The position numbers and the translations under genes are program-made. 64,000 nucleotides of DNA, from contig JABIRL010000145.1 of the NCBI GenBank assembly GCA_018667855.1, positions 151-64,150 of the forward strand, in the 5' to 3' direction. Shown here piece after piece: positions 1 through 64,000 of the stretch (its first letter is position 1; the number at the start of each line of letters is the position of its first letter). The notes beneath the pieces were generated by a model. It saw only the letters and a program-made list of their open reading frames with translations, did no database searches and was not told the DNA's origin. Source of the stretch: Rhodospirillaceae bacterium (GTDB lineage: Bacteria; Pseudomonadota; Alphaproteobacteria; GCA-2731375).

Positions 1-739
1 CACCAATGGATGCCGCCTCCGTCGGCGTGGCGACGCCGCCGTAAATCGATCCGACCACGGCCATGAACAGCACAATGGGCGGCAGCAGATGGGGCAGGGT
101 CCTGAAGCGGTCGCCCCAATTGGTTTCGATCTTGGAGCCGCCCCACGACGGCCGCCATAAACAGGCGAAGATGATCGTCAACATAAACAGCCCGGACAAA
201 ATGACACCCGGCACAATACCGGCAAGATAGAGCTCCGGTACGGAAGTGTCGGTCAACAGCCCGTAAATGATCAAATTGATGGACGGCGGCACCAGAATAC
301 CCAGGGTGCCGCCCGCGGCCAGCGAGCCGAGAAACAGCCGCTCGTTATAGCTCCTGGCCTCAATCTCCGGATAGGCCACGGTGCCAACTGTCGCCGCCGT
401 CGCCACGGAGGACCCCGACGAGGCGGCAAATATCGTGCAGGAGCCGATATTGGCGTGCATCAAACCGCCGGGCAGCCATGACAACCACTGGATGACGGCA
501 CCGTACATGCGCCGGGCGATACCGGCGCGCAGCATAATCTCACCCAGTAGAATGAACATGGGAACGGCGACAAGAATAAAATTCTTGCTGTTTTCCCAAT
601 AAATTTCCGCCAGGGCGGCGGTCAATCGCCCATCCATGGCGACTTCATCCAAAACGAAACTGAGAATACCAAGCACCGCGGCGACGGGCACGGCGGATAG
701 TATCAATACAAGCAGTCCTACGACGATTCCCGTAACCAT
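1..739 (-). CDS. dctM: TRAP transporter large permease DctM (3' end runs off the window)
   Basis: Minus-strand frame from ATG 739 (MVTGIVVGLLVLILSAVPVAAVLG...) with DctM motifs AASSGSSVATAATVG and LAAGGTLGILVPPSINLIIYG; directly downstream of dctQ. Confidence 0.9.
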   Translation of the reverse strand, partial: MVTGIVVGLLVLILSAVPVAAVLGILSFVLDEVAMDGRLTAALAEIYWENSKNFILVAVPMFILLGEIMLRAGIARRMYGAVIQWLSWLPGGLMHANIGSCTIFAASSGSSVATAATVGTVAYPEIEARSYNERLFLGSLAAGGTLGILVPPSINLIIYGLLTDTSVPELYLAGIVPGVILSGLFMLTIIFACLWRPSWGGSKIETNWGDRFRTLPHLLPPIVLFMAVVGSIYGGVATPTEAASIG

Positions 740-743
740 TGTC

Positions 744-1355
744 TTACTTCGTCCCCTCTGCGCCGTCGCCAGTTGCCAGGACGACATCCTGACCGTGAGT
801 TTCCTCCTGCATCACTTCGGCGATGGAAGGGACGCCAACCAGACGGGCGACAAGTGCCCAATTGCCTTGCAACAGGCTGATAGTGGCGTAAAACGTCATG
901 AATATCAGGGTCAGGAAAAACATGGCCAATCCCGCAAACCAGAATAACTGCGGGATCCACTGTGGTGTGCCGAGGGTGGTGATCGATACGGAATTGTTTT
1001 GATAGGAATCCACGAAGGCCAAACCGGCGTAATAGGTCATGTACGACATGTAATACAAAAACAGGATGCAGCCCACGACATCGAGCACGGCGGTCAGCTG
1101 TTTCGGAAACCTGCTATACAGCGCATCAATCCGCACATTGGAGCGATGCAGCAAACAGTATGAATAGGCCCAGGTGGTGGTGGCCGAAAATACATAACCC
1201 GTGTACTCATCCGAACCACTCATGGTCATACCGAGGAATTTTCGGAACATCACGTCAACCGCGACCATCATGGCAGCCGCCATTAACGTTGCACCGCCCA
1301 CCCAGACGGCCACGCGGGAGAGGTGCTCCAGGCGTTTGTGGATTTTGGCAAGCAT
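744..1355 (-). CDS. dctQ: TRAP transporter small permease DctQ
   Basis: 4 hydrophobic segments, NVRID motif, TLGTPQWIPQ loop; lies between dctP and dctM. Confidence 0.9.
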   Translation of the reverse strand: MLAKIHKRLEHLSRVAVWVGGATLMAAAMMVAVDVMFRKFLGMTMSGSDEYTGYVFSATTTWAYSYCLLHRSNVRIDALYSRFPKQLTAVLDVVGCILFLYYMSYMTYYAGLAFVDSYQNNSVSITTLGTPQWIPQLFWFAGLAMFFLTLIFMTFYATISLLQGNWALVARLVGVPSIAEVMQEETHGQDVVLATGDGAEGTK

Positions 1356-1433
1356 GAAATTCTTCCTTGGCTCGGACGCGGTAAATCGTGGGGCTCAATC
1401 GTGCGGCTTAAGTGCAATGGCGGTCCGAGGGTT

Positions 1434-1476
1434 ACGAAACTGGCGCCGCGCTATTGCAAACGCGGCGCCATTTCGT
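1434..1476. terminator. Intergenic stem-loop between dctP and dctQ (mRNA stabiliser or partial terminator)
   Basis: ACGAAA-c-TGGCGCCGCG [10-nt loop] CGCGGCGCCA-TTTCGT inverted repeat. Confidence 0.6.
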
Positions 1477-1494
1477 GTGTCAGATTGGCGGTGA

Positions 1495-2577
1495 CTACAT
1501 GGAAGCCTTGACACCGGCCAATTTGCCGATGGTCGCATTCCACTCGTCAACGCATTTCTGCGTGCCACAGCGTTTCGCCCAACGCTTCAGCACAAAGTTC
1601 TCCACGACTGACTTCAGAATTTTCTTGTCGGCCGCGGTCGGCTCGATCGGGATCATGCCGCCGGTCGGTCCGTCACAAGGACCGGAAGCATTGCAATCCA
1701 TGCCCTTTTGATCGTTGGTAGCGGTTGCCACCCACATGGCTTCTTCCAGTTTCGCCAATTCCTTGTTGAACAGGCCTTGGGTGTCGCCATCCAGGCTGTT
1801 CCAAAGTTTCAGGTTCATGGCCAGGAAAGACGAGGCATAGCCGAGGCGAATGCGGATATTGTGGGTTACCACTTGATACCATTTGGCATTGTATGCCGGC
1901 AGGGTGCCCGTCAGGCCGCAGTCAGCCACGCCTTTTTGCAGCGCCGGAACCACTTCCGAGAAAGCAATGGTCACAGCCGTACCGCCAACACCTTCGATGA
2001 AGTCACCCAAGGTCTTGGAATAGGTGCGGATTTTCTTGCCCTTCAGCTGATCCAGGCCGAATTTGGTGATGCTCTTGTCGCCAAGATTGCACCAAAGCTG
2101 CTGGCTGGGCCAGGCATAGATCATCAGCAATTTCGCGGCATACTTATCTTCGAACTCACGCGCCAGAATGGAGCGATAGGCTTCATTCGCTTTGCGATAG
2201 GTCGGTAGATCCTGAATGACGCCGGACAGATCCGCGCCTTCAATGGCGGGGCTGTCCTGGGACACATAAGTTGTTACGCCATGCACGGCGTCATAAACGC
2301 CAAGCTTCAACAGACGCATGACTTCGTAGCCGGACAAACCTAATTCGGTCAGTGGCTTTGCATTCGCGGTCAGGACGCCGCCCGAGACCTTGGGCAGAAC
2401 ATCTTTCCAGAACGGGCCTTCCCGCTCTTTCCAGTGGTCAAGGAAACCCCAAGTGCCAACAACCTTAAACTCACGCTTCTTCATCTCCGCCGATGCCGGC
2501 GCGGCGGCCAGACCCAGGACCATGGCCCCGGCAATCGCCCCCGCAACGGCGGTCTTTATCACTTTAAATTTTTTCAT
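1495..2577 (-). CDS. dctP: TRAP transporter substrate-binding protein DctP
   Basis: Signal peptide, LKGKKIRT with conserved Arg, FSEVVPALQKGVADC motif. Confidence 0.9.
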   Translation of the reverse strand: MKKFKVIKTAVAGAIAGAMVLGLAAAPASAEMKKREFKVVGTWGFLDHWKEREGPFWKDVLPKVSGGVLTANAKPLTELGLSGYEVMRLLKLGVYDAVHGVTTYVSQDSPAIEGADLSGVIQDLPTYRKANEAYRSILAREFEDKYAAKLLMIYAWPSQQLWCNLGDKSITKFGLDQLKGKKIRTYSKTLGDFIEGVGGTAVTIAFSEVVPALQKGVADCGLTGTLPAYNAKWYQVVTHNIRIRLGYASSFLAMNLKLWNSLDGDTQGLFNKELAKLEEAMWVATATNDQKGMDCNASGPCDGPTGGMIPIEPTAADKKILKSVVENFVLKRWAKRCGTQKCVDEWNATIGKLAGVKASM

Positions 2578-2733
2578 GATGACCTCCCATGTCTTTATGA
2601 TGTGGTCTAAGGGTAGTCGACGGCGACGGGCGAGGCAACTGCCGCTATCCTTGGCGGTTCAATTTATCGTGCGGCTGTGCGGTAATGATGCTGTCAAAAC
2701 AAATGTTTGAATATGGTGTGGTGGAGTAAGTTC

Positions 2734-3522
2734 ATGGCGAAAAACAATTACGACGTTGGCGAAAAAGTGGCGCTTGTTACCGGCGGTGCATCGGGAATTG
2801 GCGCGGAAACGGCGCGGTTGCTGGCCGCCAATGGCGCCGCGGTCGCGGTCGCCGATATCAACGGCGAGGGCGGTGCGGAAACGGTCGCGGCGATTGAGGC
2901 GGCGGGCGGGCAGGCGGTCTACATCTCCCTGGATGTAACATCGGAAGCGTCATGGACGGCGGCGGTGGCCTCGGTCGTGGAACGATTTGGCGGCCTGCAT
3001 ATCGTGGTCAATGGCGCCGGCATCGAGGTCATGGCAAAGATTGCCGATACCAGCCTGGAAGTTTTTCATCGGGTCATGGCGGTGAATGTGGACGGCGTGT
3101 TTCTGGGTATCAAGCATGCCATGCCGGCGATGCGGGACGCGGGCGGCGGTTCGATCATCAATATATCCTCCATTGCCGGTATTCGCGGTTATAACCGTCA
3201 AATCGCTTATGTCGCCTCGAAAGGCGCCGTGCGTTTGATGACCAAGGCGGCGGCGGCGGAGGCGGCCTTTTACGGTTTCAACGTACGGGTCAATTCGGTT
3301 CATCCCGGCGCCATCGACACCCCCATGGTCCGGGGCATGATGGCGCACCACGATGAAGCGGGACAACAGGCGGGGATGGAGAAAATGCGCCAGATGCACC
3401 CCATCGGGCGCATGGGCCAGCCAATCGATATCGCCAACGCAATCCTGTTTCTGGCCTCGGACGCCTCCAGCTTCATGACGGGGTCGGAGGTCGTGGTTGA
3501 CGGCGGCATCACAGCCACCTGA
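2734..3522 (+). CDS. Short-chain dehydrogenase/reductase (classical SDR)
   Basis: TGGASGIG, VNGAG, YVASK catalytic motif, VVDGG C-terminus. Confidence 0.93.
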   Translation: MAKNNYDVGEKVALVTGGASGIGAETARLLAANGAAVAVADINGEGGAETVAAIEAAGGQAVYISLDVTSEASWTAAVASVVERFGGLHIVVNGAGIEVMAKIADTSLEVFHRVMAVNVDGVFLGIKHAMPAMRDAGGGSIINISSIAGIRGYNRQIAYVASKGAVRLMTKAAAAEAAFYGFNVRVNSVHPGAIDTPMVRGMMAHHDEAGQQAGMEKMRQMHPIGRMGQPIDIANAILFLASDASSFMTGSEVVVDGGITAT

Positions 3523-3536
3523 TGGATCGCGGGAAA

Positions 3537-4538
3537 CTAGTCCTGTTGAAAATATTCAGTGTAGGCGAATAATCCCGGCATGCCGCCGGTGTGGAGGAAC
3601 ACAACGGTCTGATCCTTGTCAAAGCGGCCCTGGCTGATCAAATCGATCAATCCCGCCATGGCCTTGCCGGTATAAACGGGATCCAGGATCAGCCCGTCCA
3701 TGCGCGCGGCCAAGCGCACCGCCGCCCGCATCTGTTCCGTCGGCAGGCCATAGGCTTCGCCAGCATATCCTTCGATAATTTGCAATGCGTTCCTGTCCAA
3801 GGCCTCGTCCCCACCCAGATGGTGCAGCGTCGCCTGAGTGATGCTGCGTACTTTTTTCTTCAGATCCGCCGCATTCGCCGTGATGTCGATGCCCAGGACC
3901 TGGGTTGAGCTTCCCGAAAGCTGCATGCCGGCGACAAGGCCGGCCTGGGTGCCGCCGCTGCCCGAGGCGTGAACCAGATAGTCGACCTTTTCGCCCAATT
4001 CCGCTGCCTGGTCCGCCAGTTCCATGGCGCAGGCAACGTAGCCCAACGCGCCAACGGCGTTGGAGCCGCCACTGGGAATGACATAAACCGCTTTGCCCTG
4101 GGAATTGAGAACCCGGGCCAAACGCCCCATGGCCTTGTCCCGGTCCGTGCCCGGCGGCAATAGATGCACTTGGGCGCCCAGCAGATGATCCAGCAGAACA
4201 TTGCCGGAAACATCGTAGGCAGGGTCATTCCAGGTAACCGCCGGGGCCAACACCAGATGGCAGGACAGCCCGGCCCGGGCGGCGGCGGCGGCGGTCTGGC
4301 GTACATGGTTCGATTGCACGCCGCCGGTTGTCAGAAGTGTATCCGCGCCCTGGGCCAAGGCTTCGGCAATCAGGAATTCCAGCTTACGGGTTTTGTTCCC
4401 GCCTAAGGCAAGGCCGGTGCAGTCGTCCCGCTTCACCAAAATGCGCGGCCCGCCCAGATGCACGGCAAGACGCGCCATGGGTTCCAGCGGCGTGGGTAAA
4501 TGGGCAATGCTTTGGCGGGGGAATTCGGATAATTCCAT
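3537..4538 (-). CDS. D-cysteine desulfhydrase-family PLP enzyme
   Basis: KRDDCTGLALGGNKTRKLEF, QSNHVR, SGSGGT, LDPVYTGKA, HTGG. Confidence 0.9.
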   Translation of the reverse strand: MELSEFPRQSIAHLPTPLEPMARLAVHLGGPRILVKRDDCTGLALGGNKTRKLEFLIAEALAQGADTLLTTGGVQSNHVRQTAAAAARAGLSCHLVLAPAVTWNDPAYDVSGNVLLDHLLGAQVHLLPPGTDRDKAMGRLARVLNSQGKAVYVIPSGGSNAVGALGYVACAMELADQAAELGEKVDYLVHASGSGGTQAGLVAGMQLSGSSTQVLGIDITANAADLKKKVRSITQATLHHLGGDEALDRNALQIIEGYAGEAYGLPTEQMRAAVRLAARMDGLILDPVYTGKAMAGLIDLISQGRFDKDQTVVFLHTGGMPGLFAYTEYFQQD

Positions 4539-4547
4539 ATTGGGGGC

Positions 4548-4985
4548 TCACTCAAACAAGCTTGACGATAATTTAAATTCACTCGATACCATCAATAAAT
4601 GAGACGCGCATTGCTTGCAATCACTACTGCCAAATCCTGCAACCGGCACAAATGTTCCCGCTGTCGCGGAAATCCGTTCGCGCAGATCACATTCGGAACG
4701 GTCGGTACGCCAATCGAGGTCCAGAATCTCACCGGCCAGGGTGAGGTGGTCGATGTGCCAATGAATGGATTTGTCCCGGTTCAGATGCCGGCCGACCCGC
4801 GCCGCAAGACCACCCGGTCCGCGGGCGCTGCCGCAATAGACATACCGCCCGGGCTCCAATGTTGGTTGTCCCAAGCGTACAACAGGCAATTCCAGCGGCC
4901 GGGGTAGATCGATCAACAGGACGTATGCGCCGGGATGCTTGGGCAGATCGAAGCCACGCGCCACTATATTATTTCGCCTTGTCAC
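4548..4985 (-). CDS. GIY-YIG nuclease family protein (DUF123-like)
   Basis: GAYVL...YVYCGSA, HWHIDHL, GFGSSDCKQCASHL motifs. Confidence 0.85.
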   Translation of the reverse strand: MTRRNNIVARGFDLPKHPGAYVLLIDLPRPLELPVVRLGQPTLEPGRYVYCGSARGPGGLAARVGRHLNRDKSIHWHIDHLTLAGEILDLDWRTDRSECDLRERISATAGTFVPVAGFGSSDCKQCASHLLMVSSEFKLSSSLFE

Positions 4986-5241
4986 CCGTTTTGCGGATGG
5001 TCACGGTAGAGCCGGCGATGACAAAGGCCACAGTGCCGTTCGAGGCCTCATAAGTCCAGGTTTCCAACGGGCCGAGCTTGGAAATATCATCCGGTTTGCC
5101 CAAGACATTTGTCAGGCTTGCCTTGTCCGTAACATTTTCTGTCTTGGCCAGAATCTCTTCTTTGCTGTCTTCGAAACAGCCGGTCAGCAGAGGCAGGGCA
5201 ATGACAAAAGTAGCCAAATGTTTCCAGGAACGCGTTTTCAT
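4969..5241 (-). CDS. Small lipoprotein, possibly SmpA/OmlA(BamE)-like fold
   Basis: Lipobox LLTG-C after a basic then hydrophobic leader; VLGKPD...ETWTY pattern; start codon uncertain. Confidence 0.65.
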   Translation of the reverse strand: MKTRSWKHLATFVIALPLLTGCFEDSKEEILAKTENVTDKASLTNVLGKPDDISKLGPLETWTYEASNGTVAFVIAGSTVTIRKTGDKAK

Positions 5242-5291
5242 ATCAAAATCGTCCTCTTTCATTTTTTCCGCGGCGCCGCAGTCGCGGCCAT

Positions 5292-6173
5292 TCAGCCGTG
5301 ATGCCAACGCGCGGCGTAGGCCTCGCCCGCCCGGTCGATATGGCAACAATGGGGCGGGCCGAAATGCGCCGGCATCAAAAGGGCGCCGCGATCAACACAG
5401 AAATCCAGGACCCGGCGCCGGGACGTTCGGGCCTCGTCCGCCAGGATGCAAAACCGGCTGTTCCAATCCGGGTAATAGATCTGCAAGGGATGGTGCAGGA
5501 TATCACCGGTAAAAATGGCGGCCTCCGAACCGGTCTCCATGGTCAGGGTGATATGTCCCGGCGTGTGCCCCGGCGCCGGTTCCAGCAACAGGCCGTCAGC
5601 CAGAGCATGGGCGCCGTCGGTCATTTCCGCCCGGCCCTGTTCGACGATGGGCAGGACGGAATCCTCGAAACTATGGCGGTCCATGTCCTCGGCGTTGGCT
5701 TGGAAATGTTCGAACTCCGTGCGGGAGAAGACGTATTTGGCGTTGGGAAAGGTCGGGACCCAGCGGCCATCCCGCAACTGGGTGTTCCAACCCACGTGAT
5801 CCACGTGCAGATGGGTGCACATGACCACGTCGATGTCATCCGGCCGGAAGCCAGCCTCGGCCAGGCGCTCCAGATAGGGGCTCTGGTTTTGGTGCCAGCG
5901 TTCGGCGGGCATGCGGTTCTTGTCATTGCCGATGCAGGTGTCGATCAGCACGGTCAGGCCGCCCATCTGCAGTACCCAGGAATGCATGTTCAACAGCGCC
6001 GTCATTTTTTCCGGATTAACATAATGGGGCACCAGCCAATCCTTGTGCGCCTCGAATATGCTCTCGTCCCAATCGGGGAACAGGGTGGACAGACGGAAGG
6101 CCGGGCCGGCCATTTCCTCGACCCGGGTGACCCTGGCCCCACCGATATCCAAATGACTGATGTGATCGTTCAT
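5292..6173 (-). CDS. MBL-fold metallo-hydrolase
   Basis: THLHVDHVGWN, PGHTPGH, TGDILHHP, PAHF; ATGA overlap with the upstream gene. Confidence 0.92.
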   Translation of the reverse strand: MNDHISHLDIGGARVTRVEEMAGPAFRLSTLFPDWDESIFEAHKDWLVPHYVNPEKMTALLNMHSWVLQMGGLTVLIDTCIGNDKNRMPAERWHQNQSPYLERLAEAGFRPDDIDVVMCTHLHVDHVGWNTQLRDGRWVPTFPNAKYVFSRTEFEHFQANAEDMDRHSFEDSVLPIVEQGRAEMTDGAHALADGLLLEPAPGHTPGHITLTMETGSEAAIFTGDILHHPLQIYYPDWNSRFCILADEARTSRRRVLDFCVDRGALLMPAHFGPPHCCHIDRAGEAYAARWHHG

Positions 6174-7075
6174 GCCGCGGCCTCCGGTTTTTTCTTGATA
6201 TAGGGTTGTAACAGACGGCAAACGCCGTCGGCGGTCAAAATGATGCGCTCTTCGTGATGCACTCTGGCCCGGATGAAGGCGAAGCCATCGTCCATATGGG
6301 TGACTTCCGTGGTGCCCTCGATCCAGGCGCCCAGCGGCCCGGCGGAGAGGTATTCCACATTCATGGCCACGGTCGTGGCGTGGCGTCGCGAAATTCCCGA
6401 TGCGGCGCGGCCAATAATGTCATCGGCGAAGGTGAACAGGACACCGCCATGGACGATACCGTTGGTATTGTCATGGATGGCCCTGGCGTGAAAGCCGTTG
6501 ATAAAATCGCCATTGGCCTTGCGGCGGTAGTACACCGGACCGCACAGCCCAGGAAAGGCGCCCTGGTCCGGAAACGGCTGAAAGCCCGCCGGTGCCTCCG
6601 GCCTGTCATCATTGGGCGGTGGGGCGGCCGGTTCAGATCCGGCGTGCTGGCCCGGCTCGTACGGTGCGAACAATTTGTAGCAGGTATCGGCGGTCATCAG
6701 GGTGCGGTCGCCGGTGAACAGGCGGACCCGCAGAAACGCCATGGTGCGGGTGCTCCTGACAATTTCCACTTCACCTTCCACCAGGCAGTCCAGGGGGCCG
6801 GGGGCCAGGTATTCGACCTTGAATTTGACCGTCGCACACATCCGTTTGAGATTAAACACAATGGCATGGCCGGTGATGTGGTCGGCGAAGCTGAACAGCG
6901 CGCCGCCGTGGGTGTCGCCATTGGGATTGGCATGCATGGCGGCGGTGTGGAAGGCATAACTGAAACCGCCGCCGGGTTTCGCGCGCACATAGAAAGGCCC
7001 AATGGCGTCGGCGAATAATCCGCTGTGACCGAAGGGTTCATATCCCGCCGGTATGTGGTGTTGCGCTATGTTCAT
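6170..7075 (-). CDS. Tandem (double) PaaI-type hotdog thioesterase
   Basis: Two repeats of N.nG..HGG.LF.FAD..G joined by a Pro-rich linker. Confidence 0.85.
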   Translation of the reverse strand: MNIAQHHIPAGYEPFGHSGLFADAIGPFYVRAKPGGGFSYAFHTAAMHANPNGDTHGGALFSFADHITGHAIVFNLKRMCATVKFKVEYLAPGPLDCLVEGEVEIVRSTRTMAFLRVRLFTGDRTLMTADTCYKLFAPYEPGQHAGSEPAAPPPNDDRPEAPAGFQPFPDQGAFPGLCGPVYYRRKANGDFINGFHARAIHDNTNGIVHGGVLFTFADDIIGRAASGISRRHATTVAMNVEYLSAGPLGAWIEGTTEVTHMDDGFAFIRARVHHEERIILTADGVCRLLQPYIKKKPEAAA

Positions 7076-7842
7076 GAAAGATCCGTCAGGTTGTCCGCAG
7101 TGGTGCGAAGTCGTTGGGCCAATTCCCGGCGCAGGGCGTCGTCCAGTTGCGCCGCCAGGCCGACCGCCACGACAGCCCGGCTTGGCGTCCCCGCCGGCAG
7201 GCCAATGGGCGCGGCCAGAACAATGATGCCGCGAATATAGTTACCGTCATCCATGGCGTAACCATCGCGCCGGGCGGCGGCGATCTCGTCCAGCCAGGTT
7301 TCAAACGCCGGCGGGTTCTGCCAGCGCAATTCCCCGAACCGGCGCGCCAGTTCCGCCCTGTCCCAATTATTTTGCGCCGCGATGCAGCGCCCGGTGGCCG
7401 ATATGAGGGCGGGGAACTGGCTGCCGATATTGACGTGAATGCTGAGGTCCAGGCGCGAACGGGCCAGGGCGGCTACCACCATATGATCCTGGCTGTCCAG
7501 TTCGACCGCCACGGCGGTAACATCAAAGTCGGCGGCAATAGACTCTAAATGCCCTTGGGCGGCCTGTACGAAGCCGCTGCGGCTTAACATATTGCGGGCA
7601 ATGCCCAGAATGCCGACGCCCAGGCTGTAGCGTTTCGCATTGGGATCGAATACCACCAGGCCTTCGTGAGCCAAGGTGCGCAGAATATGCAGCGCGGTGC
7701 TGGGGATCAGGTCCAGGTCGCGGGCAATGCGGTTGACCCCCATGGGCTCCTGGCTGCGTCCTAGATGGCGCAGGATTCCGGCCGCTCTGCTGACCGCCGT
7801 CACGGGCTTCGCCGGGCCCTTTTGCGCATCCTGTCGTGCCAT
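7072..7842 (-). CDS. IclR-family transcriptional regulator
   Basis: AVSRAAGIL...STALHILRTL HTH; C-terminal SATGR, GYAMD, LAAPI effector domain; start could be 7860. Confidence 0.92.
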   Translation of the reverse strand: MARQDAQKGPAKPVTAVSRAAGILRHLGRSQEPMGVNRIARDLDLIPSTALHILRTLAHEGLVVFDPNAKRYSLGVGILGIARNMLSRSGFVQAAQGHLESIAADFDVTAVAVELDSQDHMVVAALARSRLDLSIHVNIGSQFPALISATGRCIAAQNNWDRAELARRFGELRWQNPPAFETWLDEIAAARRDGYAMDDGNYIRGIIVLAAPIGLPAGTPSRAVVAVGLAAQLDDALRRELAQRLRTTADNLTDLS

Positions 7843-7870
7843 ATGTGTATTATCAGCCATCATTTTCATG

Positions 7871-7926
7871 TATTGTCTATCGACAATATTATTGCGTATT
7901 GACAATATTGTCCAGTTCCATAATGT
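7871..7926. promoter_or_regulatory. Divergent promoter with palindromic operators (probably bound by the IclR)
   Basis: TATTGTC-N4-GACAATA (7871-7888) and perfect GACAATATTGTC (7901-7912) overlapping TTGACA-N16-TAATGT upstream of the acyl-CoA synthetase. Confidence 0.55.
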
Positions 7927-7958
7927 TCCGGATATTCGCTTCAATTCAGGTTGATCGC

Positions 7959-9506
7959 ATGCCCTTGTTAACCGAATACACCTCTTTCGCCGATGCGCAG
8001 ACCCATTGTTCCAAGGAACGGCTTTGGGAACTGTTTGACGGCAGTCGCGACAGTATCAATATCGCCCACGAATGTATTGACCGCCATCCCCGTGATCGCG
8101 TCGCGGTGCGTATCGCCTTGGCGGCGGGCGGTTCGGAGAGCATCACATTCGGTGAACTGTCCGATTGGGCGGGACGCTATGCCAACTATTTGCGGGCCCA
8201 GGGTATCGGCCCCGGTGAACGGGTGGCCTTGATGGTGGAGCCGTCCCTGCCGTTTTATGTGGCGCTGTACGGCGCCATGAAAGCGGGCTGTGTGGCGGTG
8301 CCGTTGTTTACCCTGTTCGGGCCAGACGGCCTGCGCCTGCGGGTCGGCGACTGCCAACCGAAGCTGTTGCTGCTGGCGCCGGAAAAAGCCGACTTGGCGG
8401 CTGATGCGGGGTGCAATGTCGCCATCGCGGATGATGATTTCATGGCCATGTTGGAAAACCATGAAACCGCTTTTGAAACCACGACCACTGGCCGGGACAT
8501 GGCTATGTTTCAATACACCTCCGGCACCACGCGGGAATTGCCCGATGCGGTCAAGCACCGCCATCAATCGGTGGTCACGGTGATGCTGGCGGCCTTGTAC
8601 GGCACGGGTCAGCGCCCGGGCGATCGGTTCATGTGCCCCTCGTCCACGGCCTGGGGCCATGGCTTATGGCACGGCACTCTGGCGCCCCATGCCATGGGCA
8701 TCACCACGGCCAGCTATGCGGGCAAATTTGATCCCGATCGCCTGATGGCGGCCCTGGAAGAGTTCGACATTACCAATCTTTCGGCGGCGGCGACGCACTA
8801 TCGGATGATGAAAAACGCCGGCACCGCCGGGCGCTACAATTTCAACCTGGAAAAAGTCAGCTTTACCGGCGAACCGATGGACACGGATACGGCGGAATGG
8901 GCCAGGGAAACCTTCGGTCAGTATCCGGGTAGTTTTTACGGTACCACCGAAGTGGGCGTGCTGCTGGGCAGTTACCCCGGCGCAGACGACTTGCCGCCCA
9001 TGCTTGGTTCCCTCGGCATGCCCATGCCGGGACAGGAGGTGGCGATCCTAAACCCGCAGGGCGAACATTGTGCGCCAGATGAAGTGGGCGAGATCATGGT
9101 GATGCGGCCCGATGGCTGGTTCCCCACCAAGGATCGCGGCCATGTGGATGGGGACGGTTATTTCTATCACGGCGGCCGGGCCGATGACGTTATCATCTCC
9201 GCCGGCTACACCATGAGCGCCATGGAGATCGAGGATACCTTGCTGAAGCACGCTGATGTGCTGGAGGCCGCCGCCATCGGCGCTCCCGACGAGGTGCGCG
9301 GCCTGGTGGTCAAGGCGTTCATTGTTACCGACCGGCCCGGCGATGATGGCTTCATCAAGGAGCTGCAAACTTTCGTCCAGGACAATCTAAGCCGTCACGA
9401 ATATCCCCGCATCGTTGAATTCACCAATGAATTGCCGAAGACACCGGCGGGTAAAGTCAACCGCAAGACACTGCGCGACCGGGAAGCCGCCGCGCGAGGA
9501 GAATAG
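7959..9506 (+). CDS. Acyl-CoA synthetase (AMP-forming)
   Basis: YTSGTT P-loop, YGTTE, GRADD, PKTPAGKV motifs. Confidence 0.93.
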   Translation: MPLLTEYTSFADAQTHCSKERLWELFDGSRDSINIAHECIDRHPRDRVAVRIALAAGGSESITFGELSDWAGRYANYLRAQGIGPGERVALMVEPSLPFYVALYGAMKAGCVAVPLFTLFGPDGLRLRVGDCQPKLLLLAPEKADLAADAGCNVAIADDDFMAMLENHETAFETTTTGRDMAMFQYTSGTTRELPDAVKHRHQSVVTVMLAALYGTGQRPGDRFMCPSSTAWGHGLWHGTLAPHAMGITTASYAGKFDPDRLMAALEEFDITNLSAAATHYRMMKNAGTAGRYNFNLEKVSFTGEPMDTDTAEWARETFGQYPGSFYGTTEVGVLLGSYPGADDLPPMLGSLGMPMPGQEVAILNPQGEHCAPDEVGEIMVMRPDGWFPTKDRGHVDGDGYFYHGGRADDVIISAGYTMSAMEIEDTLLKHADVLEAAAIGAPDEVRGLVVKAFIVTDRPGDDGFIKELQTFVQDNLSRHEYPRIVEFTNELPKTPAGKVNRKTLRDREAAARGE

Positions 9507-9509
9507 AGC

Positions 9510-10649
9510 ATGAATGATGAAAGCGCGGGGCGTTTCCCGAAAATCACCGAACGCGGCGTTGAAGACCTGCAAAAACGCGTCGGCGTTAAGATTGAAAATA
9601 TGCCCGAACCTTGGTGTTACGAAGCGACCCGGGACAATATTCGCCATTACGCCAACGGCATCGGTGACGACAACCCCTTGTGGTGTGATCCCGACTATGC
9701 CGCCAAGACCCAATATGGCGGCCTGATCGCCCTGCCAAGTTTCCTATTTGCCACCAACCGGATTATATCCGGCTACGTGGGCGGTCTGCCGGGTATTCAT
9801 GCCATGTGGGCCGGGGCCGATTGGACCTGGCACAAATCACTGCGCCGCAACGATGAAATTCAATGCGAAGCCTGGCTGAAGGAATTGATCCCCCACGATA
9901 CGCAATTTTCAGGCCGCGCCATCCAACAGATCTATCACGTGGAATTTTATAATCAGGATGGCGACAACGTCGCCAGCGCCGACAGCTGGTGCTTCCGCAC
10001 CGAGCGGGACAAGGCGCGCGAGGCCGGCACCAAGTACGAGGCGGCAAAAAAGGGTCAGTTGACCTATACCGACGACGAGTTGGTGGACATCTACCGCCAC
10101 TACGCCAATGAAGAAGTGCGCGGCGCCGAAACCCGCTACTACGAAGATGTCGCTGTCGGTGAAAAGCTGCCCACCATGCTCAAGGGTCCCATGACCGCCA
10201 CGGGTTTCATCTGTTACGCCCAAGGCTGGGGCGGTTTGTATATCCGCGCCAACAAGCTGGCCTGGCAACAAATCCACAAGCATCCGGGACTGGGCGTCAC
10301 CAACCGCTTCAACATCCCCGACTGCCCCGAACGGGTGCATTGGGAAAACGATTTCGCCACGGAGGTCGGCGCGCCCGGCGCCTACGACTATGGACCGGAG
10401 CGCGTGTCATGGCTGACCCACCACCTGACCAATTGGATGGGTGACGATGGCTTCCTGGCCAGCCACAAGACCCGTATCCGCCGACATAACCCCGAGGGCG
10501 ATGTGATTTACATCAATGGCGAGGTCAGCAACAAATTCGTCGACGATCAAGGCCGCCACTGCATCGAAATCACCCACGAAGCCCGCCAACAGGACGACGA
10601 ACTGTCGATCCAGGGTACGGGCGTGGTTGTGTTGCCGTCGCGGGGATAG
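9510..10649 (+). CDS. Tandem MaoC/FAS1-like (R)-hydratase/dehydratase
   Basis: IRHYANGIGDDNPLWCD...IALP N-terminal hotdog; second hotdog YYEDVAVGEKLP...VHWENDFA. Confidence 0.85.
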   Translation: MNDESAGRFPKITERGVEDLQKRVGVKIENMPEPWCYEATRDNIRHYANGIGDDNPLWCDPDYAAKTQYGGLIALPSFLFATNRIISGYVGGLPGIHAMWAGADWTWHKSLRRNDEIQCEAWLKELIPHDTQFSGRAIQQIYHVEFYNQDGDNVASADSWCFRTERDKAREAGTKYEAAKKGQLTYTDDELVDIYRHYANEEVRGAETRYYEDVAVGEKLPTMLKGPMTATGFICYAQGWGGLYIRANKLAWQQIHKHPGLGVTNRFNIPDCPERVHWENDFATEVGAPGAYDYGPERVSWLTHHLTNWMGDDGFLASHKTRIRRHNPEGDVIYINGEVSNKFVDDQGRHCIEITHEARQQDDELSIQGTGVVVLPSRG

Positions 10650-10662
10650 AATTTCGGTCCAA

Positions 10663-11103
10663 TTAATGTGCCGGCGTATAGCCCCGGCCGTCGTAGTCGA
10701 AATCCCACAGTTCGCGGTTCTTCTCGTTGGCCAGGAAATAGTTGGCGTGGTAGCTGCGGATTTCGGCGATCAGGCCGTCCTGGAACAGGTACCATTCGCT
10801 GCCGCGCAGGACCTCCGGCGTGCCGGTGGCGGGCGGGGTCCAGCGCATGCTCCATTCGATCACCGCTTCGGGCTCCTGCACCAGGGCATGGTCAAGCCGC
10901 CAATGGGCCTGGGTGCGCGGGCCGACCTTGACCCAATAGTTAGCCAACCCCTCGGCGCCCCGCACGGCACCATGATCGACGAAATAATGCACGATGTCCG
11001 GGGTGAAGGTGGACATCATCAAATCGTAATCGGCGGTATTGCAGCCGTCATAATAACGTTTGATGGCGTCGATATAGGCATGGCCGGATTGCCGGGGCAT
11101 CAT
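10663..11103 (-). CDS. SnoaL/NTF2-like protein
   Basis: IKRYYDGCN.AD...FTPD, VIEW, GLIAEIRSY pattern. Confidence 0.85.
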   Translation of the reverse strand: MMPRQSGHAYIDAIKRYYDGCNTADYDLMMSTFTPDIVHYFVDHGAVRGAEGLANYWVKVGPRTQAHWRLDHALVQEPEAVIEWSMRWTPPATGTPEVLRGSEWYLFQDGLIAEIRSYHANYFLANEKNRELWDFDYDGRGYTPAH

Positions 11104-11124
11104 ATGCTTTCCATGTGCTAACGA

Positions 11125-11523
11125 TTAGGCCGCGATTGGCGTAAACAACGGCAATGTGAAACCGCCGTCGATGGGATGGAATACTACCTCCACCTGGTCA
11201 TCGATGGCCAAGGTGTCGAAATCGCAATCGATGATGTTGGTCATCATGGTGACGCCTTCCTCCAGCCGTACGTAGGCGATGACGTAGGGTACCGGAGCCC
11301 GGCGCATGACGGAAAAGCTATAGATGCTGCCCTTGCCCGACGCCTCATACCATTCGGTGTTGGAGCTGAAACAGTGCGGGCAGATGGCGCGCGGGTAATA
11401 GTGGGTTTCGCCGCAATCCGTGCAGCGTTTGAGCAATAACTTGCCTGCCGCCGTGCCTTCCCAGAACGGCTCCGCATCAAGGGCCGGCGCCGGCAGGGGA
11501 TAATCCGGGTACTGCGCGCTCAT
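11125..11523 (-). CDS. DUF35 Zn-ribbon/OB-fold protein
   Basis: PFWEG, CTDC and CPHC Zn ribbon, G.IYSFSV, PYVIAYVRLEEG; ATGA overlap with the thiolase-like gene. Confidence 0.92.
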   Translation of the reverse strand: MSAQYPDYPLPAPALDAEPFWEGTAAGKLLLKRCTDCGETHYYPRAICPHCFSSNTEWYEASGKGSIYSFSVMRRAPVPYVIAYVRLEEGVTMMTNIIDCDFDTLAIDDQVEVVFHPIDGGFTLPLFTPIAA

Positions 11524-12698
11524 GCGTCGTACCTCCCCAATATAGCCGTGGCGCTGCACAGGCGCGTCGAGATCAACCCGCCGGAGCCATGGGCAAGGGC
11601 AAAGGTGCAATCGGGCACCTGTACCTTTGGGTGCGCCTCGCAACGTACCTGGCGCGTCGCTTCAATGATCTTGGTCATGCTGCCCCGGTTGGAGGGGTGG
11701 TTGTTGCACAGACCGCCGCCGTCAGTGTTGAACGGTAGTTTGCCAACGCCGGAAATCAGATTGCCGTCGGATACGAATTTTCCGCCCTGGCCCTTTTCGC
11801 AAAAGCCCAGATCCTCCAACGTAATCAGCACGGTGATGGTAAAACTGTCATAGATCGTGACCATGTCGATGTCGGCGGGCGTCAGATTGGCTTCCTCAAA
11901 AGCAATAGCGCCTGATTTGATACCTGCCGTGTGGGTCAGTTCGACCTGCCCACGGTTGGTGGTCTTGATCGCATCGCCCTGGCCCAATACCTTGACGCAT
12001 CGGTCACGGTGGGGATCTCCCAGTGATTTGGCGATCTCCGGGCTGACCACCACCAATGCGCCGCCGCCGTCACTGACCACGCAACAATCCAGGCGGTGCA
12101 GCGGGTCGGCGATCATGGGGGAATTGACCACATCCTCGACCGTGACCACCTTGCGCAACATGGCGTGTTCGTTGTGCTGGGCATGTTGCGAAGCCGCGAC
12201 CTTGATCCAGGCAAGTTGCTCCGCCGTGGTGCCGAATTCGTGGCGATGGCGCATGGCGGCCATGGCGTAGTTGTTGACGATGTTCTGATTGAACGGCGTT
12301 TCGAAGCCCAGATCGGGGGTGTCGTTGCCATAGTCGGGCAATGGGCCGCTGGTTGCCATGCGCGGACGGCCGGCCAGGGTGATCAGGGCGACGGAACACT
12401 TTCCCGCCGCGATCGCCTCGGCCGCATGGCCCAGGTGCACCACATAGGCCGAGCCGCCGGTATCGGTGGAATCCGTATAGCGGACGTCCAGGCCCATGTA
12501 TTCCACCATGGACAGCCCGCCAAGCCCCGGCGCGTCGCCGGCACAGAAATAGCCGTCCACATCGTCCTTGGTCAGCCCCGCATCGGCCAGGGCGCCGCGG
12601 GCCACCTCGGCATGCAACTGGGCCACTGATTTATCCACCGCGTGGCGGGTCGGATGTTCGTATGCGCCCGCGATGTACGCCTTACAGGGTCGCGCCAT
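11520..12698 (-). CDS. Thiolase-superfamily (SCP-x/lipid-transfer type) protein lacking the nucleophilic Cys
   Basis: DCCVVSDGGGA, YDSFT, LEDLGFC.KG, NTDGGGL; TGGSA where thiolases usually have CASG. Confidence 0.88.
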   Translation of the reverse strand: MARPCKAYIAGAYEHPTRHAVDKSVAQLHAEVARGALADAGLTKDDVDGYFCAGDAPGLGGLSMVEYMGLDVRYTDSTDTGGSAYVVHLGHAAEAIAAGKCSVALITLAGRPRMATSGPLPDYGNDTPDLGFETPFNQNIVNNYAMAAMRHRHEFGTTAEQLAWIKVAASQHAQHNEHAMLRKVVTVEDVVNSPMIADPLHRLDCCVVSDGGGALVVVSPEIAKSLGDPHRDRCVKVLGQGDAIKTTNRGQVELTHTAGIKSGAIAFEEANLTPADIDMVTIYDSFTITVLITLEDLGFCEKGQGGKFVSDGNLISGVGKLPFNTDGGGLCNNHPSNRGSMTKIIEATRQVRCEAHPKVQVPDCTFALAHGSGGLISTRLCSATAILGRYDA

Positions 12699-12711
12699 TT
12701 CCAGATTCTAC

Positions 12712-13059
12712 CTATTTTGCCGCCATCACCATGATTTCCACCAAATAGCCGGGCGCGGCCAGATCGCTGCACAGGCCGGCGCGGACGGGCGGGTTTTCCG
12801 GATCGATCCAGCCATCCCAAACTTCGTTCATGGCGGCGAAATTGCGCATGTCGGTAACCCATAGCTGGGCCCACAGCAGTTTCGACTTGCTGCTGCCCGC
12901 GGTCGCCAACAGGGCGTCGATCTTGGCCAGGACCTGGCGGGTCTGCTCGCTAATGTCGGCATTTATGTCACTGGCGACCTGCCCGGCCAGATAAACGACG
13001 TTGTTATGTTCGACTGCCTGGCTCATGCGTGGGCCGGGGTTATGCCGGGTGATATCCAT
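12712..13059 (-). CDS. RidA/Rid-family protein
   Basis: VYLAGQV, FAAMNEVWD, PPVRA, LVEI motifs. Confidence 0.92.
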   Translation of the reverse strand: MDITRHNPGPRMSQAVEHNNVVYLAGQVASDINADISEQTRQVLAKIDALLATAGSSKSKLLWAQLWVTDMRNFAAMNEVWDGWIDPENPPVRAGLCSDLAAPGYLVEIMVMAAK

Positions 13060-13115
13060 TATTTTATTCCTTCGGTTTGCTGGTGGTGCCTTGCGCAAGA
13101 CGATTCTATAGAGTT

Positions 13116-13169
13116 TAGTGGTCTTTCGCTCCTCACTGATAGGTGCCATCCGTCAGGAGCGGACCACTA
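13116..13169. repeat. 54-bp palindromic intergenic element
   Basis: TAGTGGTC-ttt-CGCTCCT ... AGGAGCG-GACCACTA nested inverted repeats with TA ends. Confidence 0.5.
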
Positions 13170-13368
13170 GAATGCTGCAGAAGCCTAACCCAGCGAAAAT
13201 GCCAAGGCAAAAGCAAAACGCCGGCGGCGGTCCATCATCGGCGTATTGGCAGCTTCGTCATTGCGTCCCATGGGCTGTCCTGGTAGGTTCCGCCGCCTTT
13301 CCGCGCTGTAGAGCGACAGAATTGCGGGCGGGAAACCATGCACGAGGTCTAACGATGAGGATGACGCC

Positions 13369-13935
13369 ATGAGGATCAATGGCAATGCCATTCGGCCCGG
13401 AAATGTGGTCGAGCATAAGGGCGGCTTGTGGCGGGCGGTAAAGATCGCCCACACCCAGCCCGGCAAGGGCGGCGCCTATTTGCAGGTCGAATTGCGCAAT
13501 CTGCGCGATGGCAGCAAACTGAACGAACGTTTCCGGGCTTCGGAAAATGTCGAAAAAATTCGCCTGGATCAAAAGGATCATCAATTCCTGTTCGGCGATG
13601 GTGACAGCTTTACCTTCATGGACGTCGAAACTTACGAACAAGTTGAATTGAATGGCGATCAACTGGGCGACATGGCGGCCTATTTGCAGGACGGCATGTC
13701 CGTGTCCATAGAAAGCCATGAAGGCAGTATTCTCGGCGTGTCACTGCCAGAGCATGTTGTTTTGGAAGTCATGGAGACGGAACCTGTCCTGAAGGGTCAG
13801 ACGGCCGCCGCGTCCTATAAGCCGGCGGTGCTGGAGAATGACATCCGCTCCTCGGTGCCGCCGTTTGTTGGCGTCGGCGATAAAATCGTCGTCGCGACCG
13901 AGGATGGCTCCTACGTCAAGCGGGCCGATAGTTGA
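13369..13935 (+). CDS. efp: Elongation factor P
   Basis: QPGKGGA loop, [29 protein letters not shown]; GAGG RBS. Confidence 0.97.
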
Positions 13936-13988
13936 GCCTTCTGTTGCCGTTGCCCGCAGACATAATTTTCGCCGATTGGAACTGATCG

Positions 13989-14792
13989 TTGGCCAGAACA
14001 TCTCCCACAATGAACATCATGCAACAGGCGGCGCGCAAAGCATCGCGTCGATTGGTGCGTGATTTTGGCGAAGTGGAAAACTTGCAAGTCTCGCGCAAGG
14101 GACCGGGTGATTTTGTCACCGCCGCCGACGTGCGCACCGATGATATGCTGCGCGATGCCCTGTTGCAGGCCCGGCCAACCTATGGCTTCCTGACCGAGGA
14201 AGGCGAGGATATCGTTGGCGAAGACGAGGCCCGGCGCTGGATCATTGATCCCATCGACGGCACGACAAATTTCATGCACGGCATCCCGATGTTCGCCATT
14301 TCAATTGCGTTGGAGGAAATGGGCGAAGTGACGTCCGCTCTGGTCTATGCGCCAATTTCCGACGAGATGTTCTGGGCCGAAAAGGGCCAGGGCGCTTTTT
14401 TGAATGACCGCCGCCTGCGGGTCGCCGCGCGCCGGCATATGGGTGATACGGTGATAGGAACCGGAATTCCCCATCTGGGCCGCCCGGAAAATCCAAGCTA
14501 TGCAGCCGAAATGAGTGCCATCGCCGGCGAATGCGCGGGCATTCGGCGCATGGGCTCCGCGGCCCTGGATCTGGCTTATGTCGCAGCCGGGCGCTTCGAT
14601 GGTGTCTGGGAAACCGGTTTGTCACCTTGGGATATTGCCGCCGGGTTGTTGCTGGCACGGGAAGCGGGCGCCATGGTTAGCCGCACCGATGGCGGCGCTG
14701 ACCCGATGTACAAAGGCGATGTGCTGGCGGCGAATGAGGCGATTCACGGCCGCATGCTGCGCTTGATCAGGCAGGCCCGACGTCCTGGGTAA
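13989..14792 (+). CDS. suhB: Inositol monophosphatase family protein
   Basis: DFVTAAD, EE, WIIDPIDGTTNF, RRMGSAALDL, PWDIAAG; TTG start. Confidence 0.95.
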   Translation: MARTSPTMNIMQQAARKASRRLVRDFGEVENLQVSRKGPGDFVTAADVRTDDMLRDALLQARPTYGFLTEEGEDIVGEDEARRWIIDPIDGTTNFMHGIPMFAISIALEEMGEVTSALVYAPISDEMFWAEKGQGAFLNDRRLRVAARRHMGDTVIGTGIPHLGRPENPSYAAEMSAIAGECAGIRRMGSAALDLAYVAAGRFDGVWETGLSPWDIAAGLLLAREAGAMVSRTDGGADPMYKGDVLAANEAIHGRMLRLIRQARRPG

Positions 14793-15062
14793 TTCCCGTC
14801 GGAACCTGCCGTGGCCGGAATGCCACATTTTCGCCAAGATTTGTCCCTCTAATTGCGCACTGGAGCGGGAAACCTGTCCTGCATGTAAAGAGAACGCGCT
14901 AAATCATTGCCCGGACAGGCATTTTGCTCTATCGTGCCGGGCTAACAGATAAGGCTGTGGAGCCACCCTGGAAGGTGTCGGATAACGCACCGGAACAGTG
15001 TCGGGTTGCACGATCTTATCAGGGATCAACATTTTGCCTCGAGAAACAGCCGCGAAAGCACC

Positions 15063-16406
15063 ATGAAAGCAAATCTTGACGCGATCCTTGGCTCCATGAA
15101 TGATTCCCCGCGAATGCCTCGCCGTGCGATAAGTATATCGGGGAAAGCAATTTTTTTGACGGCTTTTGCCGTGAGCCTGGGGATGGTTTCCACTGCCCGT
15201 ACTGTTGTCGCGCAACAGACCGTGCATATTGGCGGACAGGGCGGCACGGCAGGAGTTACAATTAATCTCAGCGCCATTTATGGCAACACTGGCGGCAACA
15301 TGGGCGGCAACACTGGCGGCAACATGGTCGCACCGGTACCATCGCTGCAAATTGACCTTGCCAGGCGCCAGGGCGGCCGGCAGTTGTTGATTCCAAATTT
15401 GAATATGCGCCCCGCGAAGCGGCAATTCACGCTGCGCCGGCCCGGTCCGGCAACCGCATCGAAGGCGCCGGCAATGGCGCCGGCCGGGACACAGAATACG
15501 ATGCCGGCAATCCGGACCCCTGTCATGACCGCAAGGCCGGCCACACCGCCCCCCGCTGCGATGCCATCCGCCATGGCGCCCCCCATCAAGCGTGAAGTCG
15601 TGCCGCCCATCCGGCGCGAGGCGGTGCCCCAGATCAGATCTAAAATAGCTAGCAACCGCCCGCCCGCGCCGTCAGCGCCGGAGCCGCCAAAACCGACCAC
15701 CATTACGAAGCCTGTTGCCAAAATGCCGGCTAAGAAATTAACGGTGTCTTCGAGGCAGGCGCGTCTGGCCCCGCCGCCGCCGCCCGCGCCGATAATTTCG
15801 GCGCCCAAGCCGAAGGCGGCGCCTATGCCGAAGGCGGCGCCCATGGCCGTGGCTAAACCCAAGGTCATGCCAAAAAAGGTCACGCCAAAAGCTGTCGCGA
15901 GCAAGATGCCAATATCGCCGCCGCCGCCCCCTGCCGCCAGCAAGCTGGTGCCGCCTCCGCCGCCACCGATGATCGCCAGTAAGACGGTGAAGAAAATCGC
16001 CACAATCCCGGCCGCCCCACCGTTGCCTGCGAAGGCGGAAAAACCGGTTGATCGTCAAGTTGAACGTCAGCGCGTCGCGGCCCTGAAACCACCGGGCAGT
16101 GCCAGTTTAGAAGTTCGCTTCCGGGCGGGCAGTTCGGTTTTATCCCGCGACGACGAAAAACGCTTAAAGACCATGGCCAGGAAAGTCGAGCCGACGGATG
16201 CGCGATTGCAATTGAAGGCCTATGCGGAAGCCACGGGCAATGATACCTCGAAGGCACGGCGGCTGTCGTTGTCCCGGGCGTTGTCGGTGCGATCTTTCCT
16301 GATTGAAAACGGTTTGCGCAGCACGCGGATCGATGTGCGCGCCTTGGGCATCGCGCGCGATGGCGGGCCGCCGGATCGGGTTGATGTTTTGATGCTGGAG
16401 CGGTAG
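15063..16406 (+). CDS. Exported Pro/Ala/Lys-rich protein with C-terminal OmpA-like domain
   Basis: Signal-like hydrophobic stretch, long low-complexity region with P5-P6 runs, C-terminal ARRLSLSRALSVRSFL..G...RIDVRALG...DRVD; start uncertain. Confidence 0.8.
   Translation: MKANLDAILGSMNDSPRMPRRAISISGKAIFLTAFAVSLGMVSTARTVVAQQTVHIGGQGGTAGVTINLSAIYGNTGGNMGGNTGGNMVAPVPSLQIDLARRQGGRQLLIPNLNMRPAKRQFTLRRPGPATASKAPAMAPAGTQNTMPAIRTPVMTARPATPPPAAMPSAMAPPIKREVVPPIRREAVPQIRSKIASNRPPAPSAPEPPKPTTITKPVAKMPAKKLTVSSRQARLAPPPPPAPIISAPKPKAAPMPKAAPMAVAKPKVMPKKVTPKAVASKMPISPPPPPAASKLVPPPPPPMIASKTVKKIATIPAAPPLPAKAEKPVDRQVERQRVAALKPPGSASLEVRFRAGSSVLSRDDEKRLKTMARKVEPTDARLQLKAYAEATGNDTSKARRLSLSRALSVRSFLIENGLRSTRIDVRALGIARDGGPPDRVDVLMLER
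15282..15327 (+). repeat. In-frame 12-bp tandem repeat (GNTG/GNMG, about 4 units)
   Basis: ggcaacactggc ggcaacatgggc ggcaacactggc ggcaacatgg. Confidence 0.85.
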
Positions 16407-16524
16407 CACATAATACCGTGCCGTTCGAAGGAACGCGGTCGGATGCGGGTATGTGAGAGTTGCATTTGCGCGGAATCGGTTTCCATGGATTGCTGAGGGC
16501 AGTAGATATGAATGGAATTGCGGC

Positions 16525-17664
16525 ATGACCAAGCCAGACCGCTATCTGGTCCGCATGGCGATATTCCTGGCCTTGGTCGCTGCCGCGGCGGTGCTGCTGT
16601 ATCTGCCTCTGGTCCGGGCCTTTCAGGCGAATACCGTACTAAATGGCATGATCCTGGCGACGCTGGCATTCGGCATTGTCCATGCCTTTCGTCAGGTCCT
16701 GATGCTGCGTCCGGAAGTGGAGTGGGTCGAAACTTTTCGCCGCTCGGAACCCGGGCTATCGGTCCAGCGTGAACCGCGGTTGTTGGCGCCCATGGCGACC
16801 ATGCTGGGGGAGCGCACGGCGGGCCGAATGTCATTGTCGGCGCTGTCCATGCGCTCGATGCTGGATTCCATTCATTCCCGATTGGATGAAAGCCGAGATC
16901 TGTCCCGCTATCTGATCGGTTTGCTGATCTTTCTCGGTCTGCTGGGCACTTTTTGGGGCTTGTTGGAAACGGTTGGCGCCGTGGGCAAGACAATTGGCAG
17001 TCTATCCCTGGCCGCCGGTGACTTCGCCAGCATTTTTTCGGATTTGAAAGAAGGCCTGCAGTCACCCTTAAACGGCATGGCGATCGCTTTTTCGTCCTCA
17101 TTGTTCGGTTTGGCCGGCAGTCTGGTACTTGGTTTCCTGGAGTTGCAGGCCAGTCAGGCGCAGAACCGGTTTTATAATGATCTGGAAGAATGGCTTTCCA
17201 GCTATACCCGCCTCTCCAGCGGCAGCGGCCTGGCGGAAGGCGACCAATCAGTACCAGCCTACGTTCAGGCGTTGCTGGAACAAACCGCCGATAGTCTGGA
17301 AAATCTGCAACGCACGATCTCCCGCTCGGAAGAGGGGCGGGGCTCGGCACAGAACACCTTGATGGCCTTGGTGGACAAACTATCCATCCTGACCGATCAG
17401 ATGAAGGCGGAACAAGGCCTGATGGTTCAGCTGGTGGAAAATCAGATGGAAGTCCGTCCTGTGCTGCAAAGCCTGAACAATCACCTGGAAGGACAGCAAA
17501 GCGGCCTGGATGAAGCCAGCCGCGGCCATCTTCGCAACCTTGACAATTACGTCGTGCGTTTGCTGGAGGAGATGAGCGAGGGCCGCAATCAAACCGTGGC
17601 CGAAGTGCGTAGTGAAATCAAACTCCTTGCCCGTACGATCGCGGCCATGGCCGATGAGCGTTGA
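16525..17664 (+). CDS. MotA/TolQ/ExbB-family proton-channel protein with C-terminal coiled-coil tail
   Basis: LIFLGLLGTFWGLL and GMAIAFSSSLFGL TM motifs; helical tail of about 150 aa. Confidence 0.85.
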   Translation: MTKPDRYLVRMAIFLALVAAAAVLLYLPLVRAFQANTVLNGMILATLAFGIVHAFRQVLMLRPEVEWVETFRRSEPGLSVQREPRLLAPMATMLGERTAGRMSLSALSMRSMLDSIHSRLDESRDLSRYLIGLLIFLGLLGTFWGLLETVGAVGKTIGSLSLAAGDFASIFSDLKEGLQSPLNGMAIAFSSSLFGLAGSLVLGFLELQASQAQNRFYNDLEEWLSSYTRLSSGSGLAEGDQSVPAYVQALLEQTADSLENLQRTISRSEEGRGSAQNTLMALVDKLSILTDQMKAEQGLMVQLVENQMEVRPVLQSLNNHLEGQQSGLDEASRGHLRNLDNYVVRLLEEMSEGRNQTVAEVRSEIKLLARTIAAMADER

Positions 17665-17710
17665 GCGATTTCCAATGACCGCTTGTCCGATAATCAACAT
17701 ACGATGATCG

Positions 17711-19030
17711 ATGGCCAGACGACGCAATAGTAACGCCGGTTCCGTCAACATCTGGCCCGGCTTTGTCGATGCCTTGGCCACGCTGTTGCTGGTCATCATC
17801 TTCCTGCTGGTGGTGTTCGTGCTGGCACAGGTGCTGTTGACCCAGGCCATTTCGGGCAAGGATGAAGCATTGGACCGGCTGAACCGGCAGGTCGCGGAGT
17901 TGGCCGATTTGCTGGACTTGGAACGCCAGGCCAATGTGGACCTTCGCCTGAACATCGCCCAGCTATCATCCTCTCTGCAAACAACTGCCGCGGGCCGTGA
18001 TCAGTTGCAGGTTGAGCTACGGCAGATGGTCAACCGGGCCCAACAGGCCGAAGATGCCTTGGCCGCGGCGCAAAGCCGGGAGCAGATCAGCCGCGAAGTC
18101 AGCCAACGCCGCCTGCTGGAGCTGGAAAGCCTGCGCCGGGACATTGAAGCCCTGCGCAAATTACGCGGTACGTTGGAGGCCCAGGTCAGCAAACTGACGC
18201 AAAATCTGGCCGTGCGGGAAACCGAGTTGGGTACCTTGCGGGACCGCAGCAAGGAACTGCAATCCGCGCTGGCCAGCGAGCGGGAACGTACCTTGTTGGC
18301 ACAAAAGGAAATTGATGAGCGGGAAATCCGGCTATCGGAATTGCTGGACCTCTATACCCGCCTGGAAGAAGACTACAATGCGGAGCAGGTCTTGAGTTCG
18401 GAACAAAAGGCCCAGGTCGGCGTTCTGAACCAGCAGATCCTTGCCCTGCGGCGGGAGCTGCAGCAATTGAACGACGCCCTGAATGCCTCGGAAACCAAGG
18501 ATCAGCAGGACGAAGCGACCATAACCGATCTGGGCAAACAACTGAACCGCGCCCTGGCCAGCAAGGTCCAGGAATTGACCCGCTATCGTTCGGAATTCTT
18601 CGGCAAATTACGGGAAGTTCTCGGCCAGCGGCGGGGTATTCGCATTGTCGGCGATCGGTTCGTTTTTCAATCCGAGGTGCTTTTCGGCTCCGGCTCCGCC
18701 CTGCTGGAGCGGGCGGGCCAGGCCCAGATTGCCCAGATGGCGACGACCCTGGTGGAAATTTCCCGGCAGATACCGGCCGACATCAATTGGGTGCTGCGGG
18801 TCGATGGGCATACGGATGCAATACCGATTTCGACGCCTCAGTTCCCTTCGAATTGGGAGCTGTCGGCGGCGCGGGCTATTGCCGTGGTCAAGTTCATGGT
18901 CGAACAAGGCGTACCCGCGAACCGCCTGGCGGCGACGGGTTTCGGCGAATTCCAACCCCTAGACGACCGATCCGGCGAAATCGCTTACCGCCGCAACCGA
19001 CGTATCGAATTCAAGTTGACCCAGCGTTGA
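17711..19030 (+). CDS. MotB-like peptidoglycan-binding protein (TM, long coiled coil, OmpA-like domain)
   Basis: WPGFVDAL TM with the conserved Asp; GHTD, NWELSAARA, GFGEFQP, RNRRIE. Confidence 0.9.
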   Translation: MARRRNSNAGSVNIWPGFVDALATLLLVIIFLLVVFVLAQVLLTQAISGKDEALDRLNRQVAELADLLDLERQANVDLRLNIAQLSSSLQTTAAGRDQLQVELRQMVNRAQQAEDALAAAQSREQISREVSQRRLLELESLRRDIEALRKLRGTLEAQVSKLTQNLAVRETELGTLRDRSKELQSALASERERTLLAQKEIDEREIRLSELLDLYTRLEEDYNAEQVLSSEQKAQVGVLNQQILALRRELQQLNDALNASETKDQQDEATITDLGKQLNRALASKVQELTRYRSEFFGKLREVLGQRRGIRIVGDRFVFQSEVLFGSGSALLERAGQAQIAQMATTLVEISRQIPADINWVLRVDGHTDAIPISTPQFPSNWELSAARAIAVVKFMVEQGVPANRLAATGFGEFQPLDDRSGEIAYRRNRRIEFKLTQR

Positions 19031-19096
19031 TATCGCCAGGATGGTTTCGGGCGTCTAAGAGCATGGCGGTACCAGCCAGATTGCGCTGTAGCCTAT

Positions 19097-20353
19097 CTAA
19101 CCGGCGCCTGGGTTAGCCCAGCGTCCACCCCAGCCATCGTGGAGCGTTTTCAGGAAGGAATCCCAATCCGCCCGCCCGCGGAGGGGCGAATAGGGCATGG
19201 GCCGGATGGGGATATCCGAACTCCAAATGATATCGAACTGGCCGTTGTTACGAATGCGGCCGATCCTTACCTTCTTCCAAAGATGCTGATTCTCGGCATC
19301 AATATATGCGATACCGCCGGGGCCGTGAAAACTGCTGTGACCTACCTTTGCACGAATATTGTTGACCTCCGATGAGCCGGCCGCCGCGACAGCGCGGGCC
19401 CAAAGATAGATCCCTTCGTAGGCGGCGGCCATTGGATCACCGATCACCCGTTCCTCGCCATATCGGGCCTTGAAGTTGGCCACGAAAGTGCGGTTACGCT
19501 GCTCATTCAAACTTTGGAAATAGTTCCATGAAGCGATGTCGCCCGCGACCAGATCGGCATCGATGCTGACCAATTCGTTCTCGGAAATTGAAAAAGAAAT
19601 CGTTGGAATTGCCGCCGATGTTATACCCGCCGCGCGGAGGGCCCGAAAGAAAGCCAGATTTGAATCACCATTAATCGTGTTCAAAATGGCATCGGGCCGG
19701 CGGGCGACGATCTCGGCGACGATGTCATCAACGTCATGGCTGCCCAGAAGAAGGTAGCGCTCGCCCACGATTTCGCCCCGCCATTTCTCGACGTAGTCGT
19801 GAATGATGGCGTTGGCGACGCGTGGAAAGACATAGTCGGATCCGACCAGGAAAAGACGCTTGCGGTCCGTTCTGAGCGCCCATTCGACGGCCGGCACGAT
19901 TTGCTGGTTCGGCGCCGCGCCCAGGTAGACGATATTCGGCGACTGTTCCACGCCCTCGTACTGAACCGGATAGAAAAGGAGGTGGTTGTTGGCCTCGATC
20001 ACCGGTCGAATAGTCCGCCGGCAGGCCGAAGTCCAGCAGCCGAATATGGTGCTTACTTCCTCTTCCTTGATCAAACGTTCCGCCTCGCGGGCAAAAATTA
20101 GCGGGTCCGAGGCGCCGTCCGCGATGATCGGCTGGATCTGTCGTCCCAACAAGCCGCCGGCCGCGTTGATTTCGTCGATTGCCATCAGCGCCGCATCAAC
20201 GACAGCGGTTTCGCTAATCGCCATGGTGCCCGTCATCGAATGCAGAAGTCCGATCTTAATTGGTCGGTAGCGCTCGGTCATGAACAGGCCCAATGCCAGG
20301 GCGGCCAGCCCGATGCACACGATCACGATTGTCAGGGATTTACGTCTGCTCAT
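19097..20353 (-). CDS. urtA: Urea/short-amide-type periplasmic binding protein (UrtA/AmiC family)
   Basis: KIGLLHSMTGTMAISE, FGCWTSACR, LFYPVQYEG, GSDYVFPR, NTINGDSN, WNYF; N-terminal hydrophobic anchor from MSRRK. Confidence 0.9.
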   Translation of the reverse strand: MSRRKSLTIVIVCIGLAALALGLFMTERYRPIKIGLLHSMTGTMAISETAVVDAALMAIDEINAAGGLLGRQIQPIIADGASDPLIFAREAERLIKEEEVSTIFGCWTSACRRTIRPVIEANNHLLFYPVQYEGVEQSPNIVYLGAAPNQQIVPAVEWALRTDRKRLFLVGSDYVFPRVANAIIHDYVEKWRGEIVGERYLLLGSHDVDDIVAEIVARRPDAILNTINGDSNLAFFRALRAAGITSAAIPTISFSISENELVSIDADLVAGDIASWNYFQSLNEQRNRTFVANFKARYGEERVIGDPMAAAYEGIYLWARAVAAAGSSEVNNIRAKVGHSSFHGPGGIAYIDAENQHLWKKVRIGRIRNNGQFDIIWSSDIPIRPMPYSPLRGRADWDSFLKTLHDGWGGRWANPGAG

Positions 20354-20373
20354 TGCCGCGCCTCTCCCGGAAC

Positions 20374-22623
20374 CTAGTAGAACGAGGCCAGCGTGATCGC
20401 GAATATCGCGCCCGCCACCACCGGCCAGAACAAAAGTTTCGGCAGCAGATTGTCGCGATATTGGAACAACCGCCCCTTGCCGGTCGCGAACAGGATTGAA
20501 TTGAAAGAGACAAAAATACAGGAGAGATAGAGCACCAGATAAAAGTATTCCAGATAGACCAAAGAGGCCGAGAACAGGGTTTGCCGCAGAGCCGAGTGCG
20601 CGAAAATAAGGACGATGACCAGTACCGAACTGGCGCGCAATATATCCTTGGCCGCAAAGCCCAGCCATTTGGCCTTTTCCCCCTCCTTCGATCCCATCAG
20701 TAGGATCGCGAATAACAGCATGGCGACGACGATCTGCGGCAGGAAATGCAAAACGAACGGACCGAGGAATTCCCTGGTAATGTGTACGCTGTAATAGAGT
20801 TCCGGGAAGCTATCCTGACCCACATACCGCTCGATGCCGAAGTTCGTGTTGTAACCGTGGCGACGGTATTCAAAGCCCGAGCCTTTGGGCTTCCATCCCG
20901 GCAACACGAAGTCCTGTTCGACACCGGGTAATGCCGCCGGGTTGGTGAACTCGAAAGAGGCAAGGTCGGGAACCAGCACGACATTGCGATCAAAATCCTG
21001 ATGCCACAGCCTGAGCCAGACATCCTGGCTGTCGAAGGGGTATTGCTCATAGGAGAAATTCTGCCGCAAAGTGGCGGAGAAATACCAGCCGATCAGCTCC
21101 GCGCAGTCGCGCTGTAGCGGACTGTCATTGTGCGCGACTTTCATCTCCCCGCAAGCATCGTTGACGGAGCCATCGAATAGCGCCGCGACACTGCCCTTGC
21201 CGCTGTCCGCCGTCACATCCGACTGGCCATCCAGGCCGCGGTGATAAACCGTTTTGATCACGGGCTCGTCGGCCTCAGGCAGGACGAAGCCGCGGGAAAG
21301 TCCGCGATGCACCCCCTTGCGGTACTTCTGCCAGATGTACCCCGTTACCTTGACGTTGGTGCTGGAAGCGAACTCAATCGATTGGATAAAAACGCCAGTT
21401 GGTACAAAAATCGGGGTTTCGGCTTTCAGGCGGACAGACTCGCGCTCATAGTCCGCAAGGTAGCGTTCAAGTTTTGAATGATTAACGATTTTTTCCGCGC
21501 CGCCATCCTTTTCCATCGGGAACGCGATCGCTATCAGCCAGATCGTGCCGACTGCAACCGCGCAATAGACGGAGACCAAGGTCGCTCCGGTCCAGGCGAT
21601 CACCATGGTGAAGGGCCAAAGTAGGATCACGAACGTTGTAAGGAACACCGTCGCCAGTAGCGCCGCCAGCAGAATATGCAGAAAATCACGGCGTTCCTCA
21701 TTGACGTCGGAAAGATGCCCTTTGCTCAATACCGTCGCGACCGACCAGCCGGCAGAGGCGATGGGTGCAAAGCCGATCCAGGCAGATTCGCCCGTCACCG
21801 CGTCGACGTGGTCGATATGGGCCTGCTCACCTTTGATGGCGCGAATGGCCAGGGAATACATGGCGATGTCATCGGAAGCCCAGGCCAGCTCGAACAGCGT
21901 TTTGCCGGACCGCACCAAATCGTTGCGCGGATGCACGATGAACCGTCCTTGCCGAGAAACGACATATTGGTGGCCGGAGATATTGACGTCCAATGCGGCG
22001 ATGAACCGTTTGATATCGGCCAGTGCGTAGCTGGCGTAAACGACGCCTATGGGCGCTGCCTTGGCCGGGTCGTCCCCGGGCCGGTAAAACGGCACCGTGT
22101 ATTCGGCCAGAGCTTCGCCGCCCTTGGCTGAATGAGGCTCGGTCCACATGGCGCCGTTCAACAGCGGCTCGAGATACCAACGCGCGGTGAAGGCCGTATA
22201 GTCCACGCTGTCGCCAAGCCGCACCTGCCTGGCCGCTTTTTCACCCTGGCGAACCACGAATGGTGCATGCAGTCGAACACCCTTGTCATACGCATAGGGC
22301 TCATATGCCACACCGACGCCATGCACCAGGGGGTGATCACGTAGGACCCGTTTGAAGTGCTCAACCAGATCGTCGCCCTTAAGCTTTCCGCGGCTCAGGT
22401 CATCGGCGATGGCCTGGGTCTCGGGCATCAGCGCGCGGAGCCGCAGCTCGATCGCGGCCGCGGCCTTTTCCGTCACCGATAGGGCATTGGCAAGGGCCGC
22501 CTCATGGGCCCGGCTCTCTGCCGCCCGATGGCGCATGGTCAGGGTCACCGCGATCACAAGAGCCAAGGCGAAGCCGGCCATTAGGAAGCTTTGAATCCAA
22601 ATCCTGTATCTGACCGGGAACAT
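20374..22623 (-). CDS. dCache-domain-fused pentameric ligand-gated ion channel (Pro-loop receptor)
   Basis: TM, dCache (RWY...WTEP...G.FIVHP...GWSV), 2 TM, ECD with YPFDSQ (YPFD at 21031-21042), LPGW, pre-M1 Arg (ITREF), M1 Pro (FLPQ) and four C-terminal TM helices. Confidence 0.8.
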   Translation of the reverse strand: MFPVRYRIWIQSFLMAGFALALVIAVTLTMRHRAAESRAHEAALANALSVTEKAAAAIELRLRALMPETQAIADDLSRGKLKGDDLVEHFKRVLRDHPLVHGVGVAYEPYAYDKGVRLHAPFVVRQGEKAARQVRLGDSVDYTAFTARWYLEPLLNGAMWTEPHSAKGGEALAEYTVPFYRPGDDPAKAAPIGVVYASYALADIKRFIAALDVNISGHQYVVSRQGRFIVHPRNDLVRSGKTLFELAWASDDIAMYSLAIRAIKGEQAHIDHVDAVTGESAWIGFAPIASAGWSVATVLSKGHLSDVNEERRDFLHILLAALLATVFLTTFVILLWPFTMVIAWTGATLVSVYCAVAVGTIWLIAIAFPMEKDGGAEKIVNHSKLERYLADYERESVRLKAETPIFVPTGVFIQSIEFASSTNVKVTGYIWQKYRKGVHRGLSRGFVLPEADEPVIKTVYHRGLDGQSDVTADSGKGSVAALFDGSVNDACGEMKVAHNDSPLQRDCAELIGWYFSATLRQNFSYEQYPFDSQDVWLRLWHQDFDRNVVLVPDLASFEFTNPAALPGVEQDFVLPGWKPKGSGFEYRRHGYNTNFGIERYVGQDSFPELYYSVHITREFLGPFVLHFLPQIVVAMLLFAILLMGSKEGEKAKWLGFAAKDILRASSVLVIVLIFAHSALRQTLFSASLVYLEYFYLVLYLSCIFVSFNSILFATGKGRLFQYRDNLLPKLLFWPVVAGAIFAITLASFY

Positions 22624-22777
22624 CAGTGCCGGTAACCTTGCCTAGGGAATGTGCACGGTTCCGACGATGCGCATTGAATACAGCTTCGTTTGGTCATGGA
22701 CACGGTTCGCCTTTGCGACCCCTTGGATTTGTCAGTTTGATTATACACGGCATTTTGTGCGCAATACTTCGCCGGCA

Positions 22778-23707
22778 TTAAGACAAATAGTTCGCTAGGG
22801 CGTCACGCGTCCTCTCTCGGGATGATTCGTCGTGGGCGGCGACCTCGATACGAAAATCCGTCGCTCCCGCCTCGGCGTATTCGGCCAGCCCATCCAATAC
22901 TTGCTGCCAGTTCCCGATCAAGTGCAGGTCGGATGCGTCATCAAGGCCTTCGTGCTTGGTGGCGTTGGCATAGGAGGGGTTCGATTGGTATTGCGCGGAA
23001 ATCTCCCGCGCCAAAGCCTTCGCGCCCGCGAAATCGTCGGTGACACAGATCCGCACCAGCGCCATGATGCGCGGGGCGCTGTCCCGGCCGGCACCTTCGG
23101 CACCCGCTCGGAGGTGCGGCAGGATGTAGGATGATATGGTCCGCGGCCCGCACTGCCCCAGCGTCGTGCCCTGTAGCCGGCTGCCGGCAAACCGTAACAT
23201 CCGCGGCCCGAGTGCGGCCAACAGAATGGGCGTTGGTTGCGCCTCGTTCCCAAGTTTGGCGTGGGCGGAGATCTGTTCGCCGTCCGTATCCGCCTGCTCG
23301 CCCGCCAGCAGCGGCTCCAAAGCCTCCAGAAACTCTCGCGTGTAGGAATATGGTTTGTCCCAGGTAAGGCCAAGCACGTCCTCGACAAGGCGTTTGGAGG
23401 CGGCCCCGACGCCAAGGGTGAACCGTCCGCCCAAGGCGTTCTGAGCGGTCCTTGCCAGTTGGGCGAGACCGACCGGATGGCGGCTATACAACGGCACGAC
23501 CGAGGTGCCAACTTCGCCGATACCGGGAAAATCGCCGCCAATGCAGGCCAGCGCCACAATGGGATCGACGCCCATGGCGTGCGAAATCCAGAAGCTGTCG
23601 AAGCCCGCTTTCTCGGCAAACCGGGCAGCGTCGCGCGCATCGTTTATGGACGCCAGCGTCGTGCCGCCCGCCAATCCCCAGCGCATACCAAAGCGATCAT
23701 TCGTCAT
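22778..23707 (-). CDS. LLM-class (luciferase-like) oxidoreductase, resembling F420-dependent subfamilies
   Basis: AEKAGFDSFW, GTSVVPLYSRHP, GRFTLGVG, ILLAALGPRML. Confidence 0.85.
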   Translation of the reverse strand: MTNDRFGMRWGLAGGTTLASINDARDAARFAEKAGFDSFWISHAMGVDPIVALACIGGDFPGIGEVGTSVVPLYSRHPVGLAQLARTAQNALGGRFTLGVGAASKRLVEDVLGLTWDKPYSYTREFLEALEPLLAGEQADTDGEQISAHAKLGNEAQPTPILLAALGPRMLRFAGSRLQGTTLGQCGPRTISSYILPHLRAGAEGAGRDSAPRIMALVRICVTDDFAGAKALAREISAQYQSNPSYANATKHEGLDDASDLHLIGNWQQVLDGLAEYAEAGATDFRIEVAAHDESSRERTRDALANYLS

Positions 23708-23881
23708 CGTTCAAAACCTTTAGCGAAAAGCATTTTGCAGCCGGTGAAGCAACGGCCCGCTCCGAATTCTTCAAGTATAACTTTGTTGGTTCCCGATGTC
23801 CCGAATAGTCAAAATTCGCCGTGGGCCGCGTGGAATCTTGGGTTCGCGGCCGAATGAATTTCAGACGGAATGGTTCCCGCA

Positions 23882-25579
23882 CTAAATCGTAATTGCATAT
23901 GCGGGTTGTCGCGGGTCGGCGCCTGATCGGAAAAATCCTGTATCCGGCTGATAAAGTACGGCTTCCACGGAGGCAAGACGGCGTGAATAAGCGGGGAATT
24001 CCTCGATTTTATGGCCCAGCGCGATGAGTTCATCGAGGGTGCCTGACGGGAATCGACCCTCCAATCCCATAAGTCCGGGGTAATGGTTGTAGGGCGCAAA
24101 AGAGTTCGGAAAACTCATGGTCATGAAACGCGGCGCATCGATAGCCTCTTGTATATCCATGCCGAAGTGAAAGGCATTGAGAACGACCTGTAACATCGCC
24201 TGAACCTGGGCGTCGCCCCCAGGTGCACCGAAGGGCATGACCGAACCATCGTCGCGCAGCAGGATCGCCGGGTTGGGCGTTAGCCGCGGCCGCTTCCCCG
24301 GCGCCACGCCCGATGGATGGTTGGGATCGGGACGCGATTGCGTGCCGCGCCCGGATGGGACAATACCAAGCCCCGGCACGACCGGCGCGCGCCAAGAGGC
24401 ATCGGATGGTGTGGCGGAAAAGGCGTTTCCCCAACGATCGACGACACACAGATAAGATGTATCCGGGTCGCGTTCCGATGGCGCCTCCGATATGGTCATG
24501 GCGGCCTTTGGAATTTGGCTATTGTGATAAAGGTCGGGCGGCATATCGGGCATCGCAACCTTGCGGTCAATACCCCCAACCCGTTTCTCGATATGTTCCG
24601 CCGACAGTAAGGTATCGAGGCCAACATCGACGAAAAGCGGATCACCATAATGATATTCACGATCCGCGAAGGCGCCTTTCAAAATTTCCGTAATGAGATG
24701 GATATACGCCGGTTCGTTGTGTTCAAGGTCATCAAGCCCGGCCCGTTCCACCATCAGCAACGCCTGCGCCAGCATGGGACCCTGACACCAGGGCCCGCAC
24801 GTTATGACCTGGAAGTCGCGCCAACGGGTGATGACGGGATCTTCATAGCGTGAATGAAAGCTCGCCAGATCCTCGAAGGTAAGATAGCCGCCTTCCTCCT
24901 TTTGATGTTCCGCGATCCTTACGGCGATATCGCCGGCATAAAATGCCGCGCGGGCGGCTGCAAGCCCGGCTTCGCGCCCTTTTGTTGCCGCCGCGCGTTC
25001 CTCGTCAACCATGTATTGCATCGTCGCCGCCAGATCGGCTTGGACGAAACGCTCGTTGAGCTTGACCGCGCGGCCCTCGGGTTGAAACAACTTCACGTTC
25101 GAAGGCCAGCGGCGATAATCCTCCTCATGCTTGGCGAATTCATTGGCGAGAAACTCACCGACCGCGAAGCCTTCCTTCGCGAAACGGATCGCGGCGGCGG
25201 CCACGTCGCCAAACGACATGGTGCCGTAATCACGCAAGGCGGTGATCCAGGCATCGGGCGCGGCGGGTACCACGGTTCGCAATACGCCCAAGGGCTGGGT
25301 GCCATTGTGTTCACGCATGAACAGGTCCTTGGGAAAAGCCTTCGGCCAATGGCCAAGCCCGGCGATGGTGACAATTCTACCGGCGCCAGTTCTGATCATT
25401 ATGGGTGCGACGCCGGCGAAGTTCACTTCATCGGGATGCAGAACGGCCAGCGCTATTCCGGCGCAGCATCCCGCGTCGATCGCATTGCCGCCAGCTTCCA
25501 GGATCGAGAATGCGGCAGCGCTTGCAAGATAGTGCCCGGCGGAAACAGCATGTCTGCTGCCGTATAATGTTGGGCGCAT
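23882..25579 (-). CDS. ggt: Gamma-glutamyltransferase-family Ntn hydrolase (no signal peptide)
   Basis: GGNAIDA, DREYHYGDP, D-T(nucleophile)SYLCVVD, PGKRP, GAPGG. Confidence 0.9.
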   Translation of the reverse strand: MRPTLYGSRHAVSAGHYLASAAAFSILEAGGNAIDAGCCAGIALAVLHPDEVNFAGVAPIMIRTGAGRIVTIAGLGHWPKAFPKDLFMREHNGTQPLGVLRTVVPAAPDAWITALRDYGTMSFGDVAAAAIRFAKEGFAVGEFLANEFAKHEEDYRRWPSNVKLFQPEGRAVKLNERFVQADLAATMQYMVDEERAAATKGREAGLAAARAAFYAGDIAVRIAEHQKEEGGYLTFEDLASFHSRYEDPVITRWRDFQVITCGPWCQGPMLAQALLMVERAGLDDLEHNEPAYIHLITEILKGAFADREYHYGDPLFVDVGLDTLLSAEHIEKRVGGIDRKVAMPDMPPDLYHNSQIPKAAMTISEAPSERDPDTSYLCVVDRWGNAFSATPSDASWRAPVVPGLGIVPSGRGTQSRPDPNHPSGVAPGKRPRLTPNPAILLRDDGSVMPFGAPGGDAQVQAMLQVVLNAFHFGMDIQEAIDAPRFMTMSFPNSFAPYNHYPGLMGLEGRFPSGTLDELIALGHKIEEFPAYSRRLASVEAVLYQPDTGFFRSGADPRQPAYAITI

Positions 25580-25983
25580 TCTGGTTTTCTCCGGTTGTTC
25601 CTGGCGAATGAGTCACACTAAGGCTATGAATCTAGCATGATTTAAAGATTTGAAGTTCGCCCAACATGAACCGCTTGTTAGCGCATCCTTGGAAATTGGC
25701 GGGTGCCTTCGATTGGCGATGGCCATGCAACATCTGAACGGCAAAACTACAAGCAACGATAGTGTTTCATCGATAACAAGGAAAGCCGTGCCGCAGCCAA
25801 GAAAGTCAGGCGAAACGTTTCGTGCCAAAAACCGAACCCTCAGGCCATTGACTGAAGCGTTTGCTATTGGAGGTGTGCTACCTCTCCGCGGAAACGGCCA
25901 GAACCAGCGCATGTGTCAAAATCGGGCTGTCGAGATACCTTAGGATGTTGAACCTGTGTCATCAGGCCACTAGGTTTGCCATC

Positions 25984-27042
25984 ATGAAACAAATACCTGA
26001 AACCATGCGTGGCGTATGGCTCACCGGGCATGGGGGCCCTGACAAGCTTTCCGTACGCGATGACATACCCGTCCCCCGTCCAGGCTCCGGGGAGGTTCTG
26101 GTTCGCGTGGCGGCGGCGGCCCTCAACAATACCGATATAAATACGCGAACAGCGTGGTATTCAAAAAGCGAAGGTGCAAGCGAAGATGGGAGCTGGTCCG
26201 GCTCGCCCATTCGATTCCCGCGAATCCAGGGCGCGGATGTTTGTGGGCGCATCGTCTCTGTCGGGACGGCGGTCAGCAAAGACCGGATCGGTGAGCGGAT
26301 TTTGATAGAGCCGTGTATCCGGGAGGCCAATGGGCAAACACTGGAGCAACCCTGGTATTTCGGCTCGGAATGTGATGGCGGGTTTTCTGACTATACAGTG
26401 GTTGCCGCCCGCCACGCATACAAGATCGAAAGTCGTTTGAGCGATACCGAGTTGGCCCCGTTTCCGTGTTCCTATTCGACGGCGGAAAACCTGCTGGAAA
26501 GATCAAAAACCAAGACGGGTGACCGCGTCCTTGTCACCGGCGCGTCGGGAGGTGTTGGATCCGCGGTCATTCAATTGGCCCGGGCCCGTCAGGCACGGGT
26601 TTTCGCCGTGACCAGTCAATCGAAATCCGACGAAATTTTGCGTCTTGGCGCGGAACAAACCTTTGCCCGAGAGGACAGCCTTGTTGAAAAGATCGGCGCC
26701 AACAACATTGATGTCGTAATTGACTTAGTCGGTGGGTCGCAGTGGCCAGAGCTGCTCGATATCCTCCGTCCGGGAGGACGCTACGCCGTGGCGGGCGCGA
26801 TTGGCGGGCACATGGTGGAACTGGACCTCCGGACTCTATATCTGAAGGATTTGAGCTTGTTTGGTTGTACGGTGCTGGAACCCGAGGTATTTGCGAATTT
26901 GATCGGCCACATTGAGCGCGGGCATATATCTCCGATCGTTGCCATGTCTTATCCGCTTGAACATATTCTGGATGCACAGGCTGCATTTTCGGCGAAAAGT
27001 CATACGGGAAAAATAGTTCTTACCCTTGATGAAGGGCGCTAA
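25984..27042 (+). CDS. MDR-superfamily (alcohol dehydrogenase/quinone oxidoreductase-like) protein
   Basis: FPRIQGADVCG, GSECDGGF, PCSYSTAE, VLVTGASGGVG, GKIVL. Confidence 0.9.
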   Translation: MKQIPETMRGVWLTGHGGPDKLSVRDDIPVPRPGSGEVLVRVAAAALNNTDINTRTAWYSKSEGASEDGSWSGSPIRFPRIQGADVCGRIVSVGTAVSKDRIGERILIEPCIREANGQTLEQPWYFGSECDGGFSDYTVVAARHAYKIESRLSDTELAPFPCSYSTAENLLERSKTKTGDRVLVTGASGGVGSAVIQLARARQARVFAVTSQSKSDEILRLGAEQTFAREDSLVEKIGANNIDVVIDLVGGSQWPELLDILRPGGRYAVAGAIGGHMVELDLRTLYLKDLSLFGCTVLEPEVFANLIGHIERGHISPIVAMSYPLEHILDAQAAFSAKSHTGKIVLTLDEGR

Positions 27043-27162
27043 GGCCGGCAATTCCACTCTATTACACGGCACCCGGATACCGGCGGGTGAGAGCCGTCCT
27101 CCGCATCGAAATCTGACATCAGGTTCTGAAATCTGTAGTCTTCGAATGATACGGAGGATTGA

Positions 27163-30100
27163 GTGATGACAGCCGCCACACAATCGCGCGCCGCGTTGAT
27201 GCGAAGCAACAAATCGGAACTTGTCGAGGAAATCATATCGCTTCGACGGCAGTTCGCCGAACTGGAGACCCCGACATCCGAGCCGGAGCTGGCCGGCGCT
27301 TCGGGCGATGCCGCCTCCAGCTTTCTGATGGACGCGATCGAAAGCACCTCGGAAGGGTTCTCAATCTACGATGCAGAGGACCGGCTGATCCTTTGCAATA
27401 GTGCTTTCAAGGAACTTTACGGCTATTCCGACGCCGACGTTGCTGGCGGTCTCACCGCCGCCCAGTTACTGGCGCTGGATTTTGAGCGCGGCACCGTGGC
27501 CAAGGATGCCGGTGGTGTTGATGTAACACGCCGCCGCCGCGACCAATTTGGTGACCGTGAGGAAACCTTGGACCTGCCGCTTGCGGACGGCCGTTGGGTG
27601 CAAATCCGTGATCGCCGCACTACAGACGGCGGCACCGTCAGCATCCATACCGACATCACCCGGCACATGCGCGCCGAAAAAGAGCTGGCGGAGAAGGAAG
27701 CACTGTTGCGGCTGACCCTGGACAACATGCCGGGCGGCATCAGGCTTGTCGACAAGGATCGAAAGTATGTGCTGTTCAATTCGCAGTACAGCGAAATGTA
27801 TGATCTGCCGGACGACCTTCTCAAGGTCGGCGATTCCATACGCGTGGAGAATCTCTATCAAGCGAAACGCGGTGACCACGGCGACGGCGATCCGGAAAAA
27901 TTGGTCGATGAATGGATGGATGCCCATCCATACACCGAGGAACTGGTGAGTTGGGAGCGGACGACCGTAACCGGCAAGGTACTGGATTGCCGGACGCAAC
28001 CGACGGCGCAGGGTGGCTATGTCAGTATCACCACCGACATCACCGAGCGCAAGCGCGCCGAAAAAGAGCTGACGGAGAAGGAAGCACTGTTGCGGCTGAC
28101 CCTGGACAACATGCCAAGTGGTATCAAGTATGTGGATAAAGACAGACGCTCTGTGCTGTTCAATGACCAATATTGCAAACTCTGGAATTTTCCCGACGGC
28201 TTGGTCAAGGTTGGAGGGGATTCACGCGTAGAGGAACTGTTTCTGGCCAGGCGCGGCGATTTCGGCCCCGGGGATCCGGAAATGCTGGCCGAACAAATTA
28301 TGTATGAGTATCCATATGAAACGGAGCCCCAGGTCTATCAGCGAACGACCTTGTCCGGAGAGGTTCTTGAATTCCGTACCGCGCCGGTCGATGCCGGCGG
28401 CTTTATCAGCATTTACACAAATATCACCGAACGCAAACGCGCGGAGGAGGAAATTGCCGAGAAGGAAGCACTCCTCCGCCTCGTACTCGACAACATGCCA
28501 AGCGGTATCAGGTTCGTGGATAAGGACAAACGCACCATGTTGTTCAATGAGCGCTATCGCGAAATCTGGAATTTCCCGGAAGGCGTATTGAAAGTCGGTG
28601 CGCCTTCCTACGACGAGAATCTGTTTTTGGCCAGACGCGGAGATTTCGGCCCGGGAGATCCCGAAGAGTTGCTCGAAAACATATTGCACGGACAACCCTA
28701 TGATTCCGAACAGCTGCTCTACGAACGAACGACGGTGACGGGCGAAGTGCTGGAAATTCGCTCGGCACCGGCCGGTGACGGCGGCTTCATACTTACCTAC
28801 AGCGACATAACCGAACGAAAGCGGGCCGAGGAGGAGCTTGCCGAGAAGGAAGCACTCCTCCGCCTCGTACTCGACAACATGCCAGGCGGCATTCGCTACG
28901 GCGACAAAGACCGGAAAATACTGTTGTTCAATGCGCTGTATCAGAAGCTCTGGGATTTTCCTGACGATTTCCCAAAGATCGGGGATACGGACTACGACGA
29001 ACTTTCATACCAGTGGGACCGAGGTGAATATGGTGAGGGTGATAAAGAGAAGTTTATCCAGGCTTTTTTGGATGAACGGCCGTTTGAAACGGGATCAAAA
29101 CCCTATGAAGTAACAAACAGGTCGGGGCGAATACTTGAATGCCGTGCGGTACGGACGGAGAATGGCGGATTTATCAATGTCTATACTGATATCACCGAAC
29201 GCAAGTCGGCTGAGGAGGCGTTAAAGGCCGCCCGTGACAGGGCCGAAGCGGCAGAGACGAAAATGTGGGCGGTTCTGGAAGCCTTGCCCATCGCCATCTT
29301 CATTATGGATGAAAGTGCCCGCATGGAATTCTGGAACAAATTCCAGGCCGAAATTACCGGTATGACCGACGAAGTTTGGGAAACTGTGCGCGATCATAAG
29401 GACTATTTGCCCTACATTTATTCCAATTATCAAAGCAAACCCGGGTTATCTCTGGAAGAGTTCAGTGCGGATTGGGATCGAATGGCGATGCCCGACCAGC
29501 GACTCGTGACTGAAAGGGTTTTCCACGAACCCCATTTGGATGTGCAGCACATTGCAGCCCCCCTGCCGTCAGGTGGTTGGGTCAATGCTTACGTCGATAT
29601 TACGCCCCAGAAAGAAGCGGAACGCGAAGCCCTGGCGGCGCGCGATCAGGCCGAAGCAAATGCCGACGCCAAATCCGAGTTTGTCGCCCTGGTCAGCCAC
29701 GAAGTGCGCACGCCGATGAACGGTGTGCTGGGCATGGCCCGATTGTTGCTGGAATCCCCGCTGCTGCCGGAGCAGCATGATTTCGCGCAGGGCATCGTCG
29801 ATTCAGGCGAGGTTCTGCTGGTCATCCTGAACGATTTGCTGGATGTGTCGAAACTTGAATCCGGCAAACTTGAAATCGAAATCGTACCTTTCGAGCCGCG
29901 CCAACTGATCGACGACACTTTGAATGTCATGGCGACGATGGCCCGGGAGAAGGGCCTGGAGCTGTCCAGCGATATTGCCGACGACCTGCCGAAGGTATTG
30001 TTGGGGGATGCCAATCGCGTGCGGCAGATTCTTTCGAACCTGATTAACAACGCCATCAAATTCACCGCCTCCGGTGGTGTCACCGTTTCGGTTTGCAGTG

Positions 30101-32178
30101 CCGGACCCGACAACGATGGACACAAATTTTTGCTGGCCGTAAGCGACACCGGTGTCGGCCTTAGCGACGACCAGGCGGGCAAACTGTTCGCACCCTATGC
30201 CCAGGCCAATGTCGATGTCGCCCGGCGCTATGGCGGTACCGGCCTGGGACTGGTGATCTGCCGGCGGCTGGCCGAACTGATGGGCGGTGACATCCGCCTC
30301 GACAGCACGCTGGGGGAAGGCAGCACCTTCACACTTTTGCTCAATCTCGAGGTCGGCGGTCCGGACGATATCGTGGTATCCTTGGCAATTGCCGATCATT
30401 CCGAAGAACTGGCGTTTGCGCCGCGCGTCCTGTTGGCCGATGACAATGCCATGAACCGTAAGGTCGCCCTGGGCATGTTGCGCAAACTGGCATCTCACAC
30501 GGAGGTCGCCGAGAACGGGCAGCAGGTGCTTGATCTGATCCAAGAAAAAGCACCCTTCGATGTTGTCTTGATGGACATGCATATGCCCCTCATGGACGGC
30601 ATCGAAGCGACCCGGCGCATCAGGGCGATGGACAGCCTGGCAGGGACCCTGCCGATCATCGGCCTGACCGCCGCCGCCACCCGGCTTGAGATCGATGCCT
30701 GCATTGAAGCCGGCATGAACGATGTCGTCACAAAGCCGATCGATCCGCAGCATTTGAAGGACGCCATCCGCCGCCACATCACCAACGAAGGCCGACCCAC
30801 TGGCTGGGCCGAAGCAGCTGATGCTCCACGTGCGGATGGCGTTGACGAGTCGGTGGAAATCTTTGATGGGTCCATCCTCGAAAATCTGGGTGAAGACCAT
30901 GGACCGGAAGGGGTCGAGGAATTCATCGCCATGTTTCGGTCAACGGCGCCAGTGGCGGCCAAACAGTTTATCGAGGCGGCCGCGAAGCGCGATTTAAGAC
31001 TCATGGCCTTTTACGCTCATGATTTGAAGAGCAGCGCCAACATCGTCGGACTTACACGCCTATCCCAGCTTTGCCGCGAAACCGAACTCGCCTGTAAGGA
31101 GGAGCGTTTGGATGATGCCCTTGCCCTGGGAACCGGCATTCAAGCAACGTTGGATGCCAGTGAAGCGGCGCTAGCGGCTCTGACGATACAGCACCGGCGC
31201 GAACCAAGGGACGCCAGCGCGCAGGTTCTGGTGGAGGTCGCCCATGACGTGCGCGGCATCATGAATAGGGTTCTGGGAACCATCGTCCAACTTGAAGACG
31301 GCATTGGCAGCCCTTTCCAGGCGGGCGAACTTGAAAGCCATGCCGTCGCCATGCTTCAGGAAAGCCAGCAGATGCTGGACCTCTCGGGCGGCATTGCGCC
31401 TAGGTATTTTGCCGCGCAGTTTTCCGCCGATACGACGGCCAGCGGTCAGGCTTCGCCTGCCGCCGAGGCTGAAAGCACGGACTTATTGCAATCAGACAGC
31501 GTTCTTTTGATTGAAGACGACATCCTGCTGGCCAGGTCGCTGACCGCCTATCTCACCAAACATGGCTTTGACGCCGTCACGGTCGAGACGGGGGCGGATA
31601 TGTTCAAGGAAATCGACAAGCGGAGTTTCGATTGTTTTGTGGTCGATCTGACGCTTCCCGACGAGGATGGCATTGTACTGATCCGCAGGCTGCGGGCCCG
31701 CACGGACGCGCCTATCATTGTTCAGACCGGACGTGAAGATCTGGACGACAAGCTGGCCGCCTTCGAACTTGGCGTCGACGAATATGTCACCAAGCCCGTC
31801 GACCCCCGCGAACTTACCATTCGGCTGAAGTCCATCATCAAGCGCGCCGGTGAAGGCAAGGGCGTCAACGCGGAGGTGCTTCGTAATGGTGACATTACCC
31901 TCGATCTCAACAGTCACGAGGCCCTGGCGCCGGATGGCAGCGTGATCCGCCTGACGTCGGCGGAATTCGCCATGATCTGGGCCCTGGCGCAAGCCAACGG
32001 CAAGATATTGTCCCGCGAAACCCTTGTGGACGCGGTCGCCACGGGCGACGGCCCAGAATCCTTCCGCGCGGTTGATTCATTGGCCAACCGGGTGCGCAAG
32101 AAACTCGGCAAGGATGCCATATTGTCGGAGTACGGCGCCGGTTATAAATGCGGCTGGATCGTCACGACGCCCGAATAG
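27163..32178 (+). CDS. Cytoplasmic hybrid histidine kinase/response regulator: 6xPAS-HisKA-HATPase-REC-HPt-(DHp-like)-REC-OmpR wHTH
   Basis: SHEVRTPMN H-box, NNAIKFT, DTGVG, GGTGLGL; LMDMHMP REC; AHDLKSS HPt; VVDLTLPDEDG REC; LTSAEF...LSRETL...RVRKKL...GAGY wHTH; GGAGG RBS. Confidence 0.92.
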   Translation: MMTAATQSRAALMRSNKSELVEEIISLRRQFAELETPTSEPELAGASGDAASSFLMDAIESTSEGFSIYDAEDRLILCNSAFKELYGYSDADVAGGLTAAQLLALDFERGTVAKDAGGVDVTRRRRDQFGDREETLDLPLADGRWVQIRDRRTTDGGTVSIHTDITRHMRAEKELAEKEALLRLTLDNMPGGIRLVDKDRKYVLFNSQYSEMYDLPDDLLKVGDSIRVENLYQAKRGDHGDGDPEKLVDEWMDAHPYTEELVSWERTTVTGKVLDCRTQPTAQGGYVSITTDITERKRAEKELTEKEALLRLTLDNMPSGIKYVDKDRRSVLFNDQYCKLWNFPDGLVKVGGDSRVEELFLARRGDFGPGDPEMLAEQIMYEYPYETEPQVYQRTTLSGEVLEFRTAPVDAGGFISIYTNITERKRAEEEIAEKEALLRLVLDNMPSGIRFVDKDKRTMLFNERYREIWNFPEGVLKVGAPSYDENLFLARRGDFGPGDPEELLENILHGQPYDSEQLLYERTTVTGEVLEIRSAPAGDGGFILTYSDITERKRAEEELAEKEALLRLVLDNMPGGIRYGDKDRKILLFNALYQKLWDFPDDFPKIGDTDYDELSYQWDRGEYGEGDKEKFIQAFLDERPFETGSKPYEVTNRSGRILECRAVRTENGGFINVYTDITERKSAEEALKAARDRAEAAETKMWAVLEALPIAIFIMDESARMEFWNKFQAEITGMTDEVWETVRDHKDYLPYIYSNYQSKPGLSLEEFSADWDRMAMPDQRLVTERVFHEPHLDVQHIAAPLPSGGWVNAYVDITPQKEAEREALAARDQAEANADAKSEFVALVSHEVRTPMNGVLGMARLLLESPLLPEQHDFAQGIVDSGEVLLVILNDLLDVSKLESGKLEIEIVPFEPRQLIDDTLNVMATMAREKGLELSSDIADDLPKVLLGDANRVRQILSNLINNAIKFTASGGVTVSVCSAGPDNDGHKFLLAVSDTGVGLSDDQAGKLFAPYAQANVDVARRYGGTGLGLVICRRLAELMGGDIRLDSTLGEGSTFTLLLNLEVGGPDDIVVSLAIADHSEELAFAPRVLLADDNAMNRKVALGMLRKLASHTEVAENGQQVLDLIQEKAPFDVVLMDMHMPLMDGIEATRRIRAMDSLAGTLPIIGLTAAATRLEIDACIEAGMNDVVTKPIDPQHLKDAIRRHITNEGRPTGWAEAADAPRADGVDESVEIFDGSILENLGEDHGPEGVEEFIAMFRSTAPVAAKQFIEAAAKRDLRLMAFYAHDLKSSANIVGLTRLSQLCRETELACKEERLDDALALGTGIQATLDASEAALAALTIQHRREPRDASAQVLVEVAHDVRGIMNRVLGTIVQLEDGIGSPFQAGELESHAVAMLQESQQMLDLSGGIAPRYFAAQFSADTTASGQASPAAEAESTDLLQSDSVLLIEDDILLARSLTAYLTKHGFDAVTVETGADMFKEIDKRSFDCFVVDLTLPDEDGIVLIRRLRARTDAPIIVQTGREDLDDKLAAFELGVDEYVTKPVDPRELTIRLKSIIKRAGEGKGVNAEVLRNGDITLDLNSHEALAPDGSVIRLTSAEFAMIWALAQANGKILSRETLVDAVATGDGPESFRAVDSLANRVRKKLGKDAILSEYGAGYKCGWIVTTPE
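27655..29190 (+). repeat. Four tandem 384-bp PAS-coding repeats
   Basis: GAAGCACT anchor of EALLRL recurs at 27697, 28081, 28465 and 28849 (exact 384-nt period). Confidence 0.9.
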
Positions 32179-32426
32179 TCCGGACTTCGGTTCACCATGA
32201 CCCAATGCGCCCGTAACCGGCGTATGCGGCCCTATTCGGCATCCACGGGCCGGCACATTTGCCGCCGATAGAAATAATTTTGAAAAATAAACCAAGTAAA
32301 ATCAATGTCTTAACGCGCCTAGAATTCTGGCACATTTGTGACACCTTCATCGAAATGCGGTCGCCTATAACCGAAAACAGACGGCAGCCAATACTGGGTG
32401 TCAAAAATCTAATCGGGAGAAGAACA

Positions 32427-34430
32427 ATGGCTACCAAATGGAACATAGATTTAGACGGCGACAACAACACAGTTTTCACCGATCTCGAAGACGACACCAT
32501 CAACGCCAACGGCTCGAACAATCAGATCGCTACCGGTGACGGTGACGATGCCATTGATGTGACCGGCGACAGCAACTGGATGGACGGCGGCAATGGCAAC
32601 GACGACATCACCGTCAGCGGCAATTCCAATTTTATCAGCGGCGGCAACGGCCAAAACACATTTGACGTCACCGGCGACAGTAACTTTCTGGGTAGCGGTT
32701 ACGACGACGACACCGTCGCCCTCCAAGGTGATGGCAACTACGTCAATACGGCGGCCGGTGACGACGAAGTTCATGTCGAGGGCCATAACAACAGCGTCTA
32801 TGGCGAAGACGGCAATGACGTGATCAGCGCCATCGGCGGTTCCTCCAACGTGATCTCGGGCGGCAGCGGCAACGACGTCCTGCACTCCGATGGACATTAC
32901 AACCATACTTTCGGCGGCGACGGCCACGACACCATTACCGACAGTGGTCACGGCGGCTTTTCCGCGGGCGGCGCCGGCAATGACACGATCAACATGTCCG
33001 GCAACTATATGCAGACCCACGCCGGCACCGGGAACGACACGATTAATGTCAGCGCCCAGAACAGCGCAGCCTTCGGTGACGCCGGGAACGACAGGATCAA
33101 CGTCACCGGCGACAGCAACACGGTCGACGGCGGCGCCGGCAATGATCGCATCGACCTTATGGGCGAAAACAATGAGGCGTCGGGAGGCAGCGGCGCGGAC
33201 ACGATGATTGCCTGGGCCGACAACAACGTCATGCGGGCCGGCGATGGTAACGATAGCCTTTTCGTTGTGGGCGACAACGTCGAAGCCCACGGCGGCGCAG
33301 GTAACGATACCTTCTGGATGGAACAAGGCTCCGACAACTCGGCCTTTGGCGGCGACGGCAGCGATGTCATCAAAAGTGATCTGTTCAACTCCGGCTCCGG
33401 CAACACCTATGACGGCGGCGCGGGCGATGACGTCTTGATCAGCCAAAAATTCAACAGCGACACAACGCTGAATGGTGGCGAGGGTAACGATACTGTTATC
33501 TCACGTGGCGCGGGCGATACGGTTGACGGTGGCGCGGGCCAGGATCACATTCTGGCGACGGGTAAGGACAGTGTTGTCGATGGCGGCGCCGGCGATGACG
33601 TCATTGTCGCCCTGGGTCAGGCCGAATCCCTGAGCGGCGGTGATGGCAACGACATCCTGGTGGCTGGCGGCCTGAGTGCCGGACAGTTCGGCGGTTACGG
33701 CAGCTCTAGCGACGACGCCAGGGTACTGGAAGGTTCTCTGGGCTATCGCACCTCCGGAAGCGGGTCCAAGGCCGACGTTGATCTCGAGGGCGGACAATGG
33801 GGAACGGACTTCAACGACACCAGGAGCAACGATTTTGTTCTCGAACAAGGTGCGGTCCTCGATGGCGGTGCTGGGGACGATATCCTGGCCGGTAGCTTCG
33901 CCGACGACACCCTGATCGGCGGTGAAGGCAACGACACCTTCATCTACACCATGGGTGAGGGCAACGACACCATCGTCGCCGGCAACGGCGATACCCTGGA
34001 GTTGCGCGGCGGCCCGTTGGGCGAGGAATTCGGCCTCGAAAACATCGAAATGTCGATCTCTCCCGATAGCTCCCATGCCCACATGTACTTCAAGACCGAT
34101 GCCGTCGAAGGCGGCGATGCGGGTATCGGGGGCGAGGTCTTCTGGGGTACGCTCAACATCGATTTCGCCGAGGGCGAAATGATTGAAACCCTCAAAGTCG
34201 GAGATCAGGAGTTCAACTTCGCCGAACTTATGGAAAGTGCGCGAGTAGTCAACGACAGCGCGGACTACCTGGCCTTAAGCGCCGAGCAGATCGACACCAT
34301 GGAAGGCTTGCTGGACGAGGCCATGGACGGCGCCAGTTACGGTAATGAAAGCACGGCTGAAGGTGCGTTCGTCGAGACCGCTTCACTGGCCGGCGGTGAA
34401 GACCCCTGGGTGGCGGACGATATCGCCTAA
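32427..34430 (+). CDS. RTX-type calcium-binding secreted protein
   Basis: More than 20 GGxGxDxI/L nonapeptides, very acidic, no Sec signal, non-repeat C-terminus; GGGAG RBS before ATG 32427. Confidence 0.92.
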   Translation: MATKWNIDLDGDNNTVFTDLEDDTINANGSNNQIATGDGDDAIDVTGDSNWMDGGNGNDDITVSGNSNFISGGNGQNTFDVTGDSNFLGSGYDDDTVALQGDGNYVNTAAGDDEVHVEGHNNSVYGEDGNDVISAIGGSSNVISGGSGNDVLHSDGHYNHTFGGDGHDTITDSGHGGFSAGGAGNDTINMSGNYMQTHAGTGNDTINVSAQNSAAFGDAGNDRINVTGDSNTVDGGAGNDRIDLMGENNEASGGSGADTMIAWADNNVMRAGDGNDSLFVVGDNVEAHGGAGNDTFWMEQGSDNSAFGGDGSDVIKSDLFNSGSGNTYDGGAGDDVLISQKFNSDTTLNGGEGNDTVISRGAGDTVDGGAGQDHILATGKDSVVDGGAGDDVIVALGQAESLSGGDGNDILVAGGLSAGQFGGYGSSSDDARVLEGSLGYRTSGSGSKADVDLEGGQWGTDFNDTRSNDFVLEQGAVLDGGAGDDILAGSFADDTLIGGEGNDTFIYTMGEGNDTIVAGNGDTLELRGGPLGEEFGLENIEMSISPDSSHAHMYFKTDAVEGGDAGIGGEVFWGTLNIDFAEGEMIETLKVGDQEFNFAELMESARVVNDSADYLALSAEQIDTMEGLLDEAMDGASYGNESTAEGAFVETASLAGGEDPWVADDIA

Positions 34431-34440
34431 ACCGGAGTTC

Positions 34441-34531
34441 GGGGCGCGCTTACTCTCCTGTGTGCGCGCCCCGTTCGCTCCTTCTATACTTCAACGACGC
34501 CCGGTCAGGTTACGATGACCCGGGCGTTTTT
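34441..34531 (+). terminator. Two hairpins after the RTX gene; the second is a Rho-independent terminator
   Basis: GGGGCGCGC/GCGCGCCCC (34441-34472); ACGCCCGG...CCGGGCGT followed by a T-run. Confidence 0.7.
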
Positions 34532-34573
34532 GTGTTCCTTTACAAATCGACCGGCAATCCACAGAATCCGAAC

Positions 34574-36349
34574 TTAATTCGTATTGAACTGCAATGCGGC
34601 GAAGCGCGCGTAGAGGCCGCCGCTGGCGACCAGTTCGTCATGGCGGCCCATCTCGACCACCGTGCCTTGTTCCATCACGACGATACGGTCGGCCTTCAAT
34701 ACGGTGGCCAGGCGATGGGCGATGACGATGGTGGTGCGGTCCGCCATCAGATCCTCCAGGGCCGCTTGCACGGCGCGCTCGGACTCGGCATCCAGTGATG
34801 ACATTGCCTCGTCAAGCAGCAGGACCGGCGGATTAGCCAGGACAGCCCGGGCGATGGACAGGCGCTGGCGCTGGCCGCCGGACAGGCGCACGCCCCGCTG
34901 GCCCAGAAAGGAATCGAATTTGTCCGGCAGGGCGTCGATAAATTCGGAAGCATTGGCCGCATCCGCCGCCGCCTGCATTTGCTCCTCCGAGGCTTCGGGC
35001 CGCCCGAATAGAATATTCTCCCGCGCGCTGGCCGCGAAGATGACCGGATCCTGGGGCACCAGAGAGATCCGCGACCGTGCCTCCGACGGATCGGCCTGGC
35101 GCAAATCCACGCCATCCAAAGACACCGCGCCCGATTGTGGGTCATAGAACCGCAGCAGCAGCTGGAAGACCGTGGTTTTGCCGGCGCCGGACGGCCCAAC
35201 CAGTGCCACGGTTTCGCCGGGCGCCACATCAAGGTTGAAATTCTTCAGGGCGGGCAGATCGGGTCGGGACGGATATTGAAACGTCACGTCACGGAAGCTG
35301 ATGGCACAGCTGCCCAGGTTCGGCAGGGGCGTCGGGTTCGAAGCGGCCGTGATGCCGGGTTCCACGGCCAATAGTTCCGTCAGCCGTTCCGCCGCGCCCG
35401 CGGCGCGCTGCAATTCGCCATAAACTTCCGCCAGGGCACCCACCGCGCCGGCCACGATGATGGCGTAAAAGACAAATGCGGCAAGTTGCCCGCCACTCAT
35501 CTCGCCCGCGATGACGTCCTTGGCGCCGATCCAGACCACGGCGTCGACGGCGCCGAAGATCAGCAGCATGACCAGGGCGGTCAGCCAGGCCCGCGCCCGG
35601 GTCCGCCGTACCGCGACGCCAAACGCCTCGTCCGTGACCTTGCCGAACCGCAAGCGGTCAATCGCCTCGTGGCAAAAGGCCTGCACCACCTGTATGGCGC
35701 TCAGACTTTCCTCGGCATAGCTGGAAATATCGGCGATCCGGTCCTGGCTGTCGCGGGACAGGCGCCGCACCTTGCGGCCAAAGATCAGGATCGGCAAGAT
35801 GACAACCGGCAGCAGGGCAAACACCAGTCCGGTCAGCTTCGCGCTGGATATCACCAGCAGCACGCTGCCGCCGATGAACATCAATACGTTGCGCAGGGCG
35901 ACGGACGCGGTGGAGCCGACAACGGTTTGTATCAATGTAGTGTCCGCGGTCAGGCGGGAAAGCACTTCACCGGTTCGCATGGTTTCGAAGAACGCCGGGC
36001 TCAAACCGATGACATGGTTGTACACGGCGGCGCGGAGGTCGGCGATGATGCGTTCGCCCAGCCAGGTTACTAGATAGTAACGGGCAAAAGTAGCCGCCGC
36101 CAACACGCAGACAACACCGAGGAGGGCGAGAAAATACTGATCGATCAGAACCTGTTCGCCGCCGAAACCATGGTCGATGACACGGCGGATGGCCTGACCA
36201 ATGGCCAATACTGACCCCGCCGAGACGACCAGCGCCACGCCGGCGCCCACCGCGGTCCACTTATAAGGAACGAGGAAAGGCAGAATACGGCGCAGCCCGC
36301 CAACATTTCGGCGTTCTTCCCGTTCTTTGTCGAGAGCAATTTTTCGCAA
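34574..36349 (-). CDS. ABC transporter fused permease/ATPase (MsbA-related)
   Basis: 6-TM domain, GPSGAGKT Walker A, LSGGQRQR, LLLDEA, IAHRL; start uncertain (TTG 36349). Confidence 0.92.
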   Translation of the reverse strand: MRKIALDKEREERRNVGGLRRILPFLVPYKWTAVGAGVALVVSAGSVLAIGQAIRRVIDHGFGGEQVLIDQYFLALLGVVCVLAAATFARYYLVTWLGERIIADLRAAVYNHVIGLSPAFFETMRTGEVLSRLTADTTLIQTVVGSTASVALRNVLMFIGGSVLLVISSAKLTGLVFALLPVVILPILIFGRKVRRLSRDSQDRIADISSYAEESLSAIQVVQAFCHEAIDRLRFGKVTDEAFGVAVRRTRARAWLTALVMLLIFGAVDAVVWIGAKDVIAGEMSGGQLAAFVFYAIIVAGAVGALAEVYGELQRAAGAAERLTELLAVEPGITAASNPTPLPNLGSCAISFRDVTFQYPSRPDLPALKNFNLDVAPGETVALVGPSGAGKTTVFQLLLRFYDPQSGAVSLDGVDLRQADPSEARSRISLVPQDPVIFAASARENILFGRPEASEEQMQAAADAANASEFIDALPDKFDSFLGQRGVRLSGGQRQRLSIARAVLANPPVLLLDEAMSSLDAESERAVQAALEDLMADRTTIVIAHRLATVLKADRIVVMEQGTVVEMGRHDELVASGGLYARFAALQFNTN

Positions 36350-36483
36350 TCCACCCCGCCCCTCGGTTATTCTGTAGCTCCGTTGCGGCTGGGGTATAGC
36401 AATTGAATCGCGGCCATACAACAACGCGCTCTTGCGCTGCGCCCCGGCTTTCGTTATACACCCCCGGCAGTTTACGGAGCAGC

Positions 36484-36708
36484 ATGATGAAAAAAGATAT
36501 CCACCCCGATTACCATGAAATTACCGTGGTCATGACCGATGGCGCGGAATTCAAGACCCGTTCGACCTATGGCGAACCGGGCGCGGTATTGAAGTTGGAT
36601 ATCGATCCTTCCACGCATCCGGCCTGGACCGGCGGACCGCAACGGGTTCTCGATACCGGCCGGGTTGCCAAGTTCCGTAATAAGTTCAAGGGTTTCGGCC
36701 TGGACTGA
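36484..36708 (+). CDS. rpmE: 50S ribosomal protein L31 (Cys-less type)
   Basis: [33 protein letters not shown]. Confidence 0.97.
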
Positions 36709-36828
36709 TCCGGGCCATTCCGCTGCCAGACTATATAGCCTAAATACCGAAACGTTTTTCGGCTAAATTTTCAAATAAAAACAATACGTTAACGTAGTTA
36801 TTTTGCGTTCGGGCGAAGGTTGGTTGCG

Positions 36829-37260
36829 CTAAACCGCCTCGGCGGCGACCATGTTGTCCAATCGGGCAATGCGATGGTAGAGGCGTTCGCTGCGCCGCAG
36901 CAGATCACACAAATAGGGCGGCAACAGCTCAAGGTCCAATTCGCCTTCATTGAAGCAGACGTCGCCGCCGCCCAGGCGCCAGGTATCCTGGCGTACTTCC
37001 TCGCGGGTCAATTCGCCCTGATGGACGGCACGCTGGACCAAAAGCCAAGCCATCATGTTGGTCAGGCGGGAGGTCAGGCGCATGGTTTCAACCGAATAAT
37101 GGGCGGCGATTTCAACTGCCAGTTCACGGGATTCTTCCTCACCGTAGTCACGCAGATAATCACGCGCTTCCCGGGTCAGGGCCAGGGCTTCATCAAAGGT
37201 TCGGCCCAAGAATGCCATCGGCGATACGACGTTCGCCCCACTATTGTCACTACTGTCCAT
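36829..37260 (-). CDS. rcdA: DUF1465 protein, regulator of CtrA degradation RcdA
   Basis: FDEALAL..EA..YL, YSVETMRLTSRL..MMAWLL.QRAV..GE, LP...RSERLY.RIARLD; convergent with rpmE. Confidence 0.85.
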   Translation of the reverse strand: MDSSDNSGANVVSPMAFLGRTFDEALALTREARDYLRDYGEEESRELAVEIAAHYSVETMRLTSRLTNMMAWLLVQRAVHQGELTREEVRQDTWRLGGGDVCFNEGELDLELLPPYLCDLLRRSERLYHRIARLDNMVAAEAV

Positions 37261-37306
37261 GCGGCCAGTATGGCTCGAAAGGATTAACAAAATCAATTCC
37301 GCCGGA

Positions 37307-37336
37307 CTTGTAAATCACTTCGCCGCTTACCACATC
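37307..37336 (+). promoter_or_regulatory. Putative sigma32 (RpoH) promoter of ibpA
   Basis: CTTGTA-N17-CCACATC resembles the alphaproteobacterial CTTGAA...CCTATAT consensus. Confidence 0.55.
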
Positions 37337-37342
37337 AAAGCT

Positions 37343-37447
37343 GTCCGGATGCCCACAGCGGGTTCGGATTTACACGCGGACCTGGCCAATGATGGCAGGT
37401 CTTAGGAACCGTAAGGTATTGCTTCGAAAGGAGGGTATCGCGCCATG
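37343..37447 (+). ncRNA. ROSE-like RNA thermometer in the ibpA 5' UTR
   Basis: Hairpins at 37344-37368 and 37378-37402, then UUGCU (37419-37423) positioned to pair with the SD AGGAG (37429-37433). Confidence 0.7.
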
Positions 37448-37873
37448 CGTAGATACGATCTAGCACCATTGTTACGTTCATCCGTCGGCTTCGACCGTTT
37501 TGACCAGCTGTTTGATGCAGCCCGGCAAAGCGATGGCGGGGCCAACCCCTATCCCCCCTATAACATCGAAAAACTGGACGACAGCTACCGCATTTCCCTT
37601 GCCGTGGCGGGCTTCAGCGAAGGCGATGTTGAGATCACCGTGAAGGAAAATGTCCTTATCGTCGAGGGCAAGCCGTTGACTGAACGGGAAGACATTGCCT
37701 ACCTGCATCACGGGATCGCCGGTCGGGGATTCGAGCGCCGCTTCCAGTTGGCCGATAACGTCCAAGTTACTGGCGCCAAACTGGAAAACGGCTTGCTTCA
37801 CGTGGATCTTGAGCGTCATACGCCCGAGCATCTGAAGCCGCGACGTATTGAAATCGAAAAAGCGGCTGCCTAG
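37445..37873 (+). CDS. ibpA: Small heat-shock protein Hsp20
   Basis: SSVGFDR, YPPYNIE, YRISLAVAGF, YLHHGIA.R.FERRFQLAD, LENGLL. Confidence 0.95.
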   Translation: MRRYDLAPLLRSSVGFDRFDQLFDAARQSDGGANPYPPYNIEKLDDSYRISLAVAGFSEGDVEITVKENVLIVEGKPLTEREDIAYLHHGIAGRGFERRFQLADNVQVTGAKLENGLLHVDLERHTPEHLKPRRIEIEKAAA

Positions 37874-37897
37874 TCGGCGGCCTGCAATCCAGCAACC

Positions 37898-37935
37898 GGG
37901 CCCGCCATCCTGCGATGGCGGGCCCTTCTTGTTTT
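37898..37935 (+). terminator. Rho-independent terminator of ibpA
   Basis: GGGCCCGCCATC-ctgc-GATGGCGGGCCC followed by TTCTTGTTTT. Confidence 0.85.
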
Positions 37936-38003
37936 CGATGCAGTTGCCGCGATGGCGGGACAGCATCAAATCGCCCCCTTTACATTGTGTTAATAATCTA
38001 TAT

Positions 38004-38023
38004 ATATAAAAATATCTTTATGT
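38004..38023. promoter_or_regulatory. Palindromic operator upstream of sahR-metF-metH (SahR-type box)
   Basis: ATATAAAAATATCTTTATGT, a near-palindrome in an AT-rich promoter. Confidence 0.65.
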
Positions 38024-38074
38024 AGTGAATAAAACAGGTCGCGCGCCACCGGCGGCGATCCATGGGGCCTAAAT

Positions 38075-39016
38075 ATGGAATTGTTGCTGCAAGGACTGCG
38101 GGCCGCGGCGGAACCCACGCGGTTACGTCTGTTGGCGTTGTGTGCCCATGCGGAACTGACAGTGACGGAGTTGACCCAGATCTTGGGCCAAAGCCAGCCG
38201 CGGGTCTCGCGCCATTTGAAACTACTGTGCGACGCGGGGCTGCTGGAACGGCACCGGGAAGGGACCTGGGCCTATTATCGCTTGGCGGATACCTCCGATT
38301 GCGCCCATCTGGCCCGCACCCTGATCGATCTGGTGCCCGATTGCGATGATGGCCTGGCGCGGGATTTGAGCCGCCTTTCGGCGATCAAGCAGACCAGAGC
38401 GGCGACGGCCGCGGAATATTTTCGCGCCAATGCGGACCGCTGGGACGAGATCCGCTCTCTCTATGTACCGGAACAAGAAGTTGAAGCGGCTTTGCTGAAG
38501 GTGATCGGCGACCAACCCATCAACGATTTTCTGGACATTGGAACCGGGACGGGCCGCATACTTGAAGTTTTCGCACCCCGTATCAATCGGGGCACGGGCA
38601 TCGATCTGTCACACGAAATGCTGCAAGTGGCCCGTGCAAAATTGGAACAGGCCGGCCATCGCCATTGCCAGGTCCGCCATGGCGATATGTACAATCTGCA
38701 ACTGCCGGTCGATGAATTTGATGTGGTGGTCTTGCATCAGGTCCTGCACTACGCGGAAGAACCTGGCGCGGTCTTATCAGAGGCGGCGCAAACCCTGCGG
38801 CCGGGCGGGCGCCTTCTTGTGGTGGACTTCGCGGCTCATGACCAGGAATTTCTGCGCACCGAGCATCAACATCGCTGGTTAGGCTTTGAGCCCGATCAAG
38901 TGGGCGACTGGTGTGCGGCCCAGGGATTAGAGGTGCGGGCGCCGATCGAGCTGGCCGGCAGTCGCTTGACGGTTCTGATCTGGCTTGCCGCGCGCAAGGG
39001 GGAATTATCGTCATGA
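38075..39016 (+). CDS. sahR: ArsR-HTH plus methyltransferase-domain regulator (SahR type)
   Basis: AEPTRLRLL, SQPRVSRHLK HTH; LDIGTGTG SAM motif, HQVLHY; first gene of the metF-metH operon. Confidence 0.85.
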   Translation: MELLLQGLRAAAEPTRLRLLALCAHAELTVTELTQILGQSQPRVSRHLKLLCDAGLLERHREGTWAYYRLADTSDCAHLARTLIDLVPDCDDGLARDLSRLSAIKQTRAATAAEYFRANADRWDEIRSLYVPEQEVEAALLKVIGDQPINDFLDIGTGTGRILEVFAPRINRGTGIDLSHEMLQVARAKLEQAGHRHCQVRHGDMYNLQLPVDEFDVVVLHQVLHYAEEPGAVLSEAAQTLRPGGRLLVVDFAAHDQEFLRTEHQHRWLGFEPDQVGDWCAAQGLEVRAPIELAGSRLTVLIWLAARKGELSS

Positions 39017-39942
39017 CACCAGCTGTTCAGGACAATCGCGTCGTTTCGTCCGCCGCAATGGGGGGCATGGGGCCGTTGTCGGTCTCTTTCGAATTCTTTC
39101 CACCCAAGACCGACGCCATGGCGGAAAATCTCTGGCGCGCCATGGAGCGTTTGCGCCCCCTGCATCCGGCCTTTGTGTCCGTTACTTATGGTGCCGGCGG
39201 CAGCACCCGCCAACGTACCCACGACACGGTCAGCCGTATCCAGAACGAGGGTGGATTGCCCTGCGCGGCCCATCTGACGTGCGTCGGCGCCAGCCGGAAC
39301 GAAGTCAATAAAGTCGCTCAGGCCTACTGGGATGCCGGCATCCGGCATTTGGTCGCCCTGCGCGGTGATCCGCCGGAAGGCGAAGAGGAATATCAGAACC
39401 ATCCGGACGGCTATCTGAATGCGGCCGAGTTGGTGGCGGGATTGCGAGATGTTGCAGACTTCGAGATTTCCGTCGCCGCCTACCCCGAGATGCACCCGAA
39501 TTCCCCTTCCAGCCAGGCGGATTTAGACAATCTGAAGCGCAAGATCGATGCCGGCGCCAATCGCGCCATCACGCAGTTTTTCTTTGATGCCGACACCTAT
39601 CTGCGTTTTCTGGAACGGGCCCGCGCGGCGGGGATCTGGGTGCCGATCGTGCCGGGTATCCTGCCGGTCAGCAATTTCGTGCAGGCCAACCGTATCGCCA
39701 AGGCCTGTGGCACTGCCATACCGGCCTGGATGACACATTTATTCGAGGGTCTGGAAGATGATCCCGAAACCCGGCGCATGGTGGCCGTGACAGTGGCGGC
39801 TCAACAATGCCAAAAACTGCAAACCGCCGGCGTCACCGATTTTCATTTTTATACATTGAACAGAGCCGATCTGACGTACGCGATTTGCCACATACTGGGC
39901 CTGCGTCCGCAAGGTGAACAGCCAGGAGAGACAGCCCCATGA
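39013..39942 (+). CDS. metF: 5,10-methylenetetrahydrofolate reductase
   Basis: SFEFFPPK, SVTYGAGG, AHLTC, ALRGD, ITQFFF, FHFYTLN. Confidence 0.97.
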   Translation: MTPAVQDNRVVSSAAMGGMGPLSVSFEFFPPKTDAMAENLWRAMERLRPLHPAFVSVTYGAGGSTRQRTHDTVSRIQNEGGLPCAAHLTCVGASRNEVNKVAQAYWDAGIRHLVALRGDPPEGEEEYQNHPDGYLNAAELVAGLRDVADFEISVAAYPEMHPNSPSSQADLDNLKRKIDAGANRAITQFFFDADTYLRFLERARAAGIWVPIVPGILPVSNFVQANRIAKACGTAIPAWMTHLFEGLEDDPETRRMVAVTVAAQQCQKLQTAGVTDFHFYTLNRADLTYAICHILGLRPQGEQPGETAP

Positions 39943-42900
39943 CCAATATTTTGGAACATCTGCGTGAGGAGGTGTTGCTGTGCGACGGCGCCATGGGCAG
40001 CCGCCTGCAACAGGCCGATCTGGATATCGAGATTGATTTCCTGGGCCAGGAGAACTGCTCGGAAATTCTGAACATCAGCCGCCCGGACATCATCCGCGAA
40101 ATCCAGGCCGGCTTCGTTGCCGCCGGCTCTGACATTCTGTTGACCAATACCTTTGGCGGCTCCCCTATCACCCTGGCGGAATTCGACCTGCAGGACCGGG
40201 CCCATGAAATCAACAAACGGGCCGCGGAACTGGCCCGCGAGGCCCTGGCTGAGTTCAGCCGTGACGGTGTGCAGCGCTACGTGCTGGGCGATATTGGGCC
40301 CGGCACCAAACTACCCAGCCTGGGCCAGATCGACTATGACGAGTTGGAAGCCGCGTTGGCGGTGCAGACGGCGGGTCTGTTGGCGGGGGGCGTCGACGGC
40401 ATTATGATCGAGACCGTACAGGACATCATGCAGCTGAAGGCGGCTGTGAACGGTGCTCGGGTCGCCTTTGCCGAGGCCGGGCGCGAAGTGCCGCTGCTGA
40501 CACAGGTCACCGTGGAAACCAACGGCACTCTGCTGGTGGGCACGGACATCGCCGGCGCGGCGACGGTCATTCATGCCCTTGGGGTGGAGGCCATGGGCTT
40601 GAATTGCGCCACCGGTCCGCGGGAGATGGCGGAGCATGTGCGCTGGTTGTCAGAACAATGGCCCGGCGTCATATCCATCCAGCCGAACGCCGGGTTGCCG
40701 GAACTGGTGGATGGCAACCCCAGCTATCCCCTGTCGGCCGAGGAACTCGCCGATTGGGCCAAGCGGTTCGTGGTCGAGGATGGCGTCAACATGATTGGCG
40801 GTTGCTGCGGTACCGTTACGACGCATATCAAGGCCTTGCACGATATGCTGGAGGGTCTGGGCCAGGGCCGGCGGCCGAAGCCCGGCAACCGGGCCTCCGA
40901 ATGGGTGCCGGGCCTTGCCTCCCTATACGGGCAAATTCCCTACCGTCAGGAAAATGCCTATCTCTCCATCGGCGAGCGCTGCAATGCCAACGGCTCAAAG
41001 AAATTCCGCGAATTGCAGGAAGCCGAGGATTGGGACGGTTGTATCGCCATGGGCCGGGAGCAGGCCAAGGAAGGCTCCCATGCGCTTGATCTTTGCACCG
41101 CTTTCGTGGGTCGGGATGAACTTTCAGATATGAGTGCCATGGTCAGCCGTATGCGCGGCGCCGTGCACGCGCCATTGGTCATCGATTCAACGGAATTTCC
41201 CGTGCTTGAGGGCGCCTTGAAACTATACGGTGGCAAGGCCCTGATCAATTCCATCAATTTCGAGGATGGGGAGGAGCCGGCGGCGAAGCGCCTCCGCCTG
41301 GCGCGAAAATTCGGCTGCGGCGTCATTGCCCTGACCATTGATGAAGAGGGCATGGCGAAAACCACCGACGAGAAAGTAAAATTGGCGCATCGGTTGCATG
41401 ACTATGCTGTCAACCAGCACGGCCTGCCGTCGAGTGATTTGTTGTTCGATCCTTTGACATTTACAATTTGCACCGGCAATGAAGATGACCGCCGCCTCGG
41501 TCTGGAAACCCTGGACGCCATCGAGCGGATTTCCAAGGAACTGCCCGAATGTCAGATCATTCTGGGCCTTTCCAACATCTCCTTCGGCCTGAAGCCGGCG
41601 GCGCGCCATGTGCTGAATTCGGTTTATTTGCAACATGCCCTGGATCGCGGCATGACCGGCGCCATCGTGCATCTTTCGAAAATCCTGCCCCTGCATTCCA
41701 TTCCGGAGGAAGAGGTCAAGGTGGCGGAGGATCTGATCTATGACCGCCGCGCCGAGGGCTATGACCCCCTGCATGCCTTCATCGCCCTGTACCAGGACCG
41801 CACGGCGGCGAAGGTAGTGAAGGAACGCCCGGCGGAGGTCGAGGAACGGCTGAAATTGCGCATCATTGATGGTGACCGCCCCGGTCTGGAAGAGGACCTG
41901 GACGAGGCCATGGAAGAACATGCGCCGTTGAAAATCGTCAACGATATTTTGCTGGGCGGCATGAAAGTGGTAGGCGAATTATTTGGCTCCGGCCAGATGC
42001 AATTGCCGTTCGTGCTGCAGTCAGCGGAAACCATGAAGGCCTCGGTCGCCTATCTGGAACCGCATATGGAGCGTACCGCCGATAGCCAGAAGGGCACCAT
42101 CGTGCTGGCCACGGTGAAGGGCGACGTGCACGATATCGGCAAGAACCTTGTGGATATAATCTTGACCAACAATGGCTACCGGGTAGTGAACCTCGGCATT
42201 AAGCAGCCCATCGGCGCCATCATGGAGGCGGTGAAGGAACATGACGCCGACGCCGTGGGTATGTCCGGCCTGTTAGTCAAGTCGACCACCATCATGCGCG
42301 AAAATCTCGAAGAAATGTCCCGCCAGCAGATCAATTTGCCGGTCATGTTGGGCGGTGCCGCCCTGACCCGTGGTTTTGTTGAGGAAGATTGCGCCCAGGC
42401 CTATGCCGCTGCCTCCGGCCGCGTGGCCTATGCCCGCGATGCCTTCGACGGCCTGGATATCATGGGCAAAGTGGTGGACGGCGTCTTCGATGACTATATC
42501 GCCGAACGGGACAGCAAACGCGAGGGCCGTCCCACCAACAAACGCCGCAAACTGGGCCAGCCCACATTGATGCCGCGGCCGCTGGATCTGGAAGAGGTCC
42601 GCACCCGGCGCGAGGAACTGCACAAAGGCGTCGCCGTGCCCGAAGCGCCGTTTTTCGGTCACCGCATTATTGAGCAGGTCGGGATCAAATCCCTGCTGCC
42701 TTATTTGAACGAGCGCATGCTGTATCAATTTCATTGGGGCTACCGCAAGCGCGGCCGCGCCCTGAAGGAATATATGGAATGGGCGAGGGGAGAGGTAAAG
42801 CCGATCCTGACCGATCTGGTGGCCCGCTGCGAGGCGGAGAATATTTTGCAGCCGCAAGCGGTCTACGGCTATTTCCCCGCCGCCAGTGACGGCGATGATC

Positions 42901-43427
42901 TGGTGCTGTTCGGCCCGGACGGCGGTGATGAGGTGGCCCGGTTCGCGCTGCCCCGGCAGGATCGCGCGGGCGGGCTGTGCATCGCCGATTTTTTCCGCGA
43001 AGCGGACAGCGGCGCGCGGGACGTGATCGCGCTACAGGCCGTGACGGTGGGTCAGCACGCCTCCGAAGTGGCGCGGCAATGGTTCGATGATGACCGTTAT
43101 CAGGATTATCTGTATCTGCACGGCCTGGGCGTCGAGATGGCGGAGGCCATGGCGGAATATGTGCACAAACGGGTGCGGGGCGAGTTGGGCTTCGGCGATC
43201 AGGACGCGCGCGACAACGATGCCCTGTTGAACCAGGGTTATCGCGGCTCCCGCTATTCGTTCGGCTATCCGGCCTGCCCGACTATGTCGGATCAGCGCAA
43301 GATCCTTGATCTGCTGGGGGCGGACCGTATCGGTCTGGTCATGGGTGATGAGGATCAGCTGCATCCCGAACAATCCACGTCAGCCATCATCGTGCATCAC
43401 CCGCAAGCCAAGTACTTCAGCGTTTAG
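39939..43427 (+). CDS. metH: Cobalamin-dependent methionine synthase
   Basis: DGAMG, GLNC, GGCCGT, GERCNANGS, VKGDVHDIGKN B12 motif, RYSFGYPACP. Confidence 0.97.
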   Translation: MTNILEHLREEVLLCDGAMGSRLQQADLDIEIDFLGQENCSEILNISRPDIIREIQAGFVAAGSDILLTNTFGGSPITLAEFDLQDRAHEINKRAAELAREALAEFSRDGVQRYVLGDIGPGTKLPSLGQIDYDELEAALAVQTAGLLAGGVDGIMIETVQDIMQLKAAVNGARVAFAEAGREVPLLTQVTVETNGTLLVGTDIAGAATVIHALGVEAMGLNCATGPREMAEHVRWLSEQWPGVISIQPNAGLPELVDGNPSYPLSAEELADWAKRFVVEDGVNMIGGCCGTVTTHIKALHDMLEGLGQGRRPKPGNRASEWVPGLASLYGQIPYRQENAYLSIGERCNANGSKKFRELQEAEDWDGCIAMGREQAKEGSHALDLCTAFVGRDELSDMSAMVSRMRGAVHAPLVIDSTEFPVLEGALKLYGGKALINSINFEDGEEPAAKRLRLARKFGCGVIALTIDEEGMAKTTDEKVKLAHRLHDYAVNQHGLPSSDLLFDPLTFTICTGNEDDRRLGLETLDAIERISKELPECQIILGLSNISFGLKPAARHVLNSVYLQHALDRGMTGAIVHLSKILPLHSIPEEEVKVAEDLIYDRRAEGYDPLHAFIALYQDRTAAKVVKERPAEVEERLKLRIIDGDRPGLEEDLDEAMEEHAPLKIVNDILLGGMKVVGELFGSGQMQLPFVLQSAETMKASVAYLEPHMERTADSQKGTIVLATVKGDVHDIGKNLVDIILTNNGYRVVNLGIKQPIGAIMEAVKEHDADAVGMSGLLVKSTTIMRENLEEMSRQQINLPVMLGGAALTRGFVEEDCAQAYAAASGRVAYARDAFDGLDIMGKVVDGVFDDYIAERDSKREGRPTNKRRKLGQPTLMPRPLDLEEVRTRREELHKGVAVPEAPFFGHRIIEQVGIKSLLPYLNERMLYQFHWGYRKRGRALKEYMEWARGEVKPILTDLVARCEAENILQPQAVYGYFPAASDGDDLVLFGPDGGDEVARFALPRQDRAGGLCIADFFREADSGARDVIALQAVTVGQHASEVARQWFDDDRYQDYLYLHGLGVEMAEAMAEYVHKRVRGELGFGDQDARDNDALLNQGYRGSRYSFGYPACPTMSDQRKILDLLGADRIGLVMGDEDQLHPEQSTSAIIVHHPQAKYFSV

Positions 43428-43429
43428 GC

Positions 43430-44626
43430 CTATGTGGTTTGTTCCGTCAATCGCTTCAGAGGTTGGTCGCTGATGGGCCAGTGCAGGGCGGCGGCCATCA
43501 GGCCAAGGGCGACCGAAATGGCCCACATCAAATCGTACGACCCGGTCATGTCGTAGATCACGCCACCCAGCCAAGCGCCGGAAAATCCGCCGATCTGATG
43601 ACTCATGAACACAACACCGAACAACATGGAAAAATGACGGGTGCCAAATACCTGCGCGACGATACCGCTGGTCAGGGGTACTGTCGCCAGCCATAGAAGG
43701 CCTAGTGTCGCGCCGAATATCAGCGCCGTCACATCATTGATCGGTATGAACAGCATGGTGGTCATGACCACCGCCCGCAGGGCATAGATCAAGGTTAGTA
43801 CGTTCTTCTTGCGGAACCGATCGCCCGCCGCGCCGAAACTGTAGGCGCCTATGATATTGAGCAAGCCAATAACGCCCAAGGCATATGCCGCCGCGGTGAG
43901 TGACACATCATTGTCCGCCAGATAGGCGGGGAAATGGGTTGCGATGAAGGTCACATGAAAGCCGCAAACAAAAAAACCGGCGGCCAGTAGCACATAGCCC
44001 GAATGACCGCGCGCCTCCCTGATCGCCTCGCGGAGCGATTGCCGGGAACTTTCGCTGATCGCCGAAGGATCGATCCGTAACCCCACGGTCACGATAGGGA
44101 TCACGGCCATCAGAATGGCCATGCCGACAAGGGTCTCGCGCCAGCCAAGGACATCCATCATGCCCTGGATGCCGGGGACGAAGAAAAACATACCGAGGGA
44201 GCCGGCCGCGATCACCGTGCCAAATACGACACCGCGCCGTTCATTTGGCACAACCTTGCCGACGGCGCCAAGAACGATGACCTGGGTGGCGCCGCTCAAC
44301 CCGAGACCTATCAAAATGCCGAGAGAGATATATAGATCGAGGGCGCTTGCGGCGAGGCTCATGAGCCATAGGCCCAGCGCATAGCAAAATGATCCGACCA
44401 CGATCACCTTCACCGCGCCATAACGGTCTGCCACCATACCCGCGATTGGTTGGACCAGGCCGAACAACAGGGTCTGTGTTGCGATAACCAGGCCAAAAAC
44501 CTGCCGGCTGATGTCCAAATCGACGGATATGGGGCGCAGAAATATCCCGAATGTCAGGCGCAGGCCGTTACTGGCCAAAACGATCAGGACGCCGCAAAGC
44601 ACCATGATCCACAATTGCCGTGTCAC
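43430..44626 (-). CDS. MFS transporter
   Basis: 12 hydrophobic segments, G..ADRYG motif A, GFFVCGFHV, HQIGGF.G. Confidence 0.92.
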   Translation of the reverse strand: MTRQLWIMVLCGVLIVLASNGLRLTFGIFLRPISVDLDISRQVFGLVIATQTLLFGLVQPIAGMVADRYGAVKVIVVGSFCYALGLWLMSLAASALDLYISLGILIGLGLSGATQVIVLGAVGKVVPNERRGVVFGTVIAAGSLGMFFFVPGIQGMMDVLGWRETLVGMAILMAVIPIVTVGLRIDPSAISESSRQSLREAIREARGHSGYVLLAAGFFVCGFHVTFIATHFPAYLADNDVSLTAAAYALGVIGLLNIIGAYSFGAAGDRFRKKNVLTLIYALRAVVMTTMLFIPINDVTALIFGATLGLLWLATVPLTSGIVAQVFGTRHFSMLFGVVFMSHQIGGFSGAWLGGVIYDMTGSYDLMWAISVALGLMAAALHWPISDQPLKRLTEQTT

Positions 44627-44665
44627 GAAATTTTATCTCCAACTGTGTTGTTCAAGTCGTACGGA

Positions 44666-45214
44666 TCAAATCGGCTCCGCGTCGATCAGAATTCCGGCCA
44701 GGATAGCCGGTTCGTCGCCGCGATTGACCCAGGCGTGATTGCTGCCCCGCTGAATTACGACATCCATGGGCTCCATGTCCACCTCGCCGTCATCCAGGAT
44801 CATACTGACCCGCCCAGACAACAGGATGATGTAGTCGACGGTATCGGTCTTATGCATGCCGGGTTGAGTGGAACCGCTGTCGTGGGCGCCGGTGGCGCCC
44901 ATCTTGGCGAAATTTTCCGCGTCGCGGCGGGCCCGCTCTTCGGCCCCGATGTCTCCATCCCAGGCGGCGGGGCGGATCTGGAAGAAACGAAAAACGCTGC
45001 CCTGGCTGGGCGGTGCCAGGGTGACCTGGGTGTCGGCGGCATCATCATTGCCACTGTTATCCGCCGGCGCGGCGAATGTGCGCCACAAATCCGTCAGGCC
45101 GCGACCTTCTTGCGTCGGGTTCTCCAGCACATGGGACGATGGGCCGTCGCTCAACACGATGGAATTTCCCGCGCTGTCATGGCCGGTAACGATCCGTCGA
45201 ACAGGTCTTAACAT
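44666..45214 (-). CDS. Cupin-domain protein
   Basis: RRIVTGHD..G, MHKTDTVDY..LSG, IQRGSNHAW. Confidence 0.9.
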   Translation of the reverse strand: MLRPVRRIVTGHDSAGNSIVLSDGPSSHVLENPTQEGRGLTDLWRTFAAPADNSGNDDAADTQVTLAPPSQGSVFRFFQIRPAAWDGDIGAEERARRDAENFAKMGATGAHDSGSTQPGMHKTDTVDYIILLSGRVSMILDDGEVDMEPMDVVIQRGSNHAWVNRGDEPAILAGILIDAEPI

Positions 45215-45303
45215 CCTGGCATCCCTTCAATACTTGAAAGGCGGCAAGGTCGCATGATTTCGCGATACCGGAAAGTCGAAAGCCACAAGTCAATAAAAAC
45301 CGC

Positions 45304-45341
45304 AAAAAAAGCCCCGCGTACCGTCAGGCAGGCGGGGCTTT
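45304..45341 (-). terminator. Rho-independent terminator (minus strand; weakly bidirectional)
   Basis: GCCCCGC-N14-GCGGGGC followed by T7 on the minus strand. Confidence 0.85.
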
Positions 45342-45486
45342 CTGTTTGATCCAATGGGGCTTGGTCACAGCACCGTATTAAGTCTGTCGATCCATCCCCA
45401 TCTCTCGACCACGAGATCGAGTTTTGGTTCGTTGCAAATGGTCAGGTGGCGTTACGTTCAATCGCCTCTCCCATAAGGTTTCGACG
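45304..45486 (-). ncRNA. Candidate structured sRNA or leader RNA (possibly with a 27-aa ORF)
   Basis: TTGCGT-N17-TAGCGT promoter (45520-45492), several hairpins, own terminator. Confidence 0.45.
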
Positions 45487-45540
45487 AAAAAACGCTATCG
45501 TATTATGTCAAATTACGCAAGTCGCAAAATCACCGCTGAA

Positions 45541-46236
45541 TCACCATTGAATGATTTCGCCGTCGTAATTTCGGAAGCCGCCGTTGTCCCCCGCGCCCAG
45601 CCCGGCGATGACATTACGGATACCGCCGGCGCTTTCCGCGGCCGAGATATCGGCGCTGGAGCCGCCCATGTCCGTGCGCACCCAACCGGGATGAAACGAT
45701 GTGGCGATGACGCCTTGCGAGCCCAGATCATTGGCCAGGATTTTCATCACCATATTCACGGCCGCCTTGGAGGAACGGTAGACAATGGAATTTGTCGCCG
45801 CGGTCTCGCCGATCGAACCCATGCGGGAAGAAATCGTGATCAGTTTTTTCTGCTCGGAAGCGGCGACATTATCCGCGAAGGCCTCGGCCACGCGCATGGG
45901 CCCCAACACATTGGTGACCATGCAACCTTGCCAGGCATCGTAATCGATATCGCCCCTGGCAGCATTGCGCTGCCCCATGATGCCGGCATTATTCAACAAC
46001 ACATCAAAGGGCTGGTCGCCCAACTCGGCCTTTAGGGCGGCAACGGACGCGGCCTGATCCACATCCAATTGATGCACGGTGACACGGCCATCGGAGTTGG
46101 CGGCGGTATCGGCTAATTCACTTGCTTGCCCAGGTGTGCGGCAGCAGGCGAAGACGCGCCAGCCGTCGGCATCGTACTGGCGAACGAATTCCAGTCCTAT
46201 GCCGCGCGAGGCGCCTGTAATCATGACAGTTTGCAT
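45541..46236 (-). CDS. SDR oxidoreductase (C-factor/CsgA-like)
   Basis: TGASRGIG, NNAG, SSRMGSI, YRSSKAA, HPGWVRTDMGG. Confidence 0.92.
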   Translation of the reverse strand: MQTVMITGASRGIGLEFVRQYDADGWRVFACCRTPGQASELADTAANSDGRVTVHQLDVDQAASVAALKAELGDQPFDVLLNNAGIMGQRNAARGDIDYDAWQGCMVTNVLGPMRVAEAFADNVAASEQKKLITISSRMGSIGETAATNSIVYRSSKAAVNMVMKILANDLGSQGVIATSFHPGWVRTDMGGSSADISAAESAGGIRNVIAGLGAGDNGGFRNYDGEIIQW

Positions 46237-46289
46237 GGGGGGAACTTAGAAGAATTCCGCGCAACTTGAAACCGTCGCGATTGCCGCGA

Positions 46290-47222
46290 TCAAATAAACC
46301 GGCGATAGATCCGATTGGCTAATAGCGGCAACATGTACATGGGCAATTGGGCCAGGGCGAAAAAGATCACCACCTCCTGTTGGGCGCTATCCGCCAGCAC
46401 GGCGAGGATCAGGGCCATATTGCAGTTGCCCGCCATGTGCCCGGCGGTAAACGCCACTTGCCGGCCGGCGGGCAGGAAGGCGACGGCGCCCAGCACCTGC
46501 AGCGCGGCGTTGGCAATAAAGGCGGCGGCGATGGTCAACAATGTGAAGCCCGGATTGAGGAAAAAATATTCCGTCACGCCGGCCATGATGGCAATAGCGA
46601 TCACCACAAGGCAGACCACCATCAGGCCATCGAAATGAACCGCATGCCGTTGAATCTGCACCGGGTTAAGAATCCAACGTTTTATGGCAATGGCAATGGC
46701 GAAACCGCCGCCGATCATGAATGCCAAGCGTCCCATGAACTCCAACAAGCTGATCTGCAATTCCAGATCAAGCAGCCACAGGGCCATGACGGGCAGGGTG
46801 AATGGCAGCAGAATATGGTTCAGGACGACCACGGCGATGGCGAAGGCCGCATCCAAACCCAGTATCAATGCGAATGTTGGCGCAGACATGATGGGTGCGG
46901 AGGCGGCCATGAGGACCAATCCCGCGGCCAGGCCCGCCGGCAACCCAATGGTTCCGACGACCCCCAACATGAGCACGGGAGAGAGGAACAGGCCGAACAG
47001 TGTGAACAGGGTCAACAATATGGGGCGGCGAAGTTGGTCAATGACATCGCCGAAATCCAACCGTAGAAGGGCCAGAACCAAGCTGACAAAAATTGCCGGC
47101 CCCAGGGCGGGGCGCATGAAATCCGACAATGGCGGCAACAGCAATCCGGTCAGAACGCCAAAGGCCAGAAACTTGGTGGCGTGGCGAGCCAGGAATTCCA
47201 GGCCCAGGGAAGCCGCGCCCAT
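46290..47222 (-). CDS. Bile acid:sodium symporter (BASS/Acr3-like) membrane protein
   Basis: About 10 TM, AASAP.MSAP, GNCNMAL, AQLPMY. Confidence 0.7.
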   Translation of the reverse strand: MGAASLGLEFLARHATKFLAFGVLTGLLLPPLSDFMRPALGPAIFVSLVLALLRLDFGDVIDQLRRPILLTLFTLFGLFLSPVLMLGVVGTIGLPAGLAAGLVLMAASAPIMSAPTFALILGLDAAFAIAVVVLNHILLPFTLPVMALWLLDLELQISLLEFMGRLAFMIGGGFAIAIAIKRWILNPVQIQRHAVHFDGLMVVCLVVIAIAIMAGVTEYFFLNPGFTLLTIAAAFIANAALQVLGAVAFLPAGRQVAFTAGHMAGNCNMALILAVLADSAQQEVVIFFALAQLPMYMLPLLANRIYRRFI

Positions 47223-48098
47223 CTAGCGCCCCAACGCAATGATGATGACGCCGGGCACCACCAGGAACACCGCCAACAGACTGTTGCGGGTAATGTTTTC
47301 CCGGCGCACCAGAAAGGCACTCAACAGCAGCGTAATAATAGGTGAGGACGAGACGATGGGGACGACAACGATCAATTCGCCCAATTGCAAGGCTGTGTTC
47401 AGGAAATAAACGGAAACCCCATTGATGGTTCCGGCCAGGACAAACCAGCCTGTCCCAAATCGGACGCCGAGCTTGGGCAGGGTACGGCGACGGGCGCCAT
47501 AGACGGCCGTAGCGACAATCAACGAGACGCTAAAACTGACCAGGCCGGCGAAATGGGGGCTTGGCAGATCAATCATGGCGTATTTCGTCAGACCATCTCC
47601 GGTCGCTCGGACAAAGGCGGCCAATAACGGCAATCCTAGGGCCCAAAGCGGCCAGCTGCCTCGGCCGGCGCCCTTTCCCCGCTGCGCCAGGGCGATGGAG
47701 CCCGCCATGATCGCCACGGTGCCCAGGACAATGGGCAAGGTCAGGCGCTCATCAAGAAGCAGGACCGCGAAGGCCGCCGCGAACAGGGGCGAGGTGGCGG
47801 CTAAGGTGGCGGTCGGCGTGGGGCCTAGATAGTGAACGCTCAATAACGAGGCGTTGGCCGAGACAAATGGCTTGAACAGCCCGATGATGGCGAACATCAA
47901 TGCCGCCGGGGTGAACCAGTACCAGCTTTCGACCAGCCAGGGCGCAAGCAGCCAAAAGCACAGCGTTGTTGCACCAATTTGCACCAGAGAGCCGGTTTCC
48001 GAATCCGTATGACGCAAGCCCTGATGCAACACGAGGATCGAAATCGCGAACAGGACGGCCGAAGTCAGGGCCAGAAGAATGGGCGTGAATTGTTGCAA
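47223..48098 (-). CDS. EamA/DMT-family transporter
   Basis: Two 5-TM repeats; SPLFA...LLDERLT and SPII...RENIT. Confidence 0.88.
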   Translation of the reverse strand: MQQFTPILLALTSAVLFAISILVLHQGLRHTDSETGSLVQIGATTLCFWLLAPWLVESWYWFTPAALMFAIIGLFKPFVSANASLLSVHYLGPTPTATLAATSPLFAAAFAVLLLDERLTLPIVLGTVAIMAGSIALAQRGKGAGRGSWPLWALGLPLLAAFVRATGDGLTKYAMIDLPSPHFAGLVSFSVSLIVATAVYGARRRTLPKLGVRFGTGWFVLAGTINGVSVYFLNTALQLGELIVVVPIVSSSPIITLLLSAFLVRRENITRNSLLAVFLVVPGVIIIALGR

Positions 48099-48119
48099 AA
48101 TTTATTGCCTAGGAATTGG

Positions 48120-48622
48120 CTAAAGTGAGGCGGCGGATCGCGCGGCCTGATCATACAGACCGGATAGAACTCTCAGTGTGCGGGCCGCCTCGCCAATTTC
48201 CCGGTTTTCCTGACCCAATGCGCCGTGGGAGGCGATCAGACAACTTTCCCGCACCTCACGGTATTTACCACAAAGTGCCGCGCCTTCCTTGGTGGTGCCA
48301 TAGAATGTCTCCTTGCCCCGACGGTCGGCGGCCACCAGGTCCAGCTTGGATAGCTTCTTGAGGGAATAGTTGACCACGTGACTGTCCTCGACATTCAGCA
48401 AAAAACACAGATCCGAAAGGCGTTTCTCTCGCTCCCGGTGATTTACCAGATGCAGGACCAAGACATCCAGCGCGCCCAGACCGTCCTGGCCGGCGGCGGC
48501 CATGCAGCGCACGATCCAGCGGTGATAGGCGTTGATCGCCATATTCAGACCGAATTCAAATTCGCTCAACTCGGCTGCGTCCTCGGACACCAAATGGGCG
48601 GAAGAAACTATGGGCTGCCGGC

Positions 48623-48626
<4 letters not shown>
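48120..48626 (-). CDS. MarR-type winged-helix DNA-binding protein
   Basis: IVSSAHL, LSEFEFGL, LNVEDSHVVNYSLKKL, C.KYREVRE; ATGA overlap with the oxoprolinase gene. Confidence 0.85.
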
Positions 48627-52258
<3,632 letters not shown>

Positions 52259-52293
52259 GGTATTCTTCCTATTAATGATATTTTATAGGTAAT

Positions 52294-52303
52294 TTATCGA
52301 TAA
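52294..52303. promoter_or_regulatory. Palindrome in the AT-rich divergent promoter (candidate MarR operator)
   Basis: TTATCGATAA perfect palindrome about 35 nt upstream of the oxoprolinase start. Confidence 0.35.
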
Positions 52304-52387
52304 TTCATATATCAAGCAACCGCTACTTGCCAATTGTCCTTGGGCGTCCTAAGGGTAATCGTCCGCGCATAAGGGATCTTCGGCGGC

Positions 52388-53119
52388 ATGAGTATTTGGA
52401 ATAGAATTGTTCGCGGTGTTGGCGGCGCCTTGGATGGCCCGTTGGGCGCGCTGATCGGCGGACTTGCCGAACAGGCGGCGGATACCTTGCGCCATATAGC
52501 CGGCGAACCCGGGGAAGGCGACGGCACCCGCCAGGTCGCCTTCACCATTGGCGTTATTGCCCTGGGCGCGAAAATGGCCAAGGCCGATGGCCATGTCACC
52601 AGGGACGAGGTGGAGGCGTTTAAACAGGTCTTCAAGATCTCGCCGGAGGACATGAAGGATGTCTCCCGGGTTTTTAACCTGGCGCGCAAGGATGTGGCCG
52701 GGTTCGAGGCCTATGCGGGGCAGATCGCCGATTTATTCGAACCGGCCTCGCAGGTATTGGAAGATTTGCTGCACGGGCTGTTCCATATCGCCAAGGCGGA
52801 CCAGATATTGCACCCGGCCGAATTGGAATATCTCGGCAAGGTGGCGGAAATATTCGGTTTTGAAGCGGCTGGCTTTTCCCGCATCCGGGCCTACCATCTG
52901 GGACCCGACCTGGCGGATCCCTATACCATTCTGGGCATCGAAGCGGATGCGGATGAAGACGCGGTCAAGGCGGTCTGGCGGGCCTTGATCCGGGAAAACC
53001 ACCCCGACCGCGCAATCGCCCGTGGCTTGCCGCAGGAATTCGTCGACCTGGCGACGGAAAAACTGGCCACGATCAACGATGCCTATGACCGCATCAGCCG
53101 CCAACGGGGCTTCAAATAG
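52388..53119 (+). CDS. djlA: DjlA-like co-chaperone (TerB-like plus J domain)
   Basis: AFTIGVIALGAKMAKADG, LFHIAKAD, DPYTILG, ENHPD, INDAY. Confidence 0.88.
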   Translation: MSIWNRIVRGVGGALDGPLGALIGGLAEQAADTLRHIAGEPGEGDGTRQVAFTIGVIALGAKMAKADGHVTRDEVEAFKQVFKISPEDMKDVSRVFNLARKDVAGFEAYAGQIADLFEPASQVLEDLLHGLFHIAKADQILHPAELEYLGKVAEIFGFEAAGFSRIRAYHLGPDLADPYTILGIEADADEDAVKAVWRALIRENHPDRAIARGLPQEFVDLATEKLATINDAYDRISRQRGFK

Positions 53120-53145
53120 ATCAATCTTTTAAAAGTGGGGACAGG

Positions 53146-53358
53146 ATGAAGATCGATATCGAATATTGCATGATGTGAAACTACGAACCCAACGCCCTCC
53201 GTGCGAGGGACCGGATCGTGGAAAAATTTGGCGCCGACGTAACCTTGACCGCCTCGGGAGGCGGAAAATTCGAGATCACCGTCGATGGTCGACTGGCCTA
53301 CTCGAAAAAGGCCGAGGGGCGGTTTCCGACCGAAGCCGAACTGGATGCTTTGGCCTAG
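53146..53358 (+). CDS. SelW/SelT/SelH (Rdx-family) selenoprotein; UGA at 53176-53178 read as Sec
   Basis: MKIDIEYCMM-U-NYEP...SGGGKFEITVDGRLAYSKKAEGRFPTE (70 aa): CxxU plus the G.FE..V.G...SK...RFP Rdx signature; SECIS-like hairpin downstream. Confidence 0.9.
53182..53220 (+). promoter_or_regulatory. Bacterial SECIS-like hairpin
   Basis: Upper stem CCCTC/GAGGG with loop CGUGC starting 21 nt after UGA; lower stem TACGAaCC/GGaTCGTG. Confidence 0.7.
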
Positions 53359-53367
53359 GCCAAAAAC

Positions 53368-54405
53368 TTAAGCGACCACCTCGCGCAGAACTGACGCGGC
53401 TTCGGATAGCTGTTCCGCATCTATGTCCAGGTGGGTGACGGCGCGCATGCGATAAGGACCCATGGCGCCAATGCGTACATCGCGGGCCTTTAGGCGCTGC
53501 TCCACGGTTGCCGCATCCAGACCGGTTTCCGAAACGTCGAAGAAAACCAGGTTCGTCTCGCAACGGTCGAAGATCAGCTTGATCCCGGGAATCTGCGCGA
53601 TATCTCGGCTAAAGGACCGCGCGTTCTCGTGGTCCTCGGCCAGGCGCGCCACGTTGTTTTCCAGGGCATAGACGCCGGCGGCGGCGACGATCCCGGCCTG
53701 GCGCATGGCGCCGCCCATTTGTTGCTTAAACCGCCAGGCTTGTTCGATGAAATCGGCGCTGCCCGCCAAGACACCGCCGATGGGGCAGCCCAGCCCCTTG
53801 GACAGATCCAGCCACAGACTGTCAAAATGCTTGCCATACTCCTTGGCCGGAGTGCCGCTTTCGACCACCGCATTCATCAACCGCGCCCCATCCATATGGG
53901 CCGCCATATCATTTTCCCTGGCCACCGCCGTGACGGCGGCAATATCCTCGATGGGCCAGACGGAACCGCCGCCGGCGTTGGTGGTGTTTTCGATCGAGAC
54001 AACGCGGCTGCGGGGCACGTGCCGGCGCACGGGGCGGATGGCCGCGCGTACCTGATCGGCAGTAAAAATGCCCAGTTCCGTATGCAGGGCGCGGGTCTGG
54101 GCGTTGGCCAGGGCCGACGGCCCGCCGCTTTCCGCATTAATGGGGTGGGCCGTATAATCCAGGATGATCTCGTCGCCGGGCTGGCAGTGCACCCGAAAGG
54201 CGATTTGATTGCACATGGTGCCGGAGGGCAGAAAAACCGCCGCTTCCTGCCCCAACAGCTCCGCCACCATGGCGCATAGCTTATTGACGGTGGGATCCTC
54301 GAACGCCTGCTCGTCCCCCACCTCGGCCTCGGCCATGGCGTGGCGCATGGGCGGTGTTGGTTTGGTGTTGGTGTCGCTGTAAAGGTCAATGCGCGGTGCG
54401 CTCAT
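53368..54405 (-). CDS. ltaE: Low-specificity L-threonine aldolase family
   Basis: SDT.T.PT, VGD...EDPT, PSGTMCN, HMDGARL, SKGLGCP.G, GGAMRQAG. Confidence 0.92.
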   Translation of the reverse strand: MSAPRIDLYSDTNTKPTPPMRHAMAEAEVGDEQAFEDPTVNKLCAMVAELLGQEAAVFLPSGTMCNQIAFRVHCQPGDEIILDYTAHPINAESGGPSALANAQTRALHTELGIFTADQVRAAIRPVRRHVPRSRVVSIENTTNAGGGSVWPIEDIAAVTAVARENDMAAHMDGARLMNAVVESGTPAKEYGKHFDSLWLDLSKGLGCPIGGVLAGSADFIEQAWRFKQQMGGAMRQAGIVAAAGVYALENNVARLAEDHENARSFSRDIAQIPGIKLIFDRCETNLVFFDVSETGLDAATVEQRLKARDVRIGAMGPYRMRAVTHLDIDAEQLSEAASVLREVVA

Positions 54406-54421
54406 GGTTCCAAACTCCGAA

Positions 54422-54904
54422 TTAATCGCCCGATCTGCGATGGATCATCCATTTTGTCACCATGGTCGTGGTGATGTCGTCATGTTGATTGCGGATTACA
54501 TTGTTGAATTCAACATAGCCCAGGTTGGGTCGGCTTTTCAGGGGTCGCGCCTCGATTACTTCCGAAGTGACGGTCAGAATATGACCGACCAGCACCGGCA
54601 TCCGCCAGCGGATCGCGTCCCAGCCCGGTGAAACAAAGGCGTCGGCGGCGGTAAAGGCATCCTTGGACATGCGCCGCCAGGCGGAACAGACATGGGGACC
54701 GGAGGCAATCAGGTCGTCCCACCCCATGGCCTTGGCCGCGTCCGCATCCAAATGAAAAGGTTCCGGATCGAATTGTTCGGCAAAGGCGATCATTTCATCC
54801 CGCTTCATTTCGTAGGCGCCATAACGAAAGTGGTCGCCCAAGGCGAAATCCTCGAAATGAATGACGTCGGAAAAAGGCGCCTGATCGTTCACAACATTTG
54901 TCAT
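54422..54904 (-). CDS. MaoC-family dehydratase
   Basis: FEDF..G, FAEQFDPEPFHLD, LIASG.H, RW..PV..G. Confidence 0.88.
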   Translation of the reverse strand: MTNVVNDQAPFSDVIHFEDFALGDHFRYGAYEMKRDEMIAFAEQFDPEPFHLDADAAKAMGWDDLIASGPHVCSAWRRMSKDAFTAADAFVSPGWDAIRWRMPVLVGHILTVTSEVIEARPLKSRPNLGYVEFNNVIRNQHDDITTTMVTKWMIHRRSGD

Positions 54905-54906
54905 CT

Positions 54907-55860
54907 TTAGGCGACCCGGTGCTGAAAATCACCACCGTCGATCAGGCAACGGCTGTTCCGCACCGCGATATCGATACTGCGCCCAAAAGTTTCAGGCGTC
55001 AGCCAGGCCACGTGGGGCATCAGGGCGACATTCTCCAGCGCCAGCAGCGCCTCATTCGGGGCGATGGGTTCGGCGGCAAATACATCCAGGCCGGCGGCAC
55101 GTAATGTGCCCTTCGTCAGTGCGTTGTACAGGGCGTCCTGATCCACCAGGCCGCCGCGCGCCGTGTTGATTAGGACGGCACCCGGTTTCATGGCGGCGAA
55201 GGCGGCGGCGTCCAGCAGGTTCTCGGTATCGCTGGTCAATGGCAGATGCAATGAAACCACATCGCATTCCGCCAAAAGTGCCGGTAATTCCCGCCATTCC
55301 GCCTCCGCCCCGGGTTTGGGTCCGGATGATGTATAGACGACCGTGGCGCCCAGAGCCCGCAGCACGGGCGCGACCCGGCTCCCGACCTCGCCATAACCAA
55401 CCAGACCCACGGTGCGGCCGGCAATCTCGCCGATCCGGTCAAAAATAGCCGGGTCCATGCGCCAGCCGTCACCCTGCCGGGTGGCATCGTGAAATGTGGC
55501 GGCGCGGCGCAGGGCCGATAACATCAGCATCACCGTTGCTTCCGCCACGGCCTGGCTGTTGGTGCCGGGCATGTTGCAGACCGGGATGTCCCGGGCGCGG
55601 GCCGCATCAAGATCGATGGTGTTGACGCCGACACCGATTTTCTGGATCAAACGCAACTTCGGCGCCGCCGCGATGACCTCGGCCGTGGCCGGTTTCAGCA
55701 CATGCCAAAGCACATCCGCATCCGCCATCAATTTGAACAGGCGTTCGTCGTCATTTTCGTCGCAGGTTTCGATGGACAGCCAATCGCTCTCGGCGGCGGC
55801 CAGGCGCTGGGCGATGCCGGCGCTCGCGGCATAGTGAAAAACCGCTTTTAACCTCGCCAT
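54907..55860 (-). CDS. D-2-hydroxyacid dehydrogenase
   Basis: GVGVNTID, GYGEVG, SLHLPL, INTARG, LDVF..EP, PHVA; the true start is ATG 55860 because the longer ORF overlaps the tRNA. Confidence 0.93.
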   Translation of the reverse strand: MARLKAVFHYAASAGIAQRLAAAESDWLSIETCDENDDERLFKLMADADVLWHVLKPATAEVIAAAPKLRLIQKIGVGVNTIDLDAARARDIPVCNMPGTNSQAVAEATVMLMLSALRRAATFHDATRQGDGWRMDPAIFDRIGEIAGRTVGLVGYGEVGSRVAPVLRALGATVVYTSSGPKPGAEAEWRELPALLAECDVVSLHLPLTSDTENLLDAAAFAAMKPGAVLINTARGGLVDQDALYNALTKGTLRAAGLDVFAAEPIAPNEALLALENVALMPHVAWLTPETFGRSIDIAVRNSRCLIDGGDFQHRVA

Positions 55861-55899
55861 GCACGCTTTCCTTAAAGATGTTTCCCTAACGCGAAGTGT

Positions 55900-55973
55900 T
55901 GGAGCGGGCGAAGAGAATCGAACTCTCGTCTTAAGCTTGGGAAGCTCCTGCTCTACCATTGAGCTACGCCCGC
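55900..55973 (-). tRNA. tRNA-Gly(CCC)
   Basis: GCGGGCGTAGCTCAATGGTAGAGCAGGAGCTT-CCC-AAGCTTAAGACGAGAGTTCGATTCTCTTCGCCCGCTCCA: cloverleaf, TTCGA loop, encoded CCA. Confidence 0.97.
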
Positions 55974-56100
55974 CTAGGGACTATTTAGCACAAGCGATCA
56001 CAGTCGCGCGAGGGGGTAGTTTTGACCCTTTGACATCGGTGTGGTGTCTGCAAGACTGACCGCGCGCCAAATGGCGCCCTGTAAACTTGGGGACTCGTAG

Positions 56101-57060
56101 ATGACCAGTGTTGTGACAGACAAAGCTCCGCTTACCCTTGATCGCGGTAAATTTAATGATCCGCGCCGGACACTGGACGGTCAGGCGCGCGCCGCCGTGA
56201 CCTTGAACAATCTGGATACCCTTTGGTTCAATACCGGGACCCTGTGTAATCTGACCTGCACCAATTGCTATATCGAATCGAGTCCAACCAACGACCGCTT
56301 GGCATATCTGACTGCAGCGGAGGTCGGCGCCATGCTGGACGAGTTGCAAACCGATTGGCAGGCGCGCGAAGTTGGTTTCACGGGGGGCGAGCCCTTCATG
56401 AATCCGGATATTCTGGCCATGCTGGAGGATGCCCTGGGTCGTGGCTACCGGGTGCTGGTTCTGACCAACGCCATGCGGCCCATGATGAAACTGGCGGACG
56501 GCCTGCTGGCGTTGCGGAATATTTACGGCGAAAAATTGTGTCTGAGGGTGTCGGTGGATCATTATGCCCGGGATCTGCATGATTTGGAACGCGGAGAACA
56601 TGGCTGGGACCGCATGCTGACCGGGCTGACCTGGCTGGCGCGGAACGGCTTCAACATCAATATCGCCGGGCGCACCTTGTCGGGGGAAGAGGAAGACAGC
56701 CTGCGCCAAGGTTATGCCAGGCTGTTCGTTGAGCATGATATTCCCGTCGATGCCGGCGACGGCGGGGCGCTGGTGCTGTTTCCGGAGATGGATGAAGATC
56801 TCGACGTGCCGGAGATTACCACCGCGTGTTGGGGCATATTGGATGTCTCGCCCGACGGAATGATGTGCGCCACATCCCGCATGGTGGTCAAGCATAAGGG
56901 TGATGGGCGGCTGACCGTGATGCCCTGTACCCTGTTGCCCTATGACGAACGCTTCAAAATGGGTGCGACTTTGGCCGATGCCAGTAGCCCCGTGGCCTTG
57001 AACCATCCCCATTGCGCCCGCTTTTGTGTGTTGGGCGGCGGCTCCTGCAGCGTCGCATAA
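56101..57060 (+). CDS. Radical SAM protein with Cys-rich C-terminus
   Basis: CNLTCTNC, FTGGEP, LTNA; C-terminal C...C...C...HPHCARFC..GGGSC. Confidence 0.9.
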   Translation: MTSVVTDKAPLTLDRGKFNDPRRTLDGQARAAVTLNNLDTLWFNTGTLCNLTCTNCYIESSPTNDRLAYLTAAEVGAMLDELQTDWQAREVGFTGGEPFMNPDILAMLEDALGRGYRVLVLTNAMRPMMKLADGLLALRNIYGEKLCLRVSVDHYARDLHDLERGEHGWDRMLTGLTWLARNGFNINIAGRTLSGEEEDSLRQGYARLFVEHDIPVDAGDGGALVLFPEMDEDLDVPEITTACWGILDVSPDGMMCATSRMVVKHKGDGRLTVMPCTLLPYDERFKMGATLADASSPVALNHPHCARFCVLGGGSCSVA

Positions 57061-57122
57061 GGCTTAATACAACCCATAAATACGTTAACGCGACGCCCAT
57101 GATCGGCCTATGATGGGCCCCC

Positions 57123-58310
57123 ATGAGCCAAGTAAAACCAAGCTATGAAAAACCATTCGCAAGCCTGAAGGTTCTGGATTTGAGCCAAGGCTTTGCTGGC
57201 CCCTATTGCGCCCAGCTGCTGGCCCAATATGGCGCCGACGTCACGAAGGTGGAACCGCCCGAGGGTGACTGGGCCCGGAACCTGGGCATCGTCTATGGCG
57301 ATCAATCAACCATAGCCATGACCGCCAACCGGGGTAAGAAAAGCATCGCGCTGGATTTGAAGAGCGAGGGCGGGCTGGCGGTCGTAAAGGAGCTGGCCCG
57401 GCAATGCGATGTCTTCATCGAAGGTTTCCGCCCCGGTGTCTGCGCCCGATTTGGCCTGTCCTATGATCATGTGCGCGCGGTAAACCCCGGCGTCATTTAC
57501 CTCTCCATCAGCGGCTTTGGCCAGGAAGGTCCCTATGCGCGGGAGCCGGCCACGGATACGGTCCTGCAATCATTTTCCGGCCTGATGTCGATTAATCGCG
57601 GCAATGACGAGGTCCCCCATCGGGTTGGCCATTATATCGTCGATTGCGTCACGGCTTTGTATGCCTATCAGGCTCTGTCCTCGGCCCTTTATGCGAAACG
57701 GGACTTGGCTGAGGGCCGTCTTATCGACTGCAGCCTGATGCAGGCCGCGGCGGCCCTGCAAACATCCAAGATCGCGGATTATCATCTGGAAGGCGGAGTG
57801 CCGGCGGAAAACAATTCTCCGGCCGGTAGCTATGACACCCAGGATGGTTATATCGCGATTACCCTGGTGAAGGAGGAGCAATTCCCGAAATTGTGCCTGG
57901 CCCTCGGTCAACCAAGCCTGGTCGATGATCCCCGGTACAAGAATTTTGCCTCTCGTGCCGCGAATATGGACAGCCTGGGTCCGATCGTACAAGAGATCTT
58001 GATGCAGGATACGGCCGCCGGTTGGGCTGAGCGTTTTCACAAGGCGGAGGTGCTATGTTTTCCGGTCGCCGAACATGGCGATTGGCTGGTAAATCCCCAT
58101 GTGCTTGCCACCAGCGCATTTCAGATGATGGACCAACCCGGCATGGGCATGGTGCCCTTGGCGCAAATACCCGGCACCGTATCGATAGATCCCGATGACC
58201 CCTCCCAACGCGCCCCGACGCTGGGCCAGCACAGCCGTCAGGTCCTTACCGAACTGGGCTATGACGAGGGTAAAATCACCGCGCTGATGGCCGAGGGCGC
58301 GGTCCGGTAA
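57123..58310 (+). CDS. CaiB/BaiF family III CoA-transferase
   Basis: VLDLSQ..AGP, KVEPP.GD, NRGKKSIALDLK, FRPGV, SGFGQ.GP, APTLGQHS. Confidence 0.93.
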   Translation: MSQVKPSYEKPFASLKVLDLSQGFAGPYCAQLLAQYGADVTKVEPPEGDWARNLGIVYGDQSTIAMTANRGKKSIALDLKSEGGLAVVKELARQCDVFIEGFRPGVCARFGLSYDHVRAVNPGVIYLSISGFGQEGPYAREPATDTVLQSFSGLMSINRGNDEVPHRVGHYIVDCVTALYAYQALSSALYAKRDLAEGRLIDCSLMQAAAALQTSKIADYHLEGGVPAENNSPAGSYDTQDGYIAITLVKEEQFPKLCLALGQPSLVDDPRYKNFASRAANMDSLGPIVQEILMQDTAAGWAERFHKAEVLCFPVAEHGDWLVNPHVLATSAFQMMDQPGMGMVPLAQIPGTVSIDPDDPSQRAPTLGQHSRQVLTELGYDEGKITALMAEGAVR

Positions 58311-58327
58311 GGCGGGCGGGGCGCACC

Positions 58328-59776
58328 ATGGGAGAGTATCGGGCGGTCTTTCTGGTCAATGGTGTTCTGCTGTTGATCCTGGGCCTTGCCATGTTGGTGC
58401 CGGCAATGCTGGATGCCCGTGTGGGACATCCCGATTGGCAGGTCTTTCTGGCGGCTGCGTTCCTAACCGGGTTTGTCGGCGCCGCCCTGACGATTACCTG
58501 TTGGGGCAGCGGGGAAAATCTTCATTTGCGACAGGCTTTCGTTCTGACCACCACGGTCTGGGTCGTGACGCCGGCCTTCGGCGCCCTGCCGTTTGTGTTT
58601 GCCGATCTGGACCTCAGTTACACGGACGCTTTTTTCGAGGCGATGTCCGGCATAACGACGACGGGCTCGACCGTGATCTCGGGTCTGGAATATGCTCCGC
58701 CGGGCATCTTGATCTGGCGGGCCTTGCTGCAATGGATGGGTGGCATCGGCATTATCGTCACCGCGGTTGCTATTCTGCCCCTGTTGCAGGTCGGTGGTAT
58801 GCAACTGTTTCGCATGGAATCTTCCGATGCTTCGGAAAAAGTCCTGCCCCGCACGGCACAGATCGCGGGCGCCATCAGCATGATCTATCTAGCTCTTTCC
58901 TTTATCTGTGCGTTCGGTTACTGGGCCGCCGGAATGCCGGCCTTCGAGGCCGCCGCCCACGCCATGACAACCATAGCCACGGGCGGTTTCTCAACCTCCG
59001 ATCAATCCATGGGAAGCTATGACAGCGCCTTGATCGACTATACCGCCATGGCCTTCATGATCATCGGCAGCCTGCCGTTTCTGTTGTATTTTCAGGTTCT
59101 GCGGGGACGGCCCCTGGCCTTGTGGCGGGATAGTCAGGTGCGCTGGTTCTTTGCCATTCTGGCGACGGCGATCGCCGGCATGACGTTCTATCAGATCGGC
59201 GGCAATGACAGACCGGCAGCCGAGGCGCTGCGGTTCACCGCCTTTAACGTGACATCGATATTGACCGGCACGGGATATGCCACCGACGATTACGGCCAAT
59301 GGGGCGGTTTCGCGGTGGTTATGTTTTTCTTCGTGATGTTCATCGGCGGCTGCGCCGGCTCGACCTCGTGCGGCATCAAGATATTTCGGTTTCAGGTGCT
59401 GTATGCGGCCGCGCGCACCCAAATGGGGCGATTGTTGCAGCCCCATGGCGTTTTCGTCGCCAACTTCAACCGCCGCCCCATACCGGATTCGGTGATGGAT
59501 TCGGTGATGAGTTTCTTCTTTCTATTCATTCTCAGTTTTGCCGTCATCGCGGTGTTGCTGAGCCTAATGGGTCTGGATTTCCTCACCGCGGTCTCTGGGG
59601 CCGGCACCGCCATCGCCAATGTCGGGCCGGGCCTGGGCCCCGTGATCGGGCCGTCGGGCACCTTCGCACCCTTGCCGGACATGGCGAAATGGCTGCTGGC
59701 GGCGGGGATGTTGCTGGGCCGATTGGAATTATTGACGGTGATGGTGCTGTTCACCAGGACTTTCTGGCGCAGCTAA
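58328..59776 (+). CDS. trkH: Trk potassium uptake membrane protein
   Basis: Four pore loops: SGITTTG, IATGGFS, LTGTGY, IANVGPG; GGCAGST, GRLE. Confidence 0.95.
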   Translation: MGEYRAVFLVNGVLLLILGLAMLVPAMLDARVGHPDWQVFLAAAFLTGFVGAALTITCWGSGENLHLRQAFVLTTTVWVVTPAFGALPFVFADLDLSYTDAFFEAMSGITTTGSTVISGLEYAPPGILIWRALLQWMGGIGIIVTAVAILPLLQVGGMQLFRMESSDASEKVLPRTAQIAGAISMIYLALSFICAFGYWAAGMPAFEAAAHAMTTIATGGFSTSDQSMGSYDSALIDYTAMAFMIIGSLPFLLYFQVLRGRPLALWRDSQVRWFFAILATAIAGMTFYQIGGNDRPAAEALRFTAFNVTSILTGTGYATDDYGQWGGFAVVMFFFVMFIGGCAGSTSCGIKIFRFQVLYAAARTQMGRLLQPHGVFVANFNRRPIPDSVMDSVMSFFFLFILSFAVIAVLLSLMGLDFLTAVSGAGTAIANVGPGLGPVIGPSGTFAPLPDMAKWLLAAGMLLGRLELLTVMVLFTRTFWRS

Positions 59777-61152
59777 TCGAATACCTGGCTGGGCAGCCAT
59801 GTCGCTATCATTGGGAACGCCAGGACCAGACCAATGACGAATAATTGGGCGCCGACCACGGGAATAATGCCGCGATAGATATCGGTAATCTTAACCTCTG
59901 GCGGCGCGGCGCCTTTCAGGAAGAACAAGGCGAACCCAAACGGCGGGGTCAGGAACGATGTTTGCAGGGTCAAGGCGATTAGGGTCGCCAGCCAAAGCGC
60001 GCCTTGGGTGCCTTCACCCGCGTGGTCGGCGAAATCCAAATCCGCCAGCACCGGCAGGAACAATGGCAGGGTGATGATGGTGATTTCGATCCAGTCGATG
60101 AAGAACCCCAGGATAAAGATGATGCCGATAATGGTCAGCAGCATGCCCCAGTCACCAAACGCCAGGCCTAGCAGCATGCCGCTGACGACCTCATCACCAC
60201 TGAAAAAACGGAACGGATAGGAAAAAACGTTTGCCGCCATGACAACGAAGAAGACCATCGCTGTCATCAGGGCTGTGCCCTCGATCGCTTCCCGAAACAA
60301 CGGCCATGTCAGGCGGCCGTTGAGCAACATCAGCAACAGACCGCCGGCGGCACCGACAGCACCCGATTGAGACGGCGTGGCCCAGGCAAATATGATCGAA
60401 CCGAGGACCAGAAAAATCAGGCCCGCCGGCATCAGCAAGCCACGCACATAAAACCAGAGCCATTGCATACCCGTCCAGCCCAGGCTCCAATCCTGTTCCG
60501 TTCGGCCCTTACGGGGAACGGGCGGCGAGATGATGGCCGCCGTGATGTAGTAGATCAAATAAAGCACGATCAGGATGCCGGCCGGCCACAGCGCGGCCAG
60601 GAATATATGGCCGATCGGTGTTCGCAGTTTGCCGGCGAGAAAAAACAGCATGATTGCCGGCGGCAGGATCAGCCCCAAGGTTCCCGCCGCCGCCACCACG
60701 CTGCTGGCTAGAGACGCCTTGTAACCCTGGTCCAACATGGTCGGCAGCGCGATAAGTGCCAGCGTGGCGACGGAGGCGCCGACCACCCCCGCCGTCGGCG
60801 CCAGCAAGATGCCCAGCAAAGTAACGGCGATCGCCATGCCCGCCGGCATGCGGCCGAACAGATGCTGCAGGCACAACAGCAAATCGCGGGCGATGCCGCT
60901 TTTTTCCAATGCCATCCCCATGAATAAAAGCATCGGGACGGTGGGATAGATCTGACTACCGTTGATGCTGCCGTACAGACGCAACGGCACATTCAGCAGG
61001 GCAATCCACTGCATCTCGTCCAGGGCAATGCCGATCAGGCTGAAGGCGATGCCAAGGCCGGCCAGCAGGATCGCGACAGGCAGTCCGGAAAAAATCAGAA
61101 TGGCCAGACTGGCCAGCATGAGATAGGGCAGGACATCAACGAACTCGAACAT
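59773..61152 (-). CDS. dctM: TRAP transporter large permease DctM
   Basis: SGLPVA, LLAPTAGVVGASV, AAGTLGLILPP, GFFIDWIEI, LQTSFLTPPFGFALF; AGGA RBS overlapping the upstream stop. Confidence 0.92.
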   Translation of the reverse strand: MFEFVDVLPYLMLASLAILIFSGLPVAILLAGLGIAFSLIGIALDEMQWIALLNVPLRLYGSINGSQIYPTVPMLLFMGMALEKSGIARDLLLCLQHLFGRMPAGMAIAVTLLGILLAPTAGVVGASVATLALIALPTMLDQGYKASLASSVVAAAGTLGLILPPAIMLFFLAGKLRTPIGHIFLAALWPAGILIVLYLIYYITAAIISPPVPRKGRTEQDWSLGWTGMQWLWFYVRGLLMPAGLIFLVLGSIIFAWATPSQSGAVGAAGGLLLMLLNGRLTWPLFREAIEGTALMTAMVFFVVMAANVFSYPFRFFSGDEVVSGMLLGLAFGDWGMLLTIIGIIFILGFFIDWIEITIITLPLFLPVLADLDFADHAGEGTQGALWLATLIALTLQTSFLTPPFGFALFFLKGAAPPEVKITDIYRGIIPVVGAQLFVIGLVLAFPMIATWLPSQVFD

Positions 61153-61158
61153 CAATTC

Positions 61159-64000
61159 CTAATCCTTGCCGCGGCGCCGGGACAGATTGCGTAATATCGC
61201 GACTATGGCGGCCAGCAGGAATAGTCCGATGCCGAGTGGCATGGAACTTTTTAGAATCCCGCGCAGGAGCGGCTCGCTCCGGAAGCTCTCGACCACATAA
61301 GGAATGCCAAAGTACAGAATGACCGCTGCAAAAGGCAGCATCAGAAGCAGGAACCCAACCAGTTCGATGCGGTCCCGCGTGGCTGCACGAAGCCGGTCGC
61401 GAACGATATCCACCCGAACATGGGCGCCGCGTACATAGCCAAAACCCAAGGTCAAAAAGACCAACAGCAGGAACATGGACCATTCGATATATTGCGGCGC
61501 GATGGTGACGTAGTCGAACACCTTGCGGGCAACAATTTCGAAAATACGGGCAACGATCATCACGGTGATCGTGACGGCGGCGATCCAGAAGCCGATGCCG
61601 GAGATAACGGCGTCAAGTCGGTCCAGATAATATTGCAACTTCTCCCGCCGTGTTTTGCTACGGAACGCGGCCCAACGTTGGGGCCACAGCGCACGCCGGG
61701 CGCTATATTTCGTGCGCATGTTACTTACGTCCAATTGGATCGCGATCAGGGCGGGGATTACCAGCAGAACCAGGAAGGTCGCCACCGCCAGGCCGAATAT
61801 CATGGTGATGGCCATGGGAATGAGGAATTGCGCCTGCAGGCTGGTCTCGAACAACAAGGGCGTCAGGCCGCCGATGGTGGTCAGAGAGGTCAGCAGCACC
61901 GCGCGCAGGCGATCCTGGCTGCCGCCGATGATGGCTTTGGTGGTCTCCTCGCCGCTGGCGATGCGTTCGTCGATGGTGGAGACCAGGATGATCGAGTCAT
62001 TGACCAGAATACCCGACAGGCCCAACAGACCCACAAGGGTCAAAAGACTTAGGTCAAAACCCAATAGCAAATGGCCGATCACGGCGCCAACCACGCCAAA
62101 GGGAATGATCGCCATGACCACGATCGGCCGCGTGTAAGAGGCGAAGACCCACGCCAGAATGATGTAAATCGCCGACATGCCGACCAGGGCGCCCAGGCGC
62201 ATATCCGACATGGTGCGGGCCTGTTCCTCCGCGCGGCCGGCGAAGGTGTATTGCAAACCGTATTTGCGGACGATATCAGGCAATCGGCCGCCTTCGAGGG
62301 CGGGAATAAGCTTTCCCGCACGGATCTTGCTTTCATCCAGTTCACCCGTGATGGCGATTTCACGCTGGCCGTCCTGACGGCGAATGCGGGCAAAGCCGAT
62401 TTTTTCCCGCATGGTCACCACTTCGATTAACGGGACCTCGGCGCCCGAGGGGTTCCGCAAATACAGGTTCAGAAGACCCTGGGTCGTGATGGCGCCGCGG
62501 GCATATTGCACCTTCACGGTGATTTCCTCATCGCCGCGGGGAAACCGTTTGGCGATGGCGCCTTGAAAGGCGGCGCGGACCTGCCGGCCCACGCTATCGG
62601 TGGAAAAGCCCAAGGCCCGCCCCCGGGGCGTCAGCTCCAGGATCACTTCCTGCTTGCCGATGGGCAGGTCGTCTTCAACATCGCTAACGCCAGGGAAACG
62701 CTCCAGCAATGTCTTGATCTCGGCGGCGGCGGATTTCAGGTCACGGGTGCTGCCGCCGCTCAAACGAATGTCAATTTCCTTGCCGGGCGGACCGCCCCTG
62801 CGCTCAATCAGATTGATGCGCTCGACACCCGGCGTCATCCGGATATTCCGGCGCCAGACATCAATAAATTCCGCCATGCGAACCTGACGGTGATCGGAGG
62901 GGACCAGTTGCACATACAGGCCGCCGTATTTGTCGCCGCTGACACTTTGGAATTCCCGCGCCTGGGACTTGCCCAGTTTACCGAATGTGGAATGGATCAG
63001 ATTTTCATCCCCGGCGCCGCTTTCGGTTGGTTTTTCCAGGGTCAGATGCGCTGCCTCGTGGGCGGCGCGTTCCAACTCCCGCACCATTGCCCCGGTGCGT
63101 TCGCGCGGGGTTCCGGGCAGCATCACCACATTGCCGTAAACAATGTCCCCCTCCGGTGTGGGAAAGAATTGGAAGCCGACCCGCCCGCCGCCGATAATGC
63201 CCAAGGACAGTATCAGGGCGGCGATGGAGACGGCCAGTGTCAGGTATCGCCATTCGACGCAGACAACCAGAACGCGGCGGTACAGACCGTCGCGAAAGCG
63301 GTCGAAGTGATCGTTGAACCATATGCGAAAACGTGATTCCCGTTCTCCACCGGCGGAGAAAGCGCCGCGCAGATGACCCGGCAGTACCAGGAAACATTCA
63401 ACCAGACTGGCGATCAGGACCGAAACCGTGACCAGGGGAATGGCCGACAGTATGGTGCCGATAATGCCGCTGATCAGGATCAGGGGCAAAAAGGCGGCGA
63501 TCGTCGTCAGAGAGGATGCAATGACCGGCGCCAGCATGCGCAGGGCGCCCTGTTCCGCCGCCTCTTCCGGGCCAAGGCCAAGCCGGCGGCGGTGCGCGCT
63601 ATGTTCCGCCACCACGATGGCGTCGTCTACGATGATGCCCAGTGTCATGATCAAGGCGAACAAAGAGACCATGTTGATGGACTGGCCGCTTAGCAGCATC
63701 ACGCCCATGGTCGCCATCAACGCCACGGGGATACCGGCGGCGACCCAAATGGCGACCCGCAGATTGAGAAAGATGAACAGAATGATCAGGACCAGGGCAA
63801 GGCCGCCAAGGCCGTTCTTCAAAAGGATCGCGATGCGCTCCCGGATCAGGCCGGCCTGCACATCATAATGTTTCAAATTCAAGGTCGGCGGCAGGGTTTG
63901 CCGCAGCTCCGCCAGATAGTCCTCCACCGTTTGCGATATGTCCAAGGCATCGGCGCCGACGGCACGTTTGACATGCAGTTCTATGGCCCGGTCGGCCGCC
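61159..64000 (-). CDS. RND (AcrB-family) permease fused in frame to a C-terminal DctQ domain (5' end beyond the window)
   Basis: GIIVDDAIVV (TM4), GILVNDSI (TM10), RLRAVLLTSLTT (TM11), then a basic linker and a 4-TM DctQ with HVRVD; frame open to 64000. Confidence 0.85.
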   Translation of the reverse strand, partial: AADRAIELHVKRAVGADALDISQTVEDYLAELRQTLPPTLNLKHYDVQAGLIRERIAILLKNGLGGLALVLIILFIFLNLRVAIWVAAGIPVALMATMGVMLLSGQSINMVSLFALIMTLGIIVDDAIVVAEHSAHRRRLGLGPEEAAEQGALRMLAPVIASSLTTIAAFLPLILISGIIGTILSAIPLVTVSVLIASLVECFLVLPGHLRGAFSAGGERESRFRIWFNDHFDRFRDGLYRRVLVVCVEWRYLTLAVSIAALILSLGIIGGGRVGFQFFPTPEGDIVYGNVVMLPGTPRERTGAMVRELERAAHEAAHLTLEKPTESGAGDENLIHSTFGKLGKSQAREFQSVSGDKYGGLYVQLVPSDHRQVRMAEFIDVWRRNIRMTPGVERINLIERRGGPPGKEIDIRLSGGSTRDLKSAAAEIKTLLERFPGVSDVEDDLPIGKQEVILELTPRGRALGFSTDSVGRQVRAAFQGAIAKRFPRGDEEITVKVQYARGAITTQGLLNLYLRNPSGAEVPLIEVVTMREKIGFARIRRQDGQREIAITGELDESKIRAGKLIPALEGGRLPDIVRKYGLQYTFAGRAEEQARTMSDMRLGALVGMSAIYIILAWVFASYTRPIVVMAIIPFGVVGAVIGHLLLGFDLSLLTLVGLLGLSGILVNDSIILVSTIDERIASGEETTKAIIGGSQDRLRAVLLTSLTTIGGLTPLLFETSLQAQFLIPMAITMIFGLAVATFLVLLVIPALIAIQLDVSNMRTKYSARRALWPQRWAAFRSKTRREKLQYYLDRLDAVISGIGFWIAAVTITVMIVARIFEIVARKVFDYVTIAPQYIEWSMFLLLVFLTLGFGYVRGAHVRVDIVRDRLRAATRDRIELVGFLLLMLPFAAVILYFGIPYVVESFRSEPLLRGILKSSMPLGIGLFLLAAIVAILRNLSRRRGKD

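Follow-up and report, generated by a model that had tools for sequence, protein, structure and literature searches.

The window analysed here, a stretch of 64,000 nucleotides, carries near its end a minus-strand gene in which an RND permease runs into the TRAP transporter subunit DctQ, followed by dctM. The locus raises the question of whether the two halves are truly one protein and, if so, in which direction the TRAP half would move its solute at an efflux pump. The open reading frame extends without interruption from the end of the window to its stop codon at 61159, so that the frame passes from the RND C-terminus through a linker into DctQ, as an earlier note on this DNA had read it (Table 1). 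The gene starts further along the contig (window-equivalent position 64815), and its product of 1218 amino acids contains both Pfam ACR_tran (E 2e-113) and DctQ (PF04290; E 2e-11, 44.6 bits against a cut-off of 28.3) in a single chain. The ATG of the 3' gene (61152) lies 6 nt past this stop, also in agreement with the earlier note, and its product is DctM (Pfam PF06808, E 9e-56). The earlier note had seen no adjacent dctP and proposed an inspection of the upstream region; the gene that abuts RND::DctQ directly upstream, outside the window (C299:64966-66207), encodes a 413-amino-acid RND adaptor (MFP), identified by the model TIGR01730 with a score above its cut-off. The three genes form one operon in the order MFP – RND::DctQ – dctM. 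A scan of the locus for promoters and terminators returned nothing usable. In one RNA run, two contigs of 151 bases mapped to the RND part and none over the linker.

Table 1. Features of the fused gene and of dctM within the window.
Feature	Position	Strand	Description and basis
RND permease part	61735..64000	-	residues ~273-1027 of 1218; Pfam ACR_tran, PDB match, model, motifs
Linker, basic, helical, cytoplasmic	61624..61734	-	~37 codons, stop-free; length constant among relatives
DctQ domain, 4 TM, C-terminal part of fused gene	61159..61623	-	Pfam DctQ, SiaQ-like model
dctM, 459 aa, dctP-less clade member	59773..61152	-	Pfam DctM, model, trees

The RND half belongs to an uncharacterised subfamily that scores under every NCBIfam cut-off. 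Its in-window part covers ACR_tran profile positions 277-1016, the closest sequence match in the PDB is MexK (full-length, E 3e-70), and the predicted TM7-12 superpose on AcrB with an rmsd of ~1.5 Å. The profile and MexK matches agree with a permease of 12 TM helices and two extended periplasmic loops. Among the proton-relay residues, whose roles are described in PMC10924465, the TM4 DD pair (63627-63622) and the TM11 arginine (61911) are present, and the equivalents of D407, D408 and R971 are kept in 22 of 22 aligned orthologs. The earlier description of the relay as intact is correct for these residues, but it overlooked TM10, where valine takes the place of the lysine (AcrB K940) in all 22 orthologs, fused and unfused alike. 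In this alignment, the loss of K940 is a subfamily trait and not a consequence of the fusion. Genes for outer membrane factors (OEP family) were found elsewhere in the genome (C38, C295, and a fragment on C178).

An AlphaFold2 prediction for residues 856-1218 (mean pLDDT 90.6) gives the linker a helix-kink-helix conformation; with a pTM of 0.69, the model does not fix the orientation of RND and DctQ relative to each other. The modeled DctQ matches SiaQ (7qha_A) with a TM(target) of 0.77. TM12 ends at about 61735, DctQ begins at about 61623, and the HVRVD motif occupies 61422-61408. The distance from the TM12 proline to HVRVD is 111 residues in 11 of the 12 fused proteins and 110 in the other, and it stays fixed while the linker sequence drifts. 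Eight residues of the periplasmic TM3-TM4 loop are missing in this DctQ and in those of G004, G014, and G018, that is, in 4 of 12 fused proteins, with DctM conserved meanwhile.

One public contig (run X2, which may be the source sample) spans the junction and is identical over 60800-61947, without a mismatch or a gap, and contigs from runs X3, X4, X6, and X7 each span part of the linker without differences. None of the linker parts covered contains a stop or a frameshift, and an assembly error was rejected on these contigs and on the presence of the fusion in 12 genomes. A separate dctQ with a hidden internal start, for which the earlier note had found no well-spaced ribosome-binding site and start, was likewise discarded, since no in-frame start is shared by the linkers of the 12 fused genes. 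The search for the same architecture in other genomes recovered RND::DctQ in 12 of 33 genomes of the order, distributed over two genera, as well as a second fusion family. The dN/dS values, which had also been proposed as a check, indicate purifying selection on all parts (linker 0.23, DctQ 0.14, dctM 0.06). The other possibility raised in the earlier note, a recent deletion joining two operons, was abandoned because the fusion is older than the split of the two genera, evolves under purifying selection, and has a counterpart of independent origin. The unfused states examined within the genus are decay products. DctM is still constrained (dN/dS 0.07-0.10) in two genomes in which this MFP-RND pair is deleted, and so is RND (0.05-0.13) where QM has disappeared; other RNDs remain in genomes from which this one is gone. 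Because descendants with RND alone or QM alone survive and remain under selection, the coupling of RND and QM is not obligatory. The term hybrid transporter is therefore appropriate for the architecture, which arose repeatedly and with a fixed linker length, but not for a proven or indispensable coupling.

In the second fusion (family 2), DctQ is joined to an unrelated RND subfamily, as seen in the RND and DctQ trees. A single origin of both fusions was rejected for DctM by the AU test (p=0.0007; 29 sequences, 2000 replicates, where the program advises 10000), which speaks against one origin with a later exchange of the RND part. Both families arose from the same clade without dctP and arrived at the order MFP-RND::Q-M. 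The MFP is kept in the L196 branch of family 2, and in the L062 branch no adjacent MFP was found at the five loci with a visible upstream gene. In 4 of 5 genomes, the fused RND of family 2 is accompanied by an unfused paralog and so represents a second copy. It drifts faster than Q and M (35-36% versus 69-74% for G090), and in G090 the relay of this full-length RND is degenerate. The RND tree splits family 2, but its DctQ domains group together and its linkers share motifs; a third origin was discarded and one origin is assumed for the family on these grounds. From the top 150 DctQ relatives in a set of 1.84 billion proteins, the 18 longer ones were scanned: three carry ACR_tran, one DctM, and 14 no other family, and all three RND fusions sit inside the dctP-less clade. 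For the extension of P0037, the ESM Atlas gave a best value of 0.86 and no family. A published RND-DctQ fusion or dctP-less TRAP clade was not found in literature listings that covered mostly open journals.

The DctM model (pLDDT 87.6) matches SiaM in Foldseek (7qha_B, TM 0.81); the protein scores 202 bits against TIGR00786, under the cut-off of 268. Both fusion families lie within one long-stemmed TRAP clade, whose sister is the dctP-linked TakP-like clade. We compared 38 sequences of the former with 47 of the latter, taking equivalences to SiaM residues from the sequence alignment. The serine of PPS, the hairpin threonine, and the TM11 asparagine are each present in 0 of 38 dctP-less and 47 of 47 sister sequences, and a proline inside the hairpin occurs in 38 of 38 versus 0 of 47. 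The glutamate equivalent to HiSiaM E429 is found in 3 of 38 versus 47 of 47, with glutamine in the remaining 35. The DctM studied here carries P119, A121, and A166 in the remodelled inner hairpin, Q262 instead of a conserved glutamate, and T395 instead of asparagine, and retains the Na2 residues G349 and T402 together with the site residue D353. Across the dctP-less clade, Na2, the twin prolines, and the acidic site residue do not vary. The arginine equivalent to PpSiaM R292 is present in 15 of 15 sequences of the first fusion family, which also retains R58, and in 0 of 7 of family 2. PMC10942642 describes E429 as a periplasmic residue that is strictly conserved and whose replacement reduces SiaP binding; the loops of DctQ are predicted to contact SiaP (PMC9971032). 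Compared with the dctP-linked sister, residues of the inner hairpin and of the binding-protein face are, by alignment, lost in this clade and the second sodium site is kept. The Na1 loop carries proline and alanine substitutions. Since Na1 is coordinated by backbone carbonyls in SiaQM and a Ser-to-Ala exchange equal to A121 left growth unaffected in HiSiaQM (PMC10942642), Na1 need not be lost, and we speak of a remodelled rather than a destroyed site. The outer-hairpin half of the substrate site is identical to that of the sister clade and thereby hints at a small carboxylate as the substrate.

No dctP was found at the 12 fused loci of the first family or at the family 2 loci. Duplicate loci (L058, L059), a locus with dctQ only (L046), and DctM matches under 380 residues were removed. 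Of the 15 unfused loci in the dctP-less clade whose upstream gene is visible, none has a neighbouring dctP (L053, L184, and L188, at contig edges, are left out of this count); among the sister loci, 34 of 47 do. dctP is likewise missing from five sister loci for which 5 kb or more of upstream sequence is available. The QM lineage was already without an adjacent dctP before either fusion, a point missed by the premise of the earlier note that QM is an ordinary TRAP importer. In the source genome (G000, 94% complete), all 10 DctP genes adjoin their own dctQ or dctM, and none is spare. TakP-like DctP is encoded in 39 of 40 genomes searched, and some carriers (G023, G027, G029, G032, G063) have orphan TakP-like genes. 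A dedicated orphan tracking the clade was not found in G000 and not seen in G022; one exists in G003, where QM was not found. A dedicated remote dctP was rejected, as the TakP-like genes of G022, G061, G062, and G065, which had looked like copies in genomes lacking DctM for them, adjoin their own QM and the orphan copies in other genomes do not track the clade. Four of the 15 unfused loci lie in or next to metal-resistance genes (L047, L064, L065, L194), L140 precedes an EamA exporter gene, and 10 have no efflux neighbour. Unfused loci occur among metabolic genes, and at L061 the dctQM pair follows tcuA-tcuB.

We consider it quite possible, though short of probable, that QM acts as a carrier that needs no binding protein and supplies the RND pump in a two-step export; this reading draws on gene context, residues, and analogy. 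With no binding-protein gene beside the carrier lineage, outward passage to the pump would be likelier than import. In the proposed mechanism, the operon would provide the RND adaptor, the RND permease with its C-terminal DctQ, and a DctM of the dctP-less lineage, with DctQ and DctM retaining TRAP folds in the predicted models. DctM would probably dock on the tethered DctQ beside the RND trimer, and one pump could hold as many as three QM units, as the known SiaQM stoichiometry and the topology suggest. QM would likely work without a binding protein, given the gene context and the lost contact residues, and would export a small anionic solute from the cytoplasm, which the RND-adaptor-outer-membrane channel would expel. 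The weakest step is the outward direction with hand-over to RND, proposed by analogy with two-step efflux, MtrF, and YdaH: the latter two, of the same fold, are described as efflux pumps (PMC4621753), and two-step efflux by a single-component carrier and an RND system is an established model (PMC10924465). Export is favoured by the two fusions with different RND subfamilies from one dctP-less clade, the fixed linker length, the lost E429-type contacts, and the metal-resistance and EamA neighbours. Against it count the separate survival of the halves, a TakP-like DctP that could be borrowed nearly everywhere, the five sister loci without dctP, the R292-equivalent and R58 of the first family, a Na1 site that need not be lost, the unfused loci without efflux neighbours, and the tcuA-tcuB context of L061, which fits uptake. 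In addition, SiaQM transport is reported to need SiaP, with reverse transport unfavourable (PMC9971032).

The main rival is a tethered importer, in which QM takes its DctP from another locus; the best candidate for this role is the TakP-like protein of C202, the sister system in G000. We regard such an importer as somewhat unlikely, and give no better prospects to its second part, that the fusion secures co-expression or aids membrane assembly, with import and export unrelated or serving salvage. The near-ubiquity of TakP-like DctP, the orphan copies, the outer-hairpin site and Na2 shared with the sister clade, the separability of RND and QM, and L061 all agree with such an importer. It leaves unexplained why two fusions involve RND and none another recognised non-TRAP domain, why the linker length is fixed, and why the E429, S343, and Asn equivalents were lost clade-wide; nor does any dedicated orphan DctP track the clade. 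Alternatively, QM may no longer transport and may modulate, sense for, or help energise RND pumps, in a role like that of AcrZ, fused where dedicated and in trans elsewhere. The lost polar residues of the inner half-site, the second-copy RND of family 2 with its faster drift and the decayed relay of G090, and the other RNDs in genomes minus this one would fit, but the invariant Na2, twin prolines, and acidic residue are expected of an active carrier, and together with the unfused loci among metabolic genes they make both parts of this explanation, the lost transport and the dedicated fusion, unlikely. Reversed roles, in which the periplasmic RND domain replaces DctP, captures the solute, and hands it to the elevator for uptake, would account for the missing DctP, its eroded contacts, the MFP-less L062 branch, and G090; this is very unlikely, since the first family keeps MFP and relay, the L196 branch keeps MFP, and QM is retained at the 15 unfused loci and in the two RND-deleted genomes, where DctP and this RND are both missing from its vicinity. 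An artefact or recent neutral read-through, although the frameshift that splits the homologous gene in G011 shows that such junctions can break, is scarcely credible in view of 12 genomes in two genera, identical public contigs, purifying selection, and a second origin.

The system resembles the DctP-type TRAP transporters SiaPQM and IsePQM in its DctQ and DctM folds, Q-then-M order, Na2, twin prolines, and acidic site residue, and its nearest TRAP relatives by sequence are TakP-like PQM systems such as C202. It differs from them in having no dctP at the locus or to spare in G000, in the replaced inner hairpin, TM5 serine, TM11 asparagine, and Q-M/SBP glutamate, and in the fusion of the DctQ N-terminus to RND; the TRAP fusions named in a review join Q to M (PMC5812351). 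With the HAE1-type systems AcrAB-TolC and MexJK it shares a full-length permease, an adjacent MFP, the TM4 DD pair, the TM11 arginine, and outer-membrane-factor genes, here outside the operon; unlike them, it belongs to an uncharacterised subfamily without the TM10 lysine and carries four extra DctQ helices. The elevator fold is common to the AbgT proteins MtrF and YdaH (Foldseek 4r1i, TM 0.54; 4r0c, 0.58), whereas here the sole Pfam hit is DctM, a Q subunit is present, the RND link is covalent, and export is only inferred. The proposed division of labour across two membranes is that of a carrier and RND in two-step efflux, where hand-over to RND is a long-standing model and synergy is debated (PMC10924465). 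With more reserve than for the carrier itself, the clade could be viewed as an undescribed TRAP branch that shed its binding protein, rebuilt its inner ion and substrate hairpin, partnered with RND as an exporter, and was twice welded to it, combining an elevator and a peristaltic pump across both membranes.

TRAP permeases are held to need a binding protein, which also sets the inward direction. A natural clade without a dctP gene and with lost contact residues makes the effect of the binding protein on the elevator directly testable, as well as which few residues free the elevator from it. A covalent carrier-pump that has arisen twice is a ready specimen for structural and flux measurements. 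For annotation, the 'TRAP permease' of this clade, carried by 21 of 33 genomes of the order, about two thirds, should be tested before it is taken for a standard importer.

The window occupies positions 151-64150 of contig C299 of the source genome (G000; 5.3 Mb, 94% complete). The continuous RND-DctQ frame claimed in the earlier note was recovered as a gene encoding 1218 amino acids with the Pfam domains ACR_tran and DctQ, and dctM, encoding the large TRAP permease, indeed starts 6 nt past its stop codon. Inspection of the upstream region revealed an abutting RND adaptor (MFP) gene beyond the window; downstream of dctM lies the convergent trkH. One public contig runs from TM11 through the linker and DctQ into the beginning of dctM with 0 differences, and parts of the linker were unchanged in contigs from four further runs; the runs with matching contigs are marine metagenomes. 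The relay residues described as intact are kept in TM4 (DD) and TM11 (R), but the TM10 lysine is absent, as in all 22 aligned orthologs. In the predicted model of the fused C-terminus, TM7-12 resemble those of AcrB, the linker is helical and a SiaQ-like domain follows; the DctM model has a TM of 0.81 to SiaM. Both models agree with the RND, DctQ and DctM folds.

Locations of the fused gene, its surroundings and related loci
Location	Strand	Feature
64815-61159 (window-equivalent; start lies beyond the window)	-	RND::DctQ frame
window 56101-59776	+	conserved block: radical SAM gene, family III CoA-transferase, trkH; no trkA beside trkH
window 59773-59776		overlapping stop codons of trkH and dctM
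C20:46329-48945 (G000)		TRAP operon with two dctQ
C85:5535-6257 (G000)		lone dctQ, 240 aa; no dctM or dctP within ~3.5 kb
C202:6071-9452 (G000)		TakP-like system, order dctP-dctM-dctQ
L046:7360-7899 (G028)		dctQ without dctM (decay of unfused pair)
L141:6900-8789 (G032)		partial dctM (decay of unfused pair)
L047:4988-8529		unfused dctP-less dctQM, metal-resistance setting
L064:4658-12388		as L047
L065:420-9454		as L047
L194:977-3354		as L047
L061:4039-8374		tcuA, tcuB, dctQ and dctM consecutive; dctP-less pair in a place where one would expect a tricarballylate transporter
L094:8400-10383		second dctQ-dctM pair on a long branch, in tandem after a complete dctPQM; inner hairpin altered
L183:7406-11119 (G090)		family 2 fusion, full-length RND (1237 aa), degenerate proton relay
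P0037, residues 1-185		hydrophobic N-terminal extension on a dctP-less-clade DctQ

The ACR_tran+DctQ architecture was also found in other genomes. Among 61 searched, the junction matched end to end without a stop in 12, G000 included (11 of the 21 genomes of the genus and one of a second genus), all with the order MFP - RND::DctQ - dctM. In G011, the otherwise intact linker contains a frameshift, either real or an assembly error. An RND gene with a stop precedes decayed dctQ and dctM in G008 and G016; G015 and G017 retain the RND and a dctM relic, and the RND of G009 ends in the tail also seen in G017. In G005 and G020, MFP-RND is lost and dctQ begins in the former linker, behind a TM12 relic. 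Neither part was found in G003 and G012 with the queries used. Four outgroup genomes possess MFP-RND without DctQ and DctM (QM) behind it, and unfused RNDs nest within the fused clade of the RND tree at four places. This nesting, together with the decayed loci and the QM-free outgroups, indicates that dctQM was attached to the RND a single time, in an ancestor of both genera, which contradicts the recent deletion between two operons considered in the earlier note. Several losses of either the RND or the QM side have followed.

Pooled dN/dS values (Nei-Gojobori, four species pairs, deeper pairs being near saturation) were 0.07 for RND, 0.06 for DctM and 0.12 for MFP, and, for the two segments whose constraint had been in question, 0.23 for the linker and 0.14 for DctQ. 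The linker drifts in sequence at constant length: the TM12 proline and HVRVD are separated by 111 residues in 11 of 12 proteins and by 110 in one. DctM yielded 0.07-0.10 where the family 1 RND is absent, and RND 0.05-0.13 where QM is absent; each half remains constrained after separation.

The genome scan yielded a DctM relative (L062) preceded by another ACR_tran+DctQ frame, which represents a second fused family. A search for longer proteins gave 15 matches, and both domains were present in 14, at lengths of 1225-1238 aa. The family 2 junction occurs in 7 of 51 genomes around that of L062, each with dctM behind it, and a metagenome contig (L196) repeats the order MFP - RND::DctQ - dctM. The family 2 RND is ~26% identical to the family 1 RND of G000 and groups with a different G000 paralog, on C11 (48% identity), and unfused pairs separate the two families in the DctQ and DctM trees. 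The fusion thus arose twice, independently, with different RND subfamilies; forcing both families into a single group was rejected (AU p=0.0007). Fusions of the L062 branch lack a neighbouring MFP, four of five genomes also possess an unfused RND paralog, and the fused RND evolves faster than DctQ and DctM. The family 2 RND of G090 is only 35% identical to its relatives, its DctQ and DctM 69-74%. When 1.84 billion proteins were searched with a profile, 18 of the longer matches among the best 150 were scanned, and they contained only ACR_tran (3) and DctM (1) as added domains. The extension of P0037 matched no Pfam family (Atlas best 0.86).

Both fused families belong to one long-stemmed DctM clade (SH-aLRT 99.9). 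Its sister consists of PQM systems that we take to be TakP-like and includes the C202 system of G000. Within the order, 21 of 33 genomes have a single member of the long-stemmed clade; it also occurs in 3 of ~297 sampled genomes from other families of the class. No dctP was found beside unfused QM at the 15 loci with a visible upstream gene; the sister clade has dctP at 34 of 47 loci, and five sister loci with ample context likewise have none. In G000 (94% complete), each of the ten DctP has its own Q or M. The tandem pair at L094 is a possible model for the origin of a dctP-less pair. Neighbours at L047, L064, L065 and L194 encode MerR-type regulators, a cation-efflux protein, and copper oxidase or mercuric-reductase-like proteins, and among these loci dctQM lies directly behind arsR-arsP.

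When 38 DctM of this clade were compared with 47 sister proteins (numbering of the window's 459-aa DctM, equivalences from alignment to PpSiaM), Pro119 and Ala121, the latter replacing Thr, were present in 38/38 versus 0/47, and Ser166 and Asn395 in 0/38 versus 47/47. Gln262 replaces Glu in 35 of the 38 clade members, and neither group varies at G349, D353, Q397, T402 or F407. By the PpSiaM alignment, the changed residues correspond to the Na1 hairpin, a substrate-pocket serine and the Q-M-bridging glutamate that contacts the binding protein; the Na2 site is intact (PMC9971032, PMC10942642). Since Na1 is backbone-bound and the Ser-to-Ala change was silent (PMC10942642), the site is regarded as remodelled, and its loss is not claimed.

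We tentatively propose that QM may export without a binding protein and hand its solute to the RND. DctM would bind the DctQ tethered to the RND, QM would move solute to the periplasm, and the RND would complete expulsion. An outward direction is suggested by the repeated choice of RND partners, by metal-resistance or exporter neighbours at 5 of 15 unfused loci and, by analogy, by same-fold exporters (PMC4621753) and the two-step efflux model (PMC10924465, PMC8277102). Against export stand the TakP-like DctP in 39 of 40 genomes, the tcuAB-dctQM locus L061, the periplasmic arginines kept in family 1 and the separability of the RND and QM halves. A tethered importer whose QM borrows a DctP is somewhat less likely than export. 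An accessory role of QM is improbable, and that the RND stands in for DctP is less likely still.

Judged by sequence, QM would lie outside canonical TRAP because no cognate DctP is present at the locus and the glutamate is lost. Neither an RND-DctQ fusion, in line with the earlier note, nor a dctP-less TRAP clade was found described in the literature searched, including the available part of the TRAP review PMC5812351; one homolog (P0006) already carries both domain names in one source database. The RND half belongs to a subfamily of RND proteins that is uncharacterised. As a whole, RND::DctQ-DctM is a new variant assembled from known kinds.
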